Shown here in pieces: positions 1-64,000 of a stretch of 64,000 nt of DNA. A program made the position numbers and the translations under genes. Origin of the DNA: an uncultured delta proteobacterium (GTDB lineage: Bacteria > Myxococcota > Myxococcia > Myxococcales > Myxococcaceae). The notes under the pieces were generated by a model. The model did no database searches. It saw only the letters and a program-made list of their open reading frames with translations, and was not told where the DNA came from. The number at the start of each line of letters is the position of its first letter. Position 1 is the first letter of the stretch. The DNA is taken from the NCBI GenBank assembly GCA_963776345.1, contig CAVZMH010000016.1, positions 768,001 through 832,000 of the forward strand, written 5' to 3'.

Positions 1-2
1 AC

Positions 3-890
3 GCGGCACTGCTGGGCGCCGTCTGCGCCGCGGGCCTGCTGCTCGCCTGCAACTCCGGCACCGGCGCCGGGAACGCCGCCGACGCCCCCGGCTCGACCGG
101 GTTGAGCGCCACCGGCGCGGCGGGCGACCGCGGGACCCCCGCCGGGTCCGCCTCCAGACCGCTGCTGTGCACGCCCTCGTCCACCCAGACCAGCGCCTGC
201 GGCGGCATGGCGGTGGGTGCGGCCTGCACCCTCAGCCGCACCCTCCAGGACCACGACGGAGACGCAGACGACGACGCCGGGGTCCTCACCATCGCCGGAA
301 CCTGCCGGAGCACCTTCGATGGAACCGGCGTGGCCTGCGTCCCCAATCCACCGGGGCCGCCGCCCGCGCTGACCCAGCCCTGCAGCGGGAAGTCTGCCGG
401 CGACGCCTGCGAGGTGCAGGGGCCGTTCGGAGGCACCTTTCAGGGCGCCTGCGTCGACCCCCACGGCTCCGGAACGCTGGTCTGCGGCCGGGTGCGGACG
501 CCGCCCCAGCCGTTCATCGACGCGTGCAGCGGAAAGGCCGCCGGCGACGCCTGCGCGCTCGGTGAGCGCCGCGACGGCGGGACCTTCGCCGGCGTCTGCG
601 GGAATGGACCGACCGGCGCTGGCCCGCTGGCCTGCGCCCCGAACCGGGACCGCACCGCGCGGCTCGCGGCGGCCTGCACCGGCCTGGACGCGGGGACCGC
701 GTGCGTCCTCGGGAAGGGCCACTGGGACATCGAGGGGAGCTGCACCACCCCCGCGGGCGGAGGCGCCGCGCTCTGCCTCCCGCCCTGTCCCGAGCCGGGA
801 CACCGGTTCCCGTTCGGCCCCCATCACTGGGGTCCCCGGCATCCGTGGGAGCCGCCGGTGCCGATGAGTGGCCAGGACGCCGGCGGGTAG
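3..890 (+). CDS. Cys-rich repeat lipoprotein (5'-partial)
   Basis: The frame is open from the window start: AALLGAVCAAGLLLAC (lipobox LLAC). Four repeats of the form [AP]CxGxxxGxAC follow, then a His/Pro-rich tail. Confidence 0.7.
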   Translation, partial: AALLGAVCAAGLLLACNSGTGAGNAADAPGSTGLSATGAAGDRGTPAGSASRPLLCTPSSTQTSACGGMAVGAACTLSRTLQDHDGDADDDAGVLTIAGTCRSTFDGTGVACVPNPPGPPPALTQPCSGKSAGDACEVQGPFGGTFQGACVDPHGSGTLVCGRVRTPPQPFIDACSGKAAGDACALGERRDGGTFAGVCGNGPTGAGPLACAPNRDRTARLAAACTGLDAGTACVLGKGHWDIEGSCTTPAGGGAALCLPPCPEPGHRFPFGPHHWGPRHPWEPPVPMSGQDAGG

Positions 891-903
891 AGCCGGGGGC
901 AGC

Positions 904-1686
904 TCAGGAGCCCGGCAGCCGGAAGCGGTACACCCGCGCCGCGTTGAGGCTCGTCGCCTCGGCGACCGCCTCGAGCGGCAGGCCCTTGAGCTCGGCCACC
1001 CGGCGCGCCGTCTCCAGCACGTACGCCGGCTCGTTCTTCTTCCCCCGGTGGGGAACCGGCGCCAGGTAGGGCGAGTCGGTCTCCACCAGGAGCCGCTCCA
1101 GCGGCGCGAAGCTGACGGCCTCGGCGAGCGCCTCGGTCTTCTTGTAGGTCACCACGCCCGAGATGGAGAGGTGGAAGCCGAGGTCGAGGTACGTCCGCGC
1201 CGCCGCGAGGTCCCCGGTGAAGCAGTGGATGACCCCGGCCGTCGGCCGCTCGGTCCGGAGGATGTCGGCACACTCCGCGTGGGCATCCCGGACGTGCACC
1301 ACCAGCGGCTTGCCGACCGCCACGGACAGCACGCACTGCCGTCGGAACACCCGGTCCTGCACCTCGCGCGGCGAGCGGTCGTAGTAGAAGTCGAGCCCCG
1401 CTTCGCCCACGGCATGCACCTCGGACCGACCGCAGGTCTCCTCGAGGAAGGCGAAGTCCGCCTCGGTGGCCCGGGCCGCCTCGTGCGGATGGATGCCGAG
1501 GGTCGCGGTCAGCCGGTCCGGGTGCGCTCGGGCCACCGCCAGGGCGTGCCCGAAATCGCCAGGCGCCTGGAATTGCCCGACCACGATGGCATGCACCACC
1601 CCCGCCGCGGACATCCGGGCCAGCACGGCGGGAACGTCGGGGTACTCGTCCGGCTCGAGGTGGCAGTGCCCGTCGACCAGGCGCAT
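904..1686 (-). CDS. tatD: TatD family hydrolase
   Basis: MRLVDGHCHL, GIHPH, VGEAGLDFYY, VVHVR, IHCF, LVETDSPYLAP, NEP; ATGA overlap with the metG stop. Confidence 0.95.
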   Translation of the reverse strand: MRLVDGHCHLEPDEYPDVPAVLARMSAAGVVHAIVVGQFQAPGDFGHALAVARAHPDRLTATLGIHPHEAARATEADFAFLEETCGRSEVHAVGEAGLDFYYDRSPREVQDRVFRRQCVLSVAVGKPLVVHVRDAHAECADILRTERPTAGVIHCFTGDLAAARTYLDLGFHLSISGVVTYKKTEALAEAVSFAPLERLLVETDSPYLAPVPHRGKKNEPAYVLETARRVAELKGLPLEAVAEATSLNAARVYRFRLPGS

Positions 1687-3769
1687 CACTGCACCGGGCT
1701 TCCGGGCGGAAGGTCTCCTGGATCGACGAGCTTCAGCGAAGCCCCACCGCTCCCGGCCGCGAGGAGCATCCCCCGCGACTCGATGCCCCGCAGCGCGCGC
1801 GGCTTCAGGTTCGCCACCACCACCACCTTGCGACCGACCAGCGCCTCGGGCGCGTAGGCCTCCGCGATACCGGCCACCACCGTGCGCGGGTTGCCCTCGC
1901 CGACATCCACGGTGAGCTTGAGGAGCTTGTCCGCCTTCGGCACCCGCTCCGCCGCCAGCACCTGGCCCACCCGCAGCGCCACGCGGGCGAAGGCGTCGAT
2001 GTCGATCTCCTCGGGCGCCTCGTCCTTCCGGGCGGCAGCGGCCGGCGCCGGCTCGGTCCGGGGAGCCGTCACTGTCTTCCCGGCACCGGCCGCGAGGCGC
2101 GCCAGCTCCTCCGGGGGCACGAGCCTGTTCACCTGCGCCTCCTCGAGCCGCGGGAGCAGCGGAGAGGGCGTCCCGAGCGCCCGCGCCCGCGGGAGCAGGG
2201 GGATCCGCGCCGTCGCCAGAATCCGCGAACGTCACCGGCGCCGTCCCCAGCTGGGCGAAGAGCTTCTCGGTCACCGACGGCACGATGGGCGTCAGGAACG
2301 TCGCCAGCAGCGCCACCACGTCCGACGCGTCCGACAGGTCGGCGCGGGCGACCTCCGGGATCGGTCTTCACCTTCGCCCAGGGCGCGCGGGCCTGGAGGA
2401 ACTGGTTCGCCGACTGCGACACCTCCACCGTCGTCCGCACCACCGCCCGGAAGTCGAGCGACTCGTAGGCCGCCACCACCTCGGGGATGCGGGCCAGCGC
2501 GGCCTCCAGCAGCGGCCTCCCCGCCTCGCCCGGCGCCGGCGCGAGCTTGCCCCCCAGCGGTCCGGCGAGCAGCGACAGCGCCCGGTTGGCGAGGTTCCCG
2601 ACGTTGTTCACCAGCTCGCCGTTCACCCGGGCCCGGAACTCGGGCAGCGAGAGGTCGAAGTCCTCCGGACCGGGCCCCAGGTTCGCGGCGAAGAAGTAGC
2701 GGAGGTAGGCCGAGTCGAAGGCGTCGAGCGCCGTCCGCGCGGCGATGAGCGTGCCGCGCGACTTGGACATCTTCTCGCCGTTCAGCGTCAGGTGCCCGTG
2801 CACGTGCAGCCGGGCTGGCCGCTTGAAGCGCGCGACCTTGAGCACGGTGGGCCAGAACAGGGCGTGGAAGTAGACGATGTCCTTCCCGATGAAGTGGCGG
2901 ATCTCGGTGTCCGAGTCCTCCGCCCAGAGGTCCATCGCCGAGCGCGCGCGCCCCGAGTCCTTGGCCCACTTCTCGGTGGCCGAGATGTAGCCGATCGGCG
3001 CGTCCAGCCAGACGTAGAAGAACTTGTCCTTCTCCCCGGGGATGGGGAAGCCGAAGTACGGAGCGTCCCGGCTGATGTCCCAATCTTGAAGCCCCTGGTC
3101 GAAGAAGGCCTGGAGCTGGTTGGCCACCGCCGGGTGCAGGAAGCCGGGGCTCCGCACCACGTCCTGCAGCCACGCCTGGTGCTTCGAGAGCGCGAAGAAG
3201 AGGTGCTCGCTCTCGCGGGTGACCGGCGGCGTGCCGCAGATCGCACAGCGAGGCAAGATCAGCTCCTCGGGCCGGTACGTCTTCCCGCACACCTCGCAGG
3301 CGTCGCCGTACTGATCCGGGCTCTTGCAGTTCGGGCAAGTCCCCCGGACGAACCGGTCCGGGAGGAATCGCCTGTCGACCTCGCAGTACGTCTGCCGGAT
3401 CGACCGGCGGAGGATGTCCCCGGCATCCTTGAGTCGCCCGTAGATCAGCTCGGAGTAGTGCTTGTTCTCCGCGCTGTTGGTGGAGTGGAAGGTGTCGAGC
3501 GAGATGCCGAAGTCCCGCAGGTCCGCCCGGTGCGACTCCCACACCCCCGCCACCATCGCCTCGGGCGTCAGGCCCTGCTTCGCAGCGTAGAGCTCGATGG
3601 GCGTGCCGTGGGTGTCGTCCGCGCAGACGAACACCACCTCGTTCCCGGCCGAGCGCTGGAAGCGGACGAAGATGTCCGCCAGGACGTGCTCCACCATGTG
3701 ACCGATGTGGAGCGGACCATTGGCATACGGCAGCGCGGGGGTGACGAGGAGCTTCTTCTTCGCGGGCAT
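1686..3769 (-). CDS. metG: Methionyl-tRNA synthetase with C-terminal tRNA-binding domain; two +1 frameshifts (about 2357 and 2220), probably assembly errors
   Basis: PYANGPLHIGH, Zn knuckles, KMSKS and a C-terminal OB domain (VVANLKPRALRGIESRGM) are spread over three frames. Removing one base at each site restores KTDPEVARADLSD and FADLATARIPLL. Confidence 0.93.
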
Positions 3770-3881
3770 CGAGGCGTGGCGTCCGAGGGTGCGGCGAGGG
3801 CCGCGGACTCTAGCGGCTCGGGCTCACGCCTGCACGGTCAGGAGTTGATCCCCGGGCGCGGAAAGGATCCGGACGACGCCG

Positions 3882-4388
3882 TCACTGCTCGTCGTCCGGC
3901 TCTCCCCGCGGACCACCATGACCACCGTGCATCATACCCCGCATCGTCCCCGGCATCCGGGCGATGGCCAGCGCCAGCTTGGCCTTCTTCTGCGGGGGCA
4001 GCCCCTGCGAGAGCTGCTGGAACATCTTCTGGTCGATCTGGTGCATCTGGGCACGGAGGTCGATGATCTTCTGGATCGACTGATCCACCTGGCCGTAGGC
4101 GGTGGTGTCGCCCTTCGCCGCGCGGCGCAGCACCTGCGCCAGGTCGAACATCTGCTGGCGGAGCGGCGCCCGCTGGGCGTCCCACTGGGCGACCGTCTGC
4201 TTCAGCTTCAGGGTCGCCGCGTCGTCCAGCTCCAGGGCCTCGGCCAGCTGGAGCGTCATCATCATCTGCGCGCGCTGGTCCATCTGCTCGCGCCGATCGG
4301 CCAGCGCCGGATCGTCCGCCTTCTTGGGGCCGGCCGCCTGGGCCACGCCCGCCAGCGAGAGCATCCCGAGCACCATCCACGTCTTCAT
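3882..4388 (-). CDS. Periplasmic Spy/CpxP-like helical protein
   Basis: Signal peptide ending AQA; helical Gln/Met-rich body with an LPPQKKAKL (LTxxQ-like) motif; lies downstream of an ECF/anti-sigma pair. Confidence 0.65.
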   Translation of the reverse strand: MKTWMVLGMLSLAGVAQAAGPKKADDPALADRREQMDQRAQMMMTLQLAEALELDDAATLKLKQTVAQWDAQRAPLRQQMFDLAQVLRRAAKGDTTAYGQVDQSIQKIIDLRAQMHQIDQKMFQQLSQGLPPQKKAKLALAIARMPGTMRGMMHGGHGGPRGEPDDEQ

Positions 4389-4406
4389 CGTCCTGCTCCT
4401 ATCCGC

Positions 4407-4923
4407 CTATCCTTCGAGGTATCCGAACAGCCCCGGGCCCTCGAGCGACATCGCGTCGTCGTCGAGCGTGTCCACCGTCTCTTCGGTGGCCTCCGCCGCG
4501 CTCAGCTCCGGGAAGAGCTCCTGCGTGTCGCCCGCCGGCAGCAGCTCGCCGTCTGCCTCGCCGGGCAGCACCGCCGAGGCCTCGGCGCGGTCGGGGTGCC
4601 GCTGCGAGACGGGGCGGACGGACACGGTCAGCACCGCCGCCGCCGCCGCGGCCACCAGCACCGCCGGCACCCGCCAGCCCGCGCGCCCGGGCATCGGGCG
4701 CGGCGCCTCGCCGATGCGGCGCGACCGCAGCGCCTCCAGCTCGGCCGCGCCCAGGGGCGGCAGCTCCACCATGGCCAGCACCGGCTCCAGCCTCCGCGCC
4801 TCGTCCCGGCACCGGGCACACCCGGCCAGGTGCGCGTCGAGCGCCCGCACCTGCGTCCGCCGGCAGCTCGCCCCGGCGGCGCTCGGAGAGCAGGGCTCCC
4901 AGCATCTCGCAGTCCATGCTCAT
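4407..4923 (-). CDS. zf-HC2 anti-sigma factor (frameshift near 4855)
   Basis: MDCEMLGALL in one frame joins LDAHLAGCARC (HxxxCxxC) and a transmembrane helix in another; overlaps the sigma stop codon. Confidence 0.8.
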
Positions 4924-5537
4924 CGCTCGGCCTCCCCGCCCAGCCGCTCCCGCAGCCGCCGCACCGCATGGTGGAAGTGGACCTTGGCGTTGTTCTCGGT
5001 GATGCCCAGGACGCGCGCCACCTCGGCGAAGGGAAGCTCGCCGTCCACCCGGAGCGCGAAGACCTCGCGCTGGCGCCTGGTGAGCGCATCGAGCGCGGCC
5101 CGCACCATCCGGCGACGCTGCTCGGCCTCGATCCGCTCGGTCACCCCGCTCCCCGGCGCCGGGAGGTCCACCGAGTCGACCGGCTCGAGTCGCCAGCGCC
5201 GGCCGTCACGCGCGTGGTTCTTCCCCACGTTGACCGCGAGGCGCAGGAGCCAGGCCCGGAACGCGCCCTGCTCGCCGAGCCGCATGCGCGGGAACACCCG
5301 CCCCGCGGCGGCGAAGGCGCGGAGGAACGACTGCTGGACCAGGTCCGCCGACTCGTCCGGCGAGCGCGCGTACCGCCGCACCAGGGCCAGCACCAGCCGC
5401 TGGTGCCGCTGCACCAGCGCCCCGAACGCCGTCGCATCCCCGTCCAGGTGGGCCCGGACCAGGGCCTCGTCGCCGGGCGCACCCCGCCCCACCAGCGTCA
5501 GCTGCGGCGCCTGCCGGGGTCGTCCGCTCTGGGCCAT
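4920..5537 (-). CDS. ECF RNA polymerase sigma factor
   Basis: Region 2 (DLVQQSFLRAF, FRAWLLRLAVN) and region 4 (LTRRQREVFALR...EVARVLGITENNAKVHFHHA). Confidence 0.92.
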   Translation of the reverse strand: MAQSGRPRQAPQLTLVGRGAPGDEALVRAHLDGDATAFGALVQRHQRLVLALVRRYARSPDESADLVQQSFLRAFAAAGRVFPRMRLGEQGAFRAWLLRLAVNVGKNHARDGRRWRLEPVDSVDLPAPGSGVTERIEAEQRRRMVRAALDALTRRQREVFALRVDGELPFAEVARVLGITENNAKVHFHHAVRRLRERLGGEAER

Positions 5538-5582
5538 GGACAGGGCGAGCACGCGGGGATCACCCGCGTGGGCTCGGGGAGG

Positions 5583-6911
5583 TTAAGCCGGGCCCCGTCC
5601 CGGGGGGCAAACCGTCCACAGCAGCCGCTCGAGCACCAGCTTCCCCGCCCCGGACGACTTCAGCGCCACGTCGGCCTCGGCGCAGGCGAGCAGGCCCCGC
5701 CGCAGCGCCGGCCGTCCGTAGCGCGCCGCGGCCTGCATCCCCAGGAACGCCGCCCAGGGATGCGGCACCCGCTGTCCGTGCTGCTTCGCCTCGCGTTCCA
5801 CGCCGGGGAAGATGCGGGACTTGAACTCGTCGAAGCTGCGCGGCGGCTGGCCGCGCCCGAGCTGGGTCATCCGCTCGTGCGACTCGATGAGCCCCCGCAC
5901 CACGCTGGCGACGGCCCCGAGGATCATCAGCGCGGCCGCGCCGTGCTCCAGCGCCTCGTCCACGTAGCGGAGCGCCGCCGCCAGGTCGCGCTTCTGCAGC
6001 GCATCCGACAGCTCGAGGAACTCCTCCTCGCGCACCCGCGCCACCAGCTGCTCCACGTCCTCCTGGCGGATGACCGGGCCCTGCACGTAGGCCACCAGCT
6101 TCTCCAGCTCGGACTGCAAGAGCCGCATCTGACCGCCGAGCCGATCGCGCAGGGCCTCCTCCGCGCCCGGACCGAGGCGCTTCCCCGTGCCCTCGAGGAA
6201 GCTCCGCGCCGCCCCGCTCAGGTCGAGGTCGCGGAGGCGTCCACCCACCTTGCGCTCCAGCACCGCGCCCTGCTTCTGGGCCAGCTTCAGCAGCGGATGG
6301 CGGGGGTCCACGTCGGTCGCGGCGACGATCAGCGCGTGTCCTTCCGGGAGCCCGCGCTCCAGCGCCGAGAGGAGCGGCGAGACGTCGGACTCGGGGGCCG
6401 TCACTCCCTCCTCGCGAATGAAGGCCGCCATCTCCCGGAGCCAGTCCAGGTCGGCGTCGGCGAGGGTGATGCCCAGCTCCTCCCTCCAGGCCTCGGGGGC
6501 CGGAGCGCCGGGAACGGCCGGGTCCACCTCGGCCGCGCCCCAGCCCGCGCGGGCGACGAGCGCCAGCAGCCGCCGCGCGGACTCCTTCCGCCGCCCCGCC
6601 TTCCAGGCCTCGCGCACCTTCCCCAGCGCATCCACCCGGCCCTTCTTCGGAGCGAGGAACTCGGGGTCGCGCACCACCGCCACCTTCCGCCCGGGAAAGA
6701 GCGGCAGGGTCAGGAGCTCGGCGGCAATCTCCCGCGGGGCAGCCGCGTCGAGCACCGCGAAGTTGAGGCCCACCGCCGCGTCCGGGACCAGCGCGTGCGC
6801 CAGCGCCTCGGCGTCCCGGCGGACCAGGAACTCCTCCCCCCAGCAGAGGTAGAGCGGGCGCACCTTCCCGGCCCTGACCTCGGCGAGCAGCGGCGCCAGC
6901 GGATCGCTCAC
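5583..6911 (-). CDS. holA: DNA polymerase III delta subunit
   Basis: PLYLCWGEEFLV, TLPLFPGRKVAVV, LQSELEKLVAY, ADVALKSS; GTG start overlaps the holB stop. Confidence 0.88.
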   Translation of the reverse strand: MSDPLAPLLAEVRAGKVRPLYLCWGEEFLVRRDAEALAHALVPDAAVGLNFAVLDAAAPREIAAELLTLPLFPGRKVAVVRDPEFLAPKKGRVDALGKVREAWKAGRRKESARRLLALVARAGWGAAEVDPAVPGAPAPEAWREELGITLADADLDWLREMAAFIREEGVTAPESDVSPLLSALERGLPEGHALIVAATDVDPRHPLLKLAQKQGAVLERKVGGRLRDLDLSGAARSFLEGTGKRLGPGAEEALRDRLGGQMRLLQSELEKLVAYVQGPVIRQEDVEQLVARVREEEFLELSDALQKRDLAAALRYVDEALEHGAAALMILGAVASVVRGLIESHERMTQLGRGQPPRSFDEFKSRIFPGVEREAKQHGQRVPHPWAAFLGMQAAARYGRPALRRGLLACAEADVALKSSGAGKLVLERLLWTVCPPGRGPA

Positions 6912-7930
6912 CCTTCCATCTCCAGCAGCATCCGCTCGAGCTGGAGCCGCGGCGAGGCGTTGCGCTGGCGGATGGCCACCAGCGCGTCGTCGAGGAGCCG
7001 GAACCGGCGGTGGAGCGCGTCGTCGTCCAGCCGGCTCGCCACCCGCTCGGCCAGCGCCCTCAGCTCGGGGTGGAAGAGGCCCTCGCCCCCGGCCCGGGCC
7101 ACCGCCACGTCGCGCACCCAGACGGTGAGCAGCGCCAGCGTGGCCTCCGCGTCCTCCCGGCTGCTCCCCACCTCGTCCGCGAACCGCAGCACCGTCCGGA
7201 GGTCGGCGCCGGTGACCGACTCGAAGCGCTCGATGCGCCCCCGGCGGTCGGCCAGGCGCTCGGCGTCCAGCGAGAGCGCCCGTTCCAGGCTCCCGTCGGC
7301 CAGCGAGGCGACTGCCTCGGCGACGTCCGCCGGCACCTCGAGCCGGCGCTGGACCTCGTCCCGGACGAAGGCGTGGGGCAGCGGCCCGAACGCCACCCGG
7401 ACGCACCGGCTGCGCAGGGTGGGCAGGAGCCGGTCCGGCGAGGCGGACACCAGCAGCAGCACGGTGTCCGGCGGCGGCTCCTCGAGCGTCTTGAGGAAGG
7501 CGTTCTGGGCCTGCGGGTTCATCGCCTCCGCCGGGAGGAGCAGCACCACCTTCCGGGGCGCCTCGAGCGGGCGGAGGGCCAGCCTCTCTTGGAGGTGCCG
7601 CACCTGGTCCACCCGGATCTCGCGGGACGGGACGTGGTCGAAGTCGCTCCGCGCAGCCAGCTTGCGGCGGACCGCCTCCTCCTCGGGCATGAGCCAGAGC
7701 ACGTCCGGGTGGTGGAAGCGGGACACCCGGGCGCACGCCGGGCACCGCCCGCAGCCGGCCATCGGCGCCTCGGGGCAGACCAGGGCCTGGGCCATCCCCA
7801 GCGCGGCCAGCTCCTTGCCCACCCCGGAGGGCCCGGTCAGCAGCCAGGCGTGGGGCACGGTGCCGTGCGCCAGGGCGGCCTGGAGCGCGTGGACCGCACG
7901 GGGCTGCCCCTGGACGTCGGAGAGGGCCAT
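6908..7930 (-). CDS. holB: DNA polymerase III delta' subunit
   Basis: HAWLLTGPSGVGK, CGRCPAC, HPDV, NAFLKTLEEPP, TLRSRC. Confidence 0.95.
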   Translation of the reverse strand: MALSDVQGQPRAVHALQAALAHGTVPHAWLLTGPSGVGKELAALGMAQALVCPEAPMAGCGRCPACARVSRFHHPDVLWLMPEEEAVRRKLAARSDFDHVPSREIRVDQVRHLQERLALRPLEAPRKVVLLLPAEAMNPQAQNAFLKTLEEPPPDTVLLLVSASPDRLLPTLRSRCVRVAFGPLPHAFVRDEVQRRLEVPADVAEAVASLADGSLERALSLDAERLADRRGRIERFESVTGADLRTVLRFADEVGSSREDAEATLALLTVWVRDVAVARAGGEGLFHPELRALAERVASRLDDDALHRRFRLLDDALVAIRQRNASPRLQLERMLLEMEG

Positions 7931-7974
7931 CGGAGGACCTCCTCACATGCTCGGGCCGGACCTCGCCGTCAACC

Positions 7975-8004
7975 TTGACGCCGCTCCGGCGCGGCCCGCA
8001 TCCT
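7975..8004 (+). promoter_or_regulatory. Putative sigma70-type promoter for the MscS gene
   Basis: TTGACG-N18-CATCCT, 11 nt before the GTG at 8016. Confidence 0.35.
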
Positions 8005-8015
8005 CCGCCCCGCGC

Positions 8016-9494
8016 GTGCTGCTCCAACTGCTTCAGAGCCATGGGCTGCTCGCCGCCTGCGCGGGGCTCCTGGTCTCGCTCATCGGGCTCCAGGCGCTGA
8101 GCGCGGATCCCCAGTTCAAGCGCGACCTGCGCGGCGCGGCGTCGCTGCTGGCCGGGTACCTGCTTCTCCGGACGGTCGACCTCTACGAGGGAGCGCGGCT
8201 GCCGAAGGCCCTCCACCAGGTGCTCGAGCTGGCCTGGATGCTGGCCCTCACCCTCGGGTTCATCCGGCTCTCGGTCTCGCTCGTGCTGAAGCTCGCCCGG
8301 CTCCGCGCCCGGCCGACGCCGAAGATCCTGCGCGACGTGCTCGACGGCACGCTCTACCTGGTCGCGACGCTGATCATCGTCCAGCGCGAGTTCCGCATCG
8401 ACCTGTCGAGCCTGCTCGCCGGCTCGGCCATCGTCTCGGTGGTCATCGGCCTCGCGCTTCAGGAGACGCTGGGGAACCTCTTCGCCGGGCTCGCCATCCA
8501 GCTCGAGCGGCCGTTCCAGGTGGGCGACGTCATCTCGGTGGGCAACGACATCTTCGGCCGCATCGTGCAGATCGGCTGGCGCGCCACCCGGGTGGAGAAC
8601 AAGCGGCGGGAGGTCATCTCCCTGCCCAACACCACCTTCAGCAAGCAGGGGGTGAAGAACTACTCCCGCGGCGGCGAGCCGGTGGGGTTCGACACGTACA
8701 TCCTCCTCACCTACGACACGCCGCCGAACCGGGTGAAGGCCGTGGTCCGCGAGACGCTGGCCGAGGTGCCGGTCATCCTCGCCGAGCCGGTGGCCCGGAT
8801 CCGGACCTGGTCGTACGAGCACTCGGGGATCAAGTACCGGATCCGCTTCTACGTTTCGGACGTGACGCGGGCCAACGGCGTCCGCGACGAGATCCTCACC
8901 CGGCTCTGGTACCGGCTCCGGCGCGAGGGCATCGAGGTGCCCTACGAGCAGCGGGTGGTCCACCACCGCTTCCCGGAACAGCAGCCGACGGAGTTCCCGG
9001 TCACCGAGCGCATCGCGCTGCTCGACGAGGTGGATCTCTTCCGGGTGCTCGGCCCGGGCGAGCGCGAGCGCGTGGCGCACGAGATGGTCGCCCGCCGCTT
9101 CGGCCGCGGGGAGCGGATCATCGAGCAGGGCGCGCCGGGGCAGACCTTCTACATCGTCGCCTCGGGGAGCGTGTCCATCCTCACCGCCCGGGACGTCGAG
9201 GTGACGCGGCTCGGGCGCGGGCAGTACTTCGGGGAGATGTCGCTCCTCACCGGTGAGCCCCGGTCGGCCACGGTGGTCGCGGCCGAGGACGCGGTGCTCT
9301 TCGAGCTCGACCGGCCGACGTTCGCCCAGCTCTTCGACGAGCAGCCGGCGCTCGCCGGCCTGGTCTCGGAGGCGCTCGCCCACCGCCGCGGGCAGCTCCG
9401 GGCAGTGGCCGAGGCGAACGGGACGGTGGTCGAGGTCCGGGAGGCCAACTGGATCCTCGACCGCCTCCGGTCGATCTTCGGCCTGCGGGCTTGA
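8016..9494 (+). CDS. MscS mechanosensitive channel with C-terminal cNMP-binding domain
   Basis: GLALQETLGNLFAGL, RPFQVGD, IGWRAT; cNMP domain FGEMSLLTGEPRSATV. Start is uncertain (an alternative ATG lies at 7947). Confidence 0.92.
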   Translation: MLLQLLQSHGLLAACAGLLVSLIGLQALSADPQFKRDLRGAASLLAGYLLLRTVDLYEGARLPKALHQVLELAWMLALTLGFIRLSVSLVLKLARLRARPTPKILRDVLDGTLYLVATLIIVQREFRIDLSSLLAGSAIVSVVIGLALQETLGNLFAGLAIQLERPFQVGDVISVGNDIFGRIVQIGWRATRVENKRREVISLPNTTFSKQGVKNYSRGGEPVGFDTYILLTYDTPPNRVKAVVRETLAEVPVILAEPVARIRTWSYEHSGIKYRIRFYVSDVTRANGVRDEILTRLWYRLRREGIEVPYEQRVVHHRFPEQQPTEFPVTERIALLDEVDLFRVLGPGERERVAHEMVARRFGRGERIIEQGAPGQTFYIVASGSVSILTARDVEVTRLGRGQYFGEMSLLTGEPRSATVVAAEDAVLFELDRPTFAQLFDEQPALAGLVSEALAHRRGQLRAVAEANGTVVEVREANWILDRLRSIFGLRA

Positions 9495-9598
9495 CCCCAC
9501 ACCCGTCGCCTCAGCAGGAAGACCGCATGCGCGACCAGTGGGACACCTACCGGAGCCGCGAGGACCACAAGGCGCTGGCCGAGCTCTGAGGACGGTCC

Positions 9599-10600
9599 CT
9601 AGCCCAGCCCGGTGGCCAGCGCCGCTCCGGGAATCACCCCCCGCTCGGTCACCAGCGAGGTGACCAGCGCGGCGGGGGTCACGTCGAACGCCGGGTTGAA
9701 GACCGGCGCGTCCAGCGGCGCCCAGCGGACGCCGCGCGCCCCGCGCACCTCCTCCGCCGCGCGCTGCTCGATGGGGATGGCGTCACCGGAGGGGCAGTCG
9801 AGGTCCACCGTGGACCAGGGCGCCACCGGATGGAACGGCACCCCGTGCGCGCGCGCCAGCACGGCGAGCCCGTAGGTCCCGATCTTGTTGGCGAAGTCTC
9901 CGTTCCGCGCCACCCGGTCCGCGCCGACCAGCACCCGGCTCACCTTCCCGGCGCGGAAGAGCGTCGCGGCCATGCCATCGGTGACCAGCGTGTAGGGGAC
10001 GCCGAGCCGCCCGAGCTCCCAGGCGGTGAGTCGCGCGCCCTGGAGGAGCGGCCGCGTCTCGTCCACCCAGACATGGATCTCGAGGCCGCGGGCGTGGGCC
10101 CGGTGGATGACGCCCACCGCGGTGCCGATGCCGGCGGTGGCCAGCGCGCCCGCGTTGCAGTGGGTGAGGAGCTGCTCCCCGGGCTGCACCAGATCCGCGC
10201 CGAGCTCGCCGATGCGCGCGCACGCCGCGACGTCCTGGTCGTGGATGGCCTCGGCCTCGCGGACGAGATCGGCCGCGCTCCCGCCGGCGTCGAGCACGCC
10301 TCGCAGGCGGTCCATCGCCGATGCCAGGTTGACCGCGGTGGGCCGGGCCTCCCGCAGCCGGGCGACGGCGGCCCGGAGCGCTGCCCCGGCCGCGCCCCGC
10401 TCGGCGGCGGCGGCGATGCTCAGGGCCGCGGCCACCCCGATGAGCGGCGCGCCCCGGACCGACAGCCGCTGGAGGTGGCCGATCATCGCCTCGGGGTCGG
10501 TCCCGTCGAGCCAGACCTCCGCGTCGGGGAGGCGCGTCTGGTCCAGGACCTCGAAGCGCCTGCCCTCGGCCCGCAGCGCCACCCCGTCGATGCGCTTCAC
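9599..10600 (-). CDS. mtnA: S-methyl-5-thioribose-1-phosphate isomerase
   Basis: LDQTRLP, VRGAPLIG, RPTAVNL, THCNAGALAT, ETRPLLQGARLT, NKIGTY, NPAFDVTP. Confidence 0.95.
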   Translation of the reverse strand: MKRIDGVALRAEGRRFEVLDQTRLPDAEVWLDGTDPEAMIGHLQRLSVRGAPLIGVAAALSIAAAAERGAAGAALRAAVARLREARPTAVNLASAMDRLRGVLDAGGSAADLVREAEAIHDQDVAACARIGELGADLVQPGEQLLTHCNAGALATAGIGTAVGVIHRAHARGLEIHVWVDETRPLLQGARLTAWELGRLGVPYTLVTDGMAATLFRAGKVSRVLVGADRVARNGDFANKIGTYGLAVLARAHGVPFHPVAPWSTVDLDCPSGDAIPIEQRAAEEVRGARGVRWAPLDAPVFNPAFDVTPAALVTSLVTERGVIPGAALATGLG

Positions 10601-11244
10601 AGGAGCCTCGGACCGAGGCGCGCCTTCAGCGCCCGGAGCGCCTCGAGCTCGGCGGGGGGGAGCGGGGTCGCTCCACCGAGCTCCTCGGCGGCCTTGAGGA
10701 TCAGCGCGCTGTGCTCCACCCGCTCGATGCCGTTGACCGCCTCCTCCATCGACTCGCCCCAGGCGAGCGCCCCGTGGCGGGAGAGGAGCAGCAGCCGGTG
10801 GGCGGGCAGGAACGGGAGGAGCGCCGTCCCCATCTCCTCGGTGCCGGGCCGGGCGTAGGGAACGATGGGCACCCGGCCGGCGGCGAGGAGCAGCTCGGGG
10901 AGCGCGTCGGTCGGCAGCTCGGTCAGCTCGGGCCGGGCCAGCGTCCAGGCGATGGCGGTCGGCGGGTGGGCGTGGACGATGACCCGCGCCTCCGGGCACG
11001 CCCGGTACACCGCGAGGTGCATCGCCCGCTCCGTCGAGGGGTGGCCGTCGAGGATGCGCCCGTCGAGCGTCACCCGGGCCAGCGAGCCGGGCCGGAGCCG
11101 CGCCTTGTTCACCCCGGCGGGGGTGAGGACGACGGTGTCGTCGGGGAGCCGCACGCTGACGTTGCCGTCGGCGGCGGCGAGCATCCCCCGCGCGTGCAGG
11201 TGCGCACAGGCGTCGCGGATCTCCTCGAAGTGGGGCTCGGGCAT
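10597..11244 (-). CDS. Class II aldolase/adducin family protein
   Basis: DGNVSVR, TPAG, PSTERAMHLAVY, HAHP, HG zinc ligands. Confidence 0.9.
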   Translation of the reverse strand: MPEPHFEEIRDACAHLHARGMLAAADGNVSVRLPDDTVVLTPAGVNKARLRPGSLARVTLDGRILDGHPSTERAMHLAVYRACPEARVIVHAHPPTAIAWTLARPELTELPTDALPELLLAAGRVPIVPYARPGTEEMGTALLPFLPAHRLLLLSRHGALAWGESMEEAVNGIERVEHSALILKAAEELGGATPLPPAELEALRALKARLGPRLL

Positions 11245-11245
11245 C

Positions 11246-12199
11246 TCAGCGCAGCTCCTCGGGCCCGGAGTGGAGCGCCCAGGCCGTCGACAGGTCCTGC
11301 ACCACGTGCCCCAGCGACTTGTAGACGGTGATCTCCTCGGCGGTCCGGCGGCCCGGAACGTCGCCCGACAGCACCTGGCCGATCTCGGCGACCAGGTGGT
11401 CGTCGCCGATCAGCCCCGCCTCCCTGGCCTTCACGAACTCCGCGCCCTGTCGCAGGCACCCTTCCCGGCTGTCGGCGATGAAGCGCGAGGCCGCGACCAG
11501 CGCGCCGTCCACCTCGACCGGCCCGAGGTAGCCCGAGCCGACCAGGTTGAGGTGCGTCCCGGGCCGGACCCACTTCCCGAGCAGGATGGGCTCGGAGGCG
11601 GCGCTGACGGTGCAGATGATGTCGGCCTCCGCCACCGCCTCCGGCACCGAGCGGGCCGCGCCGACCCGGATGCCGAGCTCGCGCTCGGTGCGCCGCGCGA
11701 ACTCGAGCGCGCGCTCCGGCGAGCGTCCCCAGACGGTGACCGACTCCAGCCGCCGCACCTCGCGGATGGCCCGCACGTGCGTGGAGGCCTGCTCGCCGTA
11801 CCCGAGGATCGCCAGGCGCCGGGCGTCGGGACGGGCCAGGGCATCGGTGGCCACCGCGCTCGCGGCCGCGGTCCGGATGGCGGTGATCTCCCCGGCGTGG
11901 ACCACGCAGACCGGCGCGCCCGAGCCGGGCTCGAAGAGCACCACCAGACCCTGGTGGGAGGGCTTCCCCTTCGCGAAGTTCTCCTGGAACACGCTGATCA
12001 GCTTGGACCCGAACACGGCCTGCGCGCCCATGGCCCCGGTCATCACCCCGTAGAGCCGGCCGTCGGAGAGCGGGAGGATGGAGCGCAGCAGCTGCCGCGT
12101 CTCGCCGCGGGAGAGGACGATCATCGCCTCGCGCACGATCCGGATCGCCGCGGGATAGGTCAGCCGGCGGGCGACCTCCTCCCGATCGATGAACCGCAT
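11246..12199 (-). CDS. Ornithine cyclodeaminase/mu-crystallin family protein
   Basis: ITAIRTAAASAVA, ILGYGEQA, GRRTAEEITVYKSLG, QDL. Confidence 0.92.
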   Translation of the reverse strand: MRFIDREEVARRLTYPAAIRIVREAMIVLSRGETRQLLRSILPLSDGRLYGVMTGAMGAQAVFGSKLISVFQENFAKGKPSHQGLVVLFEPGSGAPVCVVHAGEITAIRTAAASAVATDALARPDARRLAILGYGEQASTHVRAIREVRRLESVTVWGRSPERALEFARRTERELGIRVGAARSVPEAVAEADIICTVSAASEPILLGKWVRPGTHLNLVGSGYLGPVEVDGALVAASRFIADSREGCLRQGAEFVKAREAGLIGDDHLVAEIGQVLSGDVPGRRTAEEITVYKSLGHVVQDLSTAWALHSGPEELR

Positions 12200-12290
12200 C
12201 CGCCGCCTCCCGGGGCCGACCGAGCTTCCCTGCGCCCGAGGACACCGTGCCACGGCCGCGCCTCGCAGGACAACGCCTCGGTTGACCCGG

Positions 12291-12980
12291 CTACTCGATC
12301 ACGTCGTTGACGTCGTTCCTCGGGGTCCCCGCGGGGAGGCTCCTCCCGTCCGGCTGCGACCGATCCTCGCTGGAGACGGTCCACACGTCGACGGTGGGGT
12401 CGTTGTCGATGTTCCCCACGCACGCAGCGAGGAACGCATCCCCGTTCACCCCGAGGGCCAGTGACTGCGCACGGGCCTCGGCCACCGGATCGAAACCGGC
12501 AGGGAGCACATAGCGGGCATCGATCGGCAGCACCGCGCTCTCGGAGAGCAGATAGGCGTACCGGTTGCCGGCGGGGACCACGAACTCGAGCTCCGAAAAG
12601 GTCCCTGCGTAGCGGCCGTGCCCGGCGCGGTAGCCCTCCTCCGCCTTCCAGAGCGCCCGGAGATTCACCCTGCACTCGTTCTGCTTGGCACGCGCCTGGT
12701 AGCGAATGAAGTTGGGGATGGCGATCGCTGCCAGCATCCCCAGCTGGAAGGGGAGGATCCCCACCGCGACCACGATCGCCGCGATCGCCCGCCCACGGCC
12801 CGGGAGCTGCGGCTCACGCCGGATCCGGAGGAGCGCCACGATCCCGAGGATCGCCCCCGCCACGGAGCTGAAGCAGATGCAAAGGCCTCCGATGCTCAGC
12901 GCCAGAGCGATGGTCGGAAGAGGGTAGGCAGGCCGCTGCACCGTCTCGCCGGGTCGCACGGCGGGCGAGCTTCGACCCAT
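12291..12980 (-). CDS. DUF4190 membrane domain fused to a type IV pilin-like domain
   Basis: GAILGIVALLRIRREPQLPGRGRAIAAI (DUF4190-like), then LAAIAIPNFIRYQARAKQNECRVNL...GNRYAY...CVGNIDNDPTVDVW (myxobacterial PilA-like). Confidence 0.8.
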   Translation of the reverse strand: MGRSSPAVRPGETVQRPAYPLPTIALALSIGGLCICFSSVAGAILGIVALLRIRREPQLPGRGRAIAAIVVAVGILPFQLGMLAAIAIPNFIRYQARAKQNECRVNLRALWKAEEGYRAGHGRYAGTFSELEFVVPAGNRYAYLLSESAVLPIDARYVLPAGFDPVAEARAQSLALGVNGDAFLAACVGNIDNDPTVDVWTVSSEDRSQPDGRSLPAGTPRNDVNDVIE

Positions 12981-13147
12981 CGATGGGGACCGGCAAGCGG
13001 TTTGATCAGCCGTCCCCGACCGCCGCGCTCAGCGGACGACGACCGCGCAGGCGATGCGGTCACCGGTGTCGCCCGACGGCTGGGTGTGGGTCGTCCGCCC
13101 GGGTGAGCGCCTTGAAACCCTGCAAGAATGCTCCCCTGGCCGAAGCG

Positions 13148-14938
13148 ATGAGCACCCCCCAGGCGATCGCCCGCACCATCCTCGACGGCTTCGAGAAGCG
13201 CTGGGCGCAGTTCCGGGCGCTGAGCGCCGCGGCAAAGGACCGCTTCGAGAAGGCGGACTGGGCGGGCGCGCATGCGCTGAGCCGGCTGGGCATCGGGACC
13301 TACGACGAGCGGGTCCACGAGTCGGTGGAGTCGGTGCTGCGTCTCTACCCGGACGCCCGCACCGACGAGACGCTCTGGCCGCAGGTGAAGCAGGCCTACA
13401 TCGCGCTGCTCTACGACCACAAGCGCCCGGAGTGCGCGGAGACGTTCTACAACTCCGTCGCCTGCCGGGTGCTCGACCGCACCTACTACCGGAACGAGTA
13501 CATCTTCTGGCGCCAGGCGGTGGCCACCGAGTTCATCGACGCGGACGACGTGACCTGGCGGTGCTGGTACCCCACGTCCGGGACCCTGCTCTCCACCTTC
13601 GGCGCCATCGCCCGGAGCCTCGGCCTCTCGGTGCCCTTCGAGGACCTGCGCCGCGACCTTCGCCAGGTGCTGCTCGCGTTCCGGGAGCACCTACCCGGGA
13701 CGCGGGAGCGTCAGCTCAACTTCCAGGTTCAGGTGCTCTCCTCGCTCTTCTTCCGCGACAAGGGCGCGTACGTCGTCGGGCGCATCCTCAACGGCAACCA
13801 GCAGACGCCGTTCGTCGCTTGCCTGCGGCACTCGCCTTCGGGCTGCGGCCTGCAGGTCGACGCGCTCCTGCTCAAGGGCGAGCACCTGGCGGCGCTGTTC
13901 AGCCTCTCGCGCGCCTACTTCATCCTCGACATGGACGTGCCGTCCGAGTTCGTCGCCTTCCTCAACCAGCTGATGCCCGGGAAGTCGAAGGCCGAGCTGT
14001 ACACCTCGGTGGGGCTGCAGAAGCAGGGCAAGACGCTCTTCTACCGGGACCTCCACTCGAGCCTGAAGCACTCCACCGACGCGTTCGTGCTCGCCCCGGG
14101 CGTCCGGGGGATGGTGATGATGGTGTTCACCCTCCCCTCGTTCCCGTGGGTGTTCAAGGTGATTCGGGACGAGTTCCCTCCCCCGAAACAGGTCACCCGC
14201 GAGGAGGTACGCGCCAAGTACCTGCTGGTGAAGTACCACGACCGCGTGGGGCGGCTCCCGGACGCCCTCGAGTACTCCGACGTGCTGTTCCCCGCCGGGC
14301 GAATGCACCCGGAGGTGGTGCAGGAGCTCGAGCGCTCGTGCGCGCGCAGCGTGGAACGGGAGGGGGACCGGCTGGTGGTGAAGCACCTCTACGTCGAGCG
14401 GCGCATGACCCCGCTGGACCTGTGGCTCCGGCACGCTGACGAGGCGCAGCAGCGGCACGCGGTCCACGAGTTCGGGCAGGCGATCCGCGACCTCGCCGAG
14501 GCCAACATCTTTGCTGGCGATCTCCTGCTCAAGAACTTCGGCATCACGGGCCGCGGCCGGGTGGTCTTCTACGACTACGACGAGATCTCGCTGCTGACCG
14601 AGGTGAACTTCCGGCGGCTGCCGAGCGCGCGCGACGAGGCGGAGGAGTCCGCTGCCGAGCCCTGGTTTCACGTGGGCGCGCGCGACGTGTTCCCCGAGGA
14701 GTTGATCCGTTTCCTCTTCCCGCCGGGACGGCTGCGCGAGCTCTTCGTGGAGATGCACGGCGACCTGCTCGACCCCGCGTGGTGGATCGCGCGCCAGGAG
14801 GAGATCCGCTCGGGGAAGCAGCCGGACTTCGTCCCCTACCCGGACGAGGTGCGGCTGGGGCGGCTCCCGGGATGGCGTTCCGGCGCCGCGGGCCTCGGTG
14901 CGAGTCGACGGCGAGCCGGGCTCGCTACTTCGGGGTGA
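13148..14938 (+). CDS. aceK: Isocitrate dehydrogenase kinase/phosphatase
   Basis: AETFYNSV, KQGKTLFYR, APGVRGMVMMVFTLP, DLLLKNFG, RVVFYDYDEI. Confidence 0.95.
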   Translation: MSTPQAIARTILDGFEKRWAQFRALSAAAKDRFEKADWAGAHALSRLGIGTYDERVHESVESVLRLYPDARTDETLWPQVKQAYIALLYDHKRPECAETFYNSVACRVLDRTYYRNEYIFWRQAVATEFIDADDVTWRCWYPTSGTLLSTFGAIARSLGLSVPFEDLRRDLRQVLLAFREHLPGTRERQLNFQVQVLSSLFFRDKGAYVVGRILNGNQQTPFVACLRHSPSGCGLQVDALLLKGEHLAALFSLSRAYFILDMDVPSEFVAFLNQLMPGKSKAELYTSVGLQKQGKTLFYRDLHSSLKHSTDAFVLAPGVRGMVMMVFTLPSFPWVFKVIRDEFPPPKQVTREEVRAKYLLVKYHDRVGRLPDALEYSDVLFPAGRMHPEVVQELERSCARSVEREGDRLVVKHLYVERRMTPLDLWLRHADEAQQRHAVHEFGQAIRDLAEANIFAGDLLLKNFGITGRGRVVFYDYDEISLLTEVNFRRLPSARDEAEESAAEPWFHVGARDVFPEELIRFLFPPGRLRELFVEMHGDLLDPAWWIARQEEIRSGKQPDFVPYPDEVRLGRLPGWRSGAAGLGASRRRAGLATSG

Positions 14939-15179
14939 ACGTCGCCTCCGGGCAGCTCGAGGTGCACTTGCCCGCGGTGATGTCCGAGCAGCTCGAGCCG
15001 TTGAGGCACTGGGCGCAGGTGCTGTCCGGGCCGCCGCAGCTCGCGTCGCACGAGAAGCCCGAAGAGTTCAGGCTGCACGTCTGGAGCTTGTCGCAGGCGT
15101 CCTTGCAGCTCGCGCTGGTCCCGCAGCCGGCCAGCGCCATGCTGAGTGCCGCGAGGCACCCCATCCACCGTCTCTTCAT
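14925..15179 (-). CDS. Small Cys-rich lipoprotein (84 aa)
   Basis: MKRRW...LAGC lipobox followed by ten Cys; GGAGAG ribosome-binding site upstream. Confidence 0.75.
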   Translation of the reverse strand: MKRRWMGCLAALSMALAGCGTSASCKDACDKLQTCSLNSSGFSCDASCGGPDSTCAQCLNGSSCSDITAGKCTSSCPEATFTPK

Positions 15180-15400
15180 CTGTCTCTCCCCGTTCGTCGA
15201 CGCGGGGCTCCGGTGACAACCGGCCATCGCCCGCTCTTCGAAGTAGACCCGGCGATGCTGACGCGTTGCATCCCCACCTCGCCCCACCCGCCGCAGCGCG
15301 CCGGCGCCACGAGGCGGAATCGACCCACTGACGGTGCGATTGCACCGGTGGCAAGCTCCGCCGACCGTCGCCTTTCGGATGACGTGTGGGGGTCTCTTGC

Positions 15401-15976
15401 ATGAAGACGACGCTTGCCTCGGCAGTGCTCGCACTCGCTCTGGTTCACGGCTCCACGGCGCTCGCCCACGATCGTGACGATCTCCGGTCGGGCCCGTTCT
15501 TCGTCACCGTCGACGGGGTCACCGGCGAGTCGAAGATCAAGGGCCACGAGGGTCAGATCGAGGGCTACAACTTCTCGGAGACCTGGCGAAACACGGTCAC
15601 CACCGGCACCGGGGGCGGCGGCGGCGCGGGGAAGCCCACGCTGGGGCCGGTGGTCTTCAACAAGGCCCAGGGAGCGGCCAGCATCAAGCTCCTCAAGGCC
15701 CTGCTGACGGGCGAGCACATCAAGAAGGTGGTCATCGAGTTCTTCGACCAGGCCCAGGACGGCAAGAGCGTGGTCACCTACCGAATCACGCTCCAGGAAG
15801 TCTTCGTGGTGGGTCTCAGCGAGAAGAGCGCCGGCGCGGGTCTGGTCGACGAGGTCCAGCTCATGTTCGAGTCCGCAAAGTGGGAGGTCTTCGACCCGGC
15901 GGACTCGGTCACCTTCGACGGCAAGACCAACAAGGTGAACGCCACCGCGCCCACGGGCGGGCGCAGCACCCGGTGA
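15401..15976 (+). CDS. hcp: Hcp (T6SS tube) family protein with N-terminal Sec signal peptide
   Basis: VDGVTGESKIKGHEGQIE, GGGGAGK, FNKAQGAASIKLLKALLTGEHIKKVVI, YRITLQEVFV and DEVQLMF match the Hcp fold; MKTTLASAVLALALVHGSTALA is a typical signal peptide. Confidence 0.85.
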   Translation: MKTTLASAVLALALVHGSTALAHDRDDLRSGPFFVTVDGVTGESKIKGHEGQIEGYNFSETWRNTVTTGTGGGGGAGKPTLGPVVFNKAQGAASIKLLKALLTGEHIKKVVIEFFDQAQDGKSVVTYRITLQEVFVVGLSEKSAGAGLVDEVQLMFESAKWEVFDPADSVTFDGKTNKVNATAPTGGRSTR

Positions 15977-15977
15977 C

Positions 15978-16526
15978 ATGGTCCGCGGCCTGAGCGTGGG
16001 GCGCAGCTCCCTCCCGGCGCTGGTCGGGGCCGTGGCGCTCGCCCTCGCCTGTGGCTCGGGGACCGACGGGACCTCGCCGTCGGCGTCTCCGACGACGGCT
16101 GACCCCGGGTCCGGCGGGGACACGCCGCCCGGCGCCCAGGCCGAGGCGCCCGGGCCATGGGCCCCGAGCCGCGCCCTGGCGCTGGACCGGTTCGCGCTCG
16201 AGACCGCGCTGCAGTCGGCGCTGCAGGAGCCAGTCGGAGCCGAGCTGAGCGAGTCCACGGTGTGGACGCTGACCGGGGAGAGCGTCGAGCTCCGGCTCGA
16301 GGTCCGCACCTGGTTCTCGGGAGCGGAGGCGGAGGCAGCCTGCCGTGCAGCGGCGGGCGACGGGGCCGCGAGCTCGCTCTCACTCGGCACGCCAACCTGG
16401 GCCACCCAGGAAGCGGTCCACGTCACCCTCGGCGACGCGTGCGTGAAGGTGAGCGTGGTGCGCGGGCCCAATCAGGACGTGGCCGGCGCAACGGCCATCG
16501 CGGCCGCTCTGTTCGAGGCACGGTAG
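15978..16526 (+). CDS. Lipoprotein of unknown function
   Basis: Starts 1 nt after the hcp stop; LALAC lipobox, Ser/Pro/Thr linker and a compact domain with two Cys. Confidence 0.7.
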   Translation: MVRGLSVGRSSLPALVGAVALALACGSGTDGTSPSASPTTADPGSGGDTPPGAQAEAPGPWAPSRALALDRFALETALQSALQEPVGAELSESTVWTLTGESVELRLEVRTWFSGAEAEAACRAAAGDGAASSLSLGTPTWATQEAVHVTLGDACVKVSVVRGPNQDVAGATAIAAALFEAR

Positions 16527-16656
16527 ACCACCACCGCTGACGCGTCGCATCCCCAACCCACCGCGCTCTGCGCCCGACCTCGACACGGGGCGAAGACGGT
16601 CGCCACGACGCTCGTGGCGCCCGGGTAGAGCGACCGCTGCCGGCGACCGCGGGCCG

Positions 16657-17622
16657 CTATCCGCCCGGAGGTGCGCTGGTCGAGGACACCCCGACACCCT
16701 CGACGGGCCGGCCGGCCGGCGCCAGCCTCCGCCCCACGCTGCACTCCGGACGGAGCACGCAGCGGGCGCAGAGCTCGGCCCGGGCCCGCGGCGGACAGGC
16801 GCCGCTCATCCCGTGGTGGCAGAGCACGAAGTCGAAGCGGACCGGATCCGCCGGGTCGATGGCGGCGAGGTTCCGGGTGATGTCCTCGGCCGCCGCCCAC
16901 CCCATCGTCCGACGGCGCACCAGGCCCAGCCGCCACGCCAGCCGCGCGACGTGGGTGTCGAGCGGGACGAGGAGCGCGCTCGCCGGGACCTGCCGCCAGA
17001 TGCCCAGGTCGATGCCGTCCGGCCCCCGCACCATCCACCGGAGGAAGAGGTGGAGTCGCTTCGCCGCGCCCGCCCCCAGCGGCACGGGCAGCAGGTGATC
17101 GAGGCCGCGCGTCTTCCCGAGAGCCCGCTCCACCGCCGCCATGTCGACGTCTCGCAGCTCCCGGACGAAGGCCCCGATCGCCCCGTGCAGCTCGCCACCG
17201 GACGCCTCGCGCGCGGCCACGAACCCGGCCTCGAGCGACCGGCGGCGCTCCAGCATCCGCCCCATGCCCAGGAGGAGCACCGACACGTCCGCGCCGACGT
17301 TGAAGCGGTAGACGAACCCCGAGAGCAGCGCCCGCGCGCCGGACAGGGTCAGCCCGCGGACGAACCGGGCCGGCGAGGGCCCCATCGCCCGGAGGAGCCG
17401 CGTGACTCTTGGCAGGAACAGGTCCGCGCGCCCGTAGGCCAGCGAGGCGGCCAGGAGCGCCGCCACCTCGACGTCGCGCGGGTCCGAGTAGAGGTGCGGG
17501 AGCGAGACCGGATCGAGCGGGAGCCGCCGGCGGGGCGGGGACGTCCGCTCCAGCCGCTCCAGCGCCCGGCGGAGCCGCACGGCCCGCTCGGGGGACAGCT
17601 GATGGGTGCGGCCGCGGCGCAT
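16657..17622 (-). CDS. TIGR02757/DUF2400 family protein (HhH-GPD-like)
   Basis: DPVSLPHLY, EVAALLAASLAYG, KRLHLFLRWMVR, DLGIW, PLDTHV, DPVRFDF, C-terminal Cys cluster. Confidence 0.88.
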   Translation of the reverse strand: MRRGRTHQLSPERAVRLRRALERLERTSPPRRRLPLDPVSLPHLYSDPRDVEVAALLAASLAYGRADLFLPRVTRLLRAMGPSPARFVRGLTLSGARALLSGFVYRFNVGADVSVLLLGMGRMLERRRSLEAGFVAAREASGGELHGAIGAFVRELRDVDMAAVERALGKTRGLDHLLPVPLGAGAAKRLHLFLRWMVRGPDGIDLGIWRQVPASALLVPLDTHVARLAWRLGLVRRRTMGWAAAEDITRNLAAIDPADPVRFDFVLCHHGMSGACPPRARAELCARCVLRPECSVGRRLAPAGRPVEGVGVSSTSAPPGG

Positions 17623-17627
17623 GGGGG

Positions 17628-18239
17628 CTACCGGCTCAGCTCGCGCACGGCGTGGCCGAGCTCGGGGAGGATCAGCCGGTCCAGCGCCAGCCGGACCGCG
17701 TTGGGGCTCCCGGGGAGCACGAAGACCAGCGCCCCGCGCACCGTCCCCGCCAGCGCCCGCGACAGCCAGGCCGCGCTGCCGATCTCCTGGAACGACAGCA
17801 TCCGGAACAGCTCGCCGAACCCGGGGATCTCCTTGTCCAGGAGCGGCCGCACCGCCTCCACCGTCTGGTCCCGCCGGGTGATGCCCGTGCCCCCGGTGAT
17901 GAGCACCGCCCGGGCCCCGCCCTCGAGGCCCCGGTCCACCGCGGCCCGGATGGCCTCCGGCTCGTCGCGGACCACCGTCTGGCCCACCACGGTGTGGCCG
18001 GCCGCCTCGAGCCCCTCGCGCAGCGCGCGCCCGCTCACGTCGTCCGCATGCGCCCGGGAATCGGAGCAGGTCAGGACGAAGCAGGCCACGTGCGTGGGCG
18101 CATCGGTGCGATGCTGCCGGGCCGGGCTCTCGCCATGCGCCGGGACGCCGGCCTGGCCCGGATCGGCGGACTTTTCCCCGCCGTGCCCGTGCGAGTGCCC
18201 TCCATGCTGCCCATGCCCGTGCTTGTGGTCGTGCCCCAT
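17628..18239 (-). CDS. moaB: MoaB/Mog molybdenum cofactor biosynthesis protein with His-rich N-terminus
   Basis: LTCSDSR, DDVSG, ITGGTGITRRDQTVEA, PGFGELFR, SRA, LPGSPNA. Confidence 0.92.
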   Translation of the reverse strand: MGHDHKHGHGQHGGHSHGHGGEKSADPGQAGVPAHGESPARQHRTDAPTHVACFVLTCSDSRAHADDVSGRALREGLEAAGHTVVGQTVVRDEPEAIRAAVDRGLEGGARAVLITGGTGITRRDQTVEAVRPLLDKEIPGFGELFRMLSFQEIGSAAWLSRALAGTVRGALVFVLPGSPNAVRLALDRLILPELGHAVRELSR

Positions 18240-18241
18240 CC

Positions 18242-18553
18242 TCAGCGCTCCTCCACCTCCAGCATCAGCCGCCCGGCCTCCACCGTCACCCTTGCGGTGG
18301 GCTGGTCGTCGCACACGCCCGGCGAGGTGGCATTGGCCCCGCTGTCGAGGTCGAAACCCACCTCGTGGCACGGGCAGACCACCAGGTTGCCCTCCACCCG
18401 TCCGCCGGAGAGCAGGCATCCTGCATGGTTGCACCAGTCGTCCAGGGCCTTGTACCTGCCGTTGACCCGCGCGACGCAGATCGCGCGCTTCCCCAGGTCG
18501 TACCCCCGCAGCTCCCCGTCCTCCAGGTCTGCCGCTCCAAGCTCGATTCGCAT
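18242..18553 (-). CDS. Rieske [2Fe-2S] ferredoxin
   Basis: CNH...CPCH Rieske ligand motifs. Confidence 0.9.
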   Translation of the reverse strand: MRIELGAADLEDGELRGYDLGKRAICVARVNGRYKALDDWCNHAGCLLSGGRVEGNLVVCPCHEVGFDLDSGANATSPGVCDDQPTARVTVEAGRLMLEVEER

Positions 18554-18592
18554 CTGTCGGGCCCAGACATTAACAAGAGAGTCTCCGGACAC

Positions 18593-20314
18593 ATGGATCC
18601 CCTGAGCATCGCCCGGGCACTTCGCGAGGTGTCGCAGTACCTCCAGCTGAAGGGCGACGATTTCTACAAGTCACGCGCCTACGACCTCGGCGCCGACCGG
18701 ATGGCCGGCTTCGGCGGCGACCTGGGGGCGCTCGTCCGCGAGGGCCGCCTCACCGAGCTGCCCAACATCGGGCCGGCTCTGGCCGAGAAGATCTCCGAGC
18801 TCCACCGGAGCGGGAGCCTCACCCTGCTCGAGCAGCTCCGGGCGGAGTTCCCGCCGGGGATCCTCGAGCTGCTCCGGCTCCCGGACCTCGGGGCGAAGAA
18901 GGCCGCCGCGCTTCACCGCTCGCTGGGCATCGGCAGCATCGACCAGCTCGAGCAGGCCTGCCTGGCCGGCCGCATCCGGGGGCTGAAGGGCTTCGGGGAG
19001 CGGAGCGAGCAGAAGCTCCTCGCCGGCATCGCCCAGTACCGCACCGCCCACGCCCGCCGCCGGCTCGGCGACGTCCTCCCGCTCGCCCGGGGGCTGCTGG
19101 CCCAGGTGCGCGCCGCCCCGGGGGTCGTCCGGGCCGAGGTCGCCGGCAGCGTCCGGCGGTGGTGTGAGCTGGTCTCCGACGTGGACCTGGTCGCCTCGGC
19201 CCGCGAGGCCGGGCCGGTGCTCGCGGTCCTGGCCCGGCAGGCCGGCGTCCTCGAGGTGCTCGGGCAGGGCGAGAGCAAGTGCTCGGTCCGGATGGAGGAC
19301 GGGCTTCAGGTCGACCTGCGCGTGCTCCCGGACGAGGACTACGCCACCGCCCTCCACCACTTCACGGGGTCGAAGTCCCACCATCTCCGCCTGCGCGGAC
19401 GGGCGCGCGACCTCGGCCTCACCATCAGCGAGTGGGGCGTGTTCCGGGGCGAGGAGAAGCTCCCGGTGCCGGAGGAGGAGGCGCTGTACGCCCTGCTGGG
19501 CATGTCCTACGTCCCCCCGGAGCTCCGGGAGGACGTGGGCGAGTTCGAGGCCGCGCTCGCCGGCGCCCTTCCGGCCGACCTCCTCCAGCCATCCGCGGTC
19601 CAGGGGGTGGTGCACACCCACAGCACCTGGAGCGACGGCAGGTCCAGCCTCGAGGAGATGGCCCGCGCCGCCGCGGCCATGGGGCTCCGCTACCTCACCG
19701 TGACCGAACACAGCGCCGCGGCGGCTTACGCCGGTGGGCTCGACGAGGCGCGGGTGCGATTGCAGTGGGAGGAGATCGCCCGGGTCCAGGAGGCCGTCCC
19801 CGGGGTGCGCCTCCTCAGGGGGCTCGAGGTGGACATCCTCGAGGACGGCGCGCTGGACCTCCCCGACCGCCTCCTCGCCCAGCTGGACCTGGTCATCGCC
19901 TCGGTCCACATCCGCCACGGTCAGGACGAGGCGGCGATGACCGCACGGGTCCTGCGGGCACTCGACCACCCCTGCACCGACGTGCTCGGACATCCCACCG
20001 GGCGGTTGCTCCAGAAGCGGGAGCCGTCGCCGGTGAACATGGCCGCGGTGGTGGAGCGGGCGGCCCGCCGCGGCGTCCTGCTGGAGGTCAACGGGAACCC
20101 CGACCGCATGGACCTGTCGGCGGAGCACGTGCGGCTCGCGCTGCAGGCCGGCGCCCGCCTGGTGGTCTCGGCCGACGCCCACAGCACCCTCGCCCTCCAC
20201 AACGTGGCATTTGCCATCCACACCGCCCGAAAGGGCGGAGCCCGGACGGCCGACGTCCTGAACACCCGCGGGCCCGACGAGTTCCTGGCGGAGATCCGGC
20301 GGCGCCGCGCCTGA
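18593..20314 (+). CDS. polX: DNA polymerase X with PHP 3'-5' exonuclease domain
   Basis: HhH motifs, GSVRR...DVD, QVDLR, HFTGSK; PHP motifs HTHS, TEHS, HPTGR, DAH. Confidence 0.95.
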   Translation: MDPLSIARALREVSQYLQLKGDDFYKSRAYDLGADRMAGFGGDLGALVREGRLTELPNIGPALAEKISELHRSGSLTLLEQLRAEFPPGILELLRLPDLGAKKAAALHRSLGIGSIDQLEQACLAGRIRGLKGFGERSEQKLLAGIAQYRTAHARRRLGDVLPLARGLLAQVRAAPGVVRAEVAGSVRRWCELVSDVDLVASAREAGPVLAVLARQAGVLEVLGQGESKCSVRMEDGLQVDLRVLPDEDYATALHHFTGSKSHHLRLRGRARDLGLTISEWGVFRGEEKLPVPEEEALYALLGMSYVPPELREDVGEFEAALAGALPADLLQPSAVQGVVHTHSTWSDGRSSLEEMARAAAAMGLRYLTVTEHSAAAAYAGGLDEARVRLQWEEIARVQEAVPGVRLLRGLEVDILEDGALDLPDRLLAQLDLVIASVHIRHGQDEAAMTARVLRALDHPCTDVLGHPTGRLLQKREPSPVNMAAVVERAARRGVLLEVNGNPDRMDLSAEHVRLALQAGARLVVSADAHSTLALHNVAFAIHTARKGGARTADVLNTRGPDEFLAEIRRRRA

Positions 20315-20423
20315 GCCTGATCGACGCCGGCGCGCGATGCGCCGGCTCCGCGGGCGTCCCCCTGGTGCGGGGGACCGAGCCTGATCGACGCCGGCGCACC
20401 ACGCGCCGGCTCCGCAGGCGTCC
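20313..20423. repeat. Two 47-nt direct repeats (period 64 nt), each with an 8-bp GC hairpin; REP-like
   Basis: gagcctgatcgacGCCGGCGC-N5-GCGCCGGCtccgc(g/a)ggcgtcc at 20313 and 20377. Confidence 0.8.
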
Positions 20424-20495
20424 GCCTGGGTACGGAAGCCCGAGGCGATGCTTTGCACGTGTCATCGGGGCGTGGGACATTTTCCTCCTCCCCCG

Positions 20496-22321
<1,826 letters not shown>

Positions 22322-22325
<4 letters not shown>

Positions 22326-22822
22326 AGAGCTTCCTCCTCTCCACGCTCCTCCCGGAGCTGGACCTCCGCGACGAGACGGCCTTCGCTCGGGCGCACCCGC
22401 ACCCGTGGCTCCTCCGCGAGCCGACCGCGTGGCATCCCACGAACCCGGACGGCGTCCACACGCTCCTGATGCCCGCCACGGTGGCCGCGCCTCTCGAGGG
22501 CTCGGCCCTGGCCATCGCGCTCGAGCCGGTGGTGCGCGACGCCCCGCAGATCACCCTCGGCCGGAGCCCCTCCTGTGACCTGGTGGTCGAGGAGGGCACC
22601 GTCAGCCAGATCCACCTCGTCTTCCGGCAGGCCGAGGACGGGTGGACCGTGGAGGACCCCGGCTCCACCAACGGCTCATGGCTGGACGGCGTTCGCCTGG
22701 AGAAGGCGGTGCGCCACCGGCTCGCCGACGGCGCGCGGCTGCAGACCGCGCAGGTGCTCTTCACCTTCTCCTCGTCGGCGGGGGTGTGGCGGCGGCTGGA
22801 AGCCGAGGCGCTCCGGCATTGA
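22322..22822 (+). CDS. FHA domain protein
   Basis: LGRS, VSQIH, GSTNGSW; ATGA overlap with the kinase stop. Confidence 0.9.
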
Positions 22823-23394
22823 GCCCTCCGCTGGTCGCCGTGCTGACGGCGCTCGCGCTCGGCGAGGCGGCCGGGCCCCCTCCCCCGACCTCGAGCGCGC
22901 TCCGCCGCGCGGCCGAGGCGGGCGGCCGGGCGTGGGTCCGCGTCCTGGGCAGCGCCAGCGCGGCCGGCGTGCTGGTGGGAGCGGAGGGCCAGGTCCTCAC
23001 CCTGGAAGGGGTGGTGCACGGCACGGCGGCCCTGGTGGATCTGGGCGAGGCGCGGCGCACCGCGCGCGTCGTCGAGCGGCTTCCCTCGCTCGGGCTGGTG
23101 CTGCTGGCCATCGACGGGGACGGCCCCTTCCCGGCCCCCGCGGCGCGGTTCGAGCCGCTCGCAGGCGGCGAGTGGGTGGTGGGCATCGGCGAGGGCGGGA
23201 AGTCGCCGCTCCTGGGGCGGGTGACCAGGGGGCAGAGCGGGCCCTGGTTCGAGGTGTCGATGCGCTTGCCCCCGGGGAGCCCGGTGCTGGACGCCCAGGC
23301 TCGGCTGGTCGGCGTGGTCACCCTGCCGCGGCGCGGGTCCTCGCGGGTCGCGGCGCTCTCCTCGGTCCGGGCCCAGCTGGGGCGGGCGCCGTGA
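22819..23394 (+). CDS. Secreted trypsin-like protein lacking the catalytic triad
   Basis: AGVLVGAEGQVLT, LVLLAI, GEWVVGIG and PGSPVLDAQARLVGVV follow the HtrA-type fold. Signal peptide present; TTG start overlaps the FHA stop. Confidence 0.7.
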   Translation: MSPPLVAVLTALALGEAAGPPPPTSSALRRAAEAGGRAWVRVLGSASAAGVLVGAEGQVLTLEGVVHGTAALVDLGEARRTARVVERLPSLGLVLLAIDGDGPFPAPAARFEPLAGGEWVVGIGEGGKSPLLGRVTRGQSGPWFEVSMRLPPGSPVLDAQARLVGVVTLPRRGSSRVAALSSVRAQLGRAP

Positions 23395-24086
23395 GCCCAC
23401 GGGGCGTGCTGCGGCAGGCGCTCGGGCTCTGGGCGGTGGCCTTCATCGCCATCGTGCTGGTGTCGCTGCTCGCGCCGCCCCCCTGGGCGAAGGTGACGGC
23501 GGTGGTGGCCTTCCTCTACCTCCCGCTCGCGGCCATGCGCGGGACGAACGAGGACGCGCGGGACTACGGGGTCACGCTCGTCCACTGGCGGACCGACGTC
23601 CTGCTCGCGCTCGGGCTCCTCGCCGTGGTCGCGCCGCTGTTCCTGCTCGGCTACGAGGCCTGGTTCGCGCACCTCGTCGGGCAGGCGCGCGCCGGGCCGC
23701 CGCCGGGCCTCGCCCTCCACCCGCGGATGCCCGTCGGTTACGGGTGGAGCAACGTGGTCGACGAGCTCTTCGTCACCGCGCTGCCCGAGGAGTTCTTCTA
23801 CCGGGGCTGGCTCCAGGCGCGGCTCAAGCGGGTCTGGCCCGGCGGGGCGCGCATCGCCGGGGTGGTGGTGGGCCCGGCGTTCCTCCTCACGGCGGCGCTC
23901 TTCGCCCTGGGGCACCTGGCCATCTTCCAGGCCTCGCGGCTGGCGGTGTTCTTCCCCGCGCTGCTCTTCGGCTGGCTCCGCGAGCGGACCGGCACCGTCC
24001 TCGGGAGCACCCTGTTCCACGCCGCGTGCAACATCCTCGCGAAGGCGGTGAGCGCGTCGGTGAGCCCGCTCTGGGACGCCCGCTAG
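23391..24086 (+). CDS. CPBP (Abi/CAAX) glutamic intramembrane protease, myxosortase-like
   Basis: PEEFFYRGWLQ, FALGH, HAACN; multiple transmembrane helices. Confidence 0.88.
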   Translation: MSPRGVLRQALGLWAVAFIAIVLVSLLAPPPWAKVTAVVAFLYLPLAAMRGTNEDARDYGVTLVHWRTDVLLALGLLAVVAPLFLLGYEAWFAHLVGQARAGPPPGLALHPRMPVGYGWSNVVDELFVTALPEEFFYRGWLQARLKRVWPGGARIAGVVVGPAFLLTAALFALGHLAIFQASRLAVFFPALLFGWLRERTGTVLGSTLFHAACNILAKAVSASVSPLWDAR

Positions 24087-24907
24087 AGCAGCTCGGGCTC
24101 GAGGCTCGGCCCGACGCCCAGCGCTCCGCCGTCCGGGATGGGGAGCCAGTGCGCCCCGGGCCCCAGGGGCACCGAGGTGACGGCGACGGCGCGGGAGCGG
24201 AGGTGCGCCCGGACGAGCGCCCGCGACTTCGAGTGCTCGTCGAGCCTGCACCGGCGGCAGCGGCCCTCGCCCTCGAGCAGGCGCATCTGGGCCGGGAGGT
24301 CCCCGGTGCGCGCGGCGAGGAGCATGCGGCCGTCGGTCGCCAGGAGCAGAAGGCGCGCGGCGCGGACGGCGCCCTCGGTCGCCGAGCGCTGGGCGAGCAC
24401 CCGGGCGACCTGTCCGAGCATCCGGGCGCCGTCGCGGGCAGCGAGCGGCCGGTTCTGGTCGAGCGGGGGCAAGGCGCCGAGGAAGAGCGCGAAGCTCGCC
24501 GCGGCCACGGTGCGGCTCCCCACCGCCCGGAGCAGATGCGGCGGCAGCTCCGCGTCGAGCCACGCCTGGACCCGGGGGAAGGCCTCGAGGTCTCCCTCGC
24601 AGGAGAAGAGCCAGGCGCCGTGCCGGAGCGGCTGGACGTCCTCCTCGAGCGAAGCGCCCGGGCCGAGCGCCTGGGCCCGGTACAGGAGCGCCGAGGCGGG
24701 CGCGGCGAGCTCCGGGTCGACGAGGGAACGCGGCGCGACGCGGGCCGCCCAGCGGCGGAGGAGGGGCTCGCCGGCCGAGACCGTCCCGAGGCCCACCAGG
24801 GTGGTCGAGTGTGTGCTGATTCCCAGCTGGACCTGAGCGTCGAGCCGGAGCAGCTGGCACCCGAGGAGGTCCGGGTGCGAGGTGAGAATACCGAAGCTTC
24901 CGCCCAT
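24083..24907 (-). CDS. Class II glutamine amidotransferase-like (EgtC/YafJ) protein lacking the Cys1 nucleophile
   Basis: EEDVQPLRHGAWLFSCEG, LLLATDGRMLLAAR, AVAVTSVP, W..IPDG; the protein begins MGGSF. Confidence 0.7.
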   Translation of the reverse strand: MGGSFGILTSHPDLLGCQLLRLDAQVQLGISTHSTTLVGLGTVSAGEPLLRRWAARVAPRSLVDPELAAPASALLYRAQALGPGASLEEDVQPLRHGAWLFSCEGDLEAFPRVQAWLDAELPPHLLRAVGSRTVAAASFALFLGALPPLDQNRPLAARDGARMLGQVARVLAQRSATEGAVRAARLLLLATDGRMLLAARTGDLPAQMRLLEGEGRCRRCRLDEHSKSRALVRAHLRSRAVAVTSVPLGPGAHWLPIPDGGALGVGPSLEPELL

Positions 24908-25039
24908 CTGGTTCCGTGCTCCTCCGCCCAAGAAGGTAACATCTGAGGCCGCCGCGAGCCGGGGGGCGACGGGAATTTTCCCCCCGTGCGCCCGCATCCC
25001 GGCACCCTGGTGACATCGGGCTGGCCCTGGAGGATGTGC

Positions 25040-26689
25040 ATGGCGGACGACATCGCGATCGGCATCGACCTCGGGACGTCGTACTCCTGCGTGTCGATCG
25101 TCGAAAACGGTGAGCCGGTGGTCCTCCCCAACGAGTGGGGCGAGGTGAACCACGCCTCGGTGGTCTCGTTCCTCGAGGACGGGACGGTGCTGGTGGGAAA
25201 CACCGCCAAGCGCAACATCATCACCCGCGCCGAGACCACCGTGTACTCGGCCAAGCGGTTGATCGGCCGCTACTACTTCTCCGACGAGGTGAAGAAGGCG
25301 ATGGCGGTGATGCCGTACCGCATCGTCGAGGGCGAGAACAACTCGGTGCGGATCCAGGTCCGCGACGAGCTCTACTCGCTCCCCGAGATCTCCGCGCTGG
25401 TGCTCAAGGAGATGAAGGCCATCGCCGAGCAGTACCTCGGCCGACCGGTGAGCAAGGCGGTGATCACCGTCCCCGCCTACTTCAACGACAACCAGCGCCA
25501 GGCGACCAAGGACGCGGGCCGCATCGCCGGCCTGAGCGTGCTCCGCATCCTGAACGAGCCCACGGCGGCGGCGCTGGCCTACGGCTTCGGGCGCGACGTC
25601 AACCAGCGGGTGGTGATCTACGACCTGGGCGGCGGCACGTTCGACGTGTCGATCCTGGAGATCGGCAAGGACGTCTTCGAGGTGCTCTCCACCGCCGGCG
25701 ACACCTACCTCGGCGGCGACGACTTCGACGACCGGATCATGACCTGGCTCGCGGACGACTTCCTCGCCCGCACCCGGCTCGATCTCCGGCAGAGCAAGTA
25801 CTGCCTCCAGATGCTCAAGGAGGCGGCGGAGCAGGCGAAGATCGACGTGGGCCAGAAGGGCACCGCCGACGTCCATTGCCAGAACATCTGCCAGGACGCG
25901 ACCGGGCAGGTGATGGACCTCCGGGCCACCCTCACCGCCGACCAGTTCAACCGGATGGTGATGGACCTGGTCCAGCGCACGTTCAAGGTCTGCGACGAGG
26001 CGCTGCAGAGCGCCCGGCTCACCGCGGCCGACGTGGACGCGGTCATCCTGGTCGGCGGCCCCACCCGGCTGCCCATCGTCCAGAACTCGGTGAAGCACTA
26101 CTTCCAGCGGGAGCCGCTGGAGGGCATCAACCCCGACCAGGTGGTGGCGATGGGCGCGGCGCTCCAGGCCCACGCCCTGATGGACGCCAAGACCGAGACC
26201 TTCCTGGTCGACGTCACCCCGCTCACCCTCCGCATCGGCACGGTGGGCGGCTTCACCGAGCGGATCATCGAGAAGAACACCCCCGTGCCGATCGACCGGT
26301 CCAAGACCTTCACCACCAGCCGCGACGGGCAGGAGCGGGTGAAGATCCGCGTGTACCAGGGCGAGTCCAACCGGGCGGACGAGTGCGAGATGCTCGGCGA
26401 GTTCGAGTTCGCCGGCTTCCGGGTGGGCTACCGGGGCGAGGTGAAAATCGAGGTCACCTTCGAGATCAACACCGACGGCATCGTCAACGTCTCGGCCGCC
26501 GACATGGAGACCGGGCAGAAGACGTCGACCACCATCTCCCTCTCCTCCGGCCTGAGCGAGGCCGACATCCAGCGGTCCATCCAGCTGAACCGGCAGACAC
26601 GACTCGCCCGGGGTGCGATGGTGCACTCCGTCCCGCCCGGCACCTCTCGTGACGTCCTGCCCGAGCTGCCGAGCGCCGTGGAGGGATGA
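25040..26689 (+). CDS. Hsp70 family protein (DnaK paralog lacking the helical lid)
   Basis: [44 protein letters not shown]; 549 aa. Confidence 0.95.
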
Positions 26690-28308
26690 GCGCAGCCGTG
26701 AGCGACGCGCCCGACAAGCCGGGCTCCGCGTCACCGGTTCCCCCGGCCGGGCCGGTGCGCCCCACCATCACCCAGCCACTCGCGCCAGTGGAGCCGGAGG
26801 CGGCCGACCCGGACGCGTTCGAGACCACCGGGTCCTTCAGCACCGGCGCCGCGGGGGTCCCGGTCATCGACGCGCCGTTCCCGCCCGCGCCTCGCCCGGC
26901 CGCGACCGGGGGGACGCCGGCCGGCGCCGCGCCCCGCCCGCCCGGAGCGCCCGCTCCCGGCGCTCCGGAGCCCCGTCCCGGCGGCACGCCGGGCGCCGGG
27001 ACGCGCTCGCCCCCGGCCGGGAGCGCCCCGGCCCGCGCGGCCACCGGCTCGGCGGTTCCCACCGCCCCGCAGGGGACGCCCGCCGCGACGAGGGCTCCCG
27101 CCCCGCCTCGCCCGCCCGCCACCGGGGCGACGCCTACCGGCGCCGCGCCCCGCCCACCCGGAGCGCCCGCTCCCGGCGCTCCGGCGCCTCGTCCGGGCAG
27201 CCCGCCGGGCGCAGGAACACGCTCGACCCCAGCCGGGAGCGCGCCGGCCCGCACGGCCACCGGCTCGGCGATTCCTGCCGCACCGCCGGCCCCGTCCCGC
27301 CCTGCCGCCGCGGCTCCTCCGGGCGCGCCGCCACGCCTGCCCACCCGTGAGGTGCCAGCTCCTCCGATGGGCACCCCGACCCAGGAGCTCCTCACCGAGC
27401 AGGCTCGCGCCGCGGGGCTCCCGCCCCAGCCCGGCGTCCTGCCGGCGAAGGTCTTCCGTCCTGCCGCGCCCGGAGCCACGAGCGCGCCGCTGCCCTCGCT
27501 CGGGGTGCGCATCGCCCCGGTCATCCCCCCGCTCGCGCCCGTGCCACCGGCAGCCCCGCGACCCGGGCCGCCGGCGAGCGCGCCGCGCATCCCGCACCGG
27601 CCCACCCGCAACCCGATGAGCGAGACCAGCCTCGGCATCCCGGTGATGCCCCCGCCGCCGCTCCAGGCGGGGCCGCTCCCTTCGCTCGACGTGCGCATCG
27701 CCCCCCTCGTGCCGCCGGTGGCGCCGGTGTCTGCCGCGGCCGCTCCCCCGGCGGGCCCCGAGGCACAGGTGGCGTGGAAGGCCGAGCGGCTGGACACGCT
27801 CGACTACTTCGAGCTCCTGGGCGTGGACACCACCGCCAGCGCGAGCGAGGTGAAGCGCGCCTTCTACGGCGAGAGCCGGGCCTACCACCCCGACCGCTTC
27901 TTCCACCTCACGGACGAGGCGTTCAAGGCGCGCGTCCACGAGGTCTACAAGCGGGTCACCGAGGCCTACTACGTGCTCCGCGACGACGTCCGCCGCCCCA
28001 AGTACCTGGCCGACGTGACCGGGCCGGACCGCGCCCGGAAGCTGCGCTTCGACGAGCTGGCCGAGCAGGAGACCAAGGCGGCGGTGAAGCAGCAGGCCGC
28101 CGAGCAGATCGGCCTCCACCCCAAGGCCCGCCAGCTCTTCCAGACGGCGATGACCGAAGTCGAGCAGGGCAACCTCGCCGCCGCCGAGCGCGGGCTGAAG
28201 ATGGCCCTCACCTACGAGCCGCAGAACGCGCTCTACAAGGAGAAGCTCGCCGCGGTGCAGGACCAGCTCTACGAGGCGTCCCGGGGCAAGCAGTTCAAGA
28301 TCACATGA
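26686..28308 (+). CDS. J-domain protein with long Pro/Ala-rich N-terminus and C-terminal TPR-like helix
   Basis: DYFELLGV...EVKRAF...YHPDRF; ATGA overlap with the Hsp70 stop. Confidence 0.9.
26884..27290 (+). repeat. Intragenic tandem duplication, 216-nt (72-aa) period
   Basis: [22 protein letters not shown]... (26902) versus [22 protein letters not shown]... (27118). Confidence 0.8.
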
Positions 28309-29105
28309 CCGTCGACCTGGTGGTGCTCGCCCTGGTGGCGGTGGGGGCGGTGTTCGGCGCCCGCGCCGGCGCCGCCCGGCAGATCGCCAGCTGGGGCGCG
28401 CTGGTGCTGGGCGCGCTCGCCGCCCGCCCCGGAGGCGCCCTGCTCGGGCCGGCCTTCGGGAGGTTCTTCCACACCTCCGAGAGCCTCGGGGGGGTGGCGG
28501 CGAGCTTCGCCACCTTCATCGTCGTCGCGGTGGTGGTGCGCCTCGCCGGAACGCGCCTGCTCCAGGGCGTCCTGGGCGGGTCCGACCCCGCGGAGCGAGG
28601 CACGGACCGCGCGCTGGGCGCGCTCCTCGGGGCGGGGAAGGTCGCCGCGGTGGCGTGGGTGGCGCTGTCGGCGCTCGCCTTCGTGGAGGCCAACGTGCAG
28701 CTCGCCGGGAAGGGCCTGGGCATCTCGCCGAAGGACTCGACCGCCTTCGCCATCGCCCGGCGGTGGAACCTGTTCTCGGCGCCGTTCTTCTCCAAGGCGG
28801 CGGACCTCGCGACCGCCCAGAAGGTCTTCCGCTCCCCGGAGCTCTTCGAGCGCGTGGCGCAGAACCCGGCGGTCACCGCCCTGGAGAAGAACCCCCGCTT
28901 TCGCGCCGTCGTCTCCGACCCCGAGGTGAAGGAGGCGCTGGAGCGGGGGGACACCATGTCCCTCCTCAAGAGCGCCTCGGTCCACAAGCTGCTCCAGGAC
29001 CCTGAGGCGCTGGCCCACCTGGCCAGCCTCCGGGAGGTGGTGGAGAAGCTCCCGGACCGGGGTGCTCCGAATGCAGTTGCTCCCCGCCCCGCACGGGTTA
29101 AGTGA
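28305..29105 (+). CDS. cvpA: CvpA family membrane protein
   Basis: DLVVL...GARAGAARQI, DRALGALLG; transmembrane helices. Confidence 0.8.
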   Translation: MTVDLVVLALVAVGAVFGARAGAARQIASWGALVLGALAARPGGALLGPAFGRFFHTSESLGGVAASFATFIVVAVVVRLAGTRLLQGVLGGSDPAERGTDRALGALLGAGKVAAVAWVALSALAFVEANVQLAGKGLGISPKDSTAFAIARRWNLFSAPFFSKAADLATAQKVFRSPELFERVAQNPAVTALEKNPRFRAVVSDPEVKEALERGDTMSLLKSASVHKLLQDPEALAHLASLREVVEKLPDRGAPNAVAPRPARVK

Positions 29106-29111
29106 GCGCCC

Positions 29112-29579
29112 ATGGCGATGCCCGACGTCGGCGACAAGGCCCCCGCGTTCAGTCTCGAGGACCAGTCCGGGAAGACGGTCAAGCTCTCCGACTTCAAGGG
29201 CCGGAAGGTGGTCCTCTACTTCTACCCGAAGGACGACACCCCGGGTTGCACCCGGGAGGCCTGCGCCTTCCGCGACGAGCACTCGGCGCTCCAGAAGGCG
29301 GGCGCGGTGGTCCTGGGCATCAGCCCCGACTCGGGAGCGAGTCACGCGAAGTTCGCCGGGAAGTACAAGCTTCCCTTCCCGCTCCTCGCCGACACCGACC
29401 ACGCCGTGGCGGAGAAGTACGGAGCGTGGGGCGAGAAGTCGATGTACGGGCGGAAGTTCATGGGCATCACCCGCTCCACGTTCCTGGTGGATGGGTCGGG
29501 CAAGGTCGCCCGGGTGTGGCCCAAGGTGAAGGTCGACGGGCACGCGGACCAGGTGCTCGAGGCGGTCCGGGAGAGCTGA
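29112..29579 (+). CDS. bcp: Peroxiredoxin Bcp
   Basis: [20 protein letters not shown]. Confidence 0.95.
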
Positions 29580-29652
29580 GGCCCCCGACGCTATCGGCCC
29601 GGCCGCCCGGCCCGGTCACCTCCCCGTCCGGGCGGCGCCGCGGTGCGGAGTG

Positions 29653-29680
29653 TTGACGGACCCTCGTGTTTCTCTATCCT
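29653..29680 (+). promoter_or_regulatory. Putative sigma70 promoter of speA
   Basis: TTGACG-N16-TATCCT, about 50 nt upstream of the ATG. Confidence 0.5.
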
Positions 29681-29728
29681 GCACGGCCACCTGCAAGACG
29701 CCGGCCGCCCGGAGGTCCTGACCTCAAG

Positions 29729-31867
29729 ATGCCCATCTCACCCCCGCAACCCTGGACCCTGGCCGATGCCCAAGAGACGTACGGCGTTCGCAACTGGGGC
29801 GCGGGGTACTTCGGCATCAACGACAAGGGCAACGTCACCGTCCACGCAGACGGGAACGGCCGCTCGATGGACCTCAAGGACCTCGTCGAGGAGGTCCGCC
29901 GCCGCGGCATCGGACTGCCGCTCCTGATCCGCTTCACCGACGTGCTGCGCAGCCGGGTGGTGCACCTCAACGAGGCCTTCCGCCGCGCCATCGCCGAGCA
30001 CAGCTACCGGGGCGCCTACAAGGGCGTCTACCCCATCAAGGTGAACCAGCACCGGTACGTGGCCGAGACCATCGTCGAGGCTGGCAAGCCGTACGACTAC
30101 GGGCTGGAGGCCGGGAGCAAGCCCGAGCTGCTCGCGGTGATGGCGCTCCTCGACAGCGAGGAGGCCCTGATCGTCTGCAACGGCTACAAGGACGAGGAGT
30201 ACATCGAGACCGCGCTCTACGCCTCGCGGCTCGGCCGGCGGGTGGTGCTGGTGGTCGAGAAGCCGAGCGAGATCCCCCTCATCGCCGAGGTGTCGCGCCG
30301 GGTGGGCATCCGTCCGCGGATCGGCATCCGGGTGAAGCTCTCCACCCGCGGCGCCGGCAAGTGGGAGGCCTCGGGCGGCGACCGGAGCAAGTTCGGCCTG
30401 TCGTCGAGCGAGCTCCTCGACTCGATGGAGTTCATGCGGAAGGTGGGCCTCCTCGACTGCTTCGAGCTCTTGCACTTCCACCTCGGCAGCCAGGTCTCGA
30501 ACATCCGCAACTTCAAGAACGCGCTGCGCGAGGCGAGCCGCTTCTACGTCGAGATCGCCCAGGCGGGCGCGCCCTTGAAGTACCTCGACGTCGGTGGCGG
30601 TCTGGGCGTCGACTACGACGGGAGCCAGACCAACTTCACCTCGTCGATGAACTACACCACCCAGGAGTACGCCAACGACGTGGTGTTCAGCGTGCTCGAG
30701 GCCTGCAACGAGGCGAAGGTGGAGCACCCCACCCTGGTCTCGGAGTCGGGCCGGGCCGTCGTCGCGCACCACGCGGTGCTGGTGACCGAGGTGCTGGGGG
30801 TGAGCGAGTTCGACGCCCACGGCGTGCCGGACGTGCTGCCGGACGACGCCTCGCCGGTGGTGCGGAAGCTCTGGGCGACCTACCGCGAGCTGACGCGGAA
30901 GAACGTGCTCGAGGCCTACCACGACGCCACCGAGTACAAGGAGGAGTGCCTGACCCTCTTCTCGCTGGGGCACCTCACCCTCGCCGACCGGGTGGCGGCC
31001 GAGAACCTGTTCTGGGCGCTGTGCCAGAGGATCCTCCGCACCGCGCGCGAGCTCGACGAGATGCCGGAGGAGCTGGAGACGCTGGAGCGCCAGCTCGCCG
31101 ATACCTACTTCTGCAACTTCTCCGTCTTCCAGTCGCTCCCCGACAGCTGGGCCATCGACCAGCTCTTCCCGATCATGCCCATTCACCGCCTCACCGAGCG
31201 GCCCACGCGGCGGGCGGTGCTGGCGGACATCACCTGCGACTCGGACGGGAAGATCGAGCACTTCATCGACCGGCGCGACGTGAAGGACGTGCTGGAGCTG
31301 CACCCCCTCAACCAGGACGACTACTACCTCGGCATCTTCCTGGTCGGCGCGTACCAGGAGATCCTCGGCGACCTGCACAACCTGTTCGGCGACACCAACG
31401 CGGTCCAGGTGTCGCTGGGCCCGAACGGCGGGTACCTCATCGACCACGTGGTGGGCGGCGACACGGTGACCGAGGTGCTGAACTACGTCAGCTACTCCAA
31501 GGACGACCTGGTGGCCCGGGTGCGTCACTTCGCCGAGCGGGCGCTGCGCAAGGGCACGATGACCCTCGACCAGTCGCGGCAGCTCCTCCGCGCCTACGAG
31601 GACGGCCTGGCCGGGTACACCTACCTGGAGCGCGAGGTGGACGCCCCGGCCGCGGCGGCCTCGGGCCAGCTCCGGCTGGTGGAGAAGGTCGAGCCAGGCC
31701 GCTCGTCCACCGGGACCACGGCTAATCGCCGTCCGGCGTGCTCAGAGCTTCGTCGCTCGGCTGAGACACGACGGTGGCTCGCAACGCCATGGTCGCGCCG
31801 ATCCGGGGCAGCCCGCGCGGGCCTGCTATTGTCGCCTCCGCTCGGAGGGGGGGTGGTCGATGGATGA
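29729..31867 (+). CDS. speA: Biosynthetic arginine decarboxylase (true stop probably TAA at 31723-31725)
   Basis: YPIKVNQ, GLEAGSKPEL, HFHLGSQ, DVGGGLGVDYDG, DITCDSDG, GAYQEILG, YTYL. The last about 47 codons look non-coding. Confidence 0.95.
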   Translation: MPISPPQPWTLADAQETYGVRNWGAGYFGINDKGNVTVHADGNGRSMDLKDLVEEVRRRGIGLPLLIRFTDVLRSRVVHLNEAFRRAIAEHSYRGAYKGVYPIKVNQHRYVAETIVEAGKPYDYGLEAGSKPELLAVMALLDSEEALIVCNGYKDEEYIETALYASRLGRRVVLVVEKPSEIPLIAEVSRRVGIRPRIGIRVKLSTRGAGKWEASGGDRSKFGLSSSELLDSMEFMRKVGLLDCFELLHFHLGSQVSNIRNFKNALREASRFYVEIAQAGAPLKYLDVGGGLGVDYDGSQTNFTSSMNYTTQEYANDVVFSVLEACNEAKVEHPTLVSESGRAVVAHHAVLVTEVLGVSEFDAHGVPDVLPDDASPVVRKLWATYRELTRKNVLEAYHDATEYKEECLTLFSLGHLTLADRVAAENLFWALCQRILRTARELDEMPEELETLERQLADTYFCNFSVFQSLPDSWAIDQLFPIMPIHRLTERPTRRAVLADITCDSDGKIEHFIDRRDVKDVLELHPLNQDDYYLGIFLVGAYQEILGDLHNLFGDTNAVQVSLGPNGGYLIDHVVGGDTVTEVLNYVSYSKDDLVARVRHFAERALRKGTMTLDQSRQLLRAYEDGLAGYTYLEREVDAPAAAASGQLRLVEKVEPGRSSTGTTANRRPACSELRRSAETRRWLATPWSRRSGAARAGLLLSPPLGGGVVDG

Positions 31868-32422
31868 CCGGCTCGAGGTGACCGAGCTCCTGGCGCGCGC
31901 CCAGGCCGGCGACGCCGCGGCCGCGGACGCCCTCTTCCGCGCGACGTACGACGACCTCCGGCGGCTGGCCCATGCGCGCCTGGGAGCGGATCGGCGCGAT
32001 GCGCTCCTCGACACCACGGCGCTGGTTCACGAGTGGTTCGTCCGCTTCGCCCGGAGTCCGGGGCCTGAAGATCGACGACCGGCGGCACTTCATGCGCTAC
32101 GCAGCGCGGGCGATGCGGTCGATCATCGTCGACTTCGCCCGCGAGCGGAGCGCGGCTCGCCGGGGAGGCGGGGGCGAAGGCGGCCAGCTCCTCGCCGCCG
32201 CCGACGGTCAGCCGGAGCGCAGGCCGGAGGAGATCCTCAACGTCCACCGGGCGCTGGAGGAGCTCTCGGCCCGCGACGCGCGCATGGCGGAGGTGGTGGA
32301 GCTCCGGTACTTCGGCGGCCTCTCCGACCCGGAGGTCGCCGAGGCGCTGGGAGTCACCGACCGCACGGTGCGCCGCGACTGGGAGAAGGCGCGTCTCTGG
32401 CTCGTCCCAGGCTCTGAGGTGA
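31860..32422 (+). CDS. ECF43/TIGR02999-type sigma factor (two +1 frameshifts)
   Basis: YDDLRRLAH, DTTALVHE, RHFMRYAARAMRSIIVD, VVELRYFGGL, RTVRRDWEKARLWL. Removing one G (about 32062) and one C (about 32407) gives ...WLVQALR-TGA. Confidence 0.88.
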
Positions 32423-32427
32423 CCGGC

Positions 32428-35298
32428 GTGCAGTCCGGGCCCCTCGACCCCGAGGCGTGGACGGCGGTCAACCGGCTGCTCGACCAGGCCCTGGACCTGC
32501 CGGAGGCGGAGCGCGAGACGTGGCTCCAGGGACTCGGGCCGGAGCATCGACCGCACCTCGACCTGCTCCGGGACCTGCTCGCCCGCGACGCCCGGGCCTC
32601 CCCCCTCGATGCGCTCCCCTTCGTGGGCGGCGCCGAGCCGACTCGCTTCGCGCCCGGAGCGCGCGTCGGCCCGTACCACCTCGTCCGCCCGCTCGGAGAG
32701 GGCGGGATGGGCGCCGTGTGGCTGGCCGAACGGACCGACGTGATGACCCGCCGTCCGGTCGCGCTCAAGCTCCCCCACACGACGTGGCGAGGCCGCGCGC
32801 TGGCCGAGCGACTCGCGCGGGAGCGGGAGATCCTCGCCACGCTCAGCCATCCTCACATCGCCCGGCTCCTGGACGCGGGCATCGGCGAGGACGGCCAGCC
32901 CTACCTCGCGCTGGAGCTGGTGGAGGGGCAGCCGATCGACGCCTACGTGCGCGAGCGGCGGAGCCCGCTGCCGGAGAGGCTCGAGCTGTTCCTCCAGGTC
33001 TGCGACGCGGTGGCCCACGCCCACGGGAGGCTGGTCGTCCACCGGGACCTCAAGCCGTCCAACATCCTGGTCACCGCCGACGGCCAGGTCCGTCTGCTCG
33101 ACTTCGGCATCGCCAAGCTCCTCGAGGGTCCCGTCGCCCTGGAGACCGAGCTGACGGAGACCGCGGGCCGGGCGCTGACGCCGAACTACGCCTCGCCCGA
33201 GCAGCTGGCCGGTGAGCCGGTCGGGGTGGCGAGCGACGTCTACTCGCTGGGGGTCGTCCTCTACCAGCTGCTCACCGAGCGGCTGCCCTACCAGCTCCGC
33301 CGGGAGCCGCATCGCCCCCTCTCCGACGCCCTGGAGACGGTCCAGGTGACCCGGCCGAGCGAGGCGGCGCCGGACGCGGCAATGCGGCGGGCGCTGCGGG
33401 GCGACCTGGACACGGTCGTCGGCAAGGCGCTCAAGCGACGAACCGAGGAGCGGTACGCGACGGCGAACGCCCTGGCCGAGGACATCCGCCGGCACCTCAC
33501 CGGCCGTCCGGTGGAGGCCCGCCCCGACAGCGCGCTCTACCGGCTCGGGAAGGCGATCCGGCGGCACCGGGCGGCCGCCGTCGCCGCAGCCCTCGTGGCG
33601 GTCTCCGTCCTGGGCGGGGCAGCCGCGGCGTTGTGGCAAGCCCGCGTGGCGAGGGCCGAGACACGGCGGGCCGAGGAGGTGAAGCAGTTCATCACCGACA
33701 TCTTCCAGGAGGCCGACCCGTACGCGCGGCAGGGGAGGTCGCTGTCGGGGGTGGAGCTCCTCAAGCTGGCCCGTGCTCGCCTGGGCCGCCTCGACGACGC
33801 CCGGCCGGCGCTCCGGGTGGAGCTCCTGAACGTCCTCGGCTCCAGCCTGCTCGGCCTGGGGGACACCGACGCCGCCGAGGAGGTGTCGCGGGAGGCGCTG
33901 GCGGCGGCGGGTCGCCGGCTCGCCCCGGAGGACCCGCAGACGCTCCGGGCGCGACTGCTCTCCACCGACGTGCACCTGGTCCGCGGGCGCGCAGCCGAGC
34001 TGGAGGCCGAGCTCCGCTCGCTGCTTCCGCTCCTCCGGAAGCACGCCCGCGAGCAGCCGGAGGACCTGGTGCACGGGATGGAGAACGAGGCGCACCTGGC
34101 CATCGAGCAGGACCGGGGCGCCGACGCGGTGAGGGACGCCAGCGCGGCGCTCGAGCTGGCGCGGAGGACGCTCGGAGACGCGCACCCGCGAACCGTGGCC
34201 GTCGCCGCGCTGCGCGCCGAGGCCAGCCAGTACGACCCGGTGCCGCCGCGAGAGGCACTCGTCGCGGCGGAGGAGGGGCTGCGCTTCGTGACCTCGACGT
34301 ACCGGGACCAGCCCACCCATCCGCGGATCATCCATGCCCGCGAGGTCCATGCCCGCTCCCTCTCCCAGGCCGGGCTCGCCGACCGAGCACTGGAGGAGTG
34401 GGGGCACGCCCTGGCCGACGCGCGCGCGGTGCTCGGCCCAACCAGCCGCGCGGTGGGGATGATCGCCGCCAACATGGTGCCCGGCCAGCGCCGGCTGGGG
34501 TACCTCCGGGAGGCCCTGGAGAACGCCACCCTGGGGGTGGAGATCGAGCGCCGGGAGCTCAGCGCCGACTCCCGGAGCTGGGGGGTGGCGCTCACCAGGC
34601 GGGGGGTGACCTTTCTCGCCATGCGAAAGGGCAAGGAGGCGCTGGAGGACCTCTCCACGGCCACCTCCGTCCTGAGCAAGTCCTTCGGGGCCGAGAACGG
34701 AGATGCGCTGACCGCACGGATGAACCGGGCGCTGGCGCTGGCGTACGTCGGTCGGCCAGGGGAGGCGCGAGCGGAGGCGGCAACCACGCTCGCGCTGTAC
34801 GAGAAGACGATGCCGCAGTGGCTGCTCTACGGACATCTGGTCTCGGGGACGATCGAGCGCCTCGCCGGGGCTCCGGACCGAGCGAAGGAGCACCTCGAGA
34901 CGGCGCTCCGGCTGGTCCGGGACGACGGCCTCAAGGACTGGAATCGACTGCGGGTGCTGACCGAGCTCGCGCTGACCCAGCTCGACCTCGGCCAGCTCGG
35001 AGACGCCGGAGCGTCGCTCGGCGAGGCGGTCGCGCTCTCGGGCCAGCAGCAGCGGGTCGACTCGCCCATGCGCGCCGATCTCTGGATTGGCCAGGGGCGG
35101 CTGCTCCTCGCCCGCGGTCGTCCGGATGACGCGGCGACGGTGCTGGAACGAGCGGACGACTTCTGGCGGAGCTTCGATCCCACCAACCACTTCGCGATCG
35201 AGGCCCGCCGATGGCTGGCCCGGGCCCGGTCAGACAGCGGCGCGACCCCCAGCCGGCAGTCAGACCCGCCGCGCCGGCCTCGAGTTCCGGGCCGTTAG
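32428..35298 (+). CDS. Membrane Ser/Thr kinase with extracytoplasmic TPR domain
   Basis: GEGGMG, VALK, HRDLKPSN, DFG, YASPEQ, a transmembrane helix and TPR repeats. Confidence 0.9.
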   Translation: MQSGPLDPEAWTAVNRLLDQALDLPEAERETWLQGLGPEHRPHLDLLRDLLARDARASPLDALPFVGGAEPTRFAPGARVGPYHLVRPLGEGGMGAVWLAERTDVMTRRPVALKLPHTTWRGRALAERLAREREILATLSHPHIARLLDAGIGEDGQPYLALELVEGQPIDAYVRERRSPLPERLELFLQVCDAVAHAHGRLVVHRDLKPSNILVTADGQVRLLDFGIAKLLEGPVALETELTETAGRALTPNYASPEQLAGEPVGVASDVYSLGVVLYQLLTERLPYQLRREPHRPLSDALETVQVTRPSEAAPDAAMRRALRGDLDTVVGKALKRRTEERYATANALAEDIRRHLTGRPVEARPDSALYRLGKAIRRHRAAAVAAALVAVSVLGGAAAALWQARVARAETRRAEEVKQFITDIFQEADPYARQGRSLSGVELLKLARARLGRLDDARPALRVELLNVLGSSLLGLGDTDAAEEVSREALAAAGRRLAPEDPQTLRARLLSTDVHLVRGRAAELEAELRSLLPLLRKHAREQPEDLVHGMENEAHLAIEQDRGADAVRDASAALELARRTLGDAHPRTVAVAALRAEASQYDPVPPREALVAAEEGLRFVTSTYRDQPTHPRIIHAREVHARSLSQAGLADRALEEWGHALADARAVLGPTSRAVGMIAANMVPGQRRLGYLREALENATLGVEIERRELSADSRSWGVALTRRGVTFLAMRKGKEALEDLSTATSVLSKSFGAENGDALTARMNRALALAYVGRPGEARAEAATTLALYEKTMPQWLLYGHLVSGTIERLAGAPDRAKEHLETALRLVRDDGLKDWNRLRVLTELALTQLDLGQLGDAGASLGEAVALSGQQQRVDSPMRADLWIGQGRLLLARGRPDDAATVLERADDFWRSFDPTNHFAIEARRWLARARSDSGATPSRQSDPPRRPRVPGR

Positions 35299-35335
35299 GC
35301 CCCGCCCCAGGGGTCCGCGCCCCGGCGAGACCTCG

Positions 35336-35366
35336 TGTCCGGGTTTCGCCCTCGACTCCGTCTGTA
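35336..35366 (+). promoter_or_regulatory. Putative ECF-type promoter
   Basis: TGTCCG-N17-CGTCTGTA, about 45 nt upstream of the lipoprotein ATG; CGT is the typical ECF -10 core. Confidence 0.4.
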
Positions 35367-35410
35367 GGGCGGATCGGAAGGGCCTCGTGCATCGGCCCGG
35401 GAGAGTAGCG

Positions 35411-38400
35411 ATGGAGTCTCGACGGCTCGGTGGATGGCCGGGGCTCGTGATGTTCCTGGCATTCGCCGCCTGCAGCGGCGGGGGCGGGGGCGGCGCCGGC
35501 CTGATCGGCCCCGGCGGAGGAACGGTGGACGGCCCCTCGGGCGCCCGGGTGGTGGTGCCGCCAGGAGCCCTGGCCACCCCGACGCCCATCGCCGTCTCGG
35601 AGTCGAGCTCCGGGGGACCGGCTCTGCCGGCGGGCGTGACCGCGCTGGGGGCGATGTTCGCCTTCACCCCACACGGGACCCACTTCGCGGTTCCGGCGAC
35701 GATCACCGTTCCCTTCGACGCGGCGAGCTTGCCCGCGGGCGCGACGCCGGTGCTTTACAAGACCGACGCGAGTCAGACCGGGTGGGAGGTCGTCGCGGGC
35801 GCACGCGTGAGCGGCGCCACCCTCGTCGGATCCGTCGGCGGATTCTCCTACGCGGTTGCCGCAGTCCCCACCGCGCTGTTCGCGCCCACCGAGAAGTCCT
35901 GGGAGATCAACCAGCGGGACTGGCACGCAGCGCCGCTCTCCCTGGATGGAGGCACGGTCGGTGAGCCCATCAGCGTGGACGAATACTTCGGCCCCGCCCC
36001 CAGCGTGCTCCCGTACAGCGGGAGCGGCCGGTACTACAATGCCTGGGTCCATTCCAACGACTCGGGGCGGACCTTCTGGACCGAGGCGGCCGCGCCGTTG
36101 CCGGACGCCGGGAGCGGGGCGAGGTGGACCTGGGTCCAGAGCCGGCTGACCCAGACCTTCTTCTTCGAGGCCACGCAGGACAGCCCGAGCCTGAGCTTCC
36201 TGATCACCGGCCTGTTCCTGGAGGTGATCGACCAGGGCGGTCAGGAACCCGGCCCCGCCATCTGTCCCTGGATCGACGACCCTCCGACGCCGGAGCAGCG
36301 CCAGGCCTGCGCCGAGATCATGACCGAGGCAGACGCGAGCTTCCGGCTCTTCGCCAGTGGCCTCGGTCAAGGCGACTTCACCTACGACATCGGAGGCGAG
36401 GTCTTCGTGCAGGGTCAGCACGACGACTGGATCAGCGATCTCCGGACGATCGGAGCCGAGCGCATGCTCTGGACCCATGCCGACTTCGTCTTCGACCCCG
36501 ATCTCGATGGTGACTCCAGCTTCCGCCATTTTCGATTGAAGCTGGCGGAGCCGAAGACCGTCGCCCTGCCCATCGCCCACCTGCACCGGGGCGACGTCTT
36601 CCTGGTCGAGGTGACCATCCAGACCCAGGCGAAGAACGCCATCCTCGGCGAGAGCTTCGTGGGGGCCTACCTCCGCGACCCGGTGGAAAGCGGAGCGCTC
36701 GAGCTCGTCACCGACGGGCTGAAGCAGATTCCCCCGCGCAGCGACATCCCCCGCTCGCTGCCTCCGTTGACCTGCGATGGAGGAGTGGACCCGGCGGCGG
36801 GCATGCTCCAGTTCAGCGCGGAGACGTTCGCGAGTCCCGAGGGGCCGACCCCGGGCGCCGTGCTGATCGAGCGCACCGGCGGCTCTTCGGGGCCGGTGAG
36901 CGTCCGGCTGCAGACCCTGGATGGGAGCGCCCTGGCGGGAAGTGACTACCAGCCGGTGTCCACCGAGGTCCGGTTCGCCGACGGAGAGGTGGGCCCGCAG
37001 CGGGTCGAGATCCGCTTCCTCGACGACGACATGCCCGAGCCGAACGAGACCCTGACCGTCACCCTCTCGGAGATCGGCGGGTGCGCTCGGCTCGGGCCAC
37101 GCTCCACCGCCACCGTGACCGTCCTCGACGACGACCAGCTGCCTCCCCCGGCGCCCACCTACAGCGTCGGTGGCAACGTCACCGGGCTCCTCGGCACGGG
37201 CCTGGTGCTCGGTGACGTGTACGGAGCGGGGCGGCTCACGGTTGCTGGCGACGGCGCCTTCACCCTGCCCATGCCGGTGGTCGACGGCTCACCGTACGAC
37301 GTCCGGGTCGAGACCCAGCCCTCCAGCCCGACGCAGGAGTGCACGGTGACTCATGGCGCCGGACAGGTCGCCGGTGCGAACGTGACCGACGTCGCCGTGA
37401 CCTGCTCCTCGCCGCTTCCGGGTGGGGGCCTGGACCCGGGCTTCGGGAGCGACGGCCGTGCCGTCACCAGCGTGAGCTACGCCCCGGGGGTCACCGGGGC
37501 CCGGATCGGCCTGGCGCTGCAGGCCGACGGGCGGATCCTGCTGGTGGGAGGCCTGAATCTGCTCCGGTTCAACGCAGACGGGACGCTCGACCAGAGCTTC
37601 GGGACCGGGGGACAGGTCCATGTGCCCTTCGACGCGAGCGGGGCCGATACCGCGCAGGACGTCGCGGTCCAGGGCGACGGGAAGATCGTCGTGGTCGGAT
37701 TCAGCGGCACCGGAGTGCAGCAGGACTTCGCGCTCGCGCGCTTCAATCCGGACGGGACGATCGACACCGGCTTCGGGACCGGAGGGAAGACCCTCACCGA
37801 CTTCCTGGGAAGCACCGATCGGGCGCGCCGAGTCCTCCTGCAGGCGGATGGGAAGATCCTCGTCGCTGGCTTTGCAACGTTCGTCGCCTCGCCTGGCCTG
37901 GCGTCCGTGGGTTTCGCGCTGGCCAGGTACAACCCGGACGGGAGCCTGGACACGGGCTTCGGCGTGGCCGGGAAGGTCCGTGACTCGGTGGCCGGGGAAT
38001 ACGACCTGGCCCAGAGTCTCGCGCTCGATCCGGACGGAAGAATCGTCCTGGCCGGGAGCGCGGCAAACGACGGGGTCAGCAACCCGGACGTTGGACTCAT
38101 TCGCTACTGGGGCGACACCGGGCCACGCCTTCCTGGCTGGAAGGACACGACCTTCGGACCGCTCGGGACGGGCCTCCTCCAGACCGATCTTCAGCTGGCG
38201 ACCGGCTGGGAGGAGGCCGATGACGTGGCCATCCTGGCAGACGGCACCATCGCCCTCGCCGGCCGCGTCACGGTCGGGGCGACCACGGGAGGGAGAGAGT
38301 TCGCCTTCGTGCTCGGGCGCTGCGACAAGGACGGGTTCGGGTGCCAGGGCCTGCTCACCCTGTTCACCGCCGAGTCGGACAGCGCCCGCTCCATGGCGGT

Positions 38401-38665
38401 CCAGGCGGACGGGAAGATCGTCGTCGTGGGCCAGGCCGGCAGCCTGGGGAGCAATCCGGACTGGGCCATCGTCCGGTACAGCGCGGATGGGCTCGGGTAC
38501 GACACCAGCTTCGGAACGGACGGGAAGCTCACCGTCGACTTCTTCGGGGGCATCGACGGGGCCGAGGCCGTGGTTCAGCAGCCGGACGGGAAGCTGGTGA
38601 TCGGCGGGTTCGCCCGGTCGGGAGGAATCGCGGTGCTCGCCCTCGCACGGTTGAATCCGTCATGA
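35411..38665 (+). CDS. Large surface lipoprotein: ZU5-like, Calx-beta and delta-60 beta-propeller repeats
   Basis: FAAC lipobox; IGPGGGTV...PPGAL (ZU5-like); LQFSA...DGSALAGSDY...DDMPEPNET (Calx-beta); repeated QADGKIVVVG and RFNPDGTLDTGFG. Confidence 0.85.
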   Translation: MESRRLGGWPGLVMFLAFAACSGGGGGGAGLIGPGGGTVDGPSGARVVVPPGALATPTPIAVSESSSGGPALPAGVTALGAMFAFTPHGTHFAVPATITVPFDAASLPAGATPVLYKTDASQTGWEVVAGARVSGATLVGSVGGFSYAVAAVPTALFAPTEKSWEINQRDWHAAPLSLDGGTVGEPISVDEYFGPAPSVLPYSGSGRYYNAWVHSNDSGRTFWTEAAAPLPDAGSGARWTWVQSRLTQTFFFEATQDSPSLSFLITGLFLEVIDQGGQEPGPAICPWIDDPPTPEQRQACAEIMTEADASFRLFASGLGQGDFTYDIGGEVFVQGQHDDWISDLRTIGAERMLWTHADFVFDPDLDGDSSFRHFRLKLAEPKTVALPIAHLHRGDVFLVEVTIQTQAKNAILGESFVGAYLRDPVESGALELVTDGLKQIPPRSDIPRSLPPLTCDGGVDPAAGMLQFSAETFASPEGPTPGAVLIERTGGSSGPVSVRLQTLDGSALAGSDYQPVSTEVRFADGEVGPQRVEIRFLDDDMPEPNETLTVTLSEIGGCARLGPRSTATVTVLDDDQLPPPAPTYSVGGNVTGLLGTGLVLGDVYGAGRLTVAGDGAFTLPMPVVDGSPYDVRVETQPSSPTQECTVTHGAGQVAGANVTDVAVTCSSPLPGGGLDPGFGSDGRAVTSVSYAPGVTGARIGLALQADGRILLVGGLNLLRFNADGTLDQSFGTGGQVHVPFDASGADTAQDVAVQGDGKIVVVGFSGTGVQQDFALARFNPDGTIDTGFGTGGKTLTDFLGSTDRARRVLLQADGKILVAGFATFVASPGLASVGFALARYNPDGSLDTGFGVAGKVRDSVAGEYDLAQSLALDPDGRIVLAGSAANDGVSNPDVGLIRYWGDTGPRLPGWKDTTFGPLGTGLLQTDLQLATGWEEADDVAILADGTIALAGRVTVGATTGGREFAFVLGRCDKDGFGCQGLLTLFTAESDSARSMAVQADGKIVVVGQAGSLGSNPDWAIVRYSADGLGYDTSFGTDGKLTVDFFGGIDGAEAVVQQPDGKLVIGGFARSGGIAVLALARLNPS

Positions 38666-38765
38666 CGGCCCGGAGCGTGAGAGGCGGGTCGAGCCGTCGA
38701 GATGTCCTGGCCGAGGCGAGACCGCCCGACCTCGCCTTCCTTCCGGCTGCTGCGGGACGGCGCCG

Positions 38766-39185
38766 CTAGTAGTGGAACCGGACGTCCAGCTTCACGTCCG
38801 GGTGGAGGCTGCGGGCCACCGGGCAGGTGTGCGCGATCTGCTCCATCCGCTCGCGCTTGTCGGCCGGGAGCTCGGAAGGCATCCACAGCTCCACCACCAG
38901 CGTCCCGATGCGCCGCGGGGAGGGATGCATGTGCTTCTCCACCCGGCCCCGTGTCTTCCCCCAGGGGACGCTCTCCCGCCTCGCCCAGATGGCCATGGTG
39001 GTCATCATGCAGTCGAGCAGGCCGGTGGCGACCAAATCCGTGGGCGAGAAGCCCGAGGCGTCGCCGCCGTTGTCCTTCGGAGCGTCGGTGACGAAGGAAG
39101 CCCCGCTCGGACCGTGGGTCATTCGGACGTGCAACCCGCCGACGGACTCGGCGGTGATCTCGACGAAGTGCGGCTGCTCGGACAT
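38766..39185 (-). CDS. OsmC family protein
   Basis: TDAPKDNGG, FSPTDL...C, CPVARSL. Confidence 0.9.
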   Translation of the reverse strand: MSEQPHFVEITAESVGGLHVRMTHGPSGASFVTDAPKDNGGDASGFSPTDLVATGLLDCMMTTMAIWARRESVPWGKTRGRVEKHMHPSPRRIGTLVVELWMPSELPADKRERMEQIAHTCPVARSLHPDVKLDVRFHY

Positions 39186-39289
39186 CGATGACCTCCGGTG
39201 GAGTGCGCAGGGTAACGCCGGGCGGTGCGACGCTTCACGGGGTTCCTCTCGCTGGACACGCGACTGCTCGCGTCACGACACCAGGGGCC

Positions 39290-40193
39290 CGGACCCCGCT
39301 GCTGCGTGCGCGGGGCGTCCTCGAGGAGGAGGCCTTGCCGGACGGAGCGCTCGATGTCCTGCAGCTCGAGGGCATCCAGGTGCCACGGGGTGGGCCCCGT
39401 CTTCCCGCTCGCCGTCCGGGCCGCCGGAGCGCCTTCGTCGAGGGCTTCTCTCTCCACGCCGACACCTGGCTCCACGAGAATGACGTCACGGGCCTCGAGC
39501 AACTCTGCAACTACGGCGCACGCGGGCCACTCTCCCTCGAGCGGCTGTCCGCCCTGCCCGACGGACGGCTCGCTTACCGGATGAAGCGGCCCTCTCCCAA
39601 GGGGCAGACGCACCTCGTCCTCGCCCCGGTGGCCTTCCTCCGCAGGCTGGCCGCGCTCGTCCCGCCGCCCAGGGCCAACCTCGTCCGCTACTTCGGCGTC
39701 TTCGCCCCCAATGCCCGGGTGCGGCCCCGCGTCGTCCCCGCGCCTGCGCCGCTACCACAGGCACCTCTCTGCCCGGTGGCACCCGAGCCCATCCGCCCGC
39801 GGCAGCCCCGCCGCCCCATCCCCTGGGCCGAGCTCCTCCGGCGAACCTTCCAGACCGACGTCCTCACCTGCACCCGCTGCGGGGGCAGGCGCCGCGTCGT
39901 CGCCGTCGTCCTTCGCTCCACCACCGCCCAGGCCATCCTCGAGCACCTGCGGCTCCCTTCCAGGCCCCTCCCTCTCGCCCCGGCCACCTCCCCGCCCCAG
40001 CTCGGCTTCTGGTGAGTGCCGTCCGAGGTTCGAGACTCACCCCCCGCCTGACGACGGGCCACGGACTGCTCTACCCTCGGCAGCGGTGAGCACCTCCGCC
40101 CACGCCTACGGGCACCGTCGCTCTGCCCCTCGCAGGCCGAAGCCCCACGCCCCTACCCATGCCTCGGTTCGAAAACCCGGGTTGTTCTTCCTT
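39290..40193 (+). mobile_element. 5'-truncated IS91/ISCR-like transposase remnant with putative oriIS end
   Basis: GFSLHA, LEQLCNY..R, LAALVPPPRANLVRYFGVFAPN, WAELLRRTF..DVLTCTRCGG; no N-terminal Zn or HUH part. GGTTGTTCTTCCT near 40180-40192 resembles an oriIS end. Confidence 0.8.
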
Positions 40194-40230
40194 GGATCAG
40201 AAGAAGCAGACACCGAAGAAGTAGCGGTCT

Positions 40231-40305
40231 TGGGGAATCAGTCTAACGGCAGGACGGCCAGATGTCTGGATCTGGCTGCTCGAGGTTCGAATCCTGAACC
40301 CCCGA
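40231..40305 (+). pseudogene. Degenerate tRNA-Gln(CUG)-like sequence
   Basis: TGGGGAA 5' end, D arm GTC-TAACGGCAG-GAC, anticodon stem GCCAGA/TCTGGC around CTG, T loop GGTTCGAATCC. The acceptor stem is broken and there is no CCA. Confidence 0.7.
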
Positions 40306-40409
40306 GACTATCCGGGCCATCGCTGAGTCGCGTCGGCGTCGGTGCTTCGACGACTGACGCGGCGTGGAACTTCAGCAATCTGCCGGAAGAGGCTCCTCGT
40401 GCTTCGCCA

Positions 40410-41493
40410 TGGGAAGGCCGCTAGTGCTTCGGAGCGCTTGGCGGGACAACGCTCGGTCTGACGTCGAAGAGGTCGAGGATTGGCGCGACCGATTCATCCT
40501 GTCCGCGAGAACGCGCTTCGAGCGCGGCTCGAGGTCGACGAAGCGCTCGGCGGGCAGATTCGGAAGCTGAAGCAGAAGGTCGGCGAGCTGGTGCTCGAGA
40601 ACGACGTTCTGCGGGAGGCGACCAAGGACCGCCCTTTAGTGCCGAAGACCCGGACGAGTGAGGGCGGCGATGCTGAACTCTCGGAGCGTCGCGAGTCGCT
40701 TCCTCCACGTGGCGAGGTCACGACCGCGTCGGCCGGCGCGGTCAGCTCAGCTGATGCTCGACGAGCTTCTGGTTGGGCGCATCAAGTCGCTCATCCACGA
40801 GCACCCGACATTCGGTTACCGGCGCGTCTGGGCCATGCTGCGCTTCCGCCAGGGCGTTCGCGTCAACCGGAAGACTGTCTACCGAGTGCTGGAGCAGAAG
40901 CGCTGGTTTGTTCATCAGCGCACCTGGACGCCCCGGCCGCGCGTGCATGGGAGACGGAGCGAGGCCGAGCAGAGCAACGAGCGCTGGGCGATGGACATGA
41001 CGCACGTGCCTTGTGGCCGCGACGGCTGGGCTCACTTGGCAGCCGTCATCGACTGCCACGACCGGGAAATCATCGGCTACGAGTTTGCCCTCCGTGGGCG
41101 CGCCAAGGAGGCGGAGCGGGCCATAGGACGCTGCACGCTCGCTTCGGTACGCTGCGTCCCGAGGGACAGACTCCGTTGCTCCGGAGCGACAACGATCTCA
41201 TCTTCCAGAACCGGCGCTTCCGGGCCGCATGCCGCGACTACCGGCTTCGGCAGGAATTCATCACGCTCTACACGCCAGAGCAGAACGGGCTGGTCGAACG
41301 CTTCGTTCGCAGCCTCAAGGAGGAGTGCGTCTGGCAGCGGAACTTCGAGAACTTCGGCGAGGCGCGTCTCGCCATCGCGCGCTGGATCCACTGGTACAAC
41401 GCCGGCCGCCCGCACCAGGCGCTCGGCTACAGGAGCCCGAGGGAATACCGAGCAGAAGTCTCACGTGTGGCTTGATCTCGGGGGAGCACTACA
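40410..41493 (+). mobile_element. Degenerate IS3-family element (frameshifted orfA/orfB, right inverted repeat retained)
   Basis: KLKQKVGELVLENDVLREA; FGYRRV, WAMDMT, IDCHDRE, RSDN, PEQNGLVERF, YNAGRPHQALGY; ends ...GGGAGCACTACA. No left inverted repeat seen. Confidence 0.88.
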
Positions 41494-41761
41494 CTGCTCC
41501 CCAACAAGCCTACAGCGTCAATGGCGACGCCTCTTGAGCGTATCGGCTCCGTCACACCAACGGATCCGATTCTCGAGATCGTTCGGGCTTTCCAGCAGCA
41601 GTGACTTCAGAGAGCTCTCTTCTGACGATCCTCTTTCCCACCCTGCACCGCTCAGCCGCTCAGCCGTACCCGTTCGACGAAGGCCGTGCTGACGGTGCCG
41701 GATGCGGCTGCTACACCGCCGCGCGATGCTGCTCGAGCGCGCCCAGCGAGATCTGGCGGAA

Positions 41762-41923
41762 GAGGAAGAGACCGCGCGCAAGGTCGCGGCGCGGCGCGGG
41801 AAGCCGGTGATCCTCCGCGTCGCCGCGGCGAAGATGCACGCCGCGGGGTTGGTGTTCTTTCGCTCCGAGAACGGGGTGTGGCTGACCGACGCGGTGCCGG
41901 CCGAGTTCCTCGCCTTCCCGTGA
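41762..41923 (+). pseudogene. kptA: C-terminal fragment of RNA 2'-phosphotransferase (KptA/Tpt1)
   Basis: ETARKVAARRGKPVILRVAAAKMHAAGLVFFRSENGVWLTDAVPAEFL; the N-terminal part is missing. Confidence 0.75.
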
Positions 41924-41929
41924 GCCCAC

Positions 41930-42436
41930 TCACCCGCGCAGGGTGAGCAGCGCCTCGAGCTGGTCGAGCGTCTCGCTCATGTCGCCGCTGGTGCTTCCGG
42001 AGGCGATCGCCTCGTCGAGCGCGGCCTTCGAGGGATAGCGATCGGTCAGCACCAGCAGCGTCTTGCCGCCCTTCTCCTCGAAGGTCACGGTGGTGACCGC
42101 CCCGTATTCACCGCCCTCTTCGTTGGTCCAGGAGAGGCGCGAGTGCGGCTTCACCTCGAGGTAGCGGCCGAAGAACTCGTTCGGCGACGAGGCCGGACCG
42201 AACACCAGCTTGTACCTGCCTCCCACCCGAACGTCGGTCTCGCAGGAGAGGAGCACGATGCCCAACGACTTCGGGACCCACCACTGCTGGAACAGCTCGG
42301 CCTTGGTGAACGCCTCGAACACCAGGCGCGCCGGAGCGTTGACCGTTCGGGTGACCACGAGCTCGCGCTCGGACTTCCGTTCGGCGGTGGTGAGGTTCTT
42401 CACGGGGGCGGGCTCACTCTCTCTTCTTGCGTCCAT
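41930..42436 (-). CDS. SRPBCC (AHSA1-like) protein
   Basis: RELVVTRTVNAPARLVFEAFT, DVRVGGRY, VTTVTFEEKGGKT. Confidence 0.9.
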   Translation of the reverse strand: MDARRESEPAPVKNLTTAERKSERELVVTRTVNAPARLVFEAFTKAELFQQWWVPKSLGIVLLSCETDVRVGGRYKLVFGPASSPNEFFGRYLEVKPHSRLSWTNEEGGEYGAVTTVTFEEKGGKTLLVLTDRYPSKAALDEAIASGSTSGDMSETLDQLEALLTLRG

Positions 42437-42779
42437 TGAACTTCTCCTTGGTTTTGAGCTCTTCGACAACCTTGTCCAGCTCGTCGAAACGTGCGGCCCA
42501 GAGCTGGCGGTGGGCCTCGATCCAGGCGGTCTCCTCTTCCAGCCGACGCGGACCGAGCTTGCAGGTGCGCACCCGTCCGATCTTCTCGGTGGCGACCAGC
42601 CCCGCCTGCTCCAGGACCCCGACGTGCTTCTTCATCCCGGTGAGGGTCATCTGGAACTTGTCGGCCAGCTCGGTGATCGACGCGTCACCGCGCCCGAGCT
42701 GCGCGAGGACGCCGCGCCGGGTGGCGTCGGCGAGCGCGGAGAACGAGGCGTCGAGGCGGGCGTTGAGAGACTGAGCCAT
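42414..42779 (-). CDS. ArsR/SmtB family transcriptional regulator
   Basis: FSALADATRRGVL, MKKHVGVLEQAGLV, GRVRTC. Confidence 0.9.
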   Translation of the reverse strand: MAQSLNARLDASFSALADATRRGVLAQLGRGDASITELADKFQMTLTGMKKHVGVLEQAGLVATEKIGRVRTCKLGPRRLEEETAWIEAHRQLWAARFDELDKVVEELKTKEKFNGRKKRE

Positions 42780-42789
42780 GTGGTTCAGT
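42770..42789. promoter_or_regulatory. Palindromic operator overlapping the ArsR start codon (probably autoregulatory)
   Basis: ACTGAGCCA-TG-TGGTTCAGT (9-2-9, one mismatch). Confidence 0.65.
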
Positions 42790-42980
42790 ATTAGCGCGCC
42801 CCCTCACCGCGCGCAAGGGCAGGACGCAAACGCACGCAGCCGCGCTTGGCCTGAGCGCGAGAGTGCTCAGCCGGTCATGCTCAAGACGGGGTTCGTGCAG
42901 CGGGTACGCCGTGTTGCGCGGCGAGAAGGCTCCCGACGACGCCCTGGCCCGCGAGCTGGGCGCGATGGGGCTGCTCTGAG

Positions 42981-43532
42981 TCAGCGCGCGCGCCGGTAGT
43001 GCATGGCGACCGCGCCGCTGCGGAGCGGCTTCGCCGAGACCAGCTCGAGCCGTCGCGTGCTGGGCAGCCCGCTCTGGTACAGGGTCGGGCCGTGGCCGGC
43101 GATCCTGGGGTGGACGAGGAACTTGTACTCGTCGATCACCAGCATCCAGCCGGTCCAGCTCGGTCGCGAGCTTGCCGCTACCGAGGAGCACGCCGGCCGG
43201 GGTCGCGTCCTTGAGCTTCTGCACGCCCGTGCGCAGGTCGCCGGCGATGTGGTGGCTGTTGGTCCACGGGAAGTCCTTTCGCGTCGACGACACCACGTAC
43301 TTCGGCTTTGCCTCCAGCTTGACCGCCCACTCGCGCATCGCCGGCGGCGCCTCCTCGTCGCCGCGGGCGACCGCCGGCCAGTAGCTCTCCATCATCTGCG
43401 GCCCCACAGCATCGCCCCGCCCTCGTCCATGAGGCGGGTGAAGAACGCGTGTGTCTCGTCGTCGGCGATTCCCTCCCGGTGGTCGACGCAGCGGTCCAGG
43501 GTGACGTTGATGCTGAAGGTCAAGAGTCCCAT
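42981..43532 (-). pseudogene. RibD C-terminal/dihydrofolate reductase family pseudogene
   Basis: MGLLTFSINVTLD..., KPKYVVSST, GSGKLA, IDEYKFLVHPRIAGHG; multi-base indels near 43397 and 43140. Confidence 0.8.
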
Positions 43533-43857
43533 GCGGCGAGTCTAAGCCATACAATCGCTCGCGGATGTCCTGGCGCCTGTGCTTGTCGGTCGAGACGATC
43601 CTCCGCCTGACCCCGGCGGAGCTGGGCTCGACCGTCTTCTCGATCGCCGGGTTGTGCGCCGCCCACGCGTGCCTGCGCCACGATCGCGTTCAACCACCGA
43701 TGCTCGGACGGTTACTCTTTCCCAACTATTCGGTTCCGGAGAACGGACAGAGAATCGAAATGCACTTGACCTGCCCGGGAAGGTTCGGACCACCTGAAGC
43801 GTAAGAGCATGCGCCACCGGCAGCCGACGGAGAGGCGATGACCAGGAGCAGAGAGCG

Positions 43858-45060
43858 TCAGCGAACGAGCATCTCGTGCTCTCCCCTCGTCGGCGCCTCG
43901 GTCTCCGGGCTCCAGTCGATGGTGGCCATCAGCTTCTTCTTCCGCCGCGCGACGTCCCGGTCGAGGAAGGCGACGGCCTCCTCCATCCGGTCCATCAGGC
44001 GCATCGGGGTCCGGCGCGCGCCCGTGGAGAACAGGGCGTGGGTCAGCCAGGGGAACACCGCGGTCACGTCGGTGTGCACGTAGACCGAGCCGGACTCCAC
44101 CGCCTCCACCGAGACCTTGCCCCAGGTGTGGCCCTCCCCCGCCGGACAGCTGGAGAGCGCGCCGTTGTCCACCGGGTCCACGCAGAACTGGAGATCGATG
44201 TCGAAGCCGGTGGTGGGGACGGAGAGGATCTGGTCGAGCAGCGGCTCGCCCTGGAGGGTGTAGTTCTTCGGCACGCCGCCCCCGAGGATCCAGATCGCCA
44301 GCTTCTCGCTCCCGCGGTGCCGGCAGAAGTGCTGCATCGCCGCCATGGAGTAGACGTCGTCGTTGATGTCCAGCTCGAACTTGAACTCGGGCCCCAGCAG
44401 CCGCTTCAGCTTCACCACGTTGAGGAAGATGCTCCCGTCCTGCACCGCGCCCACCCAGATGGGCACCGCGTGCTTGTAGGCGGTGGCGAGGAGCGAGGGC
44501 TGCTTCACCCCCAGCGAGCGCTCGATGCCGTGCACCGCCTTGCCCAGGAGGTAGTGGAACTCGGGGGTGGTCATCTTCCGCTGGAACTCGGGACGGCGGA
44601 TGACCGCGCTGAAGAGCCGGTCGGTGTCGAGCAGCGCCTCCTCCCAGAAGCCCAGGTCGTAGATGCGGATGATGCGGGCCAGCCGCATCTGGAGGTCGCC
44701 GGCGTTGGGGTTCACCTCGCGGATGGCGTGCCCGATGATGCGGTGGGCGTCGTGGTACAGGTTCGCGCCGGTGGTGGTCATCGCGCTGACGATGCCCCGC
44801 TCGATGAGGGGGATGAGGCAGCTCTGGTGCAGCCCCGCCGGGGTCATCGCGCCGGAGAGGGTGAGGAAGATGCTGCAGTCCTCGGCCACGCTCCGCTGCA
44901 TCAGCTCGAAGGCCGTCCGTTCCTGCCGCCCCACGTAGGCCCCGAAGGCGTGGGCGAGGAGCTCCGACGGCTTCTCCCGTCCAGTGATGGGCCGGGGATC
45001 GACGCTGCGGGACTTGGCGTAGGCGGCACGCAGGCCGCGGCGCTGGGAGGGCTTGGGCAT
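43858..45060 (-). CDS. Deoxyhypusine synthase-like protein (possible homospermidine synthase)
   Basis: LSGAMTPAG, TTGANLYHD, RIYD, GGGVPKN, GALSS...EGHTWGKV (active-site Lys retained). Confidence 0.9.
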   Translation of the reverse strand: MPKPSQRRGLRAAYAKSRSVDPRPITGREKPSELLAHAFGAYVGRQERTAFELMQRSVAEDCSIFLTLSGAMTPAGLHQSCLIPLIERGIVSAMTTTGANLYHDAHRIIGHAIREVNPNAGDLQMRLARIIRIYDLGFWEEALLDTDRLFSAVIRRPEFQRKMTTPEFHYLLGKAVHGIERSLGVKQPSLLATAYKHAVPIWVGAVQDGSIFLNVVKLKRLLGPEFKFELDINDDVYSMAAMQHFCRHRGSEKLAIWILGGGVPKNYTLQGEPLLDQILSVPTTGFDIDLQFCVDPVDNGALSSCPAGEGHTWGKVSVEAVESGSVYVHTDVTAVFPWLTHALFSTGARRTPMRLMDRMEEAVAFLDRDVARRKKKLMATIDWSPETEAPTRGEHEMLVR

Positions 45061-45141
45061 GGCGGGGCCGACTATCACGAATGGCTTTGCTCCGGAGGGG
45101 CGGATACGGAAGCATCCCCGGCCTTCCAGGGAGGGCGGGAC

Positions 45142-46455
45142 ATGCCGAGCCGTCGAGGGTGGGTGGTGGTGCTGTCACTGGTCTGTGGCGCGGCGCGGGC
45201 GGCCGCCCCGGCTCCGGCCCCGGCTCCGGTGACCGTCATCCGGGCGGGGGTGCTGATCGACGGGGTGTCGGGCTCTCCGAGGACGAACCAGGTCATCGTC
45301 ATCCGGGGGAACCGGATCGAGAGCGTGGGCGGCGGAGGAGTCCCCGCCGGCGCGAAGGTGATCGACCTCTCCGGGGCGACGGTGCTTCCCGGGCTCATCG
45401 ACTCGCACACCCACGTCCTGCTGCACGGCGAGGAGGCGGCGGAGGGCGGCTACGACGCCCAGCTGCTCAAGGAGCCCATCGCCTACCGCGCCGCCCGGGC
45501 CACCGTCGCGGTGCGCCGGGCGCTGGAGCAGGGCTTCACCACCATCCGTGACATCGACACCGAGGGCGCAGGCTACGGCGACGTGGGCATCAAGCGGGCG
45601 ATCGAGGAGGGCATCATCCCCGGCCCCCGGATGTTCGTCGCCACCCGCGGCATCTCCAGCACCGGCGGCTACCCGCTCGAGGACTACGCGCCGGAGGTGG
45701 CCGTGCCCAAGGGCGTGCAGATCGCCGACGGCCCCGTGGAGGCGCGCAAGGCGGCCCGCGAGCAGCTCGACCACGGCGCGGACTGGGTCAAGGTCTACAT
45801 GACCCACCGCTCGTGGGTGGACGCCGGAGGGAACCTCTTCTCCCAGCCGACCTTCACCGTCGAGGAGCTGAAGGCCATCGTGGACGAGGTGCACGGCTGG
45901 GGGAAGAAGGTCGCCTGCCACGCCTACGGGGGCATCGGGCTGAAGCGCGCGCTCGACGGCGGCTGTGACTCGATCGAGCACGGCCTGGAGCTGGACGACG
46001 CGGCCGTGGCGCAGATGGTGAAGCAGGGCACCTGGCTCTGCCCGACGATCGCGGCCTACTACCACGCGTGGGAGCCCGAGGGGACGCCGGGCGGCAAGCG
46101 CGACCGGAAGCGCGTCGAGGTGCACGGGCCGTCGTTCCGCCGGGCGGTGAAGGCCGGGGTGAAGATCGCCTTCGGGAGCGACACCGGCGGCTTCTCCTGG
46201 AGCGAGCCGATGGCCCAGGAGTTCCCGCGGATGGTCGAGTTCGGGATGACGCCGATGGGCGCCATCCAGGCCGCGACCTCGCGGGCGTCCGAGCTGCTGG
46301 GGATGAAGGGACAGATCGGCGTCGTGGCGCCCGGCGCCTACGCGGACCTCATCGCGGTGACCGGCGATCCGCTGAAGGACGTGCGGGTCCTGGAGAAGGT
46401 CGGCTTCGTGATGAAGGACGGGAAGGTCTTCAAGGAGATGCCGGCCTCCCGCTGA
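45142..46455 (+). CDS. Secreted metal-dependent amidohydrolase (Xaa-Pro dipeptidase-like)
   Basis: Signal peptide; PGLIDSHTH, GFTTIRD, ACHAYG, SIEHG, FGSD, ADLIAV. Confidence 0.9.
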   Translation: MPSRRGWVVVLSLVCGAARAAAPAPAPAPVTVIRAGVLIDGVSGSPRTNQVIVIRGNRIESVGGGGVPAGAKVIDLSGATVLPGLIDSHTHVLLHGEEAAEGGYDAQLLKEPIAYRAARATVAVRRALEQGFTTIRDIDTEGAGYGDVGIKRAIEEGIIPGPRMFVATRGISSTGGYPLEDYAPEVAVPKGVQIADGPVEARKAAREQLDHGADWVKVYMTHRSWVDAGGNLFSQPTFTVEELKAIVDEVHGWGKKVACHAYGGIGLKRALDGGCDSIEHGLELDDAAVAQMVKQGTWLCPTIAAYYHAWEPEGTPGGKRDRKRVEVHGPSFRRAVKAGVKIAFGSDTGGFSWSEPMAQEFPRMVEFGMTPMGAIQAATSRASELLGMKGQIGVVAPGAYADLIAVTGDPLKDVRVLEKVGFVMKDGKVFKEMPASR

Positions 46456-46499
46456 ACGGCATCCAGGAGAGCCGCTCGCTTCCCGAGCGCAGGGCCGAG

Positions 46500-46546
46500 G
46501 AAAGAAAGGAAACTCACCTGTCTATTTCGGGGAAATAGTCAGGTGA
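46500..46546 (-). terminator. Intrinsic terminator-like hairpin with T-rich tail
   Basis: On the + strand TCACCTG-T-CTATTTC-GGG-GAAATAG-T-CAGGTGA; on the - strand it is followed by GTTTCCTTTCTTT. It lies between convergent genes. Confidence 0.6.
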
Positions 46547-46708
46547 CTTGCCTGACCATCCGGCCCCTTGTCCCGGCGCACCCCAGGAGCGCCAGAGGTC
46601 GAGGGGGGCCGCCCGCTCCTGCCCGGGGGCCGGACACCGGAGCCCCGATGTCCTCGGGGCCGGGAGCGAGCGTCCTCCGACCTCGCGTGTCGGAGCTCGC
46701 CTCGGCGC

Positions 46709-47035
46709 TCAGGGCAGTGGTCGCGTCATGCGGCCCCGCGGCCCGATCCGCTTCCGGATCTCCTTCGGCACCCGCTGGAGGAGCTCGCGGTGATCGCGCA
46801 GACCCACGCACTCGCGCTGGACCAGGAGCATCCACAGCCGCTCGGCGGTGAGGTCGCGGAGCTCGAGGCGCCGGGCGAGCTGCCCCTCGATCGACGGGAG
46901 CGCGGGAAGCTCTCCGGCCTCGTGCGCCTGCCACGCCTCGAGCGCCTTCTCGAACAGGTCCGCGATGCGCATCAGGGCGGAGGCGCGCTCGGCCTGGAGG
47001 TCGCGCTCCAGCGCCTGCATCGGGTCCCGGCTCAT
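46709..47035 (-). CDS. Small helical hypothetical protein (DUF6665-like)
   Basis: QAERASAL...LWMLLVQRECVGLRDH...VPKEI; starts 10 nt after the Rrf2 stop. Confidence 0.6.
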   Translation of the reverse strand: MSRDPMQALERDLQAERASALMRIADLFEKALEAWQAHEAGELPALPSIEGQLARRLELRDLTAERLWMLLVQRECVGLRDHRELLQRVPKEIRKRIGPRGRMTRPLP

Positions 47036-47045
47036 CGGAACAGCC

Positions 47046-47516
47046 CTACGCGCCCGCCGCCGCGGCCGGAGGAGGCACCACCGTCAGCTCGGGCGCCTTC
47101 AGCTCGGCCATGGCCAGCTGGTCGAGCGTGGCGGCCCGGTAGACGTCGAGCATCTTCTCCTGCCCGCGCTTCCAGACGCCGTAGAGCGTGCAGCCGCGCG
47201 ACAGCCGGCAGGCGTCGTGACCGTCCTGGCAGAGGTTGACCACCACCGGGCCCTCGACCGCCTCGATGACCTCGAGGAAGGAGATCTCCCGCGCCGGCCG
47301 GCCGAGCCGATATCCGCCCCGGGCGCCGCGGGTGCTCAACGCCAGCTCGCGGGTGACGAGCTGCTTGAGGATCTTGGCCAGGAAGTCCTGGGGGACGTTC
47401 ATCCGCCGGGCGATCTCCCGGAACGGCATCACCCGGCCCTCCGGCTGGGCGGCCAGGCACACCATGGCCCGGAGCCCGTACTCGATGCGGCGGGAGATCT
47501 GGAGGGGGTGCTGCAT
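47046..47516 (-). CDS. Rrf2 family regulator with three Cys (IscR/NsrR-like)
   Basis: YGLRAM, FLAKIL, RGARGGY, EVIEAVEG, C-x6-C-x5-C. Confidence 0.92.
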   Translation of the reverse strand: MQHPLQISRRIEYGLRAMVCLAAQPEGRVMPFREIARRMNVPQDFLAKILKQLVTRELALSTRGARGGYRLGRPAREISFLEVIEAVEGPVVVNLCQDGHDACRLSRGCTLYGVWKRGQEKMLDVYRAATLDQLAMAELKAPELTVVPPPAAAAGA

Positions 47517-47523
47517 GGCGAAT

Positions 47524-47579
47524 CTGCTTGAGAATTCGAGCAGTTGAGGGATTATAGGCCCCGGCGGTCCACATTTCAA
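47524..47579 (-). promoter_or_regulatory. Sigma70 promoter plus palindromic operator for the Rrf2 gene
   Basis: Minus strand TTGAAA-N17-TATAAT (47579-47551); inverted repeat CTGCTTGA-GAAT-TCGAGCAG (47524-47543). Confidence 0.7.
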
Positions 47580-47601
47580 CGCGCCGGGCCGCCGCCTGGC
47601 G

Positions 47602-48426
47602 ATGATCGACCTGCATTCGCACACCACGGCCAGCGACGGCGAGCTCTCCCCGGAGGACCTGCTGGCCCGCGCCCGCGCGGCCGGGGTGACCACGCTGGCG
47701 GTCACCGACCACGACACGGTGAAGGGCCTGGCCCGCGCACAGGCCGCCGCCGATGCCCAGGGCATCCGGCTGGTCCCGGGCATCGAGGTCTCGACCGAGG
47801 CCGACGGCCGGGAGATGCATGTCCTCGGCCACTTCGTCGATCCGACGGAGCCCGGCCTCGCCAGCTACTCCCACCGGCTCGGGGACGAGCGCGCCGTGCG
47901 CATGGGCCGGATGGTCGAGCGGCTGAACCAGCTCGGGTTTCCCATCAGCCTCGAGGAGGTGGAGCGCATCGCCGCCGGGGCCCACCTCGGCCGCCCCCAC
48001 CTCGCGCTCGCCCTGCTCGCCCGCGGGTTCGTGACCTCGACCCGCGAGGCGTTCGACCGCTTTCTCGCCGACGGCAAGCCGGCGTACGTGGGCCGCTTCC
48101 GGCTCCCCGCCGAGGACGCCATCGCCATGCTCCACCGCGCGGGCGGGACGGCGACCGTGGCCCACCCGGGCTCCAGCAAGGTCTCGAGCTACACGCTGGA
48201 GCGCCTGGCGAAGGCCGGCCTCGACGGTCTGGAGATCTTCCACCCCGACCACGTGCCGAGCCAGCGCGACGCCTTCCTCCGCCAGGCGGACGCGCTGGGC
48301 CTCGTGCCCACCGCCGGCAGCGACTACCACGGCCCGCGGGTGACGCCCGACCGCTCTCTGGGGATGGTGTCGCTCGATCCCTCACTCCTTGCACGCCTGG
48401 AGGCACGGGCCGCTTCCCGGCGTTGA
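47602..48426 (+). CDS. PHP domain protein
   Basis: DLHSHTTASDG, TDHD, HVLG, GRPH, AHP, GSDYHG. Confidence 0.92.
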   Translation: MIDLHSHTTASDGELSPEDLLARARAAGVTTLAVTDHDTVKGLARAQAAADAQGIRLVPGIEVSTEADGREMHVLGHFVDPTEPGLASYSHRLGDERAVRMGRMVERLNQLGFPISLEEVERIAAGAHLGRPHLALALLARGFVTSTREAFDRFLADGKPAYVGRFRLPAEDAIAMLHRAGGTATVAHPGSSKVSSYTLERLAKAGLDGLEIFHPDHVPSQRDAFLRQADALGLVPTAGSDYHGPRVTPDRSLGMVSLDPSLLARLEARAASRR

Positions 48427-48464
48427 CACTCCCGGGTGCCCCGTCGTTCTATGCGCCCGCCCCG

Positions 48465-48842
48465 ATGACCCCCACCGACGCACTCTCCCCGTATGGACCG
48501 CTGCTGGCGGTGTTGCTCCTCGCCGGCGGCCTGGGCACCCTGGTGAGCTTCATGTCCGCGCTCCTCGGCCCGCGGCGCCCCTCGGCCGTCAAGTCGACGG
48601 TGTTCGAGGCGGGGAGCGAGCCGTCGCCGGGCACCGCCCGGCAGCGCTTCGCGGTGAAGTTCTACGTGGTCGCCCTGCTCTTCATCGTCTTCGACGTGGA
48701 GACGGTGTTCCTCTACCCCTGGGCGGTGAACTTCAAGGCACTGGGCTGGTTCGGCTACATGGAGATGCTGGTCTTCGCCGTCACGCTGGTCATCGGTCTG
48801 GCCTACGTGTGGAAGAAGGGCGCGCTGGACTGGGAGAGCTAG
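48465..48842 (+). CDS. nuoA: NADH-quinone oxidoreductase subunit A
   Basis: FEAG, KFYVVALLFIVFDVE, WKKGALDW. Confidence 0.95.
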   Translation: MTPTDALSPYGPLLAVLLLAGGLGTLVSFMSALLGPRRPSAVKSTVFEAGSEPSPGTARQRFAVKFYVVALLFIVFDVETVFLYPWAVNFKALGWFGYMEMLVFAVTLVIGLAYVWKKGALDWES

Positions 48843-48850
48843 AGAGGACC

Positions 48851-49438
48851 ATGGCCGACGTCGAGATCACCCCAGCGATCACCACCCGTCGCGACGACGC
48901 GATGGGCTTCCTCGAGCGCATGGTCAGCAAGGGACTGGGCTGGGCACGGAAGTACTCGCTCTTCACCTATCCCTTCGCCACCGCCTGCTGCGGCATGGAG
49001 TACATGTCGGTGGCGGCGAGCCGGTACGACATCGCGCGCTTCGGCGCCGAGTTCCCCCGCTTCTCGCCCCGCCAGGCGGACATGCTGATGGTGGTGGGGA
49101 CCATCAACCTCAAGCAGGCGCCGATCCTCAAGCGCGTCTACGAGCAGATGGCCGATCCGAAGTGGGTGGTCAGCTTCGGGGTGTGCGCGTCGTCGGGCGG
49201 CTTCTACGACAACTACGCGGTGCTCCAGGGCATCGACCGCATCCTCCCGGTGGACGTGTACATCCCCGGGTGCCCGCCGCGGCCGGAGCAGGTGCTCGAC
49301 GGTCTGATGCTGCTCCAGGACAAGATCCAGCGGCAGGTGCACCGCATCGGCGGCATCGGCCCGTCGGAGCCGGAGGTCGGGCTCGACCTGCTCCAGACCT
49401 ACTCGCACGAGAAGGGGCTGGGCCCGGGCAAGGCGTGA
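48851..49438 (+). CDS. nuoB: NADH-quinone oxidoreductase subunit B
   Basis: ACCGME, SPRQAD, GVCASSGG, PGCPPRPE. Confidence 0.95.
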   Translation: MADVEITPAITTRRDDAMGFLERMVSKGLGWARKYSLFTYPFATACCGMEYMSVAASRYDIARFGAEFPRFSPRQADMLMVVGTINLKQAPILKRVYEQMADPKWVVSFGVCASSGGFYDNYAVLQGIDRILPVDVYIPGCPPRPEQVLDGLMLLQDKIQRQVHRIGGIGPSEPEVGLDLLQTYSHEKGLGPGKA

Positions 49439-50106
49439 GGGTGGCCCCGGTGGTCCGGACGGCGTCACTCCTGGCCGCTCTGGCGCTCGGGTGCGCGACC
49501 TCGACGCCGCGCTCCGAGATGCCGACCGCTCCCCCTCCTGCGGGCGCGGCGGACGCCCTGTACTGGCTGCTCCTCGGACGGTTCGACTCGGCGGACCAGG
49601 CGCGGAGCTCGCCGGGGTACGTCGCGGTGCAGGTCGTGGCCTGCCGGGCGCAGGTGTCGGGGATGGGACCGCGGGCGCTCTACGTCGAGGAGGCGCGGAT
49701 GGAGACCCCCGGCGCGCCGTCCCGGCAGCGGGTGTACGTCCTCGAGGCCCTCGAGCCGAGCGCGTCGGTCGCGATGGCGCAGGTCTTCGATCTCGAGGAC
49801 CCCGGTGCAGCGGCGGGCGCGTGCGGGCGCGCCGAGCCCCCCCGGTTCACCCGCGACGCGCTGGTGGAGCGCGTGGGCTGCGCGATGAGGCTCCGTGCGG
49901 AGGGGAGCGTCTGGCGCGGCAGCACCAGCGGGCGGGGCTGTCCGACCACGCTCGGAGGCGCGACCTACGCCGAGAGCGAGGTCATGATCGATGCGATCGG
50001 TCTCCGCTCCTGGGAACGCGGCTTCGACGCCACCGGCCGGCAGAAGTACGGCGCCGACGCCGGACCGTACGTGTTCCTGCGGCGCACGCCCCTGCCGGTG
50101 CGCTGA
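49435..50106 (+). CDS. CpcT/CpeT chromophore lyase-like lipoprotein
   Basis: LALGC lipobox; GRFDSADQA, LYVEEA, PSRQRVY, GC, GATYAESEV, SWERGFD, GPYVF. Confidence 0.75.
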   Translation: MRVAPVVRTASLLAALALGCATSTPRSEMPTAPPPAGAADALYWLLLGRFDSADQARSSPGYVAVQVVACRAQVSGMGPRALYVEEARMETPGAPSRQRVYVLEALEPSASVAMAQVFDLEDPGAAAGACGRAEPPRFTRDALVERVGCAMRLRAEGSVWRGSTSGRGCPTTLGGATYAESEVMIDAIGLRSWERGFDATGRQKYGADAGPYVFLRRTPLPVR

Positions 50107-50288
50107 GCGCCCGGGGCGGTCGTCGCTGGCCGGGCGCCGCTCGTGACCAGTCTCGCCTGGCGGTCGCCCGGTCCGGACCCGGCGACGCCTCGGCGTGGAT
50201 TTTCGAGGGCGCCGGCCGTGCACGGTCCTTGCTGAGGCCCACCGGAACGCCGTGACCGCTCCGGTCGCAGCACCGGGGGGAGCCTCCC

Positions 50289-51418
50289 ATGAGCCGCGTG
50301 CAGTCCGCGGGCGCCGCGACGCCCATCGATCCGTCCGTCCACGCGCCGGAGACGCCGGGAGCCGAGTCGGCGCACAGCCGGCGCTTCGAGCCCAACGACC
50401 CGGATCGCTTCGACCTCGACGACCTCCAGCCGAAGGCCTCGCCCGGCCGCGCGGGCGCGACGAATGTCGAGACCGGACACCTCACCTTCCACGGCGGCAA
50501 GGTGCTCCGCTCGCCGGACGTCGTTCCGGTCTACGTCGGCGCGTACTGGCAGACGCTCCCGGGCAAGCGCGACCGGGCCCGGAACGATGCCGCGATGGCC
50601 GCGCTGGTGAGGGACCCGGGGCAGACGGGCCTCTGGAAGGAGTACGGCGGCGGCCCGGGGACGACCTCCCCATCGAGGGTCCTGGCGAGCGTGTCGCGCC
50701 GGGATTTCTCAAGGAGGACGTCGAGGCCCTGGTGCAGGCGCAGGTCCGCTCCGGCGCGCTCGACGCGTCCGATCCCGAGCGCATCTTCACCCTGGTCCTT
50801 CCGCCGGGCGTCACGCTGCACGACGGGGAGGCCAGCTCCGAGGCGGGGCTCGGCGGGTTCCACGGGAACGTGACCGCGAGGGATGGACACCCGGTCTACT
50901 ACGCGGTGGTCGTCTACTCGCAGCGGACCGGGTCACGGGTGAACGGCATCGACTTCACCGGCACGCCCATCGACAACGTCACCATCACCGAGAGCCACGA
51001 GGTCACCGAGGCGGTGACCGATCCCGACGTGGGCCTCGCCATCCAGACCGGGAACCCGCGCTACCTCGGCTGGTACGACGACACGACGCCCGTTCGCCGC
51101 CGGGATGGCACGGCGGTGCTCGATGGGATGGGCCGGCCGATGCGAGGCAAGGGCGAGGTCGGCGACATTCCCGTCCTCAACGCGGAACTCGAGGGCGACT
51201 CGGAGCTGAAGACCGTGTGGGGGCGCCGCGGCGGATTCGCCTTCCAGACCGAGTGGAGCAACAACGACGGGAGGGCGGAGCTCGCGCCGTCGGCCGGCGC
51301 CCGGGCCTCAGCGCCCGGAGAGGCGCAGCATGCCGTCGGCGCTCCAGTCCTCACTGCCCACGCCGTGATGCACGAAGAAGAGGCCACCGGGGTCGTACTT
51401 CCGCTTGATGGCCCGTAG
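50289..51418 (+). CDS. Phi-1/EXORDIUM-like domain protein (frameshift near 50705)
   Basis: LTFHGGKVL, EYG, GGFH, YAVV, SHEVTEAVTDP, GWYD, GEVGDI split over two frames. Confidence 0.6.
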
Positions 51419-53104
51419 GCGCGGATAGTTCGCGCCCCAGAACGCCTGCTGCCAGTTCGGCTCGAAGTAGTTGCTCTCGAGCACGTACGAGCCCGGCTGG
51501 GGCACCAGCTTCCGCAGCTCAGCCATCGCGCCGTGGATCCTCTGCGCATCGGTTCGCGCGTCCACCGGGTCGGGCTGGTGGCCGGTGACGCCCGGGTACG
51601 CCGGCGGGCCGCTCCCCGCGACGATCGCCAGGGCAAAGGCATCGAGCAACGCCGGGTTGGTGCAGCTGTCCTTCGCGGCTGCGATCGCCTCCGGCGGCGC
51701 ACCCGCGAGCCCCTTGTTGAAGTGCAGGCCCACCGTCCAGTGCCGTGAGGCGGCAAACAGCGCGTTCGCCAGCGCCTCCTGCCGCGCGGATCCGACGAGC
51801 GACCTCGGCAGCCAGGTGGACTCGTAGCCGTGCCAGTACGCTCCGAGCTCCTCCTCGTTGCTCGCCCACCACAGGTTCTTGAACGGCGGAGAGGACGGCC
51901 GGTCGTCCGCGCGGACGAAGGGGCCCAGATTCGTACGGAGGAACTCGGGGTTCCAGAACTCACGGGCCGGCACCACGGCGATGGTGCGGTCAGCCGCCAC
52001 CGTGATCCCGCTCCCCGGCTTCTCGACCTCGGCGAGGAAGGGTCGCCAGACCTCCTCCGCCTGGGCCCTGTCCAGCCCCTCGAAGAGCATCTGGATGGCC
52101 ATCCGGTTCGTGGGATACAGCCGGACCTGCTCGCCCCAATGCGGGTTCATCAGCGAGCCGCCGTAGAAGGCCACGAACCGGCGAATCAGCTTCCGGAACA
52201 CCGCGTCCGACTCCGCGGTCAAGGTCATCAGCACCGCGCCGAAGGTCTCCGGGAGCGCGTGGGTCCGCAGGGTGAGCCGGGTCACGATCCCGAAGGTGCT
52301 CCCACCGCCTCCCTTCAGCGCCCAGAACAGATCCGGATGGGTGCACGCATTCGCGACCCGCACCCGTCCATCGGCAGTCACCACCTCGGCCTCGAGCATG
52401 TTCGCCGCGGCCATGCCGTACCGCTTGGAGAAGCTCCCGAACCCACCGCCGAGGACGAGCCCCGGCACCCCTACCGTCGCGCACCCGCCACCCTGGACGT
52501 ACCGCCCGCCGCGCGTCGTCACCGCGTCGTAGGCGTGGAACCAGAGCGAGCCTGCACCGAGGTTCACCGCCGGAGACGGCTGCACCTTCCCCTCGCAGCC
52601 CTGCGGGACGAAGGCATCGTGGAGGGTGGCGGTCTCCATCGCGCGCGTCCAGACGAGGAGCGAGTCCGGCGCGTTCGAGCCTCCGTGGTAGCTGTGCCCA
52701 CCGCCCTTCACCACCAGCCGGAGCCGGTGCGTGCGCGCGAAGTTGACCGCGGCCACCACGTCCGCCGTGCTCTTCGCGGTCACCGCGTACGCGCTCGAGC
52801 TCGAGGTCCATGCCCCCGCCCACCCGGTGCTCTGAGTCCCCCAGACCTGGTCGCCGATGAAGTACGGGTTCTGCATCTGCTTCACCAGCTCGGGGCTGGC
52901 CTTCTCCAGCGGCGAGTCGACGCGGAGGAGTCGTCCCTGCACCTGATCGGCGAGCCCCTTCCATGCGGCCTCATCCGGCCAGCCCACGTCCCCGGGGCGC
53001 AGGCGACGACTCGCCATCGCCGCGAGGGCGGACGGCAGAAACGGACGGAGCAGGCCGAAGGCCGCGCTCCCGGCGAGCACCTCGAGGAACCGGCGGCGCC
53101 TCAT
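51308..53104 (-). CDS. Tat-exported FAD-binding oxidoreductase (BBE-like)
   Basis: RRRFL Tat motif, KGGGHSY, GGGFG, WALKGGG, KYDP. Confidence 0.92.
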   Translation of the reverse strand: MRRRRFLEVLAGSAAFGLLRPFLPSALAAMASRRLRPGDVGWPDEAAWKGLADQVQGRLLRVDSPLEKASPELVKQMQNPYFIGDQVWGTQSTGWAGAWTSSSSAYAVTAKSTADVVAAVNFARTHRLRLVVKGGGHSYHGGSNAPDSLLVWTRAMETATLHDAFVPQGCEGKVQPSPAVNLGAGSLWFHAYDAVTTRGGRYVQGGGCATVGVPGLVLGGGFGSFSKRYGMAAANMLEAEVVTADGRVRVANACTHPDLFWALKGGGGSTFGIVTRLTLRTHALPETFGAVLMTLTAESDAVFRKLIRRFVAFYGGSLMNPHWGEQVRLYPTNRMAIQMLFEGLDRAQAEEVWRPFLAEVEKPGSGITVAADRTIAVVPAREFWNPEFLRTNLGPFVRADDRPSSPPFKNLWWASNEEELGAYWHGYESTWLPRSLVGSARQEALANALFAASRHWTVGLHFNKGLAGAPPEAIAAAKDSCTNPALLDAFALAIVAGSGPPAYPGVTGHQPDPVDARTDAQRIHGAMAELRKLVPQPGSYVLESNYFEPNWQQAFWGANYPRLRAIKRKYDPGGLFFVHHGVGSEDWSADGMLRLSGR

Positions 53105-53108
53105 GTCG

Positions 53109-53579
53109 TCACCAGCGGTGGTACGCCGGGTGGCCCGGCTTCACCGCGACGAAGGTGCCGCGGCAGGTGGCAGTCACCTTCCCCTCCGCGCTGAGCGTCG
53201 CCTCGACCGTCGCCCGGTCGCCCTGGATCTGCACCGCCTTCGCCCACAGTGTGAGCTCCGGGCCCATCGGCGTGGGCCGCCTGAGGGTCACCGCGAAGTC
53301 GGAGGTCACCGTGCACGGGGGCGTCTCCAGCCCCTGGGCGTGCATCAGCGCCACGGTCGCCGCCCAGTTCGAGTGGCAGTCCAGCAGGGTCCCGATGATG
53401 CCGCCGTTCAGCACCCCGGGGAATGCCTGGTGGTGCTCCTCGGGGCGCCAGCGGGCGACCAGGTGCTCGCCCTCCTCGAAGCTCCGGATCCTCAAGCCCT
53501 TGGGGTTCGAGGCACCGCAGCCGAAGCAGGCGTTGTGGGGGGCAAACCGCTCCTGGACGCTCGGGCCTTCCATGGCCAC
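53109..53579 (-). CDS. PaaI family thioesterase
   Basis: CFGCG..NPKGL, GVLNGGIIGTLLD, hotdog fold. Confidence 0.88.
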   Translation of the reverse strand: MAMEGPSVQERFAPHNACFGCGASNPKGLRIRSFEEGEHLVARWRPEEHHQAFPGVLNGGIIGTLLDCHSNWAATVALMHAQGLETPPCTVTSDFAVTLRRPTPMGPELTLWAKAVQIQGDRATVEATLSAEGKVTATCRGTFVAVKPGHPAYHRW

Positions 53580-53667
53580 GGCACCCTACTCCCATGCGCG
53601 CCCTCCGGCTCCCCCGAGTTGCCCTGCTCTGGCCGGTAAGTGCCCCATCTTCTTCGGGGTTGTTCCG

Positions 53668-53697
53668 TTGACGGCCCCCGCGGCAGGCCAGTAGAAC
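53668..53697 (+). promoter_or_regulatory. Putative sigma70 promoter of nuoCDGHI
   Basis: TTGACG-N18-TAGAAC, about 50 nt before nuoC. Confidence 0.45.
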
Positions 53698-53749
53698 CCG
53701 CGGCGCCGTTCGGCACGCCCCCTCGTCCCGGAAAGGCCGTCCCGACCCC

Positions 53750-54283
53750 GTGAGCCTCCGCGCCCTGACCCTGATACGCGATGCGCACCCCCACGCCTTC
53801 GTCGAGCAGTACACCGACCGCACCGGCGGCACCTGGGGCGTGGTCAAGCCCGAGTCGCTCCGGGCCGTCCTCTCCCACGTGAAGGACGACCCGCAGCTCG
53901 ACTTCAAGCTCTTCCTCTCCATCGACGCGGTGGACCGGCTGCAGCTCCCGGAGAGCACTCCGCGGTTCGAGGTGGTCTACTTCCTGTACTCGGTGACCTG
54001 GAACGAGCACCTGCGCCTCAAGGTCCGCGTCGCCGAGGACCACCCCGAGATCCCCAGCGTCACCTCCATCTTCCAGGGCGCCGGCTGGTGGGAGCGCTTC
54101 GTCTGGGACTTCTACGGCATCCGCTTCGCCGGACACCCCGACCTGCGCCGCATCCTCCTCTACGAGGAGTTCAAGGGGCACCCGCTGCGCAAGGACTACC
54201 CGCTCCGCGAGCGCCAGCCGCTCATCCCCGAGCGACCCATCCGCGACATCTTCCGCGGCCCGGGCACCTCGGGCGTCTCCTGA
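53750..54283 (+). CDS. nuoC: NADH-quinone oxidoreductase subunit C
   Basis: RFEVVY, WERFVWDFYGI.F.GHPDLRRIL, HPLRKDYPL. Confidence 0.95.
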   Translation: MSLRALTLIRDAHPHAFVEQYTDRTGGTWGVVKPESLRAVLSHVKDDPQLDFKLFLSIDAVDRLQLPESTPRFEVVYFLYSVTWNEHLRLKVRVAEDHPEIPSVTSIFQGAGWWERFVWDFYGIRFAGHPDLRRILLYEEFKGHPLRKDYPLRERQPLIPERPIRDIFRGPGTSGVS

Positions 54284-54291
54284 ACAGACCC

Positions 54292-55530
54292 ATGGCCCAC
54301 GCCGACGAACGACAGAACGAGGAGCTCGCGCAGGAGGAGGACTCCGAGCTCGAGGCCCACCTCCAGACCAGGCGGATGCTCATCAACCTGGGGCCCTCGC
54401 ACCCCGCGATGCACGGCACCGTGCGGATGAAGGTGGAGCTGGAGGGCGAGACCATCGTCCGCGCCGATCCGGAGATCGGCTTCCTCCACCGCGGGTTCCA
54501 GAAGAGCTGCGAGAACGTCACCTGGAACCAGTGCCTGCCGTACACCGACCGGCTGAACTACGTGTCGGCGATCATGAACAACTTTGGATTTCTCAAGGCC
54601 GTGGAGAAGCTGGTCGGCCTGGAGATCCCCGAGCGCGCCCAGTACATCCGGGTCCTCGCCTCCGAGCTGCACCGGATGCAGGACCACCTCACCTGCGTCG
54701 GCGCCATCGGCCTCGAGCTGGGCGGCTTCTCGGCGTTCCTCTACGCCATCGAGGCCCGTGAGCTGATCATGGACCGGGTGGCCGAGCTCACCGGCGCGCG
54801 GCTCACCACCTCCTTCGGCCGCGTGGGCGGACTCAACCGCGACCTGCCCGAGGGCTGGATCGACCGGGTGAGCAAGACCCTGGACAAGATCCACGAGCTG
54901 CTCGGCGAGGTGGATGGACTCCTCACCAACAACCGCATCTTCGTGGACCGGATGCGCGGCACCGGGGTCATCAGCGCCCAGGATGCGCTGGACTTCGGCT
55001 TCACCGGCCCCTGCCTCCGGGCGAACGGGATCAACTACGACGTCCGCAAGGCGCACCCCTACTGGGTCTACGACCGGATGGAGTTCGACGTCCCGGTGGG
55101 CCAGAACGGCGACAACTACGACCGGTACCTCATGCGGATGGAGGAGTTGAAGCAGTCCGAGGGAATCGTCCGCCAGTGCCTCCGCGAGGTCCCGCCGGGA
55201 CCGGTCATCGTGGACGACTGGCGCATCGCGCTGCCGCCCAAGTCCGAGGTGTACGGGACCATCGAGGGCGTCATCTCCCACTTCAAGCTGGTGATGGAGG
55301 GAATCCCGGTGCCGCCCGGCGAGGTTTACGACTGCACCGAGGCGGCCAACGGGGAGCTGGGCTGGTACCTGGTCAGCGACGGGTCGGGCCGGCCGTACAA
55401 GGTCCACGTCCGCGCGCCGGGCTTCGCCATCCTGTCGGGGGTGCCGCGGATGATCGAGGGCAAGATGCTGGCCGACCTGATTCCGACGTTCGACACCATC
55501 AACATGATCGGCGGCGAGGTGGAGCAGTGA
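54292..55530 (+). CDS. nuoD: NADH-quinone oxidoreductase subunit D
   Basis: GPSHPAMHG, GFLHRG, DRLNY, GELG, GGEVEQ. Confidence 0.95.
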   Translation: MAHADERQNEELAQEEDSELEAHLQTRRMLINLGPSHPAMHGTVRMKVELEGETIVRADPEIGFLHRGFQKSCENVTWNQCLPYTDRLNYVSAIMNNFGFLKAVEKLVGLEIPERAQYIRVLASELHRMQDHLTCVGAIGLELGGFSAFLYAIEARELIMDRVAELTGARLTTSFGRVGGLNRDLPEGWIDRVSKTLDKIHELLGEVDGLLTNNRIFVDRMRGTGVISAQDALDFGFTGPCLRANGINYDVRKAHPYWVYDRMEFDVPVGQNGDNYDRYLMRMEELKQSEGIVRQCLREVPPGPVIVDDWRIALPPKSEVYGTIEGVISHFKLVMEGIPVPPGEVYDCTEAANGELGWYLVSDGSGRPYKVHVRAPGFAILSGVPRMIEGKMLADLIPTFDTINMIGGEVEQ

Positions 55531-57275
55531 GCGAGAGCGACGGCAAGAAGCCCACCGGGGACGCGCAGCCGCCTCCGCCCGCAGCCAAGCCGCCCCCGCC
55601 GCCCGGCAAGCCCGCGCCCAAGCACCCCGGCTTCGTCACCGTCACCGTCGACGGCAAGGAGCTGGTCGCCAAGCCCGGCGCCAACATGGTGGACGCGGTC
55701 AAGGACGTGGGCTCGGAGATTCCGTACTACTGCTACCACCCGCGCCTGAGCATCGCGGCCAACTGCCGCATGTGCCTGGTGGAGGTGAGCAACTCTCCCA
55801 AGCTGGTGCCCGCCTGCCAGACGGCCCTGATCGAGGGGATGGTCATCCAGACCCGGAGCCCGCGGGTCCAGGAGAGCCAGCGGGCGGTGATGGAGATGCT
55901 GCTCCTCAACCACCCGGTGGACTGCGCCATCTGCGACCAGGCGGGGGAGTGCAAGCTCCAGGATTACTACCAGCGCTACGACTTCCGCCCCTCGCGGCTC
56001 GAGGGCGAGAAGGTCATGAAGTCCAAGCGCAAGGTGCTCGGGCCCACGGTGGTCCTGGACCAGGAGCGCTGCATCCTCTGCACCCGCTGCGTGCGCTTCA
56101 TGAGCGAGGTGGCCAAGCAGCCGCAGCTCGGCGTCTTCGGCCGCGGCAGCGCCGAGCTCATCGACACCTTCCCGGGCAAGCAGCTGGACAGCAACTACTC
56201 GGGGAACACGGTCGACATCTGTCCGGTGGGCGCGCTGCTCAACCGCGACTTCCGCTTCCGGGCGCGGAGCTGGTTCCTCTCCGCGGCGCCCAGCGTGTGC
56301 ACCGGCTGCTCGCGCGGGTGCAGCACCTTCGTGGACTTCATGGGGCAGGACACCTACCGCTACCGCCCCCGGGAGAACGAGGCGATCAACAAGAGCTGGA
56401 TGTGCGATCAGGGCCGGCTCTCGTACAAGCCTCTGAACCAGCAGCGGCTCGCGGTGCCGATGCTCGGGCGCGGCGAGGATCGGCGCGAGGCCACCTTGCC
56501 CGAGGCGCTGAAGTCCCTCGCCGAGCAGTTCAAGGCGCTGGCCGGGACCGAGGAGCTGGCGGTGCTCGCCTCGCCGGTGGCCTCGAACGAGGACCTCCTG
56601 GCCTCGCTGGCCTTCGCCCGCGATGCGCTCGGCGTGCGCTCGGTCTACGTGGGCGGGCGGCCCGAGGGAGCCGGGGATCATTTCCTCATGACTCCGGACA
56701 AGAACCCCAACCGGCGCGGGCTGGAGTGGGTGGCGCGCGGGCTGGACCTCGCGCTGAAGCCCTTCTCCGCGCTGGGCCAGGCGATCAACGCGGGCAAGGT
56801 GAAGGCGCTCTACGCCATCGGCGGCGAGGTGCCGGTGGATCCGACGCTGGTCGCCCAGGGATTCGGGCGGCTCGAGTACCTCGTCCTCCAGGCCTCGAAC
56901 GAGTCTCCGGTCACCGCCCAGGCGCACGTGCTCCTGCCCGCGACGGTCCATGTCGAGGACGAGGGGTCGTTCACCAACCTGGACGGCATCACCCAGCGCT
57001 TCCGGCGCGCCTATCCCCCGCGGGCGGACGTGAAGGCGCACTGGGCGTGGGCGGTGGCCCTGGCGCAGGAGTTCGGGTTCCCCTGGACGCAGGTGAGCGC
57101 CCGCGACGTGTTCCGCGAGTGGGGCCCGCGGGTGGCCGAGCTCTCGAGCTTCGACTGGGACGGGGCGGCGCCGCCGGTGAAGACCACCCGGGGGATCAAT
57201 CCTCTTGCCACCGGCGCGGATGGACGGCCGCCCGGGTACCGCGAGTTCGGCACTCCGCGCGTCCGGGGGCTCTGA
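55527..57275 (+). CDS. nuoG: NADH-quinone oxidoreductase subunit G (short form)
   Basis: CYHP...CRMC...AC; HPVDCAICDQAGEC; CILCTRC...CP; CTGCSRGC...C. Confidence 0.92.
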   Translation: MSESDGKKPTGDAQPPPPAAKPPPPPGKPAPKHPGFVTVTVDGKELVAKPGANMVDAVKDVGSEIPYYCYHPRLSIAANCRMCLVEVSNSPKLVPACQTALIEGMVIQTRSPRVQESQRAVMEMLLLNHPVDCAICDQAGECKLQDYYQRYDFRPSRLEGEKVMKSKRKVLGPTVVLDQERCILCTRCVRFMSEVAKQPQLGVFGRGSAELIDTFPGKQLDSNYSGNTVDICPVGALLNRDFRFRARSWFLSAAPSVCTGCSRGCSTFVDFMGQDTYRYRPRENEAINKSWMCDQGRLSYKPLNQQRLAVPMLGRGEDRREATLPEALKSLAEQFKALAGTEELAVLASPVASNEDLLASLAFARDALGVRSVYVGGRPEGAGDHFLMTPDKNPNRRGLEWVARGLDLALKPFSALGQAINAGKVKALYAIGGEVPVDPTLVAQGFGRLEYLVLQASNESPVTAQAHVLLPATVHVEDEGSFTNLDGITQRFRRAYPPRADVKAHWAWAVALAQEFGFPWTQVSARDVFREWGPRVAELSSFDWDGAAPPVKTTRGINPLATGADGRPPGYREFGTPRVRGL

Positions 57276-57283
57276 GGCGAGCG

Positions 57284-58723
<1,440 letters not shown>

Positions 58724-58736
58724 CCGGAACCCCTGA

Positions 58737-59436
58737 ATGGCCTACCAGGCGAGCAAGAACCCCAGTGGCGACCTCCGCGAGCGGCTCTACCTGCCGGAGC
58801 TGATCCGCGGCCTGGCCATCACCACCCGGCACTTCCTCCGGAACCTCTTCAATCCCCGGGACCTGAACAGCGAGGTCCAGGATCGCAAGGGCGCCAACCT
58901 CGTCTCCACGGTCAGCTACCCCGAGGAGAAGACGCCCTACCCGCTCGGGTACCGGGGGCTGCACCGGCTCGTGCCGCGGGACGACGGCAAGCCCCGCTGC
59001 GTGGCTTGCTACATGTGCGCCACCATCTGCCCGGCGCAGTGCATCTACATCGAGGCCGGCGAGTACGAGTCGGCCGATCCCGACACCGAGAACCGGGTGA
59101 TCGAGAAGTTCCCCACCCAGTTCGTCATCGACGAGCTGCGGTGCATCGTCTGCGGGCTGTGCGTCGACGCCTGTCCCAAGGACGCGATCCGGATGGACAC
59201 CGGGCTCCACACCCCGTCCGAGTACAACCGCTCCAGCTTCGTCTGGGACATCCCCAAGCTGCTCCAGGGACCGCCGGTGAGCCACCCGTCGGACCCGTGG
59301 AACAAGCGCCCGTCCTCGGCGCCGCCGCCGCACCAGCACCCCGAGGCGCACACCCGGGTGGGCGAGGGGCTGCTGCCGCTCAGGCTGCCCGGGGAGCACC
59401 ACACGCGCACCGAGGTGACGGATCAGCCGATCCCCG

Positions 59437-59459
<23 letters not shown>
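58737..59459 (+). CDS. nuoI: NADH-quinone oxidoreductase subunit I
   Basis: [28 protein letters not shown]. Confidence 0.95.
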
Positions 59460-60453
<994 letters not shown>

Positions 60454-60498
60454 CCCGCCGTGGTAACCGCTGGACCGGCTCGGTGCAGCCGCGGGGGC

Positions 60499-60747
60499 CT
60501 AGTGCGACTGGCCCGAGGGATGCCAGAGGAAGACCTGCTCCACGCCATCGAGGACGAGGGAGCGCCGCTCGAGCACGAGCGGTCTCCCGGCGCGGTCACC
60601 GGAGACGGCGAGGGTCTCCTCGCTCACCCCCACCACGCACCCCGGCCAGGCGCAGGGCAAGATGCGCTCCGGAGAGCCCGGGTGGTGTTGCCGGACGTGC
60701 GCGCACGGGCCCGAGCTGCTCGCCGGCCCCACCGCGAGCGGGATCAC
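60499..60747 (-). CDS. Small Cys/His-motif protein, copy 2 (or second half of a frameshifted gene)
   Basis: PCAHVRQHHPGSPERILPCAWPGC; GTG start overlaps the TGA of copy 1. Confidence 0.55.
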   Translation of the reverse strand: MIPLAVGPASSSGPCAHVRQHHPGSPERILPCAWPGCVVGVSEETLAVSGDRAGRPLVLERRSLVLDGVEQVFLWHPSGQSH

Positions 60748-61001
60748 GGACACGACGCTCTCCAGCGGAAGCCCTTCGGTCCCTCGCCGGAGGCGAACTC
60801 GCGGTCGAACTGGACCACGCGGGAGGACGCGATGCCGCGCTCGACCGCGACCTGGATGAACGTCCGGGCCGTCCCCTCGCCGCACCCGGGCCAGGCACAG
60901 ACCAGGAGCGCCTCGACGTGCAGCGGATGCGACTGCCGGGGGTGCCGGCACGGGCTGCCAGCGTGGCGGTTGCCCGCGAGGTCGCGCTTCCGGTGAGGCA
61001 T
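60744..61001 (-). CDS. Small Cys/His-motif protein, copy 1
   Basis: MPHRK...PCRHPRQSHPLHVEALLVCAWPGC; GGAG upstream of the ATG. Confidence 0.6.
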   Translation of the reverse strand: MPHRKRDLAGNRHAGSPCRHPRQSHPLHVEALLVCAWPGCGEGTARTFIQVAVERGIASSRVVQFDREFASGEGPKGFRWRASCP

Positions 61002-61053
61002 GTCGGCTCCCGACCTCCGGTTGCCTGGAGGCACCAGGTCGAGAAGTCGCTCG

Positions 61054-61467
61054 TCAGGGATGTAGCACGTTTTTCGTGCGCGCACCGGGCAGCGGCTCCC
61101 GGGCCCTCGTGCGCGCCGCCCCGTTCGGGAGCGACCAGAGCCAGCGGCTCTGGCGCCCGTGACGCTCCTCCTCGAACCGGACCACTCCCGCCGCGGCCAG
61201 CTGCTCGAGCAGCGCACGGAGCTGGGTGGACGACAGGCCGGTGGTCTCCACCAGCTGCGGGGTGGTCTTCCCGCCGTCGCTCAGCTCGTGCAGGAGGCGA
61301 TGGACGCGCCGATCCAGACTGCGGCGTTCGGCATCGTCCTGCATCTCGCGCAGGCGCTTCGGGCCCACGCACTCCAGGCACTCGTTGGTCTCCACCAGGC
61401 GCTCGAGACACCGATGACGTGCGCAGAGCCGGCCCAGGTAGATCAGCGGGTACGTCGAGCGCGTCAT
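61054..61467 (-). CDS. Cys/His finger plus winged-helix protein
   Basis: YLGRLCARHRCLERLVETNECLEC, then LLHELSDGGKTTPQLVETTGLSSTQLRALLEQLAAAGVV...WLWSL; GAGGAAGG ribosome-binding site. Confidence 0.65.
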   Translation of the reverse strand: MTRSTYPLIYLGRLCARHRCLERLVETNECLECVGPKRLREMQDDAERRSLDRRVHRLLHELSDGGKTTPQLVETTGLSSTQLRALLEQLAAAGVVRFEEERHGRQSRWLWSLPNGAARTRAREPLPGARTKNVLHP

Positions 61468-61561
61468 CAGGGCTGCCTTCCTCGGGCCGGGAAGTGGCGG
61501 CGGGATTCGTCGCACGACCGGCAAGCCCAACCTTTCACCTCCCCGGGAGGGAAACAAGCAC

Positions 61562-63421
61562 TCAGGCTGCGCCGAGCGCCCGGGCGAGCTGGAAGGTGAC
61601 CACCGCGCCCACGTAGGCGAGCGCGGTCATCGAGACGAAGGCCAGGACCGGAGCCCGCGCGCTCCCCGTCTCCTTGCGCATCACCGCCAGCGTCGACGCG
61701 CACTGCAGCGACAGGGCGTAGAAGACGAGCAGCGCGAGCGCCGCCGCCAGCCCCATCCCTCCGAGCTGGAGCTGCGTCGAGAGCTGGCCGAGGTGCGTGC
61801 CGGCGTCCTCGAGCCCGTTGAGCGTGCCCATGGTCCCGACGAAGGCCTCGCGCGCGGCGAACGAAGTCACGATTCCCACGGCCGCCTTCCAGTCGGCGCC
61901 CATGGGCCGGAACACGGGCTGGAGCAGGTGGCCGAGCGCTGCGAGCCACGACTGGTCGAGATGGCCCCGGCCGAGCGGGAAGTACCCGAGCACCCAGATG
62001 CCCACCACCACGCTGAAGATGATCGGCGCGGCCCGGCGGACGAAGCTCCACGAGCGCGACGCCGCAGCGAGGACGATCGGCCTCACGCTCGGGAGCCGGT
62101 AGGGCGGCAGCTCGACCACGAACGGTACGTCGCCCAGCTTCCCGCCCATCCTCCGGCGCGTCAGCCGATCGAGGACCGCCGCGGCGAGGAGCGCGGTGAG
62201 GATGCCGAAGGCGTAGACCCCGGCGAAGACCAGGCCCTGGAGGCCGAGCAGCCCGGCGATGAGGGTGTGCGCGGGGATGAATCCGCCGATGAGCAGCGCG
62301 TAGATGGGCAGCCGCGCCGAGCAGGAGGTGAAGGGAATCACCATCACGGTGATCAGCCGCCGCCTGGGCGACTCGATGGTCCGCGCCGCCATCATCGCGG
62401 GGATGGCGCAGGCGTGACCCGAGAGCAGGGGGAGGAAGCTCCGCCCCGACAGCCCGAACCAGCCCAGGGGCCGGTGGAGCATCACCGCGGCACGGGCGAG
62501 GTAACCCGAGTCCTCCAGCGCGCCGATGACCAGGAAGAGGACGAAGATCTGCGGGACGAAGGTGAGGAACGCGCCGATGCCGGCGAAGACGGCGTCCTGC
62601 ACGAAGTCGTGGACGATGCCGGCGGGGAGCAGGCCGCCGACGAAGTTGCCGGCGGCCGCCACCCCGTCCTTGGTCAGGGTCATCAGGGGCGCGGCCCAGG
62701 TGAAGATGGCCTGGAAGAGCACCGCCATCACCAGGAGGAAGACCGGAAGCCCCAGCGAGGTGGAGAGGAAGACCCGATCCAGGCGCTCCTGCGACTTGAG
62801 GAGCACGTCGTCTCCCGGCCCGTAGGAGCGGGTGAGCCGGTGGGCGAGGCGCTTCTTGTCCTCGATCGACCCGCCCTCGGCGCAGCGTGGGTCGGCCGGC
62901 GCCTCGCGATCGAGGTGCTGGAGCGTGGAGCGGAGCTCGTCCAGCCCCTGCCCGGTCTTGGCGGAGACGCCGATGAAGTGGCAGCCCAGCCCCGAGGTCA
63001 GCCCGGCGAGGTCCAGGCGGGCGCCGGGGCCCACCAGCTCGTCGACGATGTTGACCGCCGCGATGACCGGCACGTGCACCGCGCGCGCTCGGGGGAGCAG
63101 CTCGAGCAGGAGGTAGAGGCTGCGCTCGAGCCGGGTGGCGTCGAGCACGCAGACGATGGCCTTCGTCGCGGGGTCGGCCAGCGCCTTGTCCAGGCGCTCG
63201 ATGGCCACCCGCTCGTCGAGCGTGAGCGGCTCGAGCGAGTAGATGCCGGGGTAGTCGTGGATGGTGAGCCCGGCCGCATGGCCCGAGCGAACCTCGGTGG
63301 TGACCCCTGGATAGTTCGCGACCTTCTGGGCGATGCCGGTGAGCCGGCTGAAGAGGAGGCTCTTGCCGGAGTTCGGGTTTCCGACGAGGAGGACGTCGGC
63401 CCGCTCAGCGCGCGCCGTCAT
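61562..63421 (-). CDS. feoB: Ferrous iron transporter B
   Basis: GNPNSGKS, NYPGVT, DYPG, LEDSGYLAR, SCSARLP, ELPPYRLP. Confidence 0.95.
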   Translation of the reverse strand: MTARAERADVLLVGNPNSGKSLLFSRLTGIAQKVANYPGVTTEVRSGHAAGLTIHDYPGIYSLEPLTLDERVAIERLDKALADPATKAIVCVLDATRLERSLYLLLELLPRARAVHVPVIAAVNIVDELVGPGARLDLAGLTSGLGCHFIGVSAKTGQGLDELRSTLQHLDREAPADPRCAEGGSIEDKKRLAHRLTRSYGPGDDVLLKSQERLDRVFLSTSLGLPVFLLVMAVLFQAIFTWAAPLMTLTKDGVAAAGNFVGGLLPAGIVHDFVQDAVFAGIGAFLTFVPQIFVLFLVIGALEDSGYLARAAVMLHRPLGWFGLSGRSFLPLLSGHACAIPAMMAARTIESPRRRLITVMVIPFTSCSARLPIYALLIGGFIPAHTLIAGLLGLQGLVFAGVYAFGILTALLAAAVLDRLTRRRMGGKLGDVPFVVELPPYRLPSVRPIVLAAASRSWSFVRRAAPIIFSVVVGIWVLGYFPLGRGHLDQSWLAALGHLLQPVFRPMGADWKAAVGIVTSFAAREAFVGTMGTLNGLEDAGTHLGQLSTQLQLGGMGLAAALALLVFYALSLQCASTLAVMRKETGSARAPVLAFVSMTALAYVGAVVTFQLARALGAA

Positions 63422-63659
63422 CGTTGTCCGCCGAGCCGAGCAGCACGTGCGCCGCGACGTCCATCTCGAGCGCGAAGGCGGCCCCGGACACGGCGTAGAC
63501 GCGAGGACCGCCGAACGGCGCGCGGCGCACGCAGCGCACCACGTTCCCGTCCACGAACCCAAGCTCGCGCAGCCGTCGCCCCACCTCCGGCCGGAGGTCC
63601 GACCGGAACCCGTCGATCCGCGCACGGGCGCCCGGGGGCAGCTGCGCAAGGTTCCTCAT
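63405..63659 (-). CDS. feoA: Ferrous iron transport protein A
   Basis: LAQLPPG, RRLRELGF, RRAPFGGP. Confidence 0.92.
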   Translation of the reverse strand: MRNLAQLPPGARARIDGFRSDLRPEVGRRLRELGFVDGNVVRCVRRAPFGGPRVYAVSGAAFALEMDVAAHVLLGSADNDDGAR

Positions 63660-63671
63660 GGACCCTTTATA

Positions 63672-63688
63672 TTGAGACTGATTCTCAA
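63672..63688. promoter_or_regulatory. Fur box upstream of feoA
   Basis: TTGAGAATCAGTCTCAA on the minus strand, a near-perfect palindrome resembling TGAnAAT-n-ATTnTCA, 12 nt before the feoA ATG. Confidence 0.75.
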
Positions 63689-63772
63689 AGTCGAGTGTGG
63701 GCGCCCGCTCACCCCTGTGGAACCAACAGCACATAAGCCCTCGGAACAGCTAGACTTTACGAGGCCCCCGAA

Positions 63773-63830
63773 CCCTTGCGGGAGGCCCGCAAGGGCTGCG
63801 CAATCGGAGCGCTGATGCCTCTGCGCAGCC
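63773..63830. other. Two adjacent strong hairpins upstream of feoA
   Basis: CCCTTGCGGG-AGG-CCCGCAAGGG and GGCTGCGCA-N19-TGCGCAGCC, sharing 2 nt. Confidence 0.45.
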
Positions 63831-64000
63831 ACCCTGCTTTCGATGGCGCCCGGGCGGCCCTGACGGCCGGAGCCCGGCATTTTCGCCTCCGGTCGGGGCG
63901 CCGTTCGGCTGCGAGGTGTCTGACACCTGGGTTGCGAGCGAGGAGCGAGCGGGCCCTCGAGACGTCCCCGACGAGCGTCGCCACGACAGGCCGCCGATGG

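Follow-up and report, generated by a model that had tools for sequence, protein, structure and literature searches.

What is an Hcp-like protein doing behind an apparent signal peptide and directly upstream of a lipoprotein gene? Hcp is a hallmark of type VI secretion systems (T6SS) and is taken as a cytoplasmic, leaderless protein that depends on the secretion machine. The unexpected arrangement was noticed in the window, a 64,000-nt stretch of DNA from an uncultured delta proteobacterium (GenBank assembly GCA_963776345.1, contig CAVZMH010000016.1, positions 768,001 to 832,000). The original prediction proposed that the Hcp fold is repurposed here as a periplasmic or extracellular ring or tube, exported independently of the T6SS and joined by the lipoprotein. 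A conserved signal-peptide Hcp with a partner in T6SS-free genomes would show a tube protein domesticated for a job in the envelope; neither the presence of hcp nor the finding of Hcp in secretomes would then be proof of a T6SS. The unit in question is small (two genes, 1.25 kb) and directly testable.

The hcp locus and its leader

The hcp gene (15401..15976, plus strand) encodes a 191-aa protein of the Hcp/TssD fold, with a barrel over residues 30-180 and a basic C-terminal tail that ends in Arg. As originally described, a full Hcp-like sequence, which matches PF05638, follows a classical signal peptide with Lys2, a hydrophobic core and A20-L-A22; residues 1-22 (15401..15466, plus strand) are predicted by our own heuristic to be a Sec/SPase I signal peptide with cleavage after Ala22. 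Both of the neighbours that had been reported are in place, namely a lipoprotein gene (15978..16526, plus strand; 182 aa, lipobox Cys25) whose ATG at 15978 lies 1 nt past the hcp stop, and a Cys-rich lipoprotein gene (14925..15179, minus strand; 84 aa, ten Cys) that is divergent from hcp. In the intergenic region between the divergent genes (15180..15400), a G-rich, RBS-like run lies 8-12 nt 5' of the hcp ATG, and the start of most hcp homologues is also preceded by a G-rich run; no sigma-70 consensus promoter was found in the hcp upstream region and no plus-strand terminator at the hcp-lipoprotein locus. An assembly artefact was ruled out as the source of the gene arrangement, since an independent DNA contig from a public run, which may be near the source sample, spans 13757-17699 with 65 substitutions and no gaps. 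A 223-nt contig of a relative's lipoprotein gene occurs in one metatranscriptome run, which does not show transcription. Elsewhere in the window, a DUF4190 and type IV pilin-like (Pilin_PilA) protein is encoded at 12291-12980 on the minus strand, divergent from aceK.

A true start downstream of the hydrophobic segment, named at the outset as a threat to the original prediction, was ruled out for the window gene, in which ATG, GTG and TTG are all absent between codon 18 and the first strand; 7 codons 5' of the hcp ATG the reading frame is closed by a TGA. The leader is also conserved. A homologue search returned 41 proteins with 54-94% identity, 39 of which span 96% or more of the query together with its leader. 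Fifty distinct full-length hcp genes were cut from genome and metagenome loci and 44 of them scored for a signal pattern defined by our own heuristic rather than by SignalP (Lys/Arg in residues 1-5, a hydrophobic core, and AxA at 17-26); the other 6, in which the strand-1 motif was missed, have a similar leader by eye. Lys or Arg within the first five residues and the hydrophobic core were both found in 44/44 scored genes and AxA in 43/44, so that the n- and h-regions are kept throughout the survey, and A20 and A22 are nearly invariant among 42 aligned Hcps. The T6SS-linked Hcps of relatives (L023, L035, L134 and L140, for example) begin right at strand 1, as judged by eye. By this heuristic, all 44 scored genes thus differ from the tube component of a T6SS-i, which is cytoplasmic and free of a signal peptide.

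Family, fold and conserved residues of the Hcp

PF05638 spans residues 34-162 of the hcp product (E 2e-26; 93.1 bits, cut-off 23.5), with model positions 1-128 of 129 aligned, and this HMM search, suggested with the original prediction, bears out the family assignment; no other Pfam domain was found in the protein. Its score for TIGR03344, the T6SS tube protein TssD, was 47.1 bits, below the NCBIfam cut-off of 58.9. The AlphaFold2 (AF2) model (pLDDT 79, residues 1-29 unstructured) has a predicted beta-barrel, one flanking helix and an overhang loop, and superposes on Hcp1 (1Y12) with Z 19.4, rmsd 2.0 Å over 147 residues and 24% identity. Across residues 30-180 it matches solved Hcps with Z 19.4-19.6, whereas pyocin and eCIS tubes reach only Z 9-11, against about 19 for Hcp.

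With the T6SS-i Hcp1/TssD proteins (PA0085, 1Y12; Burkholderia pseudomallei 4TV4) the window Hcp shares sequence family, fold and the GE-S motif, as well as the Gly-rich loop, the single helix and the equivalent of lumen residue S31. In the alignment of 42 clade members, the helix, F58, L97, G104 and W161 are conserved, the Gly-rich overhang loop is nearly invariant, and S59, which aligns with Hcp1 S31, is kept in 41/42; the T59-equivalent residue of the lumen is variable. Unlike Hcp1, the window protein carries a Sec-type signal peptide, a short acidic leader past the cleavage site and a basic tail, of which about 11 conserved residues reach past the last aligned residue and whose C-terminal Arg occurs in 41/42; it also has a fixed lipoprotein partner and a genome without T6SS genes. 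In addition, the W32 position of Hcp1 is E or Q in 42/42, and the D-K-S-T-P helix cap is replaced by Q-G-x-x-S-I. Judging from the sequence, these last two changes could alter ring packing, so a ring is not guaranteed. The Hcp core and the lipoprotein are under purifying selection, with dN/dS of 0.24 for the core, 0.47 for the leader and 0.32 for the lipoprotein domain (simple Nei-Gojobori estimates from 65 non-independent pairs of GC-rich DNA).

Absence of T6SS genes

The window genome is 5.1 Mb in size and 98.4% complete, and no TssB/C, VgrG, baseplate, membrane-complex or sheath genes were found in it, which confirms the reported lack of vgrG and tss genes in the window and extends it to the whole genome. 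PF04984 and PF05954 (phage-type sheath and spike) were not found either. Congeneric genome G004 has a T6SS cluster in which tssJ, K, L, M, A, B, C, hcp, E, G and part of F were recognised by eye; tblastn of its ORFs against the window genome returned no match to a T6SS core gene, and only the ClpV-like ORF matched, to a Clp ATPase with 39% identity. A PAAR search gave no match in the window genome, nor in T6SS-positive G004. One Hcp was found in the window genome by family search together with our own broader profile in all six frames; this single-Hcp claim rests on the six-frame profile, because the genome-wide PF05638 search is insensitive (Hcp in 3/17 genomes of one genus in which TssC was found in 17/17).

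The survey of homologues against T6SS occurrence gave the same picture. TssC, VgrG, TssF and phage sheath were not found in any of the five cassette genomes that are at least 90% complete, and VgrG was detected in 4/4 T6SS-positive control genomes. A T6SS is present in 2/9 cassette genomes (G004 and G009), each with its own leaderless Hcp beside tssC. The exported Hcps form one group (support 99), separate from the resident T6SS Hcps, in a quick ML tree built from 72 domains, the deep branches of which are unsupported.

By sequence and fold the window Hcp belongs to the Hcp family, but it is not a T6SS component, because two defining features of such a component (no signal peptide, and T6SS genes in the genome) were tested and neither was found. 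T6SS membership is ruled out by the lack of sheath, spike, baseplate and membrane-complex genes together with the signal pattern, and membership of an eCIS or R-pyocin tube by the absence of PF04984 and PF05954 and by a fold nearer to Hcp. An ordinary cytoplasmic Hcp with a mis-called start, used by a T6SS or left over from one, has been largely refuted and is barely credible. T6SSs do occur in the two cassette genomes just mentioned, and 16/44 homologues have a possible ATG, GTG or TTG between codon 18 and strand 1; however, these late codons are scattered in position and absent from the other 28, the window gene among them, the leader is conserved as a signal pattern, and the T6SS-positive congeners have a separate, leaderless Hcp of their own. 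With independence judged from genome content and Sec as the presumed route of export, we are highly confident that this Hcp is exported and does not depend on a T6SS.

The lipoprotein

Among the 84 lipoprotein homologues found, lipobox Cys25 is present in 77 (the other 7 have a gap there), C122 in 84 and C155 in 82. The lipobox is followed by a low-complexity tether of about 33 residues in the window protein (24-38 aa among homologues) and a folded domain at 61-182, most of which AF2 models with pLDDT above 90. The protein matched no family of Pfam or NCBIfam, and Foldseek with the model had no hit below E 0.001; the fold was assigned by a wide VIA structure search, in which the domain model matched DIP2269 (3V7B) with Z 12.1, the PknH sensor (4ESQ) with 11.7 and TiME (7CU8) with 9.4 (rmsd 3.5 Å, 115 residues). 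Weaker matches were Tsi3 (Z 7.8), PsbP, Mog1, DcrB, TplEi (5.5) and Smlt3025 (5.1), and Atlas gave a weak lead to DUF2020/DUF3558 (0.87-0.90).

The domain is thus predicted to have a PknH-sensor/DIP2269/TiME-like (Mog1p/PsbP-like) fold, at 10-16% identity to TiME (Rv3705c), the PknH sensor and DIP2269; a shared fold does not show function. The two conserved Cys would fit an extracytoplasmic disulfide, so the combination typical of TiME, a PknH-sensor-like fold with a disulfide, is predicted for the lipoprotein as well. TiME is likewise an exported, disulfide-stabilised protein (PMC8378821). The window protein has a lipobox and a long tether, whereas TiME has an SPase I signal and PknH a kinase; TiME forms a ring itself, whereas the lipoprotein is instead partnered with an Hcp.

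Linkage and relocation of the pair

Across 61 related genomes, both proteins were found in the same 9/13 genomes of one genus and in 0/48 others; neither family was seen without the other, and no orphan lipoprotein copies were found apart from hcp. A pattern scan of 185,579 species genomes returned 9 loci, with titles of Myxococcaceae, Myxococcota or uncultured delta proteobacterium. Conservation of the downstream lipoprotein, a point raised with the original prediction, is high: the gene comes next after hcp in 52/56 metagenomic loci, and the remaining four end at a contig edge with at most 56 nt left, all loci being from one genus and not independent. The gap between the two genes is 1-7 nt in 36/40 measured pairs, and the other four overlap by start choice.

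The main site of the pair is the aceK-DUF2400 interval, where linkage could come from synteny alone. One sub-clade of the pair sits away from this site, and the upstream flanks of hcp form 4 clusters (25, 1, 1, 1). Similarity among loci L122, L069, L071 and L067 runs from about 130-190 nt before the ATG to the lipoprotein stop, which defines a moving unit of about 1.25 kb (leader, hcp and lipoprotein) that takes some 150 nt of upstream DNA along and occupies at least four unrelated sites. In the window genome the two flanks of L071 adjoin each other (C22:160510/160501), so that the site, where two convergent genes meet, is empty there, and G007 has the pair at the main site and again in a tRNA-rich island. 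No mobility gene was found inside the unit, and no relatives of either protein in viral contigs. Hcp and lipoprotein are a two-gene unit that relocates as a block, and the two-gene system that had been suggested is borne out by this relocation, by the pairing in metagenomic loci and by co-occurrence in the same genomes.

The divergent Cys-rich gene was rejected as part of the unit: it occurs in 28/40 loci with at least 700 nt upstream, and no match was found beside the relocated copies L011, L067, L069 and L071. This 84-aa lipoprotein is 68-75% identical across the genus and has no Pfam or NCBIfam family above cut-off.

The pair was not seen in G001, G011 and G012, where contigs break at the site or flanks are missing, nor in G003 (95% complete), which is contiguous from aceK to DUF2400 with an unrelated sigma-factor/kinase block in between. 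The interval is a variable slot: by eye, L120 (G003:C34:4500-10600) holds ECF-sigma, anti-sigma-like, TPR and Ser/Thr kinase genes, and L121 (G009) has an additional 427-aa secreted protein next to the pair. Just upstream of the second copy in G007 lies an island of nine tRNA genes (L122:1971-4463).

Gene numbers also vary. In G008 and G010 a second hcp, itself without a lipoprotein after it, lies behind the lipoprotein, while G002 has a partial second lipoprotein and G004 a lipoprotein gene in two frames, so the Hcp:lipoprotein stoichiometry is not fixed, which counts against the reading we prefer, a ring held by the lipoprotein. The second, diverged signal-peptide Hcp (L012/L040 in G010, L013/L042 in G008, L058 and L064) is about 51% identical to the window Hcp, has an altered overhang loop and a longer Asp/Arg leader, and could form mixed rings.

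These data bear on how the two proteins relate. Both might be exported and co-expressed for one envelope process without touching each other, for example with the lipoprotein as a sensor or binder of a ligand and the Hcp rings loose in the periplasm or the medium. The best fold matches of the lipoprotein are indeed stand-alone sensor or ligand-binding domains (PknH and DIP2269), other exported Hcps lack this lipoprotein, and gene numbers vary; nevertheless, the strict co-occurrence among the 61 genomes, the close spacing in most pairs and the joint relocation argue against it, and we consider the non-contact arrangement unlikely. A toxin-immunity pair, in which the exported Hcp harms neighbours and the downstream lipoprotein protects the producer, would agree with the order of a secreted protein and then a lipoprotein, with the tight coupling and mobility, and with an immunity-compatible fold. 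Pairwise identities of Hcp and lipoprotein correlate (Spearman 0.63), though shared descent explains this correlation. We regard such a pair as very unlikely, as the upstream gene has no known toxic domain or extension (PF05638 is its sole domain, with residues 30-180 all taken up by the barrel), purifying selection acts on both genes, and orphan lipoprotein copies are missing from the 61 genomes. Direct contact between Hcp and lipoprotein is, in our estimate, slightly the better bet. Complex prediction with three Hcp copies and the lipoprotein domain gave a score of 0.20 (mark 0.32).

Rings, cargo and tubes

Solved Hcps are stable hexamers of 80/40 Å, with the helix of one subunit packed against its neighbour (PMC4469607, PMC3925092), and Hcp binds effectors in its lumen, S31 of Hcp1 being a cargo-binding residue (PMC8262886). 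We propose that the window Hcp is exported via Sec, cut after Ala22 and assembled, in the periplasm or at the cell surface, into rings of six, which the lipoprotein would probably hold at a membrane. The ring would then be a tethered binding container, with the cargo lumen of Hcp reused outside the cytoplasm, and not an injection tube. Ring formation itself seems likely to us, the hexamer being suggested by the conserved helix, the aromatic residues and the six-domain relatives described below. For the reading as a whole, a mobile T6SS-independent unit of exported, lipoprotein-tethered Hcp rings that act as a binding container, we estimate a probability of roughly 0.5.

Two other uses of an exported Hcp were weighed. 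Periplasmic rings could be a defensive decoy that traps the Hcp-carried T6SS effectors of competitors, with the lipoprotein as an immunity-like helper in a mobile protection cassette. The S31 equivalent is kept in a lumen that in other Hcps binds effectors (PMC8262886), the lipoprotein fold is also found in the periplasmic immunity proteins Tsi3, TplEi and Smlt3025, the unit is mobile, and T6SS-armed relatives are common, with TssC found in 53/73 genomes of the family. However, Z values like those of the immunity proteins are what a common arrangement would give, the lumen residue equivalent to T59 is variable, and for the wider class the adhesin-type chains with six Hcp domains suggest a structural role at the surface; a decoy is rather improbable. 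Alternatively, the exported Hcp might form long tubes, either filaments on the surface or, like TiME, channels across the envelope, with the lipoprotein instead of a baseplate as the nucleus. The nearly invariant Gly-rich overhang loop and the resemblance of the lipoprotein to the tube-forming TiME domain (PMC8378821) would agree with this. Against it, native EAEC Hcp formed no tubes in vitro (PMC3925092) and ordered stacking of Hcp requires VgrG and baseplate proteins (PMC4604203), the conserved tail of about 11 residues would lie where rings meet in EAEC Hcp, and no gene for an outer-membrane exit travels with the unit. With native Hcp tube-free in vitro and the VgrG and baseplate proteins needed for stacking absent here, long tubes are the less favoured option, and we consider them very unlikely indeed. 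The original idea of a repurposed Hcp exported with a lipoprotein and without a T6SS has therefore held in respect of the conserved signal peptide, the T6SS-free genome and the two-gene unit; its tube variant has lost ground to the tethered ring, and the Cys-rich lipoprotein falls outside the unit.

Relation to described Hcp genes

In T6SS-positive bacteria, orphan hcp genes and hcp islands encode leaderless proteins that are served in trans by the T6SS of the same cell. The window gene resembles them in lying outside a T6SS cluster, and differs in that its genome has no T6SS and its product carries an export signal. PEP-CTERM-bearing Hcp-domain genes were noticed in IMG and removed from a survey (Howard et al. 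2021, PMC8262886, methods); in these, too, an Hcp domain is combined with a signal for the sorting of exported proteins, whereas the window Hcp has no PEP-CTERM match and a separate lipoprotein may supply the anchor. The accessible parts of 10.1101/2024.11.06.622250, PMC2907700 and PMC8788690 contain nothing on Hcp export signals, and no description of signal-peptide Hcps or of the hcp-lipoprotein pair was found in the portions available of the open-access literature. The hcp-lipoprotein unit is real, conserved and apparently undescribed. The strongest new evidence is the discrete, relocating unit in T6SS-less genomes.

Exported Hcp domains outside the pair

Exported Hcp is a much wider class than the hcp-lipoprotein pair. 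At E ≤0.001 a profile search hit 7,636 proteins, and ordinary T6SS Hcps will be part of this number. Domains were counted in 149 of the 150 best hits: 41 proteins have one Hcp domain, 20 two, 13 three, 10 four, 3 five, 60 six and 2 seven, with none having more. Exactly six domains thus occur in 60/108 multi-domain proteins of this score-ranked list, which favours many-domain proteins, and the stop at six, which would fit one ring per chain, supports an exported ring. Of 22 long multi-Hcp proteins scanned, 13 have RTX, Ig-like, cadherin, PKD or Calx-beta domains above cut-off.

Signal peptides or lipoboxes were recognised by eye in many of the hits with one or two domains, and unrelated signal-peptide Hcps, likewise judged by eye, occur in G031, G035, G049 and G228, genomes without a TssC match. 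The window-type lipoprotein had no match in G031, G035 and G049, so it is not needed by the wider class. A widespread, undescribed use of Hcp as exported hexameric rings, anchored here by a mobile lipoprotein and elsewhere built as six-domain chains on RTX/Ig/cadherin stalks, which capture surface or periplasmic cargo and possibly T6SS effectors, is a tentative reading that we hold at somewhat less than even odds. If it is true, many database 'T6SS Hcp' genes are not T6SS parts.

Several observations concern individual members. Within P0128-P0238, proteins such as P0129, P0131, P0140, P0142 and P0195 are about 820-2,200 aa long with exactly six tandem Hcp domains, often together with a Planctomycete-type leader or with RTX, Ig-like, cadherin, PKD or Calx-beta domains, and are candidate natural single-chain Hcp rings on adhesin stalks. 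The Myxococcales signal-peptide Hcp-like genes outside the clade are L016, L033 and L041 (G031), L032 (G035), L031 (G049) and L170 (G228); L031 and L032 have different lipoprotein-like neighbours, and L170 comprises two Hcp-like frames. Leaderless orphan Hcps in genomes with no TssC match were seen at L014 (G002), L015 (G008), L164 (G199), L165 (G202), L139 (G090) and L166 (G134), L015 lying tail to tail with a glutamine-synthetase-like gene by eye. Finally, L167 (G199), L168 (G202) and L172 (G004) are open frames of 354-466 aa that carry collagen-like Gly-Pro-x repeats ahead of an Hcp-like domain at the C-terminus.
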